Positions 1-40,933 of a stretch of DNA of 40,933 nt are shown in pieces. A model generated the notes under the pieces. It did not search any database and was not told where the DNA came from. It saw only the letters and a list, made by a program, of their open reading frames with translations. Each line of letters begins with the position of its first letter. Position 1 is the first letter of the stretch. A program made the position numbers and the translations under genes. The DNA is taken from the IMG/VR virus record IMGVR_UViG_3300011339_000715, positions 1 through 40,933 of that record. The stretch is one strand, 5' to 3'. This DNA is from a virus. Taxonomy: Duplodnaviria > Caudoviricetes.

Positions 1-332
1 AAATCATAGAACCCAGCCCTCCATGCAAACGACATTTCATCAGCTTTTCCAATTCGTTCAGCAGCATCACTTCCCTGCCATTTAAGAATAGTTAGTGCAA
101 CCACAGGCAAAAGAGTCGCAGAGTTTGTTGTAAAGAAGTGATTTAGTGGCATAGCTATAAGTGTGTTCCAGATACACTTATTTAGTTCTTGGCGAGACAC
201 TTGATCGTTGTCTGCGACATCATCAAATACTTGAGTCACCTGAAAGAACATTAGCAGCCATTCGACGGCAGAAGCAGGCAACTGAAAGTGTTCTTCCAGA
301 TTTTGCTTCAGTGATGTCAGACGCTCATCCAT
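1..332 (-). CDS. DDxxD-motif protein, partial copy (3' end cut by window edge) of 38670..39128
   Basis: ATG at 332 overlaps the TAA of the upstream gene; matches the N-terminal part of the 152 aa ORF. Confidence 0.85.
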   Translation of the reverse strand, partial: MDERLTSLKQNLEEHFQLPASAVEWLLMFFQVTQVFDDVADNDQVSRQELNKCIWNTLIAMPLNHFFTTNSATLLPVVALTILKWQGSDAAERIGKADEMSFAWRAGFYD

Positions 333-667
333 TAGGTAATCTCCCTCCCGGAGGCAGTAATGGTCAAAGACGTAGCAGCGCCGGCTAGAGTCGAGATGAA
401 CCCGCCTGGCTCAAGCACTTGGCCCACCAGTTCAGGACACTGGTAAGTCTCTGCCGGCACAATGGTCCGGGTCTTTAGGATGAGGTTAGAGTTACTAGCA
501 GATCCTCCAACAGGAATCAGGTTCGTGCTAAAGGTCACGTTGGTCGTGTTCGTGTTTGTCACCGTGAACTTGTCGATGATCGTCTTGCAGGCCACAGCGG
601 TGTACTGCGCAGTCTGAACCGCTTCAGCCTGTTTGGGAGGAATGATGTTTTTGACTGTAACGGCCAT
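332..667 (-). CDS. Small beta-rich virion/tail-associated protein (111 aa)
   Basis: Tightly coupled ORF in the tail module; only 2 aa differ from the second copy despite many nucleotide changes. Confidence 0.8.
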   Translation of the reverse strand: MAVTVKNIIPPKQAEAVQTAQYTAVACKTIIDKFTVTNTNTTNVTFSTNLIPVGGSASNSNLILKTRTIVPAETYQCPELVGQVLEPGGFISTLAGAATSLTITASGREIT

Positions 668-669
668 GG

Positions 670-1455
670 CTAGGAAATGTTATCGGTAACAGTGAGAATT
701 AATGAGGGAATGCTGGGAGCTGGCGGGACTGCTGCCGAAGCGTGGATTTCGCAATCAATATCATCAGTGGACCACATGAGTTCAAAATAATCTTCCAGTC
801 CAAGCTGGACCACATAGTTCCAAGCAGCAACAGATTCTCCATTGTTGCCCTGAATGCGAATCTTACCCGCCGAATCTGGCAAGTCAACTCCGTTGATCCT
901 TAGCCAAATATAAACAAGCCCAACTCCACCGCTTGTTTTTAACAACTGAGCAGAAAACTGAATGTTATAAACTCCCTCGGTGTCCACATACACGCGAGAT
1001 GTTGGCGTGCCAACTCGAACTCCAAAAGACAAGTCAGTGACATCAACAGTTATGCCGTACGCCGTGTTAATCACAGCAGCATTCTGTGTCACATTCGATT
1101 GGAACGCTCCGTACCGCTTGCGCTTGTTCTGCTCGAACACCGGGGGCAAGATTTGCTCTTGCACGGCCTGTGTCACTACTGGAGGAGCAATATCAAAGTC
1201 CTGACTTTCTGACGGCCTCACAGGAGCCAGCGCAAGCAGCTCAACTGCATCAGCCAACCTAGTGATAGCCGAGACTGCCTGCTGCGCCCTAGAATCCGCA
1301 TTCTGTGCGTTTATCGAGACCTCTTGGATCAGGGACGCATTCGAGTCTAGGCTAGACGGGATCAGGTCAAATAATTGCTCAAAAGCTCGAATCGCACGCT
1401 GCGAAGGCAGGAACTCAGCCAGTTCATTTCGAGTGATCTTGAAAGGGCCGGTCAT
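670..1455 (-). CDS. Putative tail needle-like protein (P22 gp26 position): N-terminal coiled coil plus C-terminal beta-sandwich knob
   Basis: Directly downstream of the gp10-like gene with ATGA overlap; helical N-half; G[VI]YNIQFSAQL beta-domain. Confidence 0.6.
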   Translation of the reverse strand: MTGPFKITRNELAEFLPSQRAIRAFEQLFDLIPSSLDSNASLIQEVSINAQNADSRAQQAVSAITRLADAVELLALAPVRPSESQDFDIAPPVVTQAVQEQILPPVFEQNKRKRYGAFQSNVTQNAAVINTAYGITVDVTDLSFGVRVGTPTSRVYVDTEGVYNIQFSAQLLKTSGGVGLVYIWLRINGVDLPDSAGKIRIQGNNGESVAAWNYVVQLGLEDYFELMWSTDDIDCEIHASAAVPPAPSIPSLILTVTDNIS

Positions 1456-2855
1456 ACAAAGAGCGGTTCAACTCTGGCCTCAAGTCTAGCAACAGAAAGC
1501 TGGGCGTCGCTTGTCCCACGGAACTTCTGCGCTCTCCACTGCCTCATGCGCCCCTGCTGTAGCCATGACAACCGCTTCCCACGCACGCCAGTCAGGCCAG
1601 CCTTGCACACACGCTCTTGGCTCCAGGTCAAGCCGTCCTCGGTGTACGAGGTCCAGATACTGGGATCCGCACCAAAGATTGAGTTGCCGGTCAAGGCAAT
1701 CAGTTCCATTTCGTGGAAGATCACTCCTCGGCTTTGGTTGTAAGTAATGATTGTCGCAAACTCCCAACCATTCAAGGCGCCCCAGTGCGAAGAGAGTGCG
1801 TCATCAAGGTAACCAAAAGCTGTGCTAGTAGGATCACCCACGTTCCAGCGGTTGTACGCCCATACCAGATTGCGAGCGCGATACTGGCCGTCTCCCACGA
1901 TGCTGGTAGCAAGAGTAAACCATACTGGACTTTGAGCTGCAGTGGTGGCAGCGGCATCAAAGACCAGCGTCTGATTTGGCAAGTGGATGTACAAGTGACG
2001 ATACCCCTTGTCTACGCGAGACTCGACAAGCACGTTGGTAAGCTCCTCTTCAGTAAACTCAGTAAGCAGCAGGTCAATCTCCCGGGTGGCAATGCGTTGC
2101 GCGTTACTGCCAGTGATTAGCCAGACTGAAGGAGCCTCATTACGGCCACCGCCAATGAACGCGATGCTTTCCATGAACACGCAGCAGGTGCGAGTGCCAA
2201 TGGTGCCACGCTGCACCTGAGCGCCTTCCACTCGCTGAAACGGGAACAGCGAGCCTCCTACGTTGTCAAAGACTTCGATAGTGTGCCGATTGAGCGCATA
2301 GACTTCGTTGCGCACCTTTAGGAGGGCCACTACGGGGTCTGGATCAGCTTCAGACGACCCATACTTGAGCGGGTTGACAGAGAATGGGTCGTTAAGCTCA
2401 GTGACGACAAGGAACTCTCCGTCGGTCGTCATAAAGTAGCCATCAACCCAGACGAAATCTACGACCGTGCCTAGGTCAACATCAGTAATCTGTTGCAGCC
2501 CAGTGCTTGGACGATACAAGAACAGCCGGCCTCCTGATGCCACGCCGAGGTAGTCGAATGAGTAGTCGAACGTCACATTGCCAGTGCCACCAACATCCCC
2601 TATGACAGTCACTACGTTTGTACTAGAGATTGACACTAGTTTAGTGCCCATCACTCGGTACACGATTCCTTGCCACTCGATGCCTCCACGGTCAATGCCG
2701 GGGCCTGTGCCAAGGCCAATGATCCCGTCTGCCGGTCGAAAGTAACCGTCAGAGATGCCTGACTGAAGCATGACAGGCACCATGTTCCGTGGATATTCCA
2801 CACGGAAATCCCCAGCGGTGCTTGTGTAAATGCCGTTGAGGATGGGGACTTGCAT
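1452..2855 (-). CDS. Tail hub / DNA stabilization protein (P22 gp10-like)
   Basis: 467 aa; motifs VWVDGYF, SSEADPDPVV, IEVFDNVG, EDGLTWSQER typical of the family; synteny. Confidence 0.88.
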   Translation of the reverse strand: MQVPILNGIYTSTAGDFRVEYPRNMVPVMLQSGISDGYFRPADGIIGLGTGPGIDRGGIEWQGIVYRVMGTKLVSISSTNVVTVIGDVGGTGNVTFDYSFDYLGVASGGRLFLYRPSTGLQQITDVDLGTVVDFVWVDGYFMTTDGEFLVVTELNDPFSVNPLKYGSSEADPDPVVALLKVRNEVYALNRHTIEVFDNVGGSLFPFQRVEGAQVQRGTIGTRTCCVFMESIAFIGGGRNEAPSVWLITGSNAQRIATREIDLLLTEFTEEELTNVLVESRVDKGYRHLYIHLPNQTLVFDAAATTAAQSPVWFTLATSIVGDGQYRARNLVWAYNRWNVGDPTSTAFGYLDDALSSHWGALNGWEFATIITYNQSRGVIFHEMELIALTGNSIFGADPSIWTSYTEDGLTWSQERVCKAGLTGVRGKRLSWLQQGRMRQWRAQKFRGTSDAQLSVARLEARVEPLFV

Positions 2856-3001
2856 TACTTCTTCTTGGCGGTCTTGGCTGATGCCTTAAAGGCGGCGGCA
2901 GTAGGCGCACCCTTGGCGCCGGGCTTGCGCATCTTTTCCTTTGAGCCAGCTTCGATGCGTTCGCGTTTGGCGTTAATGTTTGCGTATAGTCCTTTTTTCA
3001 T
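2855..3001 (-). CDS. Small Lys/Ala-rich basic protein (48 aa, MKKGLYANINAKRERI...AKTAKKK); not in ORF track
   Basis: Hand-translated; ATGA overlap with the upstream gene and TAATG overlap with gp10. Confidence 0.85.
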   Translation of the reverse strand: MKKGLYANINAKRERIEAGSKEKMRKPGAKGAPTAAAFKASAKTAKKK

Positions 3002-3270
3002 TTGCAGTTCCAGCGTTTGAGTGATGCAGCTTTACGAGTTGGGCGTCCCTTCTCGTCTTTCATGGGACCAGGCATTCCGCTCATGCGAGCACAGAACGAC
3101 TTCTTGCGGCCCTCGTCTGCCTTGGTTTTTGGGTTTGGCGCGGGCGCCTTCAGGTTGCTGCCAGTAGCAGCATTGTATTTGGCTCGTCCCTTGGCAGTCA
3201 GCCCGGCACCTTTAGACACCGGCAGCTTCTCGCCTTTGGATACAGAGAGGTTTACCTGTTTCTTGCTCAT
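2998..3270 (-). CDS. Small highly basic phage protein (90 aa; GLTAKGRAKYN, SFCARM, LKRWNC)
   Basis: Coupled on both sides; motif type recurrent in aquatic phage structural regions. Confidence 0.8.
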   Translation of the reverse strand: MSKKQVNLSVSKGEKLPVSKGAGLTAKGRAKYNAATGSNLKAPAPNPKTKADEGRKKSFCARMSGMPGPMKDEKGRPTRKAASLKRWNCK

Positions 3271-3683
3271 TGTGGGTGAACTTGTTGTTCGAGTGCTGAA
3301 ATACGTTGGGCGAGAGCGTCAAGCTGGGCAGATAGCCCTGTGACCTGTCCTACGCCGTGAGTGTGCGCGACAGCAGCAAAGTCTGCCACGTTTGAAGTGA
3401 TGATGTCGCCACAGCCCACTAAATCAAGAGGAGTGTGCTGGTGGTCGATGATGGCAGCTCCAATAGCTGCCGGGGTGATCGCATCAGGCTGGCCGGCGGC
3501 ATGAGTGCCTGCGTGCGGCGCAGCGATGGCGAGAATCTTGCGAACAAGACCAGTTTTGAGCTTGGTCCAGAGAGAACCAGTGGAGGCGTCGATAGCCAGT
3601 TCTCTGACTGCGACATCTGACGGACTTGGGGTTTGACCGTCGTTGACTTTGTTATTCAACAGAATAGTTGGCATGGCTTCCAT
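3267..3683 (-). CDS. Short fibre/adaptor protein with Mtd-N-like N-terminus and HxH repeats (start may be 3674)
   Basis: PSPSDVAVRELAIDASTGSLW; HAGTH, HQHT, HTH motifs; C-terminal coiled coil. Confidence 0.65.
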   Translation of the reverse strand: MEAMPTILLNNKVNDGQTPSPSDVAVRELAIDASTGSLWTKLKTGLVRKILAIAAPHAGTHAAGQPDAITPAAIGAAIIDHQHTPLDLVGCGDIITSNVADFAAVAHTHGVGQVTGLSAQLDALAQRISALEQQVHPQ

Positions 3684-3696
3684 TTAGCATTAACTC

Positions 3697-3733
3697 AAAA
3701 CAAATCAAGCCGCCGGATCGGACAACGGCTTGA
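3697..3733 (-). terminator. Probable intrinsic terminator after the 284 aa gene
   Basis: TCAAGCCG/CGGCTTGA stem followed on the - strand by TTTGTTTT. Confidence 0.55.
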
Positions 3734-3745
3734 AATGTGTGAGTG

Positions 3746-4600
3746 TTACTGAGGATTGGCAGCGTCGTAGGCCGCCTGCGCTTCTTCTTGTGTAGCGTAT
3801 TCCGTTGGATCATTCCCCCAAAACCATTTTCCGTTTTTGGATCCAGGATTAGTGTATTGAGAAATGAGTGAGTTATTTTGCAGCCATCCCGCAAATAGAC
3901 TTTCAATATATGCGTCGTAAGCAACCTGCGCCTCTTCCTGTGAAGCGTACTCAGTCGAGTTAGATGCCCATTGACCGTTCTTTGCTCCAGTCCCGCCATA
4001 CTGATTGACTCCCACATTTGCAGTGAGCCATGCGTTATATGCAGTAATTTCTGCATAATCTGCTTGTGACTGATTGTCATACGCAGTCGAGCCATATGCC
4101 CACTGCCCGTCATGCGGATTGCCAATTTCGACAAACTGATTCACGCCAACATTGGCTGTAAGCCAACTGATATAAGTACTTTCAAGAATCCATGCCGCAA
4201 GCGCAGCTTCAGCATCAGCAAGCGTTGCGTATGGATTGCCAACAAACGCATAAAGTCCATTATAGTAACCTCCAGCAGTGTATTGCTGAATGGTTGTACT
4301 ATTGTACATGAGGAACATGTTAAACGAGATCTGTCCTTCAGCCGGAGACAATTCAAAGTTTGGCGGTGTAATAGTTCCGTTTACAGTTCCGTTGTTTATG
4401 GACAAAATTCCAAACGTAGCGTCGCCCGTTACGATTGCGCCTGCTTTGTTTTCAGCATTGCCTTCAAACACAGCATTGCCAGTAACAGTCCCACTGTTTG
4501 CAGAGCCAGTCTGAAACGTCACATTCCCAGTGATAGTTCCAAAGTTTTCCGAACCGGCGCCAAACACAGCGTCGCAGGTCATTGATATAGATGGATTCAT
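3746..4600 (-). CDS. Repeat protein: N-terminal GTVTGNAVF beta-solenoid repeats plus four ~45 aa C-terminal repeats; probable virion/adhesion protein
   Basis: Repeats visible in translation; lies in the fibre gene block. Confidence 0.7.
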   Translation of the reverse strand: MNPSISMTCDAVFGAGSENFGTITGNVTFQTGSANSGTVTGNAVFEGNAENKAGAIVTGDATFGILSINNGTVNGTITPPNFELSPAEGQISFNMFLMYNSTTIQQYTAGGYYNGLYAFVGNPYATLADAEAALAAWILESTYISWLTANVGVNQFVEIGNPHDGQWAYGSTAYDNQSQADYAEITAYNAWLTANVGVNQYGGTGAKNGQWASNSTEYASQEEAQVAYDAYIESLFAGWLQNNSLISQYTNPGSKNGKWFWGNDPTEYATQEEAQAAYDAANPQ

Positions 4601-4603
4601 AGT

Positions 4604-4648
4604 AAAAAAAGAGCAAGGGGCAGCCAGTGTTTAACTGGCCGCCCCTGC
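4604..4648 (-). terminator. Intrinsic terminator after the 486 aa fibre gene
   Basis: GGGGCGGCCAGT-TAAAC-ACTGGCTGCCCC stem-loop then a T7 tract on the - strand. Confidence 0.75.
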
Positions 4649-4655
4649 GGTTGTG

Positions 4656-6116
4656 TTAGCGATTAAACGCCACGCCATTGAGCGTGACGACACCAGTTCC
4701 ACTAACAGAACAGGTGAGGTTAGCCGAAGGATCTGCAACAGAGGTCAGCGTCAGGTCATTAGACCCAATATCAATGCTCTGAGGCTGAGTCCAAGTGTCC
4801 AGATCGGCAGATCCAGAACTTAGCAGCGTTACGTCAGTAGTAGCCCCGGGAAGCTCTGTAGCTGCCTGTGTACGAGCGCTGTCACCGTACCAGTTAGCAA
4901 GAGTGCTCCAAGAGTTGCCTACGTTGGCGTAGAAATAGGCCCCGATCACGGGAGTGGTGTTGCCTCCACCACCCCCGCCATTAAAACCCGAGAACGTCCC
5001 CCCGTCCAAGGTGCTGTTCTCAGTGAGAATTACACCCGAGTCGGTAGGAACCGAACCAGCACCAATCAGGCCGCCGGTGATGGCGACGTTGTTTGCATTC
5101 TGCGTAGACATCGTGCCCAAGCCAGCAATCGTGCCTTCTGCGCTGGACAGACGAGAGTCGAGGTTCTGACCTTCGAGAGTCGTAACCCGGCCACTCACTC
5201 CGTCGATGCTGCTCTGAAGCGTGCTAGAAGCTGAACTAACAGCGGTGCTGACCTTGCTGTCCACTTCTGCGGACGAGTCAACTCCGAGGTTCGTGCGGGA
5301 CAAAGCGGCATCAGCGAGATCACTCAGGTTCGAGGAGATCTTCAGTGACGCATCAGCGCCAGCCTGTGCCGTTGCAGCAGCCGAAACGGCGCTGTCAGCG
5401 GTGGACTGGGCAGCGTCTGCATCAGCCTGCGCTGCGGCTGCGTCGAGGACGGCCTGATCGGCAGTGCTCTGTGCGGCTGCGGCTGCGGTGACTGCGCTGT
5501 CAGCAGTGCCCTGGGCGGCGTCAGCGGCGCTCTGGGCGGTCGTCAGACGGCTGTCAAGGTTCTGCCCTTCCAGCGTGTCAACGCGGGAGGACACGCCAGC
5601 GATGCTGGAGGCCAGTGCGGTTGCAACGTCTGAGCCAGCAGCCAGAGCGTCAGCAATTTCCTTCAGGGTGTCGAGCGTCGCAGGACTCCCATTGATGAGG
5701 GAGGCGATTGCCGCGTCCGTGTAAGCGTCGGAAGCAGTCTTGGAGGTGGAAACCTTGCCATCAACTTCTGCGCTGCTGTCAACGCCGAGGTTAGTGCGGG
5801 CAGTCGAAACACTCCCCAAATCACTCAGGTTGGACGCGCTTTTGAGCGAGGCGTCGGCACCGGACTGAGCGGCGGCGGCTGCCGTCGTCAGCGTGTCAAG
5901 AGCGTCCTGGAGGCCAGTGACATCAGAAATGACATGGGTGTGTACCGCACGAGCAAACGCGGCAGCACTCTCGAAGCTGAGAATCGTACCGTCATTCTTC
6001 TTGATGAACAGCTTGCCATCAGCAGTGTTCAGCGCAATCTGCCGCAAGGGCAGCTCTGCGGACGTTGGGATAACGCCGGCTGTGGCGCTATATTTAAGCA
6101 GGAACTGATTAGCCAT
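4656..6116 (-). CDS. Long coiled-coil fibre protein with Mtd-N-like N-terminus
   Basis: IPTSAELPLRQIALNTADGKLF; SPATLDTLKEIADAL; duplicated NLSDL..RTNLG blocks; Ala heptads; GLGTMSTQNANNVAITGG. Confidence 0.8.
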   Translation of the reverse strand: MANQFLLKYSATAGVIPTSAELPLRQIALNTADGKLFIKKNDGTILSFESAAAFARAVHTHVISDVTGLQDALDTLTTAAAAAQSGADASLKSASNLSDLGSVSTARTNLGVDSSAEVDGKVSTSKTASDAYTDAAIASLINGSPATLDTLKEIADALAAGSDVATALASSIAGVSSRVDTLEGQNLDSRLTTAQSAADAAQGTADSAVTAAAAAQSTADQAVLDAAAAQADADAAQSTADSAVSAAATAQAGADASLKISSNLSDLADAALSRTNLGVDSSAEVDSKVSTAVSSASSTLQSSIDGVSGRVTTLEGQNLDSRLSSAEGTIAGLGTMSTQNANNVAITGGLIGAGSVPTDSGVILTENSTLDGGTFSGFNGGGGGGNTTPVIGAYFYANVGNSWSTLANWYGDSARTQAATELPGATTDVTLLSSGSADLDTWTQPQSIDIGSNDLTLTSVADPSANLTCSVSGTGVVTLNGVAFNR

Positions 6117-6151
6117 ATTAGTTTTTGTTTACCGCAATTACCCGGGGAAAA

Positions 6152-6895
6152 TTACTTGGCGACCCATCCAGTGTTGGTCGCGGTGCCGGATTCTTTAACG
6201 TAAAGCGTAGTGTTTACCCCTCCGGCAAGGTTTAGGAAAAGGCTGCCAGGATTGGCTGTGACTACGCCTTCTGGAGAACCTGAACCAACGCTGATTGTAG
6301 CACTTAGTGTTGCGCCTACATTGTTGAGCTTGATGCCACCAGAATCAAGGTTCGTCGCCGCTGAAGCGTCTGCTGCAATCCCAATGCCAACTCGTCCGGC
6401 GGCATTGATTACAAAAGGAGTCGCATCAGGAGTCACTGAGTCTTCAACCTTTAAGCAGTCCCCTGTTCCAAGGTTCGTGATCCGAACAGCAGTGGCAGCA
6501 GAAGCAGGATTATTTAGGTCAACGCTGATGCCTGAACCTGTACCAGTTACTCCCTGGGTAACCCCCAAGGCTGAACTGGCAACATTTACTGAAATAGCTT
6601 GAATTGCCGAAAACGAATTCTGGGCAACTGTAGACGCAGTAGGATAAGTGGCGCCGTTATTGCCTCTCCATGTTAAAACATTGGTGTTTGACATCCACAT
6701 ATCCCCCCCAACTGGAGTTGGATTAGTGTTTGCACCAAGATTCAAGGGAGCATTTGTGCCAGAAGGCCCAAGCACGAGCTTGCCGGTCATCGTGTCTCCA
6801 GCCTTGGCAATCGTGCCTAGGTTCGTTCTTGCAACGGCATTGCTTGCCGAAGTCATAAACAAGTCGATGTCTGCGGAAACTGTGAGATTTGGCAT
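6152..6895 (-). CDS. Fibre/spike-like virion protein (247 aa)
   Basis: ARTNLG, KAGDTMTG, GRVGIG and C-terminal GSGSPEGVVTANPGSLF..LYVKESG..NTGWVAK motifs common in phage fibres. Confidence 0.75.
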   Translation of the reverse strand: MPNLTVSADIDLFMTSASNAVARTNLGTIAKAGDTMTGKLVLGPSGTNAPLNLGANTNPTPVGGDMWMSNTNVLTWRGNNGATYPTASTVAQNSFSAIQAISVNVASSALGVTQGVTGTGSGISVDLNNPASAATAVRITNLGTGDCLKVEDSVTPDATPFVINAAGRVGIGIAADASAATNLDSGGIKLNNVGATLSATISVGSGSPEGVVTANPGSLFLNLAGGVNTTLYVKESGTATNTGWVAK

Positions 6896-6897
6896 GG

Positions 6898-7050
6898 CTA
6901 GGGTCGGATGTAGATTGAGGTGCCGTCAGGGCGCCGAAACTGAGATGTCCCATCAGGACGAAGATAAGTGAACGCGACAGGAGGAGGTGGTGGTGTGCCT
7001 CCAACGGTTGCAGGAGTCTTAGACCGCCGTCTGGACAGGAAGCGCAGCAT
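6898..7050 (-). CDS. 50 aa peptide with polyproline and repeated RPDGTS motif; not in ORF track
   Basis: Hand-translated MLRFLSRRRSKTPATVGGTPPPPPVAFTYLRPDGTSQFRRPDGTSIYIRP; TAATG overlap upstream, fills the gap exactly. Confidence 0.75.
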   Translation of the reverse strand: MLRFLSRRRSKTPATVGGTPPPPPVAFTYLRPDGTSQFRRPDGTSIYIRP

Positions 7051-7349
7051 TACAGGCCGAGACCTTGAATGATGTGCAGCGAGCCGGCGCCACCAGGAGA
7101 GATGAACGAGACAGTGTCATCATCCTGATCCTTGCCGATAGTGATCTGTGAACCCACCAACACAGGATAGCCGGCAGTCGTAGCGGGCGCCCCAGTGACA
7201 GCATTCCCCACGCGCACATACACGATGGTGGAGCCTAGGTTAGTGAACACAATCGACTCCGAGGTGAGCCCAAGAGTGACAGAGGCAGAAGTGACATTCG
7301 GAGTAACAGTGACGCCGAGTCTGTAAGCAGGTTGAAAAGCAAGGCCCAT
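7050..7349 (-). CDS. Small beta-rich virion protein (99 aa)
   Basis: Coupled ORF in the structural operon, Thr/Val/Gly-rich. Confidence 0.7.
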   Translation of the reverse strand: MGLAFQPAYRLGVTVTPNVTSASVTLGLTSESIVFTNLGSTIVYVRVGNAVTGAPATTAGYPVLVGSQITIGKDQDDDTVSFISPGGAGSLHIIQGLGL

Positions 7350-7360
7350 AAATTTAACAG

Positions 7361-7828
7361 TTAGCCAACACGATACCAGTTCTTCAGAATTGGTTCAAAC
7401 TTCATCAAGAAGAAATCATTTGCAGCCAGTGACGCAGGTGCGCCAATCACGTTTGCGCCATTGCCCAGCACACTCAGTGTGCCCACCGATTGAGTGCAGT
7501 TTACGAGCACTTCCTGTCCTTCCTGAACATTGATGACTGCCGGCATCGTAATCGTGCCAGTGGCAAAGCCAGCAGTGGGCGTGATGATAAGCCACGCGCT
7601 AGCACTCTCAGAGGCCACAGCCACAGTCCAGCCAGTGGCAGAAGGGGCAAAGTATTGAATGGTCTTCTCACCCAAAATGCCGCCGCCACCACCAAACTCT
7701 TCAGTGGCGTTGATGATGTAATCGTAGACGGACTGGGCCAGAACCCGGTAGTCCTGACCATTGACATTGACGGCAAAGTTGGTCGATGCCGTGACCGTGT
7801 CGATTAGAGAAAGGCGTTCAATGGACAT
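7361..7828 (-). CDS. Virion structural protein (155 aa)
   Basis: Follows the gp4-like gene; GTITMPA..EGQEV..WYRVG beta-domain. Confidence 0.7.
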   Translation of the reverse strand: MSIERLSLIDTVTASTNFAVNVNGQDYRVLAQSVYDYIINATEEFGGGGGILGEKTIQYFAPSATGWTVAVASESASAWLIITPTAGFATGTITMPAVINVQEGQEVLVNCTQSVGTLSVLGNGANVIGAPASLAANDFFLMKFEPILKNWYRVG

Positions 7829-7829
7829 A

Positions 7830-8312
7830 CTATGAGTTCCTGAATTGGATTTGACCGTTGGGTTCCACCTGTACGGGGTCCAGATTTGGCGTGTCTACGA
7901 ATACACGTTCACTGCGCTTGTATCCAGCCCCAAGTGGCAGAGTTTCTACATATTGCATTTCGATGGGGAATGCTGCTTGCATTAAAAGCTGGTCGTAGGT
8001 GACCTTGGCATTTGCCTTGGTATCAGGTGATACTTGCTTCCCGTAAGCAGGCGCCAACCGAATAGCCAGATTGAGCACCAAAGCCTCGTTTGCCTGCATG
8101 GGCGTATCAACCTGCTGGTCGATATTGCTGTCTTGCGGGTTGAGAGGCAGCGGATAGCCAATACGGATGTTCTTGGTGTACCAAGAAGCCACCATCAGAT
8201 CAAGGCGCCGCAATGCGCTTTCAAGTTGATCTGCGGTCAGATCAAAGACGTACGAGGCAAGGCCAATCTCCTCAAATGCCTGCTCAATGATCTGCTTCTT
8301 GGTGTATCCCAT
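7830..8312 (-). CDS. Head-tail adaptor (P22 gp4-like)
   Basis: 160 aa; TKKQII..AF, ALRRLDLMVASW, NLAIRLAPAYG, LPLGAG match the P22 gp4 pattern; synteny. Confidence 0.85.
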   Translation of the reverse strand: MGYTKKQIIEQAFEEIGLASYVFDLTADQLESALRRLDLMVASWYTKNIRIGYPLPLNPQDSNIDQQVDTPMQANEALVLNLAIRLAPAYGKQVSPDTKANAKVTYDQLLMQAAFPIEMQYVETLPLGAGYKRSERVFVDTPNLDPVQVEPNGQIQFRNS

Positions 8313-8313
8313 A

Positions 8314-8625
8314 CTACTTGGTGAGTGTTTCCTCGATTAGCTGCGAGATCTTCTTATCAGAAAACCGGCCATCAAACTTAATGCCAAGTTCAGTAGCCTT
8401 CTCTTCAAGTTCCAGACGAGTGGGTGGCGCAATGTCATCTACTTTGGTAGCTTCTACAACTGGCTGAACCTTTTTAGGCTCAATGGCTTCTGGCATTGTC
8501 TTAAACCAGCCATCCTTGAGTTTTGCCTCTAGTTCTTCAGCGTTTTTTACGCCTGCAAAATCATACGTTCCATTGGGGCGCACATGCTTCCCGGGAACCT
8601 TGTAAACGATAGTTGGAAATTCCAT
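8314..8625 (-). CDS. Conserved small protein between coat and gp4 genes
   Basis: VYKVPG..LKDGW motif as in P22-like post-coat ORFs; C-terminal ATELGIKFDGR helical module. Confidence 0.7.
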   Translation of the reverse strand: MEFPTIVYKVPGKHVRPNGTYDFAGVKNAEELEAKLKDGWFKTMPEAIEPKKVQPVVEATKVDDIAPPTRLELEEKATELGIKFDGRFSDKKISQLIEETLTK

Positions 8626-8780
8626 TACTTCTTGAGTTTTCCAACGGGTTTACCTGCTGCTTGTTTTGCTTTGCGAGCCGTGCTCAGAGCAATGGCCTGT
8701 TTCTGAGGCCGGCCAGCCTTAACCTCTTTGCTTATATTGCTAGAGATTGTTTTTGGGGAATAACCTTTTTTCAGTGGCAT
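8625..8780 (-). CDS. Small basic protein (51 aa, MPLKKGYSPKTISSNI..GRPQKQAIALS); not in ORF track
   Basis: Hand-translated; TAATG overlap with the next gene. Confidence 0.85.
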   Translation of the reverse strand: MPLKKGYSPKTISSNISKEVKAGRPQKQAIALSTARKAKQAAGKPVGKLKK

Positions 8781-8815
8781 ACAGATTAAATACACAAAAG
8801 GGAGGGCAGAGTCAA
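8781..8815 (-). promoter_or_regulatory. Candidate sigma70 promoter for a leaderless transcript, overlapping the coat terminator
   Basis: TTGACT-N17-TATTTA-N6-ATG(8780). Confidence 0.5.
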
Positions 8816-8825
8816 CTGCCCTCCC
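8796..8825 (-). terminator. Intrinsic terminator after the coat gene
   Basis: Perfect 10 bp stem GGGAGGGCAG/CTGCCCTCCC, 6 nt loop, TTTT. Confidence 0.8.
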
Positions 8826-8846
8826 CAGTGTGATTAACGGTTAGCC

Positions 8847-10124
8847 TTAGGGCTGGCCGAACAGGATAATCCCTGTCATTTCGGGCTGCTTGTTGACGAC
8901 ACCGAAGATCGTATCGAGGCGATAGCGAGTCTTCATGGTGTTGATGTCGTATTGCTTCTGCATGACCAGTTCAATGCCCTGGTCGGTGGAAGCACGCATC
9001 ACGTTGGCGCCGGCGTCCTGAGGCACTGCGTAGCGACCCGGGAGGATCTCAATCGCGTCCTTCTGCCAGAAGCAGTTGATGGGAGCTGCCGCAGTGTTCA
9101 TAAACACGATGGCGCTGGTAGCAGACTTCACGTTCACCACACAGTTCTGGTACTCAGCCGTTGCGGGCGTGTCGTTCTCAGACTGGTTGGAGATGATGGG
9201 AGGGCTGATGACCAGCGTGGTGCCACCAACGGGAACAGCAATGACCCGGAAGGTCTTGAGCTGGCCGGTGTCCTGCTTGGTGATGTGATGGACTGCATTC
9301 ACACCAGTGATGGTCAAACAGTCGCCCACAGCCACATTGGTGCTGCTCGACACGGTCACCGTCTGATAACGGTTATCCACGTTGAGACGCTCAGAAGTCG
9401 TCGGGGACGAGGTGACTGCCTTGGGAATGTAAGCATTCGCGCCAGACAGCGTGTTGATCGTGATGCCAGCACCACCGGCAGCCGCAGCGATGCGGTTGGA
9501 GTAGTCGAGCTTGAACGTGTCGAAGCTCGAAACCTGGCCGATATAGGCGCGGTCGTAAGCGGTCAACGTCTTGCCCTGAAGCGTCTGACGACCAGCGAGG
9601 TTGCTCGCCATGCCGTTGTAGTCGCGGGTCGAGAGCGCTAGGTAACGGGAATCGAAGTTCACGCCCTGTTCGTTGAAGATGGCTTCGCACTGGGCGACAT
9701 CATCAAAACCGCTGGCAGCAGCGATACGCTTGACAACGAGCGTGCCCTGCGAGGAGGCCACGTTCATCACGGCAACATTGATGTCAGACGCGAGTTTCTG
9801 CTTGGCAGAATCACCCAAACGCTGTTCCTGAAGTGCGTCACGCAGTTCAGTCGCAGTCATGATCCACGGCACAGACTGGTTGAACCCGATTGTGGCGGGC
9901 ACAGCAAGCTGGGTGTAATCAAAGAAGTTCGCAGTCATATCAGTGCCCGAATACGAGCGACTGATGTAAGGCTGCGGCCTCCAGATGGTGTTGTTGGTGC
10001 GTTCCATCATCGTCTGATCGGTCGTGTAGATCGAGACGTTGCGGGACAGGACAAGGGCATCCTGAAAACCTTCGAGGAGGTTTTCAAAAGCTACCCGTTC
10101 TTCTTTGCTAAATGCGTTAGCCAT
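8847..10124 (-). CDS. Major capsid protein (P22 gp5-like coat)
   Basis: 425 aa; MERTNNTIWRP, AKQKLASDIN, GDCLTITGVNAVHHITKQDTGQLKTFRV resemble P22 coat; synteny. Confidence 0.93.
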   Translation of the reverse strand: MANAFSKEERVAFENLLEGFQDALVLSRNVSIYTTDQTMMERTNNTIWRPQPYISRSYSGTDMTANFFDYTQLAVPATIGFNQSVPWIMTATELRDALQEQRLGDSAKQKLASDINVAVMNVASSQGTLVVKRIAAASGFDDVAQCEAIFNEQGVNFDSRYLALSTRDYNGMASNLAGRQTLQGKTLTAYDRAYIGQVSSFDTFKLDYSNRIAAAAGGAGITINTLSGANAYIPKAVTSSPTTSERLNVDNRYQTVTVSSSTNVAVGDCLTITGVNAVHHITKQDTGQLKTFRVIAVPVGGTTLVISPPIISNQSENDTPATAEYQNCVVNVKSATSAIVFMNTAAAPINCFWQKDAIEILPGRYAVPQDAGANVMRASTDQGIELVMQKQYDINTMKTRYRLDTIFGVVNKQPEMTGIILFGQP

Positions 10125-10127
10125 AAG

Positions 10128-10979
10128 TTAGGATTGGTTTTTTAACTGACGTTTGTAAGCAATAACTTTCGTCATGTCGCCGGTGCGCGATGCTTCTTCA
10201 CGCAACCGTTCCAACTGAGCGTTGGACGAATCAAGACTACCGTTTCCGTTAATCTTTTTTTCAGGAGGAGGAGCTTGTTTTCGAGAGGTCACAGTCAGTT
10301 GGGTTTCTAGTTTTGCTACAGCAAATGCGAACTTAACAGGATCAGTAATCTCACCAAGTTCTTTTGCTTTCTTTGGATTCTTACCCAAAGCATACACCAC
10401 TATTGCCGGGTTCTGGGCTCCCTGAAGAATGATTCCCTGTTGAGTAACATTCAGAGTTTCAAGAACAGTCTCTTCAGCGTCTTCAAAATCAGATACTTTC
10501 AGCCCAGATTTACTCTGGGTATAGCCTTCCAACTTCTTTTGCCAAGATTCCTGTTCAGCTTGCTGCTTGGATCTTTGCTGCGCTTCAGCCTCTTCAGACT
10601 GCCGCTTGCGTTCAAACCAGTTAGCAAGTTCGTTCTCGAACTTATCTGAATCGTAATCACAGTCCTCAAGTGTCGGTTTCTTTCCAGTTGCAACAGGAAT
10701 TTGCTCTGCTGTAGGATTAACCGCCTTGAGTCTTTCCTCAAGTTCGCGCTTCTCACGCTGCAACTCTCGGTAGTTCTTTCTCAGGTTACGCACCCATTCG
10801 GGCGCCTGCTTCTCTTCCTCTTCCTGGGGTGGCGATTCCCCTGCGATAGTAACTACAGTTTCGTCTCCGGGATCTTCAGTTTTCTCAGGCTCCGTATTTT
10901 CTACGGCCTCTGTTACGACTTCAATCTTATCGGATACTTCTTCTGTTGTTTTATCGTCTGCCGGTGTGGTGCTATTCAT
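10128..10979 (-). CDS. Scaffolding protein (P22 gp8-like)
   Basis: Acidic coiled coil between portal and coat; C-terminal helix-turn-helix with basic tail (EEASRTGDMTKVIAYKRQLK). Confidence 0.88.
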   Translation of the reverse strand: MNSTTPADDKTTEEVSDKIEVVTEAVENTEPEKTEDPGDETVVTIAGESPPQEEEEKQAPEWVRNLRKNYRELQREKRELEERLKAVNPTAEQIPVATGKKPTLEDCDYDSDKFENELANWFERKRQSEEAEAQQRSKQQAEQESWQKKLEGYTQSKSGLKVSDFEDAEETVLETLNVTQQGIILQGAQNPAIVVYALGKNPKKAKELGEITDPVKFAFAVAKLETQLTVTSRKQAPPPEKKINGNGSLDSSNAQLERLREEASRTGDMTKVIAYKRQLKNQS

Positions 10980-11013
10980 AAGTCTAAAACTATCTCAACG
11001 CAATAGAAATTAA

Positions 11014-13029
11014 CTATTGCATTGGCTGGGCGGGCTGAGTCAAGCGGTCAGCGAGCGCAAAGATGCGTTCTTGATCGGTTGAACTCACCTTGGAAAGCGT
11101 CTCTGTCGTCTTTGCCCTAGCCTCTTCAGCCTTAGCGACTGCGAGAATACTGTCTGCCTGCGCTTTAGAGGCCCGTGCAATGGCTTCTTCACTGGCTGCC
11201 TGCAAGTACTGCGCCTGCGGGTCAGGCTGGGCATTCTGAGCCGCTGCTGCCATTTCTTCTGCCTCTGCCTCGGTGGGCTTAAGCACGCCCATCATCAGGA
11301 GTTTCTTACGGAAGTAATCACGAACGTCGCTAATCCCTTCGCCTTCCATGTTGAGCATTGCCATAGCAGAGAGCACCTGGGTCATCTCAGGGTCTTGAGT
11401 CATCGTCATCATGTCAGTGATCGCCCGGACTGTAGCTTGCCGCTTGGTGGCACTACTGGGTCCAACAGTGACAACAACGTCGTACTCAGCCTCTGATAGA
11501 TCGTTTTCGTATTCGATCTCGCCTTCTTCGTTGACCACTGGCTTAAGCAGCTCGACTGGCTCCATCTTGCCCGATTCGTGGATGCTCTTCATCTTACGGC
11601 CTTCCTCGACAAAGATGTCCCTAGCGATAGATAGCCAGACTTCGCCACACCGTTTCACAGCCTTTGCCATGTTGGACATGTAGATAAAGGTCTGCATGTC
11701 GAGGCGCTGCTGGATGAGTTCCACGGTCTTGCCACTCAAGTGACTCACCATCTTGTCTCCCTGCCCCGGGGAGCCCAGGATCTCCTGCATATCCACTTCA
11801 GTAAGCTGAAGCAGGGCAGCCATAGAGGGCGGCAGAGCGGGAGGCTTCGTGTAGGCCACAGGACCGCCAATGATGGGGTTCCCGTTGGCGTCTGTCATCG
11901 TGTTAATCAGCAGGTAAGGGTAGTTCTTAAGGTTGTCCTCGGCCCACATGAGCTGGTGGCCGGCCACCTGTTCAGGGACCAGGATAGGCTTCTCCATGGC
12001 AGAGAGCGCACTGATCTCGCCCAGCTTACTTAGCTGCATGTTCTTGAGGCGTTGAGCGTCCTTGGCAAGCCTGACATGGCCCATGCAACGCTCTACGTTG
12101 TCTACGAACCAGCGTTTCCCGTACACCGGGATGATCGGGATGTGTTTGCCGGCGATGTAGCCACAGTCTTCAAGGATCTTGGCCCCAGACATGATGTACT
12201 TGTGGACCTTGCGCGTCTTAATCTTCTTGCGCCGCACTTCCTTCCAGCCAGTCGCAAGCATCTCTTCTTCTTTGTCGAGTTCCTCGGGCCTAAGCGACTC
12301 TTCTTTACCATTAAAATCCTGATAGATCCTAATCTGTTCAGAGACTTCCTCGACCTTGTAATACTCAGCGACGTACACAACTGAAGGCGTGTACCAGTCA
12401 AACTGAGAGCGGGTAACCGTCTTGGGCCAGGTGGACGGGTCATCGTCGTACTCGGCCTTGTAGGCGTCACGAGTCATGCTGGTGAGCACGAAACAACGCT
12501 TGGCATCAGCCTTGTCCTGTCGCTTAGCACCCAAGTCAAAGTAAACGCTAGTGTCAGCGTCAAAGATGGGCTCGATACACACCCGCTGCTTGTCTTCCTC
12601 GGGGTCTTCTTCGTTTTCGTACTCTGTCCTGAGTCTCCAGGCGCCAAACCCACCCATCACAGCCTCTTCAAATGCGTTGTCGTACGCCTCTTCAGCCCCT
12701 GAGTCTTGTTCATTGGCCCTGTACAGCCCGGCACAAGTGTCAGCCAGCTTGTCGTACTCTTCCCCGTCTTTGGAAGAGAAGTTTACTGTGATGCGATTGT
12801 TACGATACTCGTTAATGATCCTCAGGACTGCCATGTGGATCTTGTTGACCTCGAACCTAGGCTTGTTCTCGAACTGATCGCCAAGGGGGCCTTCCCATTG
12901 GGCGCCGGCCAGCGAGCAAAACCGCCGGTCCCCAAGGCAGTTCATGCGCTCCTGATACATGGCGCTCTGGATCTGGTCGAACTCTGCACGCGCAGCTTGG
13001 TGGATTTGGGAAAGTTTGTCTTCGGTCAT
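11014..13029 (-). CDS. Portal protein (P22 gp1-like)
   Basis: 671 aa; GAQWEG, PRFEVNKI, GGFGAWR, HIPIIPVYGKR, GHVRLAKDAQRLKN; C-terminal helical barrel. Confidence 0.93.
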   Translation of the reverse strand: MTEDKLSQIHQAARAEFDQIQSAMYQERMNCLGDRRFCSLAGAQWEGPLGDQFENKPRFEVNKIHMAVLRIINEYRNNRITVNFSSKDGEEYDKLADTCAGLYRANEQDSGAEEAYDNAFEEAVMGGFGAWRLRTEYENEEDPEEDKQRVCIEPIFDADTSVYFDLGAKRQDKADAKRCFVLTSMTRDAYKAEYDDDPSTWPKTVTRSQFDWYTPSVVYVAEYYKVEEVSEQIRIYQDFNGKEESLRPEELDKEEEMLATGWKEVRRKKIKTRKVHKYIMSGAKILEDCGYIAGKHIPIIPVYGKRWFVDNVERCMGHVRLAKDAQRLKNMQLSKLGEISALSAMEKPILVPEQVAGHQLMWAEDNLKNYPYLLINTMTDANGNPIIGGPVAYTKPPALPPSMAALLQLTEVDMQEILGSPGQGDKMVSHLSGKTVELIQQRLDMQTFIYMSNMAKAVKRCGEVWLSIARDIFVEEGRKMKSIHESGKMEPVELLKPVVNEEGEIEYENDLSEAEYDVVVTVGPSSATKRQATVRAITDMMTMTQDPEMTQVLSAMAMLNMEGEGISDVRDYFRKKLLMMGVLKPTEAEAEEMAAAAQNAQPDPQAQYLQAASEEAIARASKAQADSILAVAKAEEARAKTTETLSKVSSTDQERIFALADRLTQPAQPMQ

Positions 13030-14474
13030 CTCTTGAAAAAGTTAATCACTGGCATCACAAATGAACTATTCTTCTTTGTACCATACTTAGACGGAATAGC
13101 AGCTCTACTCAAGCCACTAACTACTAAATACCGTGTCGCGTCCATCAAATGGTCGTTATCTTTTACCACGCGTCCTTTTTCGTCCCTACGATAAAGACGA
13201 AACTCATTTAACCAATTACGAAGATTTGCAAATACACGGATCTTCCCGGCAGACATTGCCTGCCAAACGGTGTACAGCCCGCTCTCCACGGCGTTGTTCG
13301 CAAGCGTTATGTCGAGGCCGTGCCTGCGGTACATGCCAAGAAGCTGTTGCCCGTCAGTCTGCGCTCGACCGCGACTGGCTGGATCAATTACCCCCGGCAT
13401 CTCGCCACGGGCTTTAATCGCCTCTGCGTGTAGGATCGGTTCTGCCTGGCCTCGATAGTACTCTGAGTAGAGATACGTCACCTCTGTATCCGGGTTGGTG
13501 GCGCCCCAGATAACCGCTGTCCTGTTCCAGCCTACGTCCATGCCGTAGCAGCGCCTCCAGTGCGCCGGAATGGCAAACTCTTCACTGATCAGTTCACTCT
13601 CTGGCACTGGGTAAATAGCACCTGCACCAAGCTGTGGCACACCTTTAGAACGCGCGTCCCTCTGGAAGGGCGGGATCGACGCCCAAAGCTCTTCCTTCTG
13701 CTGTTTAGTCAAGTGGGGCACATCGTCCCACGTCGCCATCCCCACATACTTGCTCCCTGACGCCTGCTCCTGCACCTCGCCATTGGGCATAAACGACAAC
13801 ACAGTCTCACTCATCCCCATCAGAGGGGTGAACGTGAGCATCGTCATGCCGTTGTTGGTCATCGTTCTAAGCAAACACTCTGTGTAGACATCAAGCGGAG
13901 GCTCTTCATCAAGCCAGATAACATCTTGTTCTGAGCCTTGAAACGCTTCCCGGCGCTGGTCATACGACTTGAATGTCAGGCGAGATTCACCTCCAGAGAC
14001 GTGACGTACAGTGATGACCTCGATAGCCTCTGCGACGCCGGCCTTGGCAGTAGTCTTGATGAGATCTGACTTAGGGATGAGCCCCGTACCAAACTCCCCG
14101 GGCGGCCCTAGGAGCTTCATCTGAAGAATGTCGCGAGTCGTCTTGCCGGTGTCTCCCGCTGCCCAGGCACTCACAGCTTGTTCAAACCGTCTGCCCTGCC
14201 ACCATGAGGGATAACGGCCAGTCATATGCAGCACCATCTCGTACCCGCCAATACTCTCAGTCTTGCCAATACGGTTAGCAGCCATCATCAGGCGCTCACG
14301 GTACTTGGCTCCTGCGTTAAAGTAAGCGATGTGCTTTGGATACAGCTCCCTACGGAACTCTCCAGTATCAGGGAAGTAAGTAGCGATCTTGCGCTCCCTT
14401 TTACGTCTCAAAGACTCTTCGAGTAAAAGAGTCAGTTCCAAGTTCTTGTCGAGCCCGTCGAGAATGTCGCTCAT
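13026..14474 (-). CDS. terL: Terminase large subunit (likely start MSDILD at 14474)
   Basis: Walker A AANRIGKT, FKSYDQRREAFQG, Walker B IWLDEEPP, LTFTP, nuclease GMDVGW and DHLMDATRY. Confidence 0.95.
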   Translation of the reverse strand: MSDILDGLDKNLELTLLLEESLRRKRERKIATYFPDTGEFRRELYPKHIAYFNAGAKYRERLMMAANRIGKTESIGGYEMVLHMTGRYPSWWQGRRFEQAVSAWAAGDTGKTTRDILQMKLLGPPGEFGTGLIPKSDLIKTTAKAGVAEAIEVITVRHVSGGESRLTFKSYDQRREAFQGSEQDVIWLDEEPPLDVYTECLLRTMTNNGMTMLTFTPLMGMSETVLSFMPNGEVQEQASGSKYVGMATWDDVPHLTKQQKEELWASIPPFQRDARSKGVPQLGAGAIYPVPESELISEEFAIPAHWRRCYGMDVGWNRTAVIWGATNPDTEVTYLYSEYYRGQAEPILHAEAIKARGEMPGVIDPASRGRAQTDGQQLLGMYRRHGLDITLANNAVESGLYTVWQAMSAGKIRVFANLRNWLNEFRLYRRDEKGRVVKDNDHLMDATRYLVVSGLSRAAIPSKYGTKKNSSFVMPVINFFKR

Positions 14475-14561
14475 ACAAGATCGGGTTCCCCGGACACCTG
14501 CACACGCAGGGCCGGGTATTTTCCGTTTCGTCCAGTCACACCCCCGGGCTGACTGATACAA

Positions 14562-14771
14562 CTAAACCTTGGAAGATTGTTCACTTTTGTGCAAGACCTT
14601 AAACGCTTCTAGTGCGTCATTTTTGTAAGAATGTGGACCAACGTAGCAGTCTCGAAGGACACTAGCCAGTAGCGTAGCCATCTGTTTCCACGCCTCTGCA
14701 CGCTCTGTTTCGTTGCATAAATCATTGGCAAGACTGAGGCTTAGAAAAGTGTCTTCGTCGAGATAGCTCAT
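14562..14771 (-). CDS. Hypothetical protein (69 aa)
   Basis: ATGA overlap with the upstream gene. Confidence 0.65.
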   Translation of the reverse strand: MSYLDEDTFLSLSLANDLCNETERAEAWKQMATLLASVLRDCYVGPHSYKNDALEAFKVLHKSEQSSKV

Positions 14772-14935
14772 AGTTTCATTACAAGCACTTTGTATTCTTC
14801 GCCATCGTGCGCCCCGCCTTCCAACTCGAAGGTGAACTCTTCGTAGTCCATGTCTCTCAAGAGACTGTCCTGTAAGAGGGCATAAGCCAACTCAGCAGCT
14901 CGCTGGGGTGTTTGGGGTGTAAGGTCTAGGTCCAT
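14768..14935 (-). CDS. Small acidic hypothetical protein (55 aa, start MDLDLTP at 14935)
   Basis: The track's upstream extension runs through structured non-coding sequence, so the internal ATG is preferred. Confidence 0.65.
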   Translation of the reverse strand: MDLDLTPQTPQRAAELAYALLQDSLLRDMDYEEFTFELEGGAHDGEEYKVLVMKL

Positions 14936-14944
14936 GAAATTGGT

Positions 14945-14974
14945 CTGCGTGCGTAACGGATGCGCAGCCCCCGG
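14945..14974 (-). ncRNA. Candidate cis-regulatory pseudoknot RNA motif, copy 1
   Basis: CCGGGGGCTGCGCATCCGTTACGCACGCAG; repeated at 23830..23856 with a compensatory change. Confidence 0.5.
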
Positions 14975-15038
14975 TCTGTCTCTCCAGACTGTCACGCCCA
15001 TTGACTCTTGGCGGCGTTCCCGATTCGGCGTCCCGAAA

Positions 15039-15413
15039 TTAAGCAGCGGCACTAGGGTCCAAGACCACTGCGGCTGTATCGTCTGAAAGAGGACCAGCAA
15101 AAGTCTCTACCAGAGTCTGGCCCGCTGGGGTGAGGAGGGTAGGCTCGTCTGGGGTGATGGCCGGCACTGGGGTGATGGCAGCCAAGAAAGCGTCTACAGC
15201 AGTCTTGATCTCCAAGAGTGCCTCACGCTGCTCTTCTACCTTGCGCTCCAGCGTTCCACGCTCCCTACGCACAGCCTTCTCCTTCCTGAGCTTCACAGCC
15301 TCCACGTTCCAGGCAGCCTTCAAAGCTGCACTAACTGACTTCTTTAGTGCGGCAATCTGAGGATTAGTTTCTTTTTTAGTACGAGGCTTACGAGTCTTAA
15401 TGAGTGTTTCCAT
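15039..15413 (-). CDS. Hypothetical protein with basic N-terminus and coiled coil (124 aa)
   Basis: ORF in operon orientation; TTGCAC -35-like element upstream. Confidence 0.7.
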   Translation of the reverse strand: METLIKTRKPRTKKETNPQIAALKKSVSAALKAAWNVEAVKLRKEKAVRRERGTLERKVEEQREALLEIKTAVDAFLAAITPVPAITPDEPTLLTPAGQTLVETFAGPLSDDTAAVVLDPSAAA

Positions 15414-15625
15414 AGCACAAACAGCGATAGCAGAAGAGAAGGTTTGTGCAACTGGAAAAAGAAAAAGCTGGAGAGCGCCCGTCCCCGGGAGGGGACTGGC
15501 TTGGGGTGAGTAGGGGGAGTGCTAAGGGGGTTGTACTGGTTGAGGATAGGGAGAAGGGCGGCTGTGTAGGGACCTCGAACTTTCTCTTAAAAGGAACGGT
15601 CGATGGGGGTGACGACCCCCTCTGA

Positions 15626-15672
15626 CCACTACAGGTAGTGGTTCAGCCTAGTGACACCACTATATGTAGTGG
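15626..15672. promoter_or_regulatory. Tandem palindromic operators resembling NrdR boxes
   Basis: CCACTACAGGTAGTGG (15626..15641) and CCACTATATGTAGTGG (15657..15672), 31 bp start to start. Confidence 0.7.
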
Positions 15673-15803
15673 TCTATCTATCGGTGCACCGTATCGGTGC
15701 CCCTATCGGCCAGCCTATACTCTCCCGTATCAGTAGGATATGCACTTGCGTAAGTCCCTGATAATCAACATAACCCACTCCATCTTACCTATATTGTCGG
15801 GTG

Positions 15804-16238
15804 TTATAGGCTCTTAGCCTGTGTGACTGGCTCCACGAGCTCAGGCGCCGCTTGTGCTTGGTCCGTCACCACCACAGCCTGCACATCAATAGCTGCCGCT
15901 GGCGAGGCCATTAGACCGGCTCGCTGGGCATCTGCGAGAGCACGGGCCGTACGGGCTTCGAGCTGGGCATCTGTTAGCTCGGTGAGCGCGGCGAGTAACG
16001 GGGAGCCGTCCGCGTTGGAGAGTTTAGTGGGCAGGAGTTTGGAGAGGAGCGCACAAAACGTACGCGGGTCCGTGCGGCCAACATGCTCTAGATAGGATGC
16101 GCCGCCCAAGCGTTCAAACGCGTTGTGGATAGCATCTTTGATGCTGGCCGTTAGTTGGTTTGGTGTTCCTTTGGCGCGGCCAATGGTGCGCTCTCCGGCG
16201 CGGAGTAAATGCGGCTCAAGATGTGCTGGTGCTGGCAT
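15804..16238 (-). CDS. terS: Putative terminase small subunit
   Basis: GRAKGTPN..IKDAI..AFERLGG..YL..DPRTFCALLSKLLP pattern, LTDAQLEA C-terminal motif; upstream of terL. Confidence 0.7.
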   Translation of the reverse strand: MPAPAHLEPHLLRAGERTIGRAKGTPNQLTASIKDAIHNAFERLGGASYLEHVGRTDPRTFCALLSKLLPTKLSNADGSPLLAALTELTDAQLEARTARALADAQRAGLMASPAAAIDVQAVVVTDQAQAAPELVEPVTQAKSL

Positions 16239-16272
16239 GCACCTATTTTCTTCCTTTTTCAGGTAATTTCAA
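16239..16272 (-). promoter_or_regulatory. Possible leaderless promoter for terS
   Basis: TTGAAA-N16-GAAAAT-N6-ATG. Confidence 0.35.
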
Positions 16273-16608
16273 CCCCCACTAATTTTCCGATTCGGCCAGC
16301 TCCTCAAAAAAATTTTTAGCCTCTGCCCTGGTACGCACCTAAATATTTTTCCCCCCTCCCCCACACTACACAACTCCCACGTACCACTATACTTACGCAA
16401 TCTAAGCGCACAGCAAACCGGCTTGGCACTCTGTAACTATACGTTTTTTCAACGCTTTACGCTATCGACTGCCCCTATTCGCCCCGCCTGATGCCACTAC
16501 GCGAGAAAACAGTATCGTCATAGCAGAGCCTCTGACACCCCCCTAGAATCGCCCGCTAGGCGCCTTAAACAGCCGAAAAACTATTTCAGCAACTGTGCAA
16601 ATAATATG

Positions 16609-16644
16609 TTGCTACTCTACGCTGCATCCGCGTAACTTCGGGTC
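16609..16644 (+). promoter_or_regulatory. Candidate early promoter, leaderless
   Basis: TTGCTA-N18-TAACTT-N6-ATG(16645); GCG precedes the -10. Confidence 0.55.
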
Positions 16645-16971
16645 ATGCAAAAAGCAACCGTTCTTCCTGTTCTCTCCAACCTGCACAGTCCCGCAGACAC
16701 CCTTGGTTTCTTTGAAGCTGTAAAGCTGTCCGGCTTGGAAAACACCCGCATGACAGTCTCTTACGCTGCACAGCGTAAATACTTCGGGCGGATCATTTTC
16801 GGAAAAAAAACAGTGGTAGTTAATGAGATCGGGCAAGTTTACGTAACATGGTGCAACGGTTACGATAAGGGCTCCTACGATTGCTGCTTCTACGCTTGCA
16901 ACGCCTTTGAAAACACTCTCTCGCCAGTCTCTGAAATTCACTGGGCAAAGTTTTCAAAGTCAGTAGCTTAA
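16645..16971 (+). CDS. Early hypothetical protein (108 aa)
   Basis: First + strand ORF, directly behind a promoter-like element. Confidence 0.7.
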   Translation: MQKATVLPVLSNLHSPADTLGFFEAVKLSGLENTRMTVSYAAQRKYFGRIIFGKKTVVVNEIGQVYVTWCNGYDKGSYDCCFYACNAFENTLSPVSEIHWAKFSKSVA

Positions 16972-17012
16972 GCCTCCCCAGAACCCCTGCGCAAAATAAA
17001 CGCAAATACCCC

Positions 17013-17047
17013 TTGCACCATACGTTGCCCTAGCGTACAAAGAGCCC
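17013..17047 (+). promoter_or_regulatory. Candidate early promoter, leaderless
   Basis: TTGCAC-N17-TACAAA-N6-ATG(17048); GCG precedes the -10. Confidence 0.55.
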
Positions 17048-17221
17048 ATGCAAGCAACTCCGATCCCCCACTACGTGCTCGAAACCTCCCGCGTTCCTTT
17101 TGGTTATGAACCAACCCTGATTTGCGAAGAACCCTCCTTGGAAGAAGCCCTTGCAACTGTGGCCTTCCTTCGCTCCCAAGAAGGCTCCGAGGAGTTTTAC
17201 TACGAAACCTGCGAAGCCTAA
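17048..17221 (+). CDS. Small acidic early protein (57 aa, MQATPIPHYVLE...YYETCEA); not in ORF track
   Basis: Hand-translated; promoter-like element upstream. Confidence 0.7.
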   Translation: MQATPIPHYVLETSRVPFGYEPTLICEEPSLEEALATVAFLRSQEGSEEFYYETCEA

Positions 17222-17254
17222 TCTCCCCAACCCCACCCAACCCAACTCCCACAT

Positions 17255-17458
17255 ATGCAAACACAAATCGACAACCAACTTCTGACAACCAACGGAATCC
17301 TGCTGGACTCTGAGGGCTTTGAAACAGCCACCAACGTCTGGGCGCGCATACAAGACGGCCTGCTGATGGTCGACTCAACTCCCCACGCTATATGGGACGT
17401 GCGCGTCTATCCTGACCGCATCGTATCCAAAGCCTCAGGCTGGACGCTTCTGTTTTAA
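17255..17458 (+). CDS. Early hypothetical protein (67 aa)
   Basis: C/A-rich leader before ATG; fits the gene string. Confidence 0.7.
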   Translation: MQTQIDNQLLTTNGILLDSEGFETATNVWARIQDGLLMVDSTPHAIWDVRVYPDRIVSKASGWTLLF

Positions 17459-17486
17459 CTCTCACCCCCACAACTAAATCCCCAAA

Positions 17487-17654
17487 ATGACAACACAAGA
17501 GCAACTGACAGCATGGGAAAATGGACGCGCCGAACTACCAACCGACATTCAAGACTGGGTCGTCTCTGGCATGTTGCCGGACGATGTCGCCGCCCGCTTT
17601 GCCGATGAGATAAACGCCGCTTGTGACTCGCTGGAAAAGGAGGGCAACTCATGA
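17487..17654 (+). CDS. Small acidic early protein (55 aa, MTTQEQLTAWENG...); not in ORF track
   Basis: Hand-translated; C/A-rich leader; ATGA overlap with the next gene. Confidence 0.7.
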   Translation: MTTQEQLTAWENGRAELPTDIQDWVVSGMLPDDVAARFADEINAACDSLEKEGNS

Positions 17655-17794
17655 GCGCCACCCTCTACCGCTCCGGTTCCGCTTGGATCATCCGCGCTTT
17701 AGCTTCACACAGCTTCAAAACCGCCCGAGAAGCCCGAGCATGGGCTCGCGAAAATCACCTTAAGCTCACACGTTCAAATAAATCCGACAAATGA
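17651..17794 (+). CDS. Small basic early protein (47 aa, MSATLYRSGSAWII..FKTAREARAWA); not in ORF track
   Basis: Hand-translated; ATGA overlaps on both sides. Confidence 0.7.
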   Translation: MSATLYRSGSAWIIRALASHSFKTAREARAWARENHLKLTRSNKSDK

Positions 17795-18006
17795 AAGCAG
17801 AATTCAAAACCGCCCTTTACTCTATTATTTCACGTTGCCATGTCGCGGATTCAAACCGCGAGGTACTCGAGTATGCAATCTCAAGACTGAAGCCCGAATT
17901 CTGGCAAGTGCAGGCGCTTTCTTGGAGAGTCAACTTTACCCGCGCCTGTCGCGAGTTACACAAAGAAAACCGCAGCCTTTACCGCGAGGTCATGCGAGGC
18001 TTTTAA
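17791..18006 (+). CDS. Early hypothetical protein (71 aa)
   Basis: ATGA overlap; followed by a terminator. Confidence 0.72.
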   Translation: MKAEFKTALYSIISRCHVADSNREVLEYAISRLKPEFWQVQALSWRVNFTRACRELHKENRSLYREVMRGF

Positions 18007-18039
18007 GCCAATAACACACAACAAAGCGAAAGCCCGAAC

Positions 18040-18071
18040 AAGGGGCTCCTCGAAAGAGGGGCCCCTTCTTT
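18040..18071 (+). terminator. Intrinsic terminator
   Basis: AAGGGGCTCCTC-GAAA-GAGGGGCCCCTT then CTTT. Confidence 0.8.
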
Positions 18072-18325
18072 GCGTTTACACCTACCCTTTCCAACCCCAT
18101 TCCCTCCCGTTTCCCTATACGCACCCACAACGCACAAAACACCCTCTAAAAAGCCTTTTCCCTCCCTTCCGCTGTGGCGATATTGCCATGCACAAATCCA
18201 CCCCTTTAAGTGCCCTTCTGGCCCTTAGAAAGCACCCTTCCAAGCGTGCCCCGTGCCCCCAAAGTGACCCAAAGTCACCCCCTCTGGACCCCTAGGCACC
18301 CCCAGAACGGCCCATTTTCCCAAGG

Positions 18326-18395
18326 CAAAATCCCAAAATCCAAAATCGCAAAATCCAAATTTGAAAAGTCAATTTAATCGGTGAAAAGGGGGCCC
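18326..18395 (+). repeat. CAAAATC heptamer array plus CAATTTAATCGGTGAAAA element; related element at 19046..19106
   Basis: CAAAATC at 18326, 18334, 18341, 18349. Confidence 0.7.
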
Positions 18396-18472
18396 AGGCA
18401 AAAAAGCACTAAAGCCTGGAGCTGGCCCTACCGATACTCTCCCTGTCAGTAAAAACCAAATACCCAAAACCC

Positions 18473-18820
18473 ATGCAAAACCCCACCCCTACCACCACCG
18501 CCCTCTCCCTCGCCAATCAGATCTGCCTGGAGGCAGGTCTGCCCGTTCTGACCGCTCAAGAGTTTGAGCGTTACTACTCAGTGCCCCCCGTGGTGCACGG
18601 CGTAAACGCCGAGTCCCCTAGTCGCGCCTTGGAGTCTGAGTGGCGCCCTGGCCTGCTTGGGGCCATGCGGCTCGCGATTCTCTGGCACGAAGGAGCTGAG
18701 GCGCTGGCTGCCGCTGAGTTGGCTGCCGGCTTAAAGGCCACAGCGGCCTTCCAAGAATGGCAGGATGCGGCGCCGGAGCTGGCAAATGCAGCGGCTCAGT
18801 TGCGCTCGCTGGTTCACTAG
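18473..18820 (+). CDS. Hypothetical protein (115 aa, Ala-rich helical)
   Basis: A/C-rich leader; terminator downstream. Confidence 0.72.
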   Translation: MQNPTPTTTALSLANQICLEAGLPVLTAQEFERYYSVPPVVHGVNAESPSRALESEWRPGLLGAMRLAILWHEGAEALAAAELAAGLKATAAFQEWQDAAPELANAAAQLRSLVH

Positions 18821-18851
18821 AGCCTTCCTCAATCCTACGCTCCCGCCGAAC

Positions 18852-18887
18852 AAGGGCGGCCTCTTAACCGGGGCCGCCCCTTTTGTT
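18852..18887 (+). terminator. Intrinsic terminator
   Basis: GGGCGGCCTC/GGGGCCGCCC stem then CTTTTGTT. Confidence 0.78.
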
Positions 18888-19121
18888 GCCTGTGAGCTGG
18901 CCATCCTAATGTCCTGGCGCCGCTGGCTCGTGCCTGGATCATATTGGTGCCTTCACCGATATGGTTCACCGATCTACCTAGGCACCCACAATCTTGCGCC
19001 CCTACGAAGATTCTCCTAAACCTGCCGTTTCCCTTTTCCGATTTAGGAAAACGGAAATTGGAAAAACCAATTCTCAAATTCCAATTTAATCCGTAAAAAT
19101 GGACCCATCCCTAAACCATCT

Positions 19122-19376
19122 ATGAGCACATCCCGTTACAGTAAGTCTGACATCATCTCACCGTCCCGCACTGACCAGTACCCAGAACGTGGCATGAGAC
19201 TACAGTTCCCACCGCCCCCAAACACTCGCAAGTGGACGGGACTCAAGCTCGTCACCATTGGCTGTCTATTGGCCTTGGACATCTTGGCCCTAGTTGGCAG
19301 CTACAGCCTGGTTGAGTCCACGGCACTAGTCATCCTCGTCATCATCAACATCTGGGCACTCAACTGCGCACGCTAA
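19122..19376 (+). CDS. Small membrane protein (two predicted TM helices)
   Basis: LVTIGCLLALDILALVG and TALVILVIINIWAL hydrophobic segments. Confidence 0.68.
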   Translation: MSTSRYSKSDIISPSRTDQYPERGMRLQFPPPPNTRKWTGLKLVTIGCLLALDILALVGSYSLVESTALVILVIINIWALNCAR

Positions 19377-19377
19377 T

Positions 19378-19962
19378 ATGAGCACGATGAACGGCAATCA
19401 GTTTTGGTCACCTCCTAGCCGGCACACACGCTGTCTGGGAGCTAGGTTTCTTGGACTCGAAGAAACGCTCCCTGGGGAGCCACCTAGTCTGGACGAGTTC
19501 CCTCGGCTCATCGAGCAGGCCATCAGGGCTGGGCTCGTACAGCGCCCTGACCCAGTGGTAGAGGAGATCACTCCGTCTGGTAAGCCTATCGCTGAGTGGA
19601 GGCACATCAGTTGTATCAAGTGTGGGCAGGAGTTTATTCGTGGTCACCGCAAACACACTGCGTGTGCAAACTGCCGGGTTGCCAAGAAGAACTGCACAGT
19701 GTGCGGAAAGTTCTTTCAGCCACCGAACAACAAGATCCAGTGCTGTTCTGAAGCGTGTGTGATGCAAAGTAAAAGCACAAGCTATCGGCCCAGGGTAGTA
19801 CCGATCCACACCTGCAAGGTCTGCCAACAGCCGTTTACTGGCCGGCTGTCAGGAGCGGGCTGGGCCAAGACATGTGGACACGACTGTGCAAGTGTTGCCA
19901 AAAGAAACTATCACGCAGAAAAGCGTGAGTTGCGTCTGGCTGCGAAGGCGGCTAAAAAGTAG
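19378..19962 (+). CDS. Multi-zinc-finger protein (three CxxC...CxxC/CxxxC units)
   Basis: CIKCG..CANC, CTVCG..CSEAC, CKVCQ..CGHDC. Confidence 0.78.
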   Translation: MSTMNGNQFWSPPSRHTRCLGARFLGLEETLPGEPPSLDEFPRLIEQAIRAGLVQRPDPVVEEITPSGKPIAEWRHISCIKCGQEFIRGHRKHTACANCRVAKKNCTVCGKFFQPPNNKIQCCSEACVMQSKSTSYRPRVVPIHTCKVCQQPFTGRLSGAGWAKTCGHDCASVAKRNYHAEKRELRLAAKAAKK

Positions 19963-19977
19963 TCGTTCCCCCTAAAG

Positions 19978-20017
19978 CAAAGAAGGCGTCCCAGTTTCCC
20001 GGGGCGCCTTCTTTTTT
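19978..20017. terminator. Bidirectional terminator between convergent operons
   Basis: AAGAAGGCGTCC/GGGCGCCTTCTT stem with A-rich 5' and T-rich 3' flanks. Confidence 0.82.
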
Positions 20018-20029
20018 GTGTCTTACTAC

Positions 20030-20191
20030 TTAGTCTTTTTGCTCCTCGGCCTCTGCCAGGATGTCTCGTCGGAACTTATAGTAGGCCCACAGTGCAGACT
20101 GAGACTCACTCGATGAGTAACCTGAACCAATGCATTCGACTAAGCCCTCTGCGATTGCCAACAACTGTTTGAGTCGCTCTTCAGTGCTCAC
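20030..20191 (-). CDS. Hypothetical protein (53 aa, GTG start, STEERLKQLLAIAEG...); not in ORF track
   Basis: GTGA overlap with the upstream gene; ends just before the terminator. Confidence 0.65.
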   Translation of the reverse strand: MSTEERLKQLLAIAEGLVECIGSGYSSSESQSALWAYYKFRRDILAEAEEQKD

Positions 20192-20490
20192 CCCCGCACC
20201 TCCTCCCATTTACCCAGCGTGCGCAGGAACGCCTCTGCACGCTCGCGGGCTGAAGCATGGAAATACCATCTGTCTTCATTGAGTTCGATCTTGCGAGCCA
20301 TGATCCACATTTGATCATCAGTCAATGTCTTCTCCGCCTCATGCATCGCGTTGAGGTTGGTGCAGTAAAGCGGCACAAACATCACTCTATTGCACGTCTC
20401 GCCCGGCGCCTTTCCAACAACGCCGTCACTGCTAATGTCAGTCCACCCACACGCTTCAGCAATTGCCTGGTTAATTTGTTCGTCGGTCAT
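20188..20490 (-). CDS. Phage ABA-sandwich-like protein
   Basis: INQAIAEACGW, PLYCTNLNAMHEAE, ASARERAEAFL pattern. Confidence 0.65.
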   Translation of the reverse strand: MTDEQINQAIAEACGWTDISSDGVVGKAPGETCNRVMFVPLYCTNLNAMHEAEKTLTDDQMWIMARKIELNEDRWYFHASARERAEAFLRTLGKWEEVRG

Positions 20491-20491
20491 A

Positions 20492-20680
20492 TTAATGCTT
20501 ATGCGTTTCAGCCATCAGTGCGTTCAAGGTCACCTGGAGATGTGACCAGCTTAGAATTTTGTGTCGTGTGCGCACTTCAGGCGCTCCAATTTTAAGGGCT
20601 TCCTTCAGCGCCTCCAGTGCGATGGACAGTGCCTCGTTCAGGTCAGCAATCTCAGCATCGAGTTGTGCCCTAGTTTTCAT
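20492..20680 (-). CDS. Hypothetical protein (62 aa)
   Basis: In operon, helical. Confidence 0.65.
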   Translation of the reverse strand: MKTRAQLDAEIADLNEALSIALEALKEALKIGAPEVRTRHKILSWSHLQVTLNALMAETHKH

Positions 20681-20699
20681 ATCGTTGGCTGTGGTTATA

Positions 20700-21002
20700 C
20701 TACTTGGATAGGTCAGACCCCTCTACGGGGCCGCCAAGGGCCTCTATCGGGGTTTTAGTAAGCTGCTTGAAGTTGTGGTTTAGCTCCATGCGGTCTGCCA
20801 TGAACTGACTGACGTTGCCCCAATACAGGTTCACGCTGGTGGCGTCAACGTGGTCGAGGAGGCAGAGAGCGCCCCGTAACTCACCTTCGAGTTCGTTGGC
20901 TCGTTGAGCCAGCCTAGTGATGGTCCTTTTGAGGACCGCTATCTCTTCAGGAATGATTACGTCTCTGATGAGCGATTGAGAGTAGAAGTTTTCTTTCATC
21001 AA
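20700..21002 (-). CDS. Hypothetical coiled-coil protein
   Basis: In operon downstream of the initiator. Confidence 0.65.
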   Translation of the reverse strand: MMKENFYSQSLIRDVIIPEEIAVLKRTITRLAQRANELEGELRGALCLLDHVDATSVNLYWGNVSQFMADRMELNHNFKQLTKTPIEALGGPVEGSDLSK

Positions 21003-21032
21003 ATCTTGAATCGGCTGAGTTGCGTTTCGACT

Positions 21033-21713
21033 TTAGGAATTTCTTTCGGCCTCTCGCTTTTTGCGCGCCTGCTCCGCAATCGCCAAATCGCCTTCAATAG
21101 CTATTGCTCTCATGTTCAAAATGTAGTTCCTGTCACGTTCTGACAAATGCGAAAGCTCATGGTCGATCTCCGGGTTCTTTCGTGAACCGCTGCCGCCCCT
21201 CAAGGGCGAGCAAGCGGGCTCACTTTTCTCCTTCTCTGATTTAACGGCGGGGGCTTGAGGCCCCGCCTTAAATCTGTTCTCTTTATCTCTAAAGCGTCCA
21301 TGTGGTGTACTCACGTGCAGTTCACCACGTGTACTCACGTGCCGTTCATGTGGTGGACTGCCGCGTCCATGTGGTGGACTGCTAATCGTGGTCAAAAAAA
21401 AGGCATTCCGGGTTGCCCGGTAGCCTCCATTGGACCCCGAAAACTTGCGGATCAGCCCTTCTTTTTCGAGCGCATCCAGTGCCGTTTTGACAGTCCCACG
21501 AGAGCATCCCACATGCTCTGCGAGCTGCTCGTAGGACGCCGAAAAACGCCTCTTATGGTCAGTTGCTGCCGCGCTCTGGAAGTGAGTCAAAGCGCAGTAA
21601 ATGGCATACGCATTGATGCCCAACTTGCCGGCTTGGGTAGCAGCATCACGGGTCTGCCAAGCGTATGGACCTTCGTCTTTTGGGTTCTCAGAACGTGGAT
21701 TCATTGCCCGCAA
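21033..21713 (-). CDS. Replication initiator (winged HTH; lambda O-like organisation)
   Basis: ASYEQLAEHVGCSRGTVKTALDALEKEGLI HTH followed by iteron-encoded repeats; near the helicase gene. Confidence 0.78.
   Translation of the reverse strand: MRAMNPRSENPKDEGPYAWQTRDAATQAGKLGINAYAIYCALTHFQSAAATDHKRRFSASYEQLAEHVGCSRGTVKTALDALEKEGLIRKFSGSNGGYRATRNAFFLTTISSPPHGRGSPPHERHVSTRGELHVSTPHGRFRDKENRFKAGPQAPAVKSEKEKSEPACSPLRGGSGSRKNPEIDHELSHLSERDRNYILNMRAIAIEGDLAIAEQARKKREAERNS
21295..21384. repeat. Four iterons (24, 24, 21, 21 bp): probable replication origin
   Basis: GT(C/T)CA-N5-TG(G/T)ACT units inside the initiator gene, next to an AT-rich tract and a GC hairpin (21246..21267). Confidence 0.78.
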
Positions 21714-22252
21714 CTATATATGGTTTCTTGCAGTTTCAACCTCGGGAGTTCCTCTGTCGTGAAGCTGTGGTCGATGAAACGCACTCTGTTTGTGGGCTGG
21801 ATCGTGAGCCGGCCACTGTCGAGTTGGACGAAGATAAACTCCTTGTCTTGCTCAGGAGCATCTGACCAGCCGTCGTGTAAATGAGCAGTCGAAAACAAGT
21901 ATTGCCCGTGTGAAATAACGCCGCTTTTTAGCCTTACACTAACCTCCATTCCACGCATAATCGGGTTCTGGAGGACCGTGAAATCATAGCTGTAACAGTC
22001 CCAAAGCTGGGCTTCACTGATGCTCCAGTCCTGCCCGGGAGCGGCTGTAAACGATACTCCATTAGGCGGGATGTTGCGGTACAGTGCGCCCCCGTCTCTG
22101 AGGATCACATTGATCCCCCATGCTCGCCCAGGGATGGAAGTCAGGCCCACCCACATGGCTTCCACAAGGCCCACAGGCTCCTCGTGCGTGTAGGCGCTGT
22201 CCACCCAGATGTACCTGTGCGTTTGTAGTGCTCCAATCTTTGTAAAGTTCAT
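21701..22252 (-). CDS. Conserved phage hypothetical protein (183 aa)
   Basis: Coupled to the helicase; GALYRNIP, AQLWDC, G.LTIQPTNRVRF motifs. Confidence 0.75.
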   Translation of the reverse strand: MNFTKIGALQTHRYIWVDSAYTHEEPVGLVEAMWVGLTSIPGRAWGINVILRDGGALYRNIPPNGVSFTAAPGQDWSISEAQLWDCYSYDFTVLQNPIMRGMEVSVRLKSGVISHGQYLFSTAHLHDGWSDAPEQDKEFIFVQLDSGRLTIQPTNRVRFIDHSFTTEELPRLKLQETIYSCGQ

Positions 22253-23589
22253 CGTCTTCTTTTTGGTTTCTCATCGTCCTTTTCGATCACAGGCTTGAAA
22301 CATTGCTGCCAAATCATGCCGTGTCGCTCAGGCGTCGGGCTGTGCCGGATGTAGATCTTGGAAGTCGGAAGTCCCTTCTCGTAACACCTGATGTTGGAAC
22401 GTAGCCTGCGTTTGGTCATCGTCAGACTGCACGTCAAAGGCTGGTTCTCCTCTGTCTCGACTCGTTGGAGTGTGATAACCTCCCGTGCCCAGTTAGTCAG
22501 GGCACTTGAGCCAAAGCCACTGTAAGCCAAGTCCGAATCGGTCCTTGCAGAGGTCTCCTTGGGCTTGGGCAAGTGGTGAATGATCGCTAGTAGCACCCCG
22601 GTCTTCGAGGAGATCCTGTTGAGTTCATTGCAGAACTTTGTGACTACGGCCTGGTCAGAGATGTCGTCTCCCAAGTAACACATGAGTGGGTCAATCCAGA
22701 CAACGTCAGGAGTGTGCTTGAGGACGAGTGTTTCCAGCACTCTCAAGAAGTCCGGCCCAGAGTGAATGTTGTCCCTATAAAAGATGACTCGCTCGTTAAG
22801 GAGGTCACGCTCAGTGTCTCCACACTGGCTCTTCCCATACTTGCAAAAGACTGATTGCAAGACTTCCGCTTGGTCACCTTGGTCATTCTCGGCTTGTATA
22901 ATCAAGCTCTTGAGAGGCTTGACTGGGAGCAGGCCAAAGGTCAGCGCATCAGAGAACGCACCGATCCCGTGCAACGCCCAGCCTATTGCCAACTGCATCG
23001 TCAAACTGCTCTTTCCGATACCAGACTGAGCATTAATGAGCACACTCCCGCCTTTGCACAGCCAGCGGTTCCCGATCAGGGTGTTGCTATCGTGCTCTGT
23101 ATCATAGAACAGCAGGTCATTGAACGTGCTGTGTACTATAGAACCCAGGCCCCGTTCAGCGTTGGCAGTCAGTGTCGCCACACTTAGGCCGGCCACAACC
23201 TGTTCCGTGGGCTCTCCAGTCGAGATGGCCCGGGTAGCGTTGGCTAGCGCAGTGAGTAACTCGCGGCGCCGGGCTGCGTCTTGAACCAGTTCGCACCAGC
23301 TCGGGAGCGGTTCGAGCGACGGCATCCCCGAGGCCAAGTCGGACAGGATGCTGTACGGGATGCCAGTCTTGGCAAGCCGGGCAAAGAGCACGATGGGATC
23401 TGTACTCAGTCCCGCCCGGGCAGAGTCTTGGATGCCAGCAAAGATGGCCCCGAACTGGGGATTATGGAAGTCACCCTGGCATATACCAGTAGCGGCGACA
23501 GTTGGCAGTGCAAGGGATGGCGCAAATAGTAGACACCCCAGCACTGCCCGCTCGGCTTGTTCAGCCTGCGGGATGGTTGGCTCTCTCAT
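22249..23589 (-). CDS. Replicative helicase: DnaB-like N-terminal domain fused to an RSF1010 RepA/AAA_25-type ATPase
   Basis: PQAEQAERAVLGCLL..DFHNP N-domain; Walker A AQSGIGKS; QAEND; VVWIDP; IIHHLPK; GSSAL. Confidence 0.85.
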   Translation of the reverse strand: MREPTIPQAEQAERAVLGCLLFAPSLALPTVAATGICQGDFHNPQFGAIFAGIQDSARAGLSTDPIVLFARLAKTGIPYSILSDLASGMPSLEPLPSWCELVQDAARRRELLTALANATRAISTGEPTEQVVAGLSVATLTANAERGLGSIVHSTFNDLLFYDTEHDSNTLIGNRWLCKGGSVLINAQSGIGKSSLTMQLAIGWALHGIGAFSDALTFGLLPVKPLKSLIIQAENDQGDQAEVLQSVFCKYGKSQCGDTERDLLNERVIFYRDNIHSGPDFLRVLETLVLKHTPDVVWIDPLMCYLGDDISDQAVVTKFCNELNRISSKTGVLLAIIHHLPKPKETSARTDSDLAYSGFGSSALTNWAREVITLQRVETEENQPLTCSLTMTKRRLRSNIRCYEKGLPTSKIYIRHSPTPERHGMIWQQCFKPVIEKDDEKPKRRR

Positions 23590-23592
23590 TGT

Positions 23593-23808
23593 CTAGAGAG
23601 TGGCCTCTAACTCGCGCTGTATTCGCGCCATGCTTGAAAGCGGTTTCGCCTCCAGCGTCCCCTGAAAAATCTGCACTGCCTTCGCTAACGTCATTCCCTC
23701 CAGCCCGTCCACCTTCAGTCCTCCCTGCCCGGTCCTCTTAAAGTCCCTGTCCACCTTCAACAACTCCCCTGCAATCCGCTCTGCCTCCAACAAGTCTGCT
23801 TTCATCAT
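23593..23808 (-). CDS. Hypothetical protein (71 aa)
   Basis: In operon between SSB-like gene and helicase. Confidence 0.6.
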   Translation of the reverse strand: MMKADLLEAERIAGELLKVDRDFKRTGQGGLKVDGLEGMTLAKAVQIFQGTLEAKPLSSMARIQRELEATL

Positions 23809-23829
23809 GGCCTTGTCCCTGTAAAATTT

Positions 23830-23856
23830 GTGCGTGGTCGGATGCGCACCCCCCGA
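23830..23856 (-). ncRNA. Candidate cis-regulatory pseudoknot RNA motif, copy 2
   Basis: TCGGGGGGTGCGCATCCGACCACGCAC. Confidence 0.5.
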
Positions 23857-23864
23857 TGAATCAA

Positions 23865-24263
23865 TTAGAACGGGATTTCATCCCCGCTCACATCTGTCGA
23901 GTCCAGTGGCAGCCACCGCTTGATCTCAAGGTAGGCATTGCCAGTCTTCTCGGAAATCTTGTTCCCTGGTCCGAGTTCTACCCTCGCAGTCTTGCCAACG
24001 CAATCGTCGACCTCAATTGCAAGCGGCTTTCCGTCCTCCACTTTAATCCCGATGGCGTTAGCAAACTCTGCAAGATTATCGCTGAGTTTGGTCATAAAGA
24101 CGATCCATGCGTTAAACTTCAGAGGCCCAACTGCGACCTCAAGTTTAATCATGTCGTTGCCAGCTTTAGAGATGGCCTCAACTGCGTCTGTTATTTTGGC
24201 AATGTGAATCCCTGCTTCGATTGCTTGTTGCTTTTTACCTAGTTCGATTTTTACGGATGGCAT
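23865..24263 (-). CDS. Single-stranded DNA-binding protein (DUF669-like)
   Basis: AGIHIAKITDA..SKAGNDMIKL; acidic DEIPF C-terminal tail; next to the annealase. Confidence 0.78.
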   Translation of the reverse strand: MPSVKIELGKKQQAIEAGIHIAKITDAVEAISKAGNDMIKLEVAVGPLKFNAWIVFMTKLSDNLAEFANAIGIKVEDGKPLAIEVDDCVGKTARVELGPGNKISEKTGNAYLEIKRWLPLDSTDVSGDEIPF

Positions 24264-24283
24264 GGTTTTGTTTTGGTTTTGGG

Positions 24284-25009
24284 TTAAATTCCGAAAGCGG
24301 CAAAGAACCTCTCAGGGAAAGCTGTAGCCTGTACGGCAATGTCTGCTGGGATGTCCTTGTAGGTCTCTCCCTCGGGTTTGATCCAGCCCTTCTTAATGGC
24401 GCCGGCAGTGACCTTGTCACGTTGTGCCTGACTCTTCTCGGCAAGCAGGCGCTCCATAGGATTGATGCGCTCAATCTTCTCAGGCACCTCCTTTGGCGCC
24501 TCGATCTGTAATGGCTCAGGCTCAGTCACAGCCTGGACTGGCGTGAACTCACCAACCTCCTCGGGAGCATATAGGCCAGATAGGACGCCGGGGAATATGC
24601 CACGGACCGCTTCACTGATGCAGCGAGCTTTGAGCATCTGTCTCGGAAACTTCTTCCAAGTTGGATTCCCAGTGAGGCCGGCCCGCGTAGCGTCCTGCAT
24701 AGTCCAGGATACCTTGAGACTGCCGCCTTGGGGATGGCTGAACGTACCTGACACAGACTCGTGAGTGTACTCGTGCCAGTCCACCTTGCCGCCGGCCTGT
24801 TGAAATCGTGCAAGCATGGCTTCAGACTTCAAGGAAGGCTTACCATTAATGATGTGGTAGTCGCGGGCTGCCTCGGCTGGATGGCGCCCCTCGGCTTGGC
24901 ACAGAAGGCCCAAGGCCAGAGCCTGTGCCGGCGTCTGGATGCCGAACAGTTTGGATTCTGCGATGGCCTTTGCCATCAGTGAGATTTGGTCGATGGGGAT
25001 TAGTTGCAT
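24284..25009 (-). CDS. RecT/Red-beta-like single-strand annealing protein
   Basis: HIINGKPSL, WKKFPRQMLKARCISEAVRGIFP, GLYAPEE motifs. Confidence 0.8.
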   Translation of the reverse strand: MQLIPIDQISLMAKAIAESKLFGIQTPAQALALGLLCQAEGRHPAEAARDYHIINGKPSLKSEAMLARFQQAGGKVDWHEYTHESVSGTFSHPQGGSLKVSWTMQDATRAGLTGNPTWKKFPRQMLKARCISEAVRGIFPGVLSGLYAPEEVGEFTPVQAVTEPEPLQIEAPKEVPEKIERINPMERLLAEKSQAQRDKVTAGAIKKGWIKPEGETYKDIPADIAVQATAFPERFFAAFGI

Positions 25010-25473
25010 TTGGTTTTCATTTTTAGCCCAGCCTCAAGAATAAGGAGAGCGTCTGCGGTTTTCAGGGTAACTGACAGGTTTGGGTAAAGGGCTTGTGCCC
25101 TTCCTTTGAGATGAGCTTTCCAGCGGGGGCCGTGCGTCTTCTTGTCGCCCAGGCCAAGGGCAGCCTGCCATTTCTTTGGAGGGAGATACTCAATCCGCGC
25201 ACCGTAGGCTGCTAGCACGCCTTCAATTCTGCCGTAGTTGCGAAACATTGTGCCAATACTGCTGCCAGACATTTTGCCAGCAAACTTAGGCAATTCTTCA
25301 AGAAATACAGTTGTCCATGCCCACCCAACACCGGGTCTGTGTTGGCAAAGAATACTCAACTGAGTGTCCAAATCGTGAAGAGTCTCCGGCATGGGCAGCG
25401 CATGAACGCTCCCGTCGGTGTCCACATAGGCGATCCCGCCTCCTACACCTGGGTCAATGGCTACGTAATTCAT
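25000..25473 (-). CDS. RuvC-like Holliday junction resolvase
   Basis: AIDPG, VFLEE, F..YG.IEG, PKKWQ, ADALLI catalytic pattern. Confidence 0.82.
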   Translation of the reverse strand: MNYVAIDPGVGGGIAYVDTDGSVHALPMPETLHDLDTQLSILCQHRPGVGWAWTTVFLEELPKFAGKMSGSSIGTMFRNYGRIEGVLAAYGARIEYLPPKKWQAALGLGDKKTHGPRWKAHLKGRAQALYPNLSVTLKTADALLILEAGLKMKTKCN

Positions 25474-26459
25474 TTGGAAGCGACCAGAGGGGCCTTGCCA
25501 ACCTTACGGGACACAACGTATGCAGGCAGTTCGTGCCCGGCTACGCTCCAAAGCTGTTCAGCCTTCTTCGCTGACAGTGATCCGTAGGCGTTGATGGCGT
25601 CTCCTGCGCCGATCAGCCCTTCCTCCACTGCTCTAGCAACGTACTCAGCACCCACAAACTCAGTAGCCCTAGGCTTCTGGAGACGCCACCCTGGCACTTG
25701 CTGACCTGCTTCAAGCAGCTCACAAGCCTTTGCCTTGGCTGCGTCCCTGAAGTCTTCCAGGGTTGAGCAGGCTGCCAAGAACTTGCCAAGCTGCACTGGG
25801 TCGTTGAGCAGCGCCAAGAAACCCTCATCCTGTACGGTCGGCGCCAACCCGGCTACTGTTACCAGTGCGGTGTCTTTCGACTGCACCCGCGCCGGACAAG
25901 TCAGCGACTTCGCACACCAGCCGCAGTAGTCGTTCTGCTTAGGCGCCGTGCCCACGTTATCCAAGATAGCTTGGACCGTCTCCTTCGCACTGGTGTAGGT
26001 CCAGTGCTGGGTCACCATCTTCTGCTGGTCACAGAACAAGAGATGCGTGGTCCACTCCTGCTCAAAGTGTGTCTCCATCAGCCCCAGAGCATAGGCTGCC
26101 ATCTGTCCAGTGTAGTCGTAGACCTGACCAGACTTGAGGTCGATGAGCCACTTGCCACGAACTGCAATGCCGTCTGCTGTGCCCATGTGTTCAAGACCAG
26201 AAGTCTGGATCTTGCACTTGGCATCCGCAGTCTCCAGCCCGTCTGCACCACCGCCAAGCTGAATGCACTGAGCCAGTGCCCAACGGACTGCTGCTGCGTC
26301 CTCGTCACTAAGTTCGCGAGGAAGCTCACCGCTGACCCAGGCGTCCCTGAATACGCCGTCGAGCATGGTGCCCCGGGAGGCTGCACTGCTGTTGCCGGCT
26401 GTGCCTTCGTACTGACCGCACAGGGCCAGCTTGGGAAGGGAGGAGTGTCTAATTTTCAA
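25470..26459 (-). CDS. Cas4-like PD-(D/E)XK exonuclease (DUF2800-like); likely TTG start at 26459
   Basis: N-terminal Cys, RGT.L, GTAD, IDLKSG, QMAAYA, CxxCx5C Fe-S motif; GGAGG upstream of TTG. Confidence 0.8.
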   Translation of the reverse strand: MKIRHSSLPKLALCGQYEGTAGNSSAASRGTMLDGVFRDAWVSGELPRELSDEDAAAVRWALAQCIQLGGGADGLETADAKCKIQTSGLEHMGTADGIAVRGKWLIDLKSGQVYDYTGQMAAYALGLMETHFEQEWTTHLLFCDQQKMVTQHWTYTSAKETVQAILDNVGTAPKQNDYCGWCAKSLTCPARVQSKDTALVTVAGLAPTVQDEGFLALLNDPVQLGKFLAACSTLEDFRDAAKAKACELLEAGQQVPGWRLQKPRATEFVGAEYVARAVEEGLIGAGDAINAYGSLSAKKAEQLWSVAGHELPAYVVSRKVGKAPLVASK

Positions 26460-26670
26460 GGTGATCCTCCACGTTGAATTTGAGTTTGTTCTGCTTTGCA
26501 ACAGCGAGAAGCTGGAGAAAGCGAGGCATAGGAATCGACTCGTGGTAGAGCCAGTTGTCGATGGTGCGGTGACTCAGCTCGATGCCGGCTGCACAGAACT
26601 TCTTGTAAAGCTCGATGCGACCTCCAAAGAACCGAACCACACTTTGCACGTTGATGCTTGGTGTTTTCAT
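26449..26670 (-). CDS. Cro-like HTH transcriptional regulator
   Basis: VVRFFGG..LSHRTIDNW..SIP; first gene of the replication operon. Confidence 0.7.
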   Translation of the reverse strand: MKTPSINVQSVVRFFGGRIELYKKFCAAGIELSHRTIDNWLYHESIPMPRFLQLLAVAKQNKLKFNVEDHLEN

Positions 26671-26680
26671 GTCGAAAACA

Positions 26681-26695
26681 TGCGTATTGTACGCA
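26681..26695. promoter_or_regulatory. Palindromic operator overlapping a TACAAT -10-like element upstream of the cro-like gene
   Basis: TGCGTA-TTG-TACGCA. Confidence 0.55.
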
Positions 26696-26742
26696 GATCA
26701 GACGCGCAACAAAAAACGTACTCTTTTTTTTAACCCGTCAAA

Positions 26743-26772
26743 TTTGGTAACGAAATCTGTTTCGTCACCAAA
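26743..26772 (-). other. 13 bp inverted repeat (hairpin/terminator or protein-binding site)
   Basis: TTTGGTAACGAAA-TCTG-TTTCGTCACCAAA; the single mismatch is a G.U pair on - strand RNA. Confidence 0.55.
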
Positions 26773-26850
26773 ACGTAAGTCCCTTTGTTTCATGTGGAAG
26801 CACCCCTGCACCCAGTCGCAGGATCTCCCTGCGCACCATCCGGGAAATCG

Positions 26851-27456
26851 TTACTCGCCAGCGGGAATCAGCCCGCCTTCAAAGAGGTCGCCCTCCTGTA
26901 CCCTGCGCCGCCTAAGCCCTTCAAGCGTAGGCCACAGCCTCTTCATCTCGCGAAATTGTTTGGGAATCTCTTTCAGATTGCCAGTGCGCAGAAGTGCTTG
27001 AATGTTACACATTTCCCTGCGCCGTTCACCATTGAGGCTCGATCCACGATTAAAGACCAAAGAGACAAGTGCCGCTGCGCAGTCCCCGGGCAGATCAACC
27101 ATCTGCGGGTAGATCCTAAGCGTGCGCATGTACCATGCCGGCAGCGTGACGTTCTCAAACACAGAAAGTGCTGATGCCCATGGGACTGTAAGGTGCCGAA
27201 CATGTGGCAATACCTCTTTAGCAGCCTCTCCTTTGCGCCCCGAAACGCTGACAAGCAGCGCCAGCGTTGCTGCGTTCAAATGAGGCGACCAAGCCCGGCT
27301 GGTCTCAACTGCTGAAGTGTGGCCCAGATCCCAGCCTACACCTATGGTCACTCCAGACTCTGCACCAGGCCACTCGGGATGCTTGTCGTAGTAAGATTCC
27401 CCGCCGGTCTCCCAGTTGATGATGGCCTGAATGCCTTTAGTCGATAGATTCGTCAT
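26851..27456 (-). CDS. Endolysin (lysozyme-like muramidase, pesticin/GH24-related)
   Basis: IINWETGG, WPGAESGVTIGVGWDLG, ALVSLVFNRG, GLRRRRVQEGDLF. Confidence 0.85.
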   Translation of the reverse strand: MTNLSTKGIQAIINWETGGESYYDKHPEWPGAESGVTIGVGWDLGHTSAVETSRAWSPHLNAATLALLVSVSGRKGEAAKEVLPHVRHLTVPWASALSVFENVTLPAWYMRTLRIYPQMVDLPGDCAAALVSLVFNRGSSLNGERRREMCNIQALLRTGNLKEIPKQFREMKRLWPTLEGLRRRRVQEGDLFEGGLIPAGE

Positions 27457-27658
27457 CGTCCTCCTCTAATACGTCCACTGGTTCCTCTGACCACCTCATA
27501 GCCTGATACAGACGGGCAAACAGGCTCCCTGAGCCAGCTTCAAAAGTCTGGTAAGTGTCGGTGTCTGAGTCATGCGCCAAGATTTGAACGCAGTCAAAAT
27601 GCTCGCCAAGGTCTGCTGCAACCTTCTCCAAGTAGTCTTGCTTTTCTTGAGCGGTCAT
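27437..27658 (-). CDS. Hypothetical acidic protein (73 aa)
   Basis: Overlapping coupled ORF. Confidence 0.7.
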   Translation of the reverse strand: MTAQEKQDYLEKVAADLGEHFDCVQILAHDSDTDTYQTFEAGSGSLFARLYQAMRWSEEPVDVLEEDDDESID

Positions 27659-27876
27659 AGTTTTCCAGTGTGGTAGTGGTTGGCATTATACACCTTGCCA
27701 TCCCGTGTTACTGTCCGAAATTTGCGAACCTCCCACTGCTTACGACGCACCATATTCTCGACCGCTGTGCGTTTCCCGCCCAGTTTATCCATCAGCTCGT
27801 TGATGGTGTACCAGCCCTCTGGAGCAGGTTCTCCAGCGAGTTCATATTTCAGGAGTTGAAGTAAAGTGGTTTTCAT
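27655..27876 (-). CDS. Small HTH-like protein (73 aa)
   Basis: PEGWYTINELMDKLGGKRTAV; ATGA overlaps. Confidence 0.65.
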   Translation of the reverse strand: MKTTLLQLLKYELAGEPAPEGWYTINELMDKLGGKRTAVENMVRRKQWEVRKFRTVTRDGKVYNANHYHTGKL

Positions 27877-28619
27877 ACCGGCAATCTAAAGTCGTGGGCC
27901 TGTGTCTCCTTAGCAAGCCAAACCACAGTCTCTGAGTCGCAGTATTCTCCCCAAGCAAATCCACGGCTCCACGAAGTTGTCGCCCTGCGGTTGGCCGCGT
28001 ATCCCATTGCGTCCTTGTCGCCCAGCCAGCCAACGCAATATCCGGTCGGATGCGACCTGGTGCGCCCCTCTGCCTGCTGTACTCGGTGTAGGTGAGCGAT
28101 GACCACCTTACTCGCACTTCCACCACATACGGCTTCTGCGTGATCCCTTACGGCGGCCTCATTAATCATATAGCCGTGGCCCATGAGGCAATCTCCAATC
28201 TGGCGCCAGCCATGTTGAAAATTATAGTCGATGACCTCGCACCGCATACGTCTGGCCTGATCGGTGATCTGGCCCATCACACGGCCAGCTAATGAGCTTA
28301 CAATGGCCTTTGGTGATTCCATCAGCGTGTTCAAGCGGGCCTCATGGTTGCCAAGGAAATAAAGTCTTGGTTCAAGCTGGTGGAGGAAGGCCAGCCCGTC
28401 TTGCAGGTCACCCTCGGGATCTGCACTTTCGTCCCGCGTTCCCGCACAGCCCTGGCGAAGGCAGGCCAAATCAATAGCATCCCCCAAATGGATCGTGGTG
28501 TGTGGCTTCCAGCGCGCCTTAAACGCCAGCACACGTTTTAGGAGCTGCTGGTCAGCGTGGTGGCCGTGACTGCACCCAACGGCAAGGAACCGTTTCCAGT
28601 TCCGAGTGATGTTAGCCAT
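27873..28619 (-). CDS. Calcineurin-like metallophosphoesterase (start MANITR at 28619)
   Basis: GCSHG, HLGDAID, LGNHE, HG, AHLH motifs; TAATG overlap. Confidence 0.85.
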   Translation of the reverse strand: MANITRNWKRFLAVGCSHGHHADQQLLKRVLAFKARWKPHTTIHLGDAIDLACLRQGCAGTRDESADPEGDLQDGLAFLHQLEPRLYFLGNHEARLNTLMESPKAIVSSLAGRVMGQITDQARRMRCEVIDYNFQHGWRQIGDCLMGHGYMINEAAVRDHAEAVCGGSASKVVIAHLHRVQQAEGRTRSHPTGYCVGWLGDKDAMGYAANRRATTSWSRGFAWGEYCDSETVVWLAKETQAHDFRLPV

Positions 28620-28789
28620 TATTTGCGAAGGCTGCGGACAGTCTCCACAATCTTGAGTGCCGTAAAGACTGCTGCAAGCAGACAGCCCGTCACCCGAATC
28701 CACTGCTCTGCTTCAGACAGCGAGAGCGCCAGCGCCGATACATTTGCCAGATTGACTGTGGCTAAGTCAAAAAGGTGCCGGCTATGCAT
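28619..28789 (-). CDS. Small holin-like membrane protein (56 aa, start MHSRHLF)
   Basis: Hydrophobic helices, basic C-terminus. Confidence 0.6.
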   Translation of the reverse strand: MHSRHLFDLATVNLANVSALALSLSEAEQWIRVTGCLLAAVFTALKIVETVRSLRK

Positions 28790-29015
28790 GTGCGAGGAAA
28801 GTTGAGCCTGGTCCCGGGACTGTGGGTAGTTTTCCATTTGCATCGTAGATTCCAGAGTAAGGCATGATCTTGTCTGGCGGGAGGCCAACGCCGTCAGTCG
28901 ATGCCGGGGGCAGCGCACGTTTAATCGTAGCCAACACTTGCAAGCCGGCAGGTGGTGTGGCGCCCAAGTAACGAGCTTGCAGGCCAGGGATAACAGGAAC
29001 GGGTAGGACAGTCAT
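28782..29015 (-). CDS. Pro/Gly-rich hypothetical protein (77 aa)
   Basis: Coupled ORF between membrane genes. Confidence 0.68.
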   Translation of the reverse strand: MTVLPVPVIPGLQARYLGATPPAGLQVLATIKRALPPASTDGVGLPPDKIMPYSGIYDANGKLPTVPGPGSTFLAHA

Positions 29016-29017
29016 GG

Positions 29018-29185
29018 CTATCTACGTTCGTTACGAATTACGTCGATGAGGCCAAAGATGCCCACGATTGCGGTCGTCAAGGCGCCGCCCACGCCGGTCG
29101 AGTAAAGGCCAAAAGCTGCACCCATTTTGGCAAGACCCAGCCATGTCGAAGGCTGATGAATGTAAGATTGGAGTAGTGTCTTCAT
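29018..29185 (-). CDS. Putative holin (55 aa, start MKTLLQ)
   Basis: QPSTWLGL motif, two hydrophobic segments, charged tail IRNERR. Confidence 0.68.
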   Translation of the reverse strand: MKTLLQSYIHQPSTWLGLAKMGAAFGLYSTGVGGALTTAIVGIFGLIDVIRNERR

Positions 29186-29187
29186 AG

Positions 29188-29478
29188 TCAGAAAATCCAC
29201 GAGCGCAACAGTGCCACAGCTACACAGGCAATGGAAGGGAGAATGAAATCCAGTAGTCCCTTTATGGTCCACGCACGGGGCTCCAGGCCGCCAAAGTATG
29301 GCATGTTCTTGCGCCGGCCATCGTAGTTCGCCTCGATGTTGCGGTATTCGGCCTGAGCGTATTCGCGGCCAATAAAGTAGAACGAGCCAGCAGCAGCACC
29401 AGTCCACCAGTCACCGCTGGCAAGGCCAATAACGGCTTGCAGGACCAAAGCGATCACTGGGTGAGCTAGGTGGTGCAT
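29188..29478 (-). CDS. Small membrane-type protein (96 aa)
   Basis: Hydrophobic helices, GREYAQAE and LLDFILP motifs. Confidence 0.7.
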   Translation of the reverse strand: MHHLAHPVIALVLQAVIGLASGDWWTGAAAGSFYFIGREYAQAEYRNIEANYDGRRKNMPYFGGLEPRAWTIKGLLDFILPSIACVAVALLRSWIF

Positions 29479-29481
29479 AGG

Positions 29482-31179
29482 CTATTGTCCGTTCGGCCAA
29501 TTTGCGCGAAGAAGTTTAAGACCACACATTCTAACAGTTGAAACACTTCCTTTTACACCAACGCCAATGTAATACACGCTGGATGATGGCACCGCGAAGT
29601 AGGCCCTAATGTATTGCCAAGACGTTGTAATGTTTGGGAGAGGATTGTTTTGATCTACAGCAACAATCCAAGCACTTGCTCCAGCCAATGGAACTCCAGA
29701 TGCATCAAGTGCCAGAGCAACAAGAGATCCCTGTGATCCAGCGGCTATTCTGACCCAGCCCTCAATGGAAAACTTGTCATCTGCTGCAACAGGAATACAA
29801 GTTGACTTTACTGTTGCAAGGCTTGTCGTATCAGCAGTTGAAAGCGCTGCTTCTCCACCAGCGATAATTTCAAGAGAATTTCTAAAGTTTGTTCCGGCGG
29901 GAACATCAGCGTTTAACCCAATAGAAGTTCCTGCTCCGTATTGATTGTAAAGATACCAACCATTTGTGGTTGCTCCTGTAATATCAACAGAATATGGAAC
30001 GAGGCTTTGATTGTTTGTATTTATAAGAAATGTGGCAGCATATAAGCCAGATGCTGTAGTTCTCCAGCGGCAATTGTTAAAAGAAGAATTTCGGCTACTT
30101 CCATTTATAACTGTCGCCAATAAATTCCACTCTGAAAAATTGCAATTATCAAAGATATATTCAATTACATCAGATGACCCGTAATTATAAACAACAGGCA
30201 TGTTGTCGTACGATCCAGTGCCTGTTGCTCTGTAGAAGTTGTGATTTGCAAAGTTGATCTTAGAATACTGTGAAGCAGAAACAGGAACAATAATTGCAGA
30301 ATTGCTATCTCTTGTGATTTCAGTCCTTCCACTACATGCGATAATTCTGCCTGCATTAACAATGCCGGCAGATGCCATTTCAAACATGCAGCTTTCTAGG
30401 TAGACCTCAGACAATTCAACATCAGATGGCGTTGCTGTGTTTGCGTTTACTTCGTACCCATACAAGCAAGGCGTGCCATAGGTTGCTGCGTTTTGAATCT
30501 CGCACGAGTCAAGTACCAGTACGCCAGAGAATTGTTCAAACGAACGCATGTCAGCACCAATAAATCCTCCTGGATTTGGTGAAGCAGCCCACTCTTCTGG
30601 ACCGGCAGAAAGCTGACCTCCACTCACTATCAAACGGCCATTTCTGTGATTGTTGTATAGTGGTCGCTCAATGCCACGGCACATCAATGCAAAAATAGAG
30701 TTTTCGCTTTGAGCAAACAATGTAGACGCAGCAGTGGGCAATGCCCCATAAATTAGTCCACGTTTTGCGTACCTAAACTCTAGGTTTGTAAAGCTATTAA
30801 ACTGCGAAGACCTGTCTGCATCATACCACCACATCAGAGTGGTGTAGTTCGTCTTAAAGTTGCCATTTAACTTTAATCCGTACACGTTACAGTGAACTCC
30901 CTTAAACCTAAGAAGACAGTCCTGTGCGGTGGAAGATCTGGCAACCAACTGTGCTCCGTCAAAAAACAAGTCCGCATCCGTAAGGTCAATAGTCAGCGTG
31001 GAAACACTGTAACTTCCAGCAGGAAACCAAAGAGCTTTTTCTGACAATGTTGCAACATAAGACAGGGCGGCCTGAATTGCAGCCGTATCATCAGTCACTC
31101 CATCTCCAACGGCTCCAAATTGGAGCACTGAGACGATGCCGTTTAACTTCGATGCGTTTTGAAAAGATTTGCTGCTCAT
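29482..31179 (-). CDS. Tailspike 2 / polysaccharide depolymerase (beta-helix) with a very short N-terminal anchor
   Basis: VSVLQFGAVGDGVTDDTAAIQAA..LWFPAGSY pectate-lyase-3-like start; CBM-like C-terminus. Confidence 0.85.
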   Translation of the reverse strand: MSSKSFQNASKLNGIVSVLQFGAVGDGVTDDTAAIQAALSYVATLSEKALWFPAGSYSVSTLTIDLTDADLFFDGAQLVARSSTAQDCLLRFKGVHCNVYGLKLNGNFKTNYTTLMWWYDADRSSQFNSFTNLEFRYAKRGLIYGALPTAASTLFAQSENSIFALMCRGIERPLYNNHRNGRLIVSGGQLSAGPEEWAASPNPGGFIGADMRSFEQFSGVLVLDSCEIQNAATYGTPCLYGYEVNANTATPSDVELSEVYLESCMFEMASAGIVNAGRIIACSGRTEITRDSNSAIIVPVSASQYSKINFANHNFYRATGTGSYDNMPVVYNYGSSDVIEYIFDNCNFSEWNLLATVINGSSRNSSFNNCRWRTTASGLYAATFLINTNNQSLVPYSVDITGATTNGWYLYNQYGAGTSIGLNADVPAGTNFRNSLEIIAGGEAALSTADTTSLATVKSTCIPVAADDKFSIEGWVRIAAGSQGSLVALALDASGVPLAGASAWIVAVDQNNPLPNITTSWQYIRAYFAVPSSSVYYIGVGVKGSVSTVRMCGLKLLRANWPNGQ

Positions 31180-31385
31180 AGGTTGTTAGGAGATGCGTCT
31201 GTGACGGGCAGATTGTGATTACTACCGGTGGGAGCGTCATCACCTTGACGCTGGTCAAACTGCCGCTGGATCTGGCTGTTGATGCTCGAGATCAACGGAG
31301 CTGCCAGACGATAGGGGACTTCGAGCAGGGCAGTGTTGAGGACTTGGAGTTGCTCCTGTGTGAAAGAGAGGGTGGTTTTTTCCAT
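31176..31385 (-). CDS. Small protein after tailspike 1 (possible assembly chaperone)
   Basis: LQVLNTALLEVPYRLAAPLISSINSQ; position. Confidence 0.6.
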   Translation of the reverse strand: MEKTTLSFTQEQLQVLNTALLEVPYRLAAPLISSINSQIQRQFDQRQGDDAPTGSNHNLPVTDASPNNL

Positions 31386-31389
31386 AAAA

Positions 31390-33057
31390 TTAAGCGTTGT
31401 AGTAGGGTATCCGTATTTCTACGCCTTCTGCATAGCCTTTAATAAACCCTCGTGGATTTGCTGGTAATGCAGCTGCGCCCGCAGACGCAGATGTGGTTGT
31501 GCCATTTCCGATGGACGTATTTCCAGCTCCAACAGCCTGAGCCGCTCCTGTCATTGCGTAGCTTTTGCCACTAACATTTCCTAATGTATCGACTGAAAAT
31601 AATTGAGCAGTGTTATCTGCATTGATTGCGTTTACAAAGTAACCAGAGGGACTTGTGTTTGTCAGCCTCTGAAGTAATAGGACACTTCCAGAATTATTTA
31701 TCTGAAGAGCTTGAATGGTTGATCCACCATACCTAACAGGCACAGTCCCAAATACAGCAGCATTCTCTAGCTCAGGAGTGCTTTCAACATAAATTCCAAT
31801 TCTAGAATGCCTTATTGCAAGGCCAAACAAGAACTTTCCACTTGTTGCTCCAGTGCTAATTCTGTCGAGCTTTATTCCAAATGTAATGTCCCCGCCACCA
31901 CCAGATGTAACAGCAAGCCCAAGCTGTGTTCCGGCACTTGGTGAAGTGTAGTTCTCTACATTAATTTCAATTCCCCAAATGTTCCCAGATGAACCCACAT
32001 TAGCAACAACTGCGGAATTTAATCCTGTGTTGATGCTGTAAGTTCCAGGAGCATTTAATGCTGCTCCCAAAAATAATGCTCCGTACCCCCTTGAATCGGT
32101 TGCAGGCTGAATTGATTCAATAGCGTGAGCAAATGTTGCCGCTCCGTCTATTACGTTATGTGCTTTTTTCTGAACCTCCCATATACCGTTTGTTCTGCAT
32201 GTGGTATTGGCAAAAAAATTAGGCCACGGAGATGTTCCGTTAAAGACTGCGCCTGGAGATATAAGCCAGTTGATGCTTTTTGTTCCAATGCTAGGCGCAG
32301 AGTTCAGCCTATATGTTCCATTTGGAACTGCAATGTTTCCACCAGTGGCTGGAAGTGAATCAACCGCTGCCTGAAATTGCGATATTGTATCAGTTCCACC
32401 AGTAAGATCAGCACCAAAGTCCAACACAGATACACTCTCACGAGCCTTGTCTTGGATGTTACGAGCAACTGCTCCAGTCCCGGCCTGAATAAAAGACACT
32501 CCACTTCCTGAAATGTTCCCCCCAGTAATAACGGCACCACCTTGAAACAAGAACTGGTCACCAGCAGTAGCAGGCGCAGTCAGCGTGACAGTCGAAGAGT
32601 TCGTCTCCAGATAGTCCAAATTTAAGTTTAGTCTAAGTCCGTTGCGGTAGACCTCTAGCGTGTCAGTGCCAGGCAGGTAAGTAAACGCAGTCAACGCAAA
32701 GGTAAGCTGGTTAACCCCAGCAGTGATGAGTTGCGTGGAGATATCAAAGACAGACGTAGGCGCATCAGACTGGTCAAACGCAGAGAACACGAGTGCACGG
32801 TTCTTGTTCCTGACCGTGATCGAGTAAGTGTCAGTCGCGACATACAGCCTGCTGGCAGTGCCAGCACGGCTTGGATAGCCACCAACAGTCCTGATAGGCT
32901 GCCCAGCAGGAATGGTCAATGCAGCGTCCCAGAACACGTTTACAGGGGCTGTTTCCGGGTTCAGGTTAGACTGGCCTAGATAGATGTAACCGCCCTCTAG
33001 CGGGGCGCCTGTGGTGTCCGTGAAGAACGGGAATGGGGATACGATGGAAGAGGACAT
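31390..33057 (-). CDS. Tailspike 1 with P22-type head-binding domain
   Basis: PFPFFTDTTGAPLEGGYIYLGQSNLNP..QPIRTVGGYP..YSITVRNKN head-binding motif; ESVSVLDFGA..VPNGTY spike start. Confidence 0.88.
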   Translation of the reverse strand: MSSSIVSPFPFFTDTTGAPLEGGYIYLGQSNLNPETAPVNVFWDAALTIPAGQPIRTVGGYPSRAGTASRLYVATDTYSITVRNKNRALVFSAFDQSDAPTSVFDISTQLITAGVNQLTFALTAFTYLPGTDTLEVYRNGLRLNLNLDYLETNSSTVTLTAPATAGDQFLFQGGAVITGGNISGSGVSFIQAGTGAVARNIQDKARESVSVLDFGADLTGGTDTISQFQAAVDSLPATGGNIAVPNGTYRLNSAPSIGTKSINWLISPGAVFNGTSPWPNFFANTTCRTNGIWEVQKKAHNVIDGAATFAHAIESIQPATDSRGYGALFLGAALNAPGTYSINTGLNSAVVANVGSSGNIWGIEINVENYTSPSAGTQLGLAVTSGGGGDITFGIKLDRISTGATSGKFLFGLAIRHSRIGIYVESTPELENAAVFGTVPVRYGGSTIQALQINNSGSVLLLQRLTNTSPSGYFVNAINADNTAQLFSVDTLGNVSGKSYAMTGAAQAVGAGNTSIGNGTTTSASAGAAALPANPRGFIKGYAEGVEIRIPYYNA

Positions 33058-36000
33058 TACTGGGACTCCTGTTGAGGTTCTGCGCCTTGAGGCGTGAGGT
33101 AAAGTTTGATGAGCGTTTTGGCTTCTGGAAGCGTGTCCTTGTTCAGAGGACGAAGCAATTTAGCCATGAGATCCTTGTCTGTCATTGCTTCTAACAGAAT
33201 TGCTCTGGCTCTTCCAGATGGATCGCCAGAAACAGAAATCAGTTTATCTAGCAACTCTCCAGATGCTCTTGCAGCGGTTCCGGCAGCTCCATATCTCAAG
33301 TTGCCAGGAATCAATCCGTATCCAATTCTGCCAAATATCCCCAGTAAGTTTTTTGATTCTTTGTCAGCAAACTCCTGTGCTAACTGCGTGTTTAGGCTTG
33401 TTACAGACTGCCCAGCAGACGCTCGGCGAAATCGTTCCATTACCTCAAGCTGGCCTCTGAATACGTCAAGCATTCCAAGCTCTTTGCTGCCCCTTCCAAG
33501 CACTGTCTCAATTGCCTTGCGGGCGTCAGAATCAGCCGCAAGCATTCGGTTCATGGAAGCGTATGAAGTGGCAAAACTGTCTGTTGTTACAGTTGCGGTT
33601 GGGTTTTCAAGCGTTGAAACAACCTCTCCAAATCGAGCCATTTCTTTGCGCATGTATTCAAACATGGCGTTTTTGATACCTTCCTTAGCTTTGCCAGTGC
33701 TGTCTTTAGCAGCCGAACGCATTAGGTCTTTGGCAAACTGCTCCGGGTCTCCAGCCTCCATCATTTGAGTGATGGCATTCACAGGGCTTTTTCCAATAAC
33801 TTTAGAAGCAGCACTATCAACAATTTCTTTTTGTTTTTGCTTGAACTGTTCTTTTGCCTGAAATCTGGCGGTGCTAGCAATAGAAGCGGCTTCCTGTTCC
33901 GCAGGTTTAATCCCTTGTTTTTTGACTGCTTTTAATTCTTGCACAAAAGTGCGACGCCCTCTTTCTGCGGCTGAAACAGCTTCAGTGGCTTGGGTAACAT
34001 CTTTTGCAAAAGCATCAACTGATGCGCGGACTTCTGGAAAAACCTCTAGCCAGCCTTCAACATTTCGGTCTTTTAACCATTTGTTAAACCTTGCTGGAGT
34101 TGGATTTTCTCCCACTGATGTGGCTAGGTCATTAATGATCCAGTCCTGAACAGCTTGAAGTGCTTGAGGATCTTCTTTTAGAGCGGATCTGAATTGGTAT
34201 TGCAACTCCAATGGTTTTGACAAATAGGCGTCAATTGTCCTTGAGTCTTCGACCTTTCCAAAGCGCACAGCGTCTCCAACTTTTCCACCATACTTTTCTT
34301 TGTGAATCCTGTATTTCTGGTTTGCCGCAGCAATATCAGAGCTGATGTCTCCAAGAGCCTCAATGTCCTTTTCAAAGCCCTCTTTAACCATCTTCAGCAA
34401 GCGGATTTCGTTTGCGTCCACAGACGCTCCTATTTTGCCGTTGATAGCTGAAATACCAGACCTTAAATCCTGAACAGAAACGCTTGTTGGAACATCTTTT
34501 TTAGGCGCCAACTTAATCAGGACTTCCTTAATCTTTTCAGGCAGATCTCCAAAAAGTCCTGCTCCTTTAGGCCCAGCAGCTTGACGGGCTGCTTCCAGAG
34601 TGTTTTTGGCATCTGAAGTAAGCGTAGAAACTCGTTGTGATTCGTATGCTTTATCTACGTCTTTTAAGTCATCAACTCTTTCACGTTCCCAAACTCCTTT
34701 GACCAAAGTGCCTGCACGGTCGCGTTCTCCAGTTCTCGACGCAATTTTGATTCTAGCCGTTTCAAGGGCTTGCTTCATCGTGTCGAGCACATCCTCGGCA
34801 GTAGCAAGGTTCTGACTAGCCCGCTCTGCTGCTGCGCGCTCTGTTGCCAAAGCTGTCTCAATGATGCTTGCAGCCTGTTGGTCCCCTCTCCTAACAAATG
34901 CATCCCTGGCTGCAACGGCGTCATCACGAAGTTGCTGTGTTTGTTGTTGAAGGAATGCCTTGGCTTCTTGAAATGTTGCGCCGGACTGCTGAAGCGTTTC
35001 TCCAATGTTTCGTGAAACTGCTTCCCGGGATCTGGCTCGAACTTGACGCAATGATGCGTTGATATTTGCCAAAGCATTTCCCAACGAGATCAGCCCTTCA
35101 TTTCCCGTCAACTCGGGAGCCAAAGGAGTAATTCCTGCACCAGTTAATTCTGGCGCAGTTCTTTCAAGTCTCTGTGCGATCTCCTCAGGAACGCCTCCTG
35201 CTTGAGTGGCAAACTCTTGAGCGACTCGACGTGCTCCCTGCTGGGCGGCCTGTTCTGTCCGTAAGCCACGCTGAAGTAACTGCCCAACGGGTTGTTTTGG
35301 CTGAAGAAGGCCACCAGACACTGCGCCAACGATTGTGCGTTCCGTTCCACCGCCCATGGCTGCCGGAATAGCCCCTCCAATGGCAGATCCAAGAGCAACT
35401 GCGCCAATAGCGCCAAGATCGCCCGCAATGGCCCTTTGGAGAGTGTTTATAGCCGGCCTCATAGTGGCAAGCTGTGGAAGCGCTTCTCCTATTGCTCTTG
35501 AACCTCTAGCGCGAGCTTCGTCAAAAGCAGCCTGAGCCTGAGCAGCCTGCTGTTCTTGTGGCGTTTGAAATTCAGAAACAATCTCCTGTTGCGCGGCGCC
35601 ACCCAGCATTGCTCCACCGATAGCTCCAGGCAGCGCCATTGGCCCCATCAGTGACCCGGCAGCACCACCAGCAATACCTCCAATTGTTGGTCCAACTTGA
35701 CTTACTGCGCCGCGAGCAGCGGCACCAATCATGGATGGCTCCATTTCCTGTTTATACTGTTCCCAGATAGGAGCCAGCACAGGATACTGTTGTGCATCGA
35801 GTGTGGCAGTAGGACTCAGGCCACCAGATGCCACTTCCTTGTTTAGCACGTCACGAATTGAGCCAGTGCGCTCAAGCTGACCATAAATAGCCTGCACATT
35901 TGACTCTGTAGGAGCACCACCCTGTGGCGACTTGATCTTTAACAGATCAGCAGCCAGTTCAGGTGGAGGAACAAGGTCAGCAAGCGTTGCTCCTACTTGT

Positions 36001-36197
36001 TCAGGAGGACGGCCAGCAAACTCGATAGGTTGTTCAAGTGCCCCGGGCTGTTCAATGGGAAGCTGATCCGTAGCAGGCCCAGCAGTGGGCTGTGAACGCA
36101 TCTGGCGAATTGTGTCAGCAAATACCTTGGCATCAGCAGCATTCCCTGCGGCGTCAGCCTTAATTAGTGCTGCGCTGAGTTCTTCAATGGTAGCCAT
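33057..36197 (-). CDS. Large DNA ejection protein (P22 gp16 position)
   Basis: 1046 aa, helical, Ala/Gly-rich hydrophobic segments; synteny. Confidence 0.75.
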   Translation of the reverse strand: MATIEELSAALIKADAAGNAADAKVFADTIRQMRSQPTAGPATDQLPIEQPGALEQPIEFAGRPPEQVGATLADLVPPPELAADLLKIKSPQGGAPTESNVQAIYGQLERTGSIRDVLNKEVASGGLSPTATLDAQQYPVLAPIWEQYKQEMEPSMIGAAARGAVSQVGPTIGGIAGGAAGSLMGPMALPGAIGGAMLGGAAQQEIVSEFQTPQEQQAAQAQAAFDEARARGSRAIGEALPQLATMRPAINTLQRAIAGDLGAIGAVALGSAIGGAIPAAMGGGTERTIVGAVSGGLLQPKQPVGQLLQRGLRTEQAAQQGARRVAQEFATQAGGVPEEIAQRLERTAPELTGAGITPLAPELTGNEGLISLGNALANINASLRQVRARSREAVSRNIGETLQQSGATFQEAKAFLQQQTQQLRDDAVAARDAFVRRGDQQAASIIETALATERAAAERASQNLATAEDVLDTMKQALETARIKIASRTGERDRAGTLVKGVWERERVDDLKDVDKAYESQRVSTLTSDAKNTLEAARQAAGPKGAGLFGDLPEKIKEVLIKLAPKKDVPTSVSVQDLRSGISAINGKIGASVDANEIRLLKMVKEGFEKDIEALGDISSDIAAANQKYRIHKEKYGGKVGDAVRFGKVEDSRTIDAYLSKPLELQYQFRSALKEDPQALQAVQDWIINDLATSVGENPTPARFNKWLKDRNVEGWLEVFPEVRASVDAFAKDVTQATEAVSAAERGRRTFVQELKAVKKQGIKPAEQEAASIASTARFQAKEQFKQKQKEIVDSAASKVIGKSPVNAITQMMEAGDPEQFAKDLMRSAAKDSTGKAKEGIKNAMFEYMRKEMARFGEVVSTLENPTATVTTDSFATSYASMNRMLAADSDARKAIETVLGRGSKELGMLDVFRGQLEVMERFRRASAGQSVTSLNTQLAQEFADKESKNLLGIFGRIGYGLIPGNLRYGAAGTAARASGELLDKLISVSGDPSGRARAILLEAMTDKDLMAKLLRPLNKDTLPEAKTLIKLYLTPQGAEPQQESQ

Positions 36198-37807
36198 TAG
36201 CGGTACTTGTTAAGCAGTACGTCAATACTTGTGCCTACACCAGCTTGGTCCGGCATAAAATTCTGGTCTAGCTTGTTGCCCTCTTTGTTCCACCAAGCAT
36301 TAAATGCTGATCCCTTTTTGATTGGAGCCCCAAAAACTGAAAACTCTTTTAGAGCACTTCCAGCACTGCCTGCATTCTGGGATACCCAAGCAAGTTTTGC
36401 TTCATTGTATCGAGACGCATAATCTGAAAGGCGAGCCATTGCTTCAACACCCTTTCTAAATTGCTTGGGGTTTGCGTCCTTAGACATAACTCCCTCTTGA
36501 GCAAACCTACGGTCAGCATCAGATGCGCTGCCAGGGGGAAGAGACTTAATAACTTCCGAGTTCGCAAGTTTTTGATACTCTTTTCTTAGCATTGACACAT
36601 CATTACTAAGCAAAGGAATTTTGTCTTTTACATATTGCCAAATTGCCCCTTTAACAGTATTTGGAATCTGAACCTCACCAGAGTCAATTTTTTCCAGTAT
36701 TGTTCTTGCGGCATCTGCTGACTGTCGGTTTGTGATAGAGGCATCACTCAGTTCTTTGGCAAATTTATTTGTGGATGCAAATATCTTCATCTTCTCATCT
36801 CTAGTCTGATCCAGCTTTTGCTGGATCTCTTTGATCTGAAGTTTTTCCTTTTCAATATCCAGTTCGCCCTTTTTCAGCTTTTGAGCACGTTCTTCTTCAT
36901 CTACTTCCTTGCCCTTGTTGGCGCCACCGGGCTTAGTCTGGTCGCTAAACTCCTTAACAATCTTCAGCGTATCTTCAGCCAGCCTTGGATCTCCAACCAA
37001 ACCCGCTGCGTTTACAACATTCAGTGCCAATGCTTCTTTTGGAAGATTTGGATCTTGATCAATTAGATCCACGATCTTTCCAAAAGAATTAGAGACAGCT
37101 TTTGCAGCAGGACTTGAGTCTTTGCTGTTGATCAAAGCCTGTTGCACTTCTGCTGCTGCCTTTCTTGCTTCGCCCATGTTTCCAGCAAATGCAGCGTTTA
37201 CTGCGTTAATCATCCCGCTCTTTGCAGCGGACTGAAACTGGGGGGTCATTGCAAGGAAGCTCTGCTGGAACTGCTGCTGTTCTGGACCTTTAAGCAGGGT
37301 CTGCCTGTTTGACCAGCCACGAATGTCATTTGCAGTGATTTCCTTGCCTTCTTTTAATGCTGTATCGACCTCTCTGTTTACACGAATCTGTTCTGCCTTG
37401 CCGATGTTCTCAACAGCGGTAGTATCCAGAAGTGGCAGAATAGGAATTAGATCTTCTACTGTTTTTGTTTTGTCGTTGGCGTAGCCTTGAAGCGTTGATG
37501 AAATCAATTGCTTATCAGCAAGAGCAAGTTTTGCTCCGGTAGTTTGAACGCCAAGAAGGTTTGTCGCCGCGCCAGACTGAGCAGTGCTAGCCCTCTGCGC
37601 AGCAATAGCAGCTTCGAGCTTCTGCTTTTCAAGCGGCTGTAACTCCTGGGCAAACTGAGCCTGCTGGGCCTGAATGCCAGCCTGCTGCTGCTGAATAGCA
37701 CTTTGCTGCTCCATCTGCTGGAGTTGCCGAATACCCATCAAGCTCTGAAGAAAGTTCTGAGCCGGGGGCTGCGGAATGTTGATCGAGTAATCGTAAGGTC
37801 CGGCCAT
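36197..37807 (-). CDS. DNA ejection protein (P22 gp20 position)
   Basis: Gln-rich N-terminus; LPPGSASDADRRFA motif; synteny. Confidence 0.78.
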   Translation of the reverse strand: MAGPYDYSINIPQPPAQNFLQSLMGIRQLQQMEQQSAIQQQQAGIQAQQAQFAQELQPLEKQKLEAAIAAQRASTAQSGAATNLLGVQTTGAKLALADKQLISSTLQGYANDKTKTVEDLIPILPLLDTTAVENIGKAEQIRVNREVDTALKEGKEITANDIRGWSNRQTLLKGPEQQQFQQSFLAMTPQFQSAAKSGMINAVNAAFAGNMGEARKAAAEVQQALINSKDSSPAAKAVSNSFGKIVDLIDQDPNLPKEALALNVVNAAGLVGDPRLAEDTLKIVKEFSDQTKPGGANKGKEVDEEERAQKLKKGELDIEKEKLQIKEIQQKLDQTRDEKMKIFASTNKFAKELSDASITNRQSADAARTILEKIDSGEVQIPNTVKGAIWQYVKDKIPLLSNDVSMLRKEYQKLANSEVIKSLPPGSASDADRRFAQEGVMSKDANPKQFRKGVEAMARLSDYASRYNEAKLAWVSQNAGSAGSALKEFSVFGAPIKKGSAFNAWWNKEGNKLDQNFMPDQAGVGTSIDVLLNKYR

Positions 37808-37812
37808 AAAAA

Positions 37813-38685
37813 TTATTGTTGCATGTAGAACCCGCCTGGCGCACCTGGCCCAATCGGCGCCTGATAAGCAATAGGAGCGCCTCCGTACATTTGCTGCGCC
37901 TGTTGATAGCTTCCTGCAAATCCACCAGTGCCAATTCCAGAAGACATCGTTGGCCGGCTAGCCTGCTGCATTGAAAATAAATTTTGGCCCAGATTTCCAA
38001 TCGAAGTTGCGGCTCCAGTTAATCCTTGGATCTGAGCATTTGCGGCCCCAGTTATGCCAGCAGCCTGTGCCGCCCCGATGCCCGTCTTTAAGTTTGCAAT
38101 GTTAGCTCCTCTTTGTTGCTCGGCTGTAGCAAGGCCGCTAGCCATTTGCTGTCCTATGCCAAGCAAATTCTGCGCAGCAGTTCCACCCATGCCTGTTAAT
38201 CCAGCCAGTTTTCCGTACTGAGATTCAATAAGCTGATTAAGCAGCGCAGGACGAAACTGGCCTAAAGCGGCCTGCACATTCCCGCCTCGAAGTCCTCCGG
38301 TCGCAGCAGCATTCTGAAGAATGCCTTGCTCGCCTTGCCGGGCTAATTCTTGGAACTGTGCGCCCTGTTGGATCTGCCCAATCGCAGCCTGTTGCTCACC
38401 GGCTCCGCGAAGCCCTAAAAGCCCTTGCATTCCTTGCAGAGCTTGTCCACCTGCTTGAATGTATGGTTGTGTTAAGCCAGGGCTTCCAGCCGCCATGTAA
38501 GGAGAAAGGATTCTGTAAATAGCTCGAAGCGATTCTTCTGTGTTGGCAATTGCACCTTCAGAAGCTGCTGCCTGTGCGCGAGCAGCCCCCTTTGCCGCCT
38601 TGGCGCCTTTTGAGCCTGAATACAATGATGTTCCAGCGCCCAGTAATGCACCGCCACCTACAATCCCAGTTAATGGATCTGGCAT
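37813..38685 (-). CDS. DNA ejection protein (P22 gp7-like)
   Basis: Gly/Ala/Gln-rich; QNAAATGGLRGGNVQAAL; LSPYMAAG. Confidence 0.82.
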   Translation of the reverse strand: MPDPLTGIVGGGALLGAGTSLYSGSKGAKAAKGAARAQAAASEGAIANTEESLRAIYRILSPYMAAGSPGLTQPYIQAGGQALQGMQGLLGLRGAGEQQAAIGQIQQGAQFQELARQGEQGILQNAAATGGLRGGNVQAALGQFRPALLNQLIESQYGKLAGLTGMGGTAAQNLLGIGQQMASGLATAEQQRGANIANLKTGIGAAQAAGITGAANAQIQGLTGAATSIGNLGQNLFSMQQASRPTMSSGIGTGGFAGSYQQAQQMYGGAPIAYQAPIGPGAPGGFYMQQ

Positions 38686-39128
38686 ACAAACTCCTTTCGA
38701 TAAGTCTCAAAATCTTCTCCGTACAATTTCATTACATCAAAGGAAAAATCAGTAGCAATTTCGACTCCATGACAAATTTGAACTGCAATCATGCACAAAT
38801 CATAGAACCCAGCCCTCCATGCAAACGACATTTCATCAGCTTTTCCAATTCGTTCAGCAGCATCACTTCCCTGCCATTTAAGAATAGTTAGTGCAACCAC
38901 AGGCAAAAGAGTCGCAGAGTTTGCTGTAAAGAAGTGATTTAGTGGCATAGCTATAAGTGTGTTCCAGATACACTTATTTAGTTCTTGGCGAGACACTTGA
39001 TCGCCGTCTGCGACATCATCAAATACTTGAGTCACCTGAAAAAACATTAGCAGCCATTCGACGGCAGGAGCAGGCAACTGGAAGTGTTCTTCCAGATGCT
39101 GCTTCAGTGATGTCAAGCGCTCATCCAT
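38670..39128 (-). CDS. Helical protein with QVFDDVADGD (DDxxD) motif at the P22 gp14 position
   Basis: Coupled ORF; motif visible; function unknown. Confidence 0.75.
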   Translation of the reverse strand: MDERLTSLKQHLEEHFQLPAPAVEWLLMFFQVTQVFDDVADGDQVSRQELNKCIWNTLIAMPLNHFFTANSATLLPVVALTILKWQGSDAAERIGKADEMSFAWRAGFYDLCMIAVQICHGVEIATDFSFDVMKLYGEDFETYRKEFVCQIH

Positions 39129-39463
39129 TAGGTAATCTCCCTCCCGGAGGCAGTAATGGTCAAAGACGTAGCAGCGCCGGCCAGTGTCGAGATGAACCCG
39201 CCGGCTTCGAGCACTTGGCCTACCAGTTCAGGACACTGGTAAGTCTCTGCCGGCACAATGGTCCGGGTCTTCAAAATCAGGTTAGAGTTACTAGCAGATC
39301 CCCCAACAGGAATGAGGTTCGTGCTAAACGTCACGTTGGTCGTGTTCGTGTTAGTTACCGTGAACTTGTCGATAATCGTCTTGCAGGCCACAGCGGTGTA
39401 CTGCGCAGTCTGAGCAGCTTCAGCCTGCTTTGGAGGAATAATGTTTTTGACTGTAACGGCCAT
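39128..39463 (-). CDS. Small virion protein, variant copy of 332..667
   Basis: 109 of 111 aa identical by inspection. Confidence 0.8.
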   Translation of the reverse strand: MAVTVKNIIPPKQAEAAQTAQYTAVACKTIIDKFTVTNTNTTNVTFSTNLIPVGGSASNSNLILKTRTIVPAETYQCPELVGQVLEAGGFISTLAGAATSLTITASGREIT

Positions 39464-39465
39464 GG

Positions 39466-40251
39466 CTAGGAAATGTTATCGGTAACAGTGAGAATCAGCG
39501 AGGGAATACTGGGAGCTGGTGGGGTCGCTGCCGAAGCGTGAATCTGGCAATCAATATCATCTGTGGACCACATGATCTCAAAGTAATCTTCCAACCCAAG
39601 TTGGACCACATAGTTCCAAGCAGCAATGGATTCTCCGTTGTTGCCTTGAATGCGAATCTTACCCGCAGACGCTGGCAAGTCAACTCCGTTGATCCTTAGC
39701 CAAATATAAACAAGCCCAACTCCACCGCTTGTTTTTAACAACTGAGCAGAAAACTGAATGTTGTAAACTCCCTCGGTGTCCACATACACGCGAGATGTTG
39801 GAGTGCCAACTCTGACTCCAAAAGACAGGTCAGTGACATCAAGAGTCATTCCATACGCCGTGTTGATGACTGCGGCAGTCTGCGTAATGTTTGATTGGAA
39901 CGCTCCATACCGCTTGCGCTTGTTCTGCTCGAACACGGGAGGCAAAATCTGCTCTTGCACGGCCTGTGTCACTACTGGAGGAGCAATATCGACGTTCTGA
40001 ACTTGTAACGGCCTCACAGGAGCCAGCGCAAGCAGCTCAACTGCATCAGCCAACCTAGTGATAGCCGAGACTGCCTGCTGTGCCCTAGAATCCGCATTCT
40101 GTGCGTTTATCGAGACTTCTTCAACCAGAGACGCATTCGAGTCTAGGCTAGACGGGATCAGGTCAAATAATTGCTCAAAAGCTCGAATCGCACGCTGCGA
40201 AGGCAAGAACTCAGCCAGTTCATTTCGAGTGATCTTGAAAGGGCCGGTCAT
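39466..40251 (-). CDS. Putative tail needle-like protein, variant copy of 670..1455
   Basis: Same length, scattered substitutions. Confidence 0.6.
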   Translation of the reverse strand: MTGPFKITRNELAEFLPSQRAIRAFEQLFDLIPSSLDSNASLVEEVSINAQNADSRAQQAVSAITRLADAVELLALAPVRPLQVQNVDIAPPVVTQAVQEQILPPVFEQNKRKRYGAFQSNITQTAAVINTAYGMTLDVTDLSFGVRVGTPTSRVYVDTEGVYNIQFSAQLLKTSGGVGLVYIWLRINGVDLPASAGKIRIQGNNGESIAAWNYVVQLGLEDYFEIMWSTDDIDCQIHASAATPPAPSIPSLILTVTDNIS

Positions 40252-40933
40252 ACAAAGAGCGGTTCAACTCTGGCCTCAAGTCTAGCAACAGAAAGCTGGG
40301 CGTCGCTTGTACCCCGAAACTTCTGCGCTCTCCACTGCCTCATGCGTCCCTGCTGAAGCCAAGACAACCGCTTGCCACGCACGCCGGTCAAGCCAGCCTT
40401 GCACACACGTTCTTGACTCCAGGTCAAGCCGTCCTCGGTGTACGAGGTCCAGATACTGGGATCCGCACCAAAGATCGAGTTGCCGGTCAAGGCAATCAGT
40501 TCCATTTCGTGGAAGATCACTCCTCGGCTTTCGTTGTAAGTAATGATTGTCGCAAACTCCCAGCCATTCAAGGCGCCCCAGTGCGAAGAGAGTGCGTCAT
40601 CAAGGTAACCAAAAGCCGTGCTAGTAGGATCACCCACGTTCCAGCGGTTGTACGCCCATACCAGATTGCGAGCACGATACTGGCCGTCTCCAACAATGCT
40701 AGTAGCAAGAGTAAACCATACTGGACCTTGAGTGGCACTGGTTGCAGCGGCATCAAATACCAGCGTCTGATTTGGCAAGTGGATGTACAGGTGACGATAC
40801 CCCTTGTCTACGCGAGACTCGACAAGCACGTCGGTAAGTTCCTCTTCAGTAAGCTCAGTCAACAGCAGGTCAATTTCCCGAGTGGCAATGCGTTGCGCGT
40901 TACTGCCAGTGATTAGCCAGACTGAAGGAGCCT
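40248..40933 (-). CDS. gp10-like tail hub protein, partial variant copy (5' end cut by window edge)
   Basis: Matches the C-terminal part of 1452..2855. Confidence 0.85.
   Translation of the reverse strand, partial: APSVWLITGSNAQRIATREIDLLLTELTEEELTDVLVESRVDKGYRHLYIHLPNQTLVFDAAATSATQGPVWFTLATSIVGDGQYRARNLVWAYNRWNVGDPTSTAFGYLDDALSSHWGALNGWEFATIITYNESRGVIFHEMELIALTGNSIFGADPSIWTSYTEDGLTWSQERVCKAGLTGVRGKRLSWLQQGRMRQWRAQKFRGTSDAQLSVARLEARVEPLFV

What the first reader, a model, noticed from the sequence alone, without database searches (positions are those of the whole stretch)
15625..15673. Tandem NrdR-box-like operators in a phage with no ribonucleotide reductase: decoy or dNTP-sensing switch
Seen: two palindromes, ACCACTACAGGTAGTGGT and ACCACTATATGTAGTGGT, exactly 31 bp apart in non-coding DNA between terS and the terL/morphogenesis operon. 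No nrd gene is present in the genome. Known: NrdR, the ATP/dATP-sensing repressor of bacterial RNR genes, binds tandem 16 bp boxes (consensus acaCwAtATaTwGtg) about three helical turns apart. Box 2 matches all upper-case positions and box 1 misses one. Inference: (a) replicating phage DNA titrates host NrdR and derepresses host nrd genes, gaining dNTPs without encoding RNR; or (b) host NrdR ties phage packaging or late expression to nucleotide status. Either would be a protein-free host-manipulation system.
Basis: partly seen in the sequence, partly recalled or inferred. Interest (0 to 1): 0.85.

Follow-up and report, generated by a model that had tools for sequence, protein, structure and literature searches.

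The report
NrdR operators at phage genome end
This freshwater phage carries a matched pair of likely binding sites for NrdR, the bacterial sensor of DNA building blocks, in what is probably the end of its packaged chromosome, where cultured T7-like phages carry the same pair, so these phages likely borrow a host repressor to cap or bend their DNA ends rather than to gain nucleotides.

Summary
In detail: two NrdR-type boxes 31 bp apart, the only such pair in a 38.8-kb podovirus that has no RNR gene. Among 63 distinct relatives, 27 keep a pair spaced 31-32 bp, always on one side of an invariant core downstream of terS. The others fill that slot with YtrA-like operators, purine-pyrimidine tracts or other sequence, independent of TerS phylogeny. 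The decoy idea weakens: 8 of 8 near-complete phages of other clades carry the pair and their own RNR, and two boxless complete relatives lack RNR too. The boxes lie 174 bp from the nearest promoter-like site. New evidence points to the genome end. Contig depth over 15442-15932 is 1.6x its flanks in two runs (possibly one sample), fitting a ~300-bp terminal repeat. Cultured T7-like phages hold a 32-bp NrdR pair 13-14 bp inside their terminal-repeat end. Best reading (0.5): host NrdR likely acts as a swappable cap or bend at the packaging end. Binding, host and termini are untested. The scan noted NrdR boxes in other phages before, and DnaA or MetJ arrays at other phage ends. My paper searches found no NrdR boxes in terminal repeats.

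The parts
15625..15642 (.). NrdR-type box nearest the conserved core
   Evidence: Shares a 12-bp central stretch with E. coli nrdAB box 2, which NrdR binds.
15656..15673 (.). Second NrdR-type box, 31 bp from the first; full consensus match
   Evidence: 14 of 18 positions identical to E. coli nrdAB box 1.
15568..15612 (-). Invariant core of the clade (TCACCCC, about 23 nt, then AAGTCGAGGTCCCT-type motif); likely terminase recognition or cut region (inferred)
   Evidence: Present in nearly all terS relatives and invariant in the alignment. The near box starts 28 nt before it in the window and 25-30 nt before it in 19 of 27 pair-bearing relatives.
15442..15932 (.). Segment with about 1.6x contig depth; likely holds a short direct terminal repeat of about 200-320 bp that overlaps the boxes (inferred; ends not mapped)
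   Evidence: X2 205 vs 123/131; X4 41.4 vs 26.7/23.8. X3 slight excess, X6 none.
15751..15763 (-). IHF-consensus site (WATCAR-N4-TTR; consensus recalled) in the variable slot next to terS
   Evidence: Sequence. Related stretches occur in some relatives.
15804..16238 (-). Probable small terminase gene
   Evidence: Homologues lie directly before terL in cultured Sulfitobacter phages; phrog_11043.
15424..15451 (-). Sigma70-like promoter candidate (TTGCAC-N16-TATCGC) just before the 124-aa ORF; 174 bp from the nearest box
   Evidence: Sequence. A similar motif lies within 300 nt downstream of the core in 30 of 63 relatives. The generic promoter scan did not flag it.
13026..14561 (-). Large terminase gene, first large gene of the morphogenesis block
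   Evidence: PHROG phrog_2; Pfam Terminase_6N and 6C.

Best explanation
The two palindromes are a likely NrdR operator that probably sits in a short terminal repeat at the phage's packaging end, where bound host NrdR would act as a protein cap or sharp bend beside the terminase site rather than as a transcription switch or decoy. Shown: the box pair, its 31-32 bp spacing, its one-sided position next to an invariant core, its replacement by other modules in relatives, and the same pair 13-14 bp inside the terminal-repeat end of cultured T7-like phages. Established elsewhere: dATP/ATP-loaded NrdR tetramers kink each box by about 90 degrees and turn the DNA 180 degrees (PMC9110341). Inferred: NrdR binds here; the region is the genome end; the bound tetramer shields the end from host end-loading nucleases or shapes the junction for terminase cutting or repeat duplication. 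Any tight host binder may do the job, so dNTP sensing may be a side effect.
For: (1) Spacing: 59 of 72 distinct perfect pairs in viral contigs are spaced 31-32 bp, with 28-34 allowed. In the clade, 29 of 30 pair spacings are 31-32; spacers vary while box columns are fixed. (2) The only exact genome contigs match to the phage-derived pair pattern lies directly before a class II RNR gene, in a genome with an nrdR-like gene. (3) One-sided position: 27 of 63 relatives have a pair upstream of the core, 0 of 60 downstream. (4) The slot is swappable: YtrA-like 12, RY tract 11, other 8, single box 3, too short 2. Box presence does not follow the TerS tree (10 changes vs 10.6 shuffled), and TerS proteins 94% identical carry different modules. 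(5) terL lies within 3 kb of perfect pairs in 32 of 63 loci vs 7 of 69 promoter-control loci (p 3e-7); 12 of 42 vs 7 of 69 after rough lineage collapse (p 0.02). (6) In 10 BLAST-selected T7-like phages the pair (32 bp; one degenerate) ends 13-14 bp from the conserved terminal-repeat junction, and appears at both genome ends in 4 of 5 whole records searched. fPS ends were mapped by ligation-PCR (PMC5923468). (7) Depth is 1.6x over the box segment in X2 and X4, with diverged relatives assembled separately. (8) In other clades, DnaA-type boxes (12 of 22) and Fur-like sites (4 of 22) lie on the same side as the pair and 0 of 22 on the other side.
Against: No binding data, no host and no mapped ends for this phage. 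Depth comes from contigs, which cannot show an end. X2 and X4 may be one sample, X6 shows no excess and X3 only 1.2x. Contig ends did not pile up at one position. The terminase resembles P22-type headful terminases among others, so a pac site is not excluded. A 300-bp repeat would overlap the 3' end of terS. About half of the relatives, and T7, T3, K1F, gh-1, SP6, phiKMV, LUZ24 and phiEco32, have no NrdR pair, so it is dispensable. In some other phages the pair overlaps an ordinary promoter (L013, L014, L044, L059). The T7-like set was chosen by BLAST and is not a prevalence estimate.
Confidence: 0.5

Rival explanations
1. Decoy: replicating phage DNA titrates host NrdR (and, in relatives, other repressors), derepressing host nrd genes; the end region is simply where spare non-coding DNA is.
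For: The window and the five T7-like phages tested lack RNR. Phage boxes are closer to consensus than the E. coli nrdAB boxes. Other host-regulator-like sites share the slot.
Against: 8 of 8 near-complete phages of other clades carry the pair and an RNR; in the two checked, the pair is 13-24 kb from RNR. 2 of 2 complete boxless relatives lack RNR. One locus per genome. A decoy does not need a fixed one-sided position or a 13-14 bp offset from an end.
Confidence: 0.15
2. Nucleotide checkpoint on maturation: NrdR binds only when dATP is high, so it licenses or blocks terminase at the genome end according to dNTP status.
For: Position at the inferred or mapped end. NrdR binds DNA only when loaded with dATP plus ATP or ADP (PMC9110341).
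Against: Close relatives with near-identical TerS use non-NrdR modules in the same slot, which argues for a generic role.
Confidence: 0.15
3. Transcriptional use: NrdR represses or road-blocks transcription running from terS into the terL operon, released when phage copies outnumber NrdR.
For: The pair lies between terS and the late operon on one strand. Pairs overlap TTGACA promoters ahead of packaging or head genes in other phages (L014, L044, L059).
Against: The nearest promoter-like site is 174 bp away, whereas NrdR boxes usually overlap the polymerase site (PMC9110341). If this is the genome end, terS and terL are joined only in concatemers.
Confidence: 0.12
4. Not NrdR: the boxes are RNA hairpins (RNase III-like) or sites for a phage protein such as TerS.
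For: Each window box is a near-perfect palindrome, and the two can pair with each other. In phage AP10 an internal match sits in an intergenic hairpin-like stretch.
Against: In 39 of 58 boxes from relatives the position 4/11 pair is not Watson-Crick while the W consensus is kept. No Rfam match. The same boxes occur with unrelated terminases and before an RNR gene. Module does not follow TerS.
Confidence: 0.08

Closest known systems
NrdR operators of RNR promoters (E. coli nrdAB, nrdHIEF, nrdDG; S. coelicolor nrdRJ; PMC12176259, PMC9110341)
   Same: Two 16-bp boxes separated by 15-16 bp, with the conserved G:C pairs 9 apart; a 12-bp stretch identical to E. coli nrdAB box 2.
   Different: No nrd gene and no overlapping promoter; sits beside a conserved core at an inferred genome end; swappable for other sequence modules.
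IHF site in lambda cosB (host factors in packaging; review PMC9611059)
   Same: A host DNA-bending protein site next to the terminase substrate.
   Different: Here the ligand would be a nucleotide-gated repressor, and the site is optional and exchangeable among close relatives.
DnaA-box array in the T5 left terminal repeat (Davison, bioRxiv 10.1101/866236, abstract read)
   Same: Host-protein sites inside a phage terminal repeat, function proposed but untested; DnaA-type boxes also flank NrdR pairs in a second clade here.
   Different: Different protein; short repeat rather than a long one; proposed role there is injection stop.
Short direct terminal repeats of T7-like phages (e.g. fPS phages, PMC5923468)
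   Same: These carry the same NrdR-type pair 13-14 bp inside the repeat's right end.
   Different: The window phage has P22-like head genes and no RNA polymerase gene was found; its ends are inferred from depth only. 'NrdR' occurs 0 times in the fPS paper's main text.

Membership tests
NrdR operator | Two palindromic 16-bp boxes matching the NrdR consensus | tested here: met
   0 and 1 mismatch to CACWANATNTWGTG; direct comparison with E. coli nrdAB boxes. No RegPrecise matrix was available.
NrdR operator | Spacing of about three helical turns (31-32 bp), conserved while the spacer varies | tested here: met
   29 of 30 pair spacings in the clade; 59 of 72 in viral contigs; 26 different spacers among 29 pairs.
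NrdR operator | Conserved G:C pairs 9 bp apart, contacted by D15/R17 | tested here: met
   C3 and G12 are present in both window boxes and in 58 of 58 boxes from relatives (boxes were selected at up to 2 mismatches). Feature from PMC9110341.
NrdR operator | Lies upstream of an RNR operon and overlaps its promoter | tested here: not met
   No RNR gene; nearest promoter-like site 174 bp away. So it is not a member of the canonical nrd regulon.
NrdR operator | Host encodes NrdR | tested here: inconclusive
   Host not identified (look-up 34 unavailable). Few Shine-Dalgarno sites (6 of 44 genes) and no Bacteroidota-type promoter motif. Bacteroides was not among the controls with NrdR. E. coli has it.
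NrdR operator | dATP/ATP-dependent binding by NrdR | not testable with these tools
   Needs EMSA, MST or ChIP.
Short direct terminal repeat | Local doubling of virion read depth over a few hundred bp | tested here: inconclusive
   1.6x over a ~490-bp contig in X2 and X4 (implied repeat 314 and 321 bp), 1.2x in X3, none in X6; contigs only.
Short direct terminal repeat | Fixed read starts at both ends | not testable with these tools
   No raw-read run held this phage.
Headful pac site | One fixed start with a kilobase-scale depth step downstream | tested here: inconclusive
   Depth is similar on both sides in X2 and X4, with a step only in X3; no sharp contig-end pile-up.
Repressor decoy replacing phage RNR | Anticorrelation with phage-encoded RNR | tested here: not met
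   8 of 8 near-complete box-bearing phages of other clades encode RNR; 0 of 5 complete clade relatives do, with (3) or without (2) boxes.
YtrA-type operator (alternative module in relatives) | AGTGTA-13bp-TACACT inverted repeat | tested here: met
   Exact in 4 and one mismatch in 6 of the 12 loci so classed; motif from PMC8060467. Ligand untested.

The most novel reading that the evidence does not exclude
Unrelated phage lineages, including hundreds of cultured T7-like phage records, build host-repressor operators into their genome ends, and the NrdR version makes end protection or terminase cutting depend on the cell's dATP level: a protein-free, host-borrowed nucleotide checkpoint on genome maturation.
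Probability: 0.22. Interest if true: 0.9.

Novelty: new variant of a known kind. Interest (0 to 1): 0.7.

Why it matters
T7-like terminal repeats have been studied for decades, yet many appear to carry a fixed-position operator for a host repressor that my searches did not find described. If host repressors serve as interchangeable end caps or benders, this adds a host-factor layer to genome-end protection and packaging beyond IHF. It could make nrdR status affect the yield of common lytic phages. It is directly testable with purified E. coli NrdR and cultured phages in laboratory strains.

Tried and rejected
Contig-end pile-up as a pac marker: 39 viral and 61 metagenome core matches gave no single end position; three viral contigs start 19-66 nt upstream of the core. 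A first core pattern was mis-specified and found only 4 loci. The genome contigs pattern was too strict to name a host (1 hit, an archaeal MAG). Host inference failed: closest cultured capsid relatives are 57-58% identical (Ralstonia, Pseudomonas phages), and both atlas searches returned mostly viral clusters. The cluster-member look-up could not be made. No close cultured relative of the second clade's terminase. Records of four cultured terL relatives showed no terminal-repeat annotation in the stretches fetched. Rfam: nothing. I first dismissed the T7-like hits as chance; reversed that. Internal pair-like matches in three T7-like phages may be RNase III-type hairpins (recalled resemblance) and were not counted as support. 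The terL detection used phmmer queries drawn mostly from the test set, which favours the test set; a library scan of the control ORFs was not run.

Full report
Observation. The window is a ~38.8-kb circularly assembled phage with a 2,137-bp end overlap, P22-like head, adaptor and ejection genes, and riverine or freshwater holders. They are the only boxes within one mismatch of the NrdR consensus (0.2 expected per shuffled genome) and the only pair. No RNR or NrdR gene was found. The upstream gene is a probable terS by synteny of its homologues.

Is it an NrdR operator? The papers define two 16-bp boxes 15-16 bp apart (PMC12176259; passages and the MST section read). A dATP/ATP-loaded tetramer binds them, kinks each box by about 90 degrees and turns the DNA 180 degrees, with key G:C pairs 9 bp apart (PMC9110341; passages and section 9 read). 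A scan of viral contigs allowing 28-34 bp gave 91 loci; 59 of 72 distinct pairs are spaced 31-32. Window box 1 shares 12 central bases with E. coli nrdAB box 2. The one exact match to a phage-derived pair pattern among the bacterial and archaeal genomes sits directly before a class II RNR, in a genome with an nrdR-like gene just under the family cut-off. In relatives, 39 of 58 boxes break the hairpin at position 4/11 but keep the W consensus, which fits protein recognition rather than RNA structure; Rfam found nothing. I put NrdR as the ligand at about 0.85. Binding and host are untested.

Anatomy in the clade. Downstream of terS, 37 related loci share a core, TCACCCC followed about 23 nt later by an AAGTCGAGGTCCCT-type motif. 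I pooled these with 39 viral and 61 metagenome core matches. That gave 78 distinct contexts; 63 remained after re-deduplication and dropping matches that lack TCACC. The window itself is not counted, because its core has an extra T. Upstream of the core, 27 of 63 have an NrdR pair, 3 a single box, 12 a YtrA-like repeat (AGTGTA-13bp-TACACT, PMC8060467 passage; PMC4494728 passages), 11 a purine-pyrimidine tract, 8 other and 2 too short. Downstream, 0 of 60 have a pair. The module does not follow the TerS tree of 31 proteins, and TerS proteins 94% identical carry different modules, so TerS is unlikely to be the ligand. The nearest promoter-like site is 174 bp from the boxes.

Test of the decoy idea. 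Of 25 records searched for RNR, 13 were at least 90% complete. The 5 complete clade relatives lack RNR whether they have boxes (3) or not (2). All 8 from other clades carry both a perfect pair and an RNR. In the two of those checked genome-wide, the only pair is 13-24 kb from the RNR gene. The predicted anticorrelation is absent. Five T7-like phages with the pair do lack RNR, so titration as a side effect remains possible.

Link to genome ends. Of 63 clustered viral loci with a perfect pair, 32 have terL within 3 kb and 1 lies before an nrd gene (134 selected ORFs scanned). In 69 promoter-control loci the figure is 7: p 3e-7, or 0.02 after a rough collapse of lineages. The terL queries came mostly from the test set. 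In 20 of 22 loci from other clades, a G-tract follows the pair on the terminase side; DnaA-type boxes (12 of 22) and Fur-like sites (4 of 22; motifs recalled) lie only on the pair's side. BLAST of pairs against cultured phages hit the direct terminal repeats of T7-like phages, and 406 records match at least 80% of that repeat stretch (not checked one by one). In 10 BLAST-selected phages the pair is 32 bp apart (one degenerate) and ends 13-14 bp before the conserved repeat junction. T7, T3, K1F, gh-1 and SP6 lack it, as do phiKMV, LUZ24 and phiEco32. T3 has a GTAC-N10-GTAC palindrome in the same slot (TrpR resemblance recalled). Ends of fPS-7 and fPS-26 were mapped by ligation-PCR (PMC5923468; passages and section 24 read), and both are among the hits. 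The annotated CR8 repeat (1-189) stops short of the junction motif at 322.

The window's own end. Only contigs were available. The piece 15442-15932 has depth 205 against 123 and 131 in X2, and 41.4 against 26.7 and 23.8 in X4, with diverged relatives assembled separately. That implies a doubled stretch of about 315 bp which must overlap the boxes. X3 shows 1.2x, X6 none, X1 is uninformative, and X7 and X8 are too shallow. X2 and X4 may be one sample, and contigs cannot show ends. I put 'the boxes lie at the packaging end (terminal repeat or pac)' at about 0.75. The near box starts 27-28 nt before the junction in T7-like phages, and 28 nt before TCACC in the window (25-30 in 19 of 27 relatives). 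This hints that the cut is near 15613, but it may be coincidence.

Mechanism. Most likely (0.5) host NrdR binds the pair at the genome end and acts as a cap or bend. A tetramer 13-14 bp from an end would overlap the region an end-loading nuclease such as RecBCD needs (footprint recalled), or would shape the junction for terminase or repeat duplication, as IHF does at lambda cos (PMC9611059 passages). The free exchange with other operator-like modules suggests that occupancy or bending matters more than dNTP sensing. Rivals: dATP checkpoint on maturation 0.15, decoy 0.15, transcriptional use 0.12, not NrdR 0.08.

What is known. Host-protein sites at phage ends are known: IHF at cos, and DnaA boxes in the T5 terminal repeat (bioRxiv 10.1101/866236, abstract only). 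Searches for NrdR+phage (98 papers, 30 listed), NrdR+terminase+packaging (3 papers), terminal repeat+phage T7+NrdR (0 papers) and two searches on host sites at terminal repeats showed nothing on NrdR boxes at phage ends in their listings. The library lacks most subscription papers, and no supplements were read. Earlier notes of this scan report NrdR pairs at other phage promoters, and DnaA or MetJ arrays at phage ends; none listed had NrdR pairs in terminal repeats.

Verdict. Real; probably an NrdR operator; not a substitute for RNR; most likely part of a swappable host-protein docking slot at the phage genome end. New variant of a known kind, interest 0.7.

Noticed in passing
L377-L379, L383-L386, L397-L399 (terminal repeats of cultured T7-like phages): A 32-bp NrdR-type pair ends 13-14 bp inside the right end of the terminal repeat in members of several Studiervirinae genera; 406 records match that stretch.
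   Followed up: partly
L382:198-215 (phage T3 terminal repeat): A GTAC-N10-GTAC palindrome, resembling a TrpR operator (recalled), fills the slot where other T7-like phages have NrdR boxes.
   Followed up: no
L400:505-550 (AP10, between genes 4.5 and 4.7); also W04:8889 and W06:14218: A second, internal NrdR-like pair in three T7-like phages; in AP10 it lies ahead of gene 4.7 and the DNA polymerase gene and may overlap an RNase III-type hairpin.
   Followed up: partly
L006, L031, L034, L052, L062, L067 and relatives: A freshwater clade encoding its own RNR has NrdR pairs plus DnaA-type and Fur-like sites on one side of a conserved G-tract upstream of terS-terL; possibly its terminal repeat.
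   Followed up: partly
L113, L126, L128, L176, L192, L193, L200, L216, L222, L232: Overlapping YtrA-type inverted repeats replace the NrdR pair at a fixed position (-91 from the core motif).
   Followed up: partly
L092, L097, L098, L100, L112, L122, L233: Alternating purine-pyrimidine tracts of 34-60 bp (possible Z-DNA or flexible DNA) replace the NrdR pair.
   Followed up: no
L013, L014, L044, L059: NrdR-type pairs overlap TTGACA promoters; in L014, L044 and L059 these lie ahead of packaging or portal genes.
   Followed up: no
L035:13-57: An NrdR pair lies 12 bp from the contig start, just before a cos-like stretch and lambda-type terS-terL.
   Followed up: no
L001:3001-3045: The only perfect viral pair found directly before an nrd gene (phage nrdD).
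   Followed up: no
window 1-2137 and 38797-40933: The end overlap has 128 mismatches (2009 of 2137 identical), so the contig probably joins two strains.
   Followed up: no
window, genome-wide: Only 6 of 44 genes have a Shine-Dalgarno-like motif, and several promoter-like sites lie within about 10 nt of an ATG; the host probably uses non-SD translation.
   Followed up: partly
window 18336-18390 and 19048-19102: Two 55-nt AT-rich direct repeats (73% identical) in the early region.
   Followed up: no
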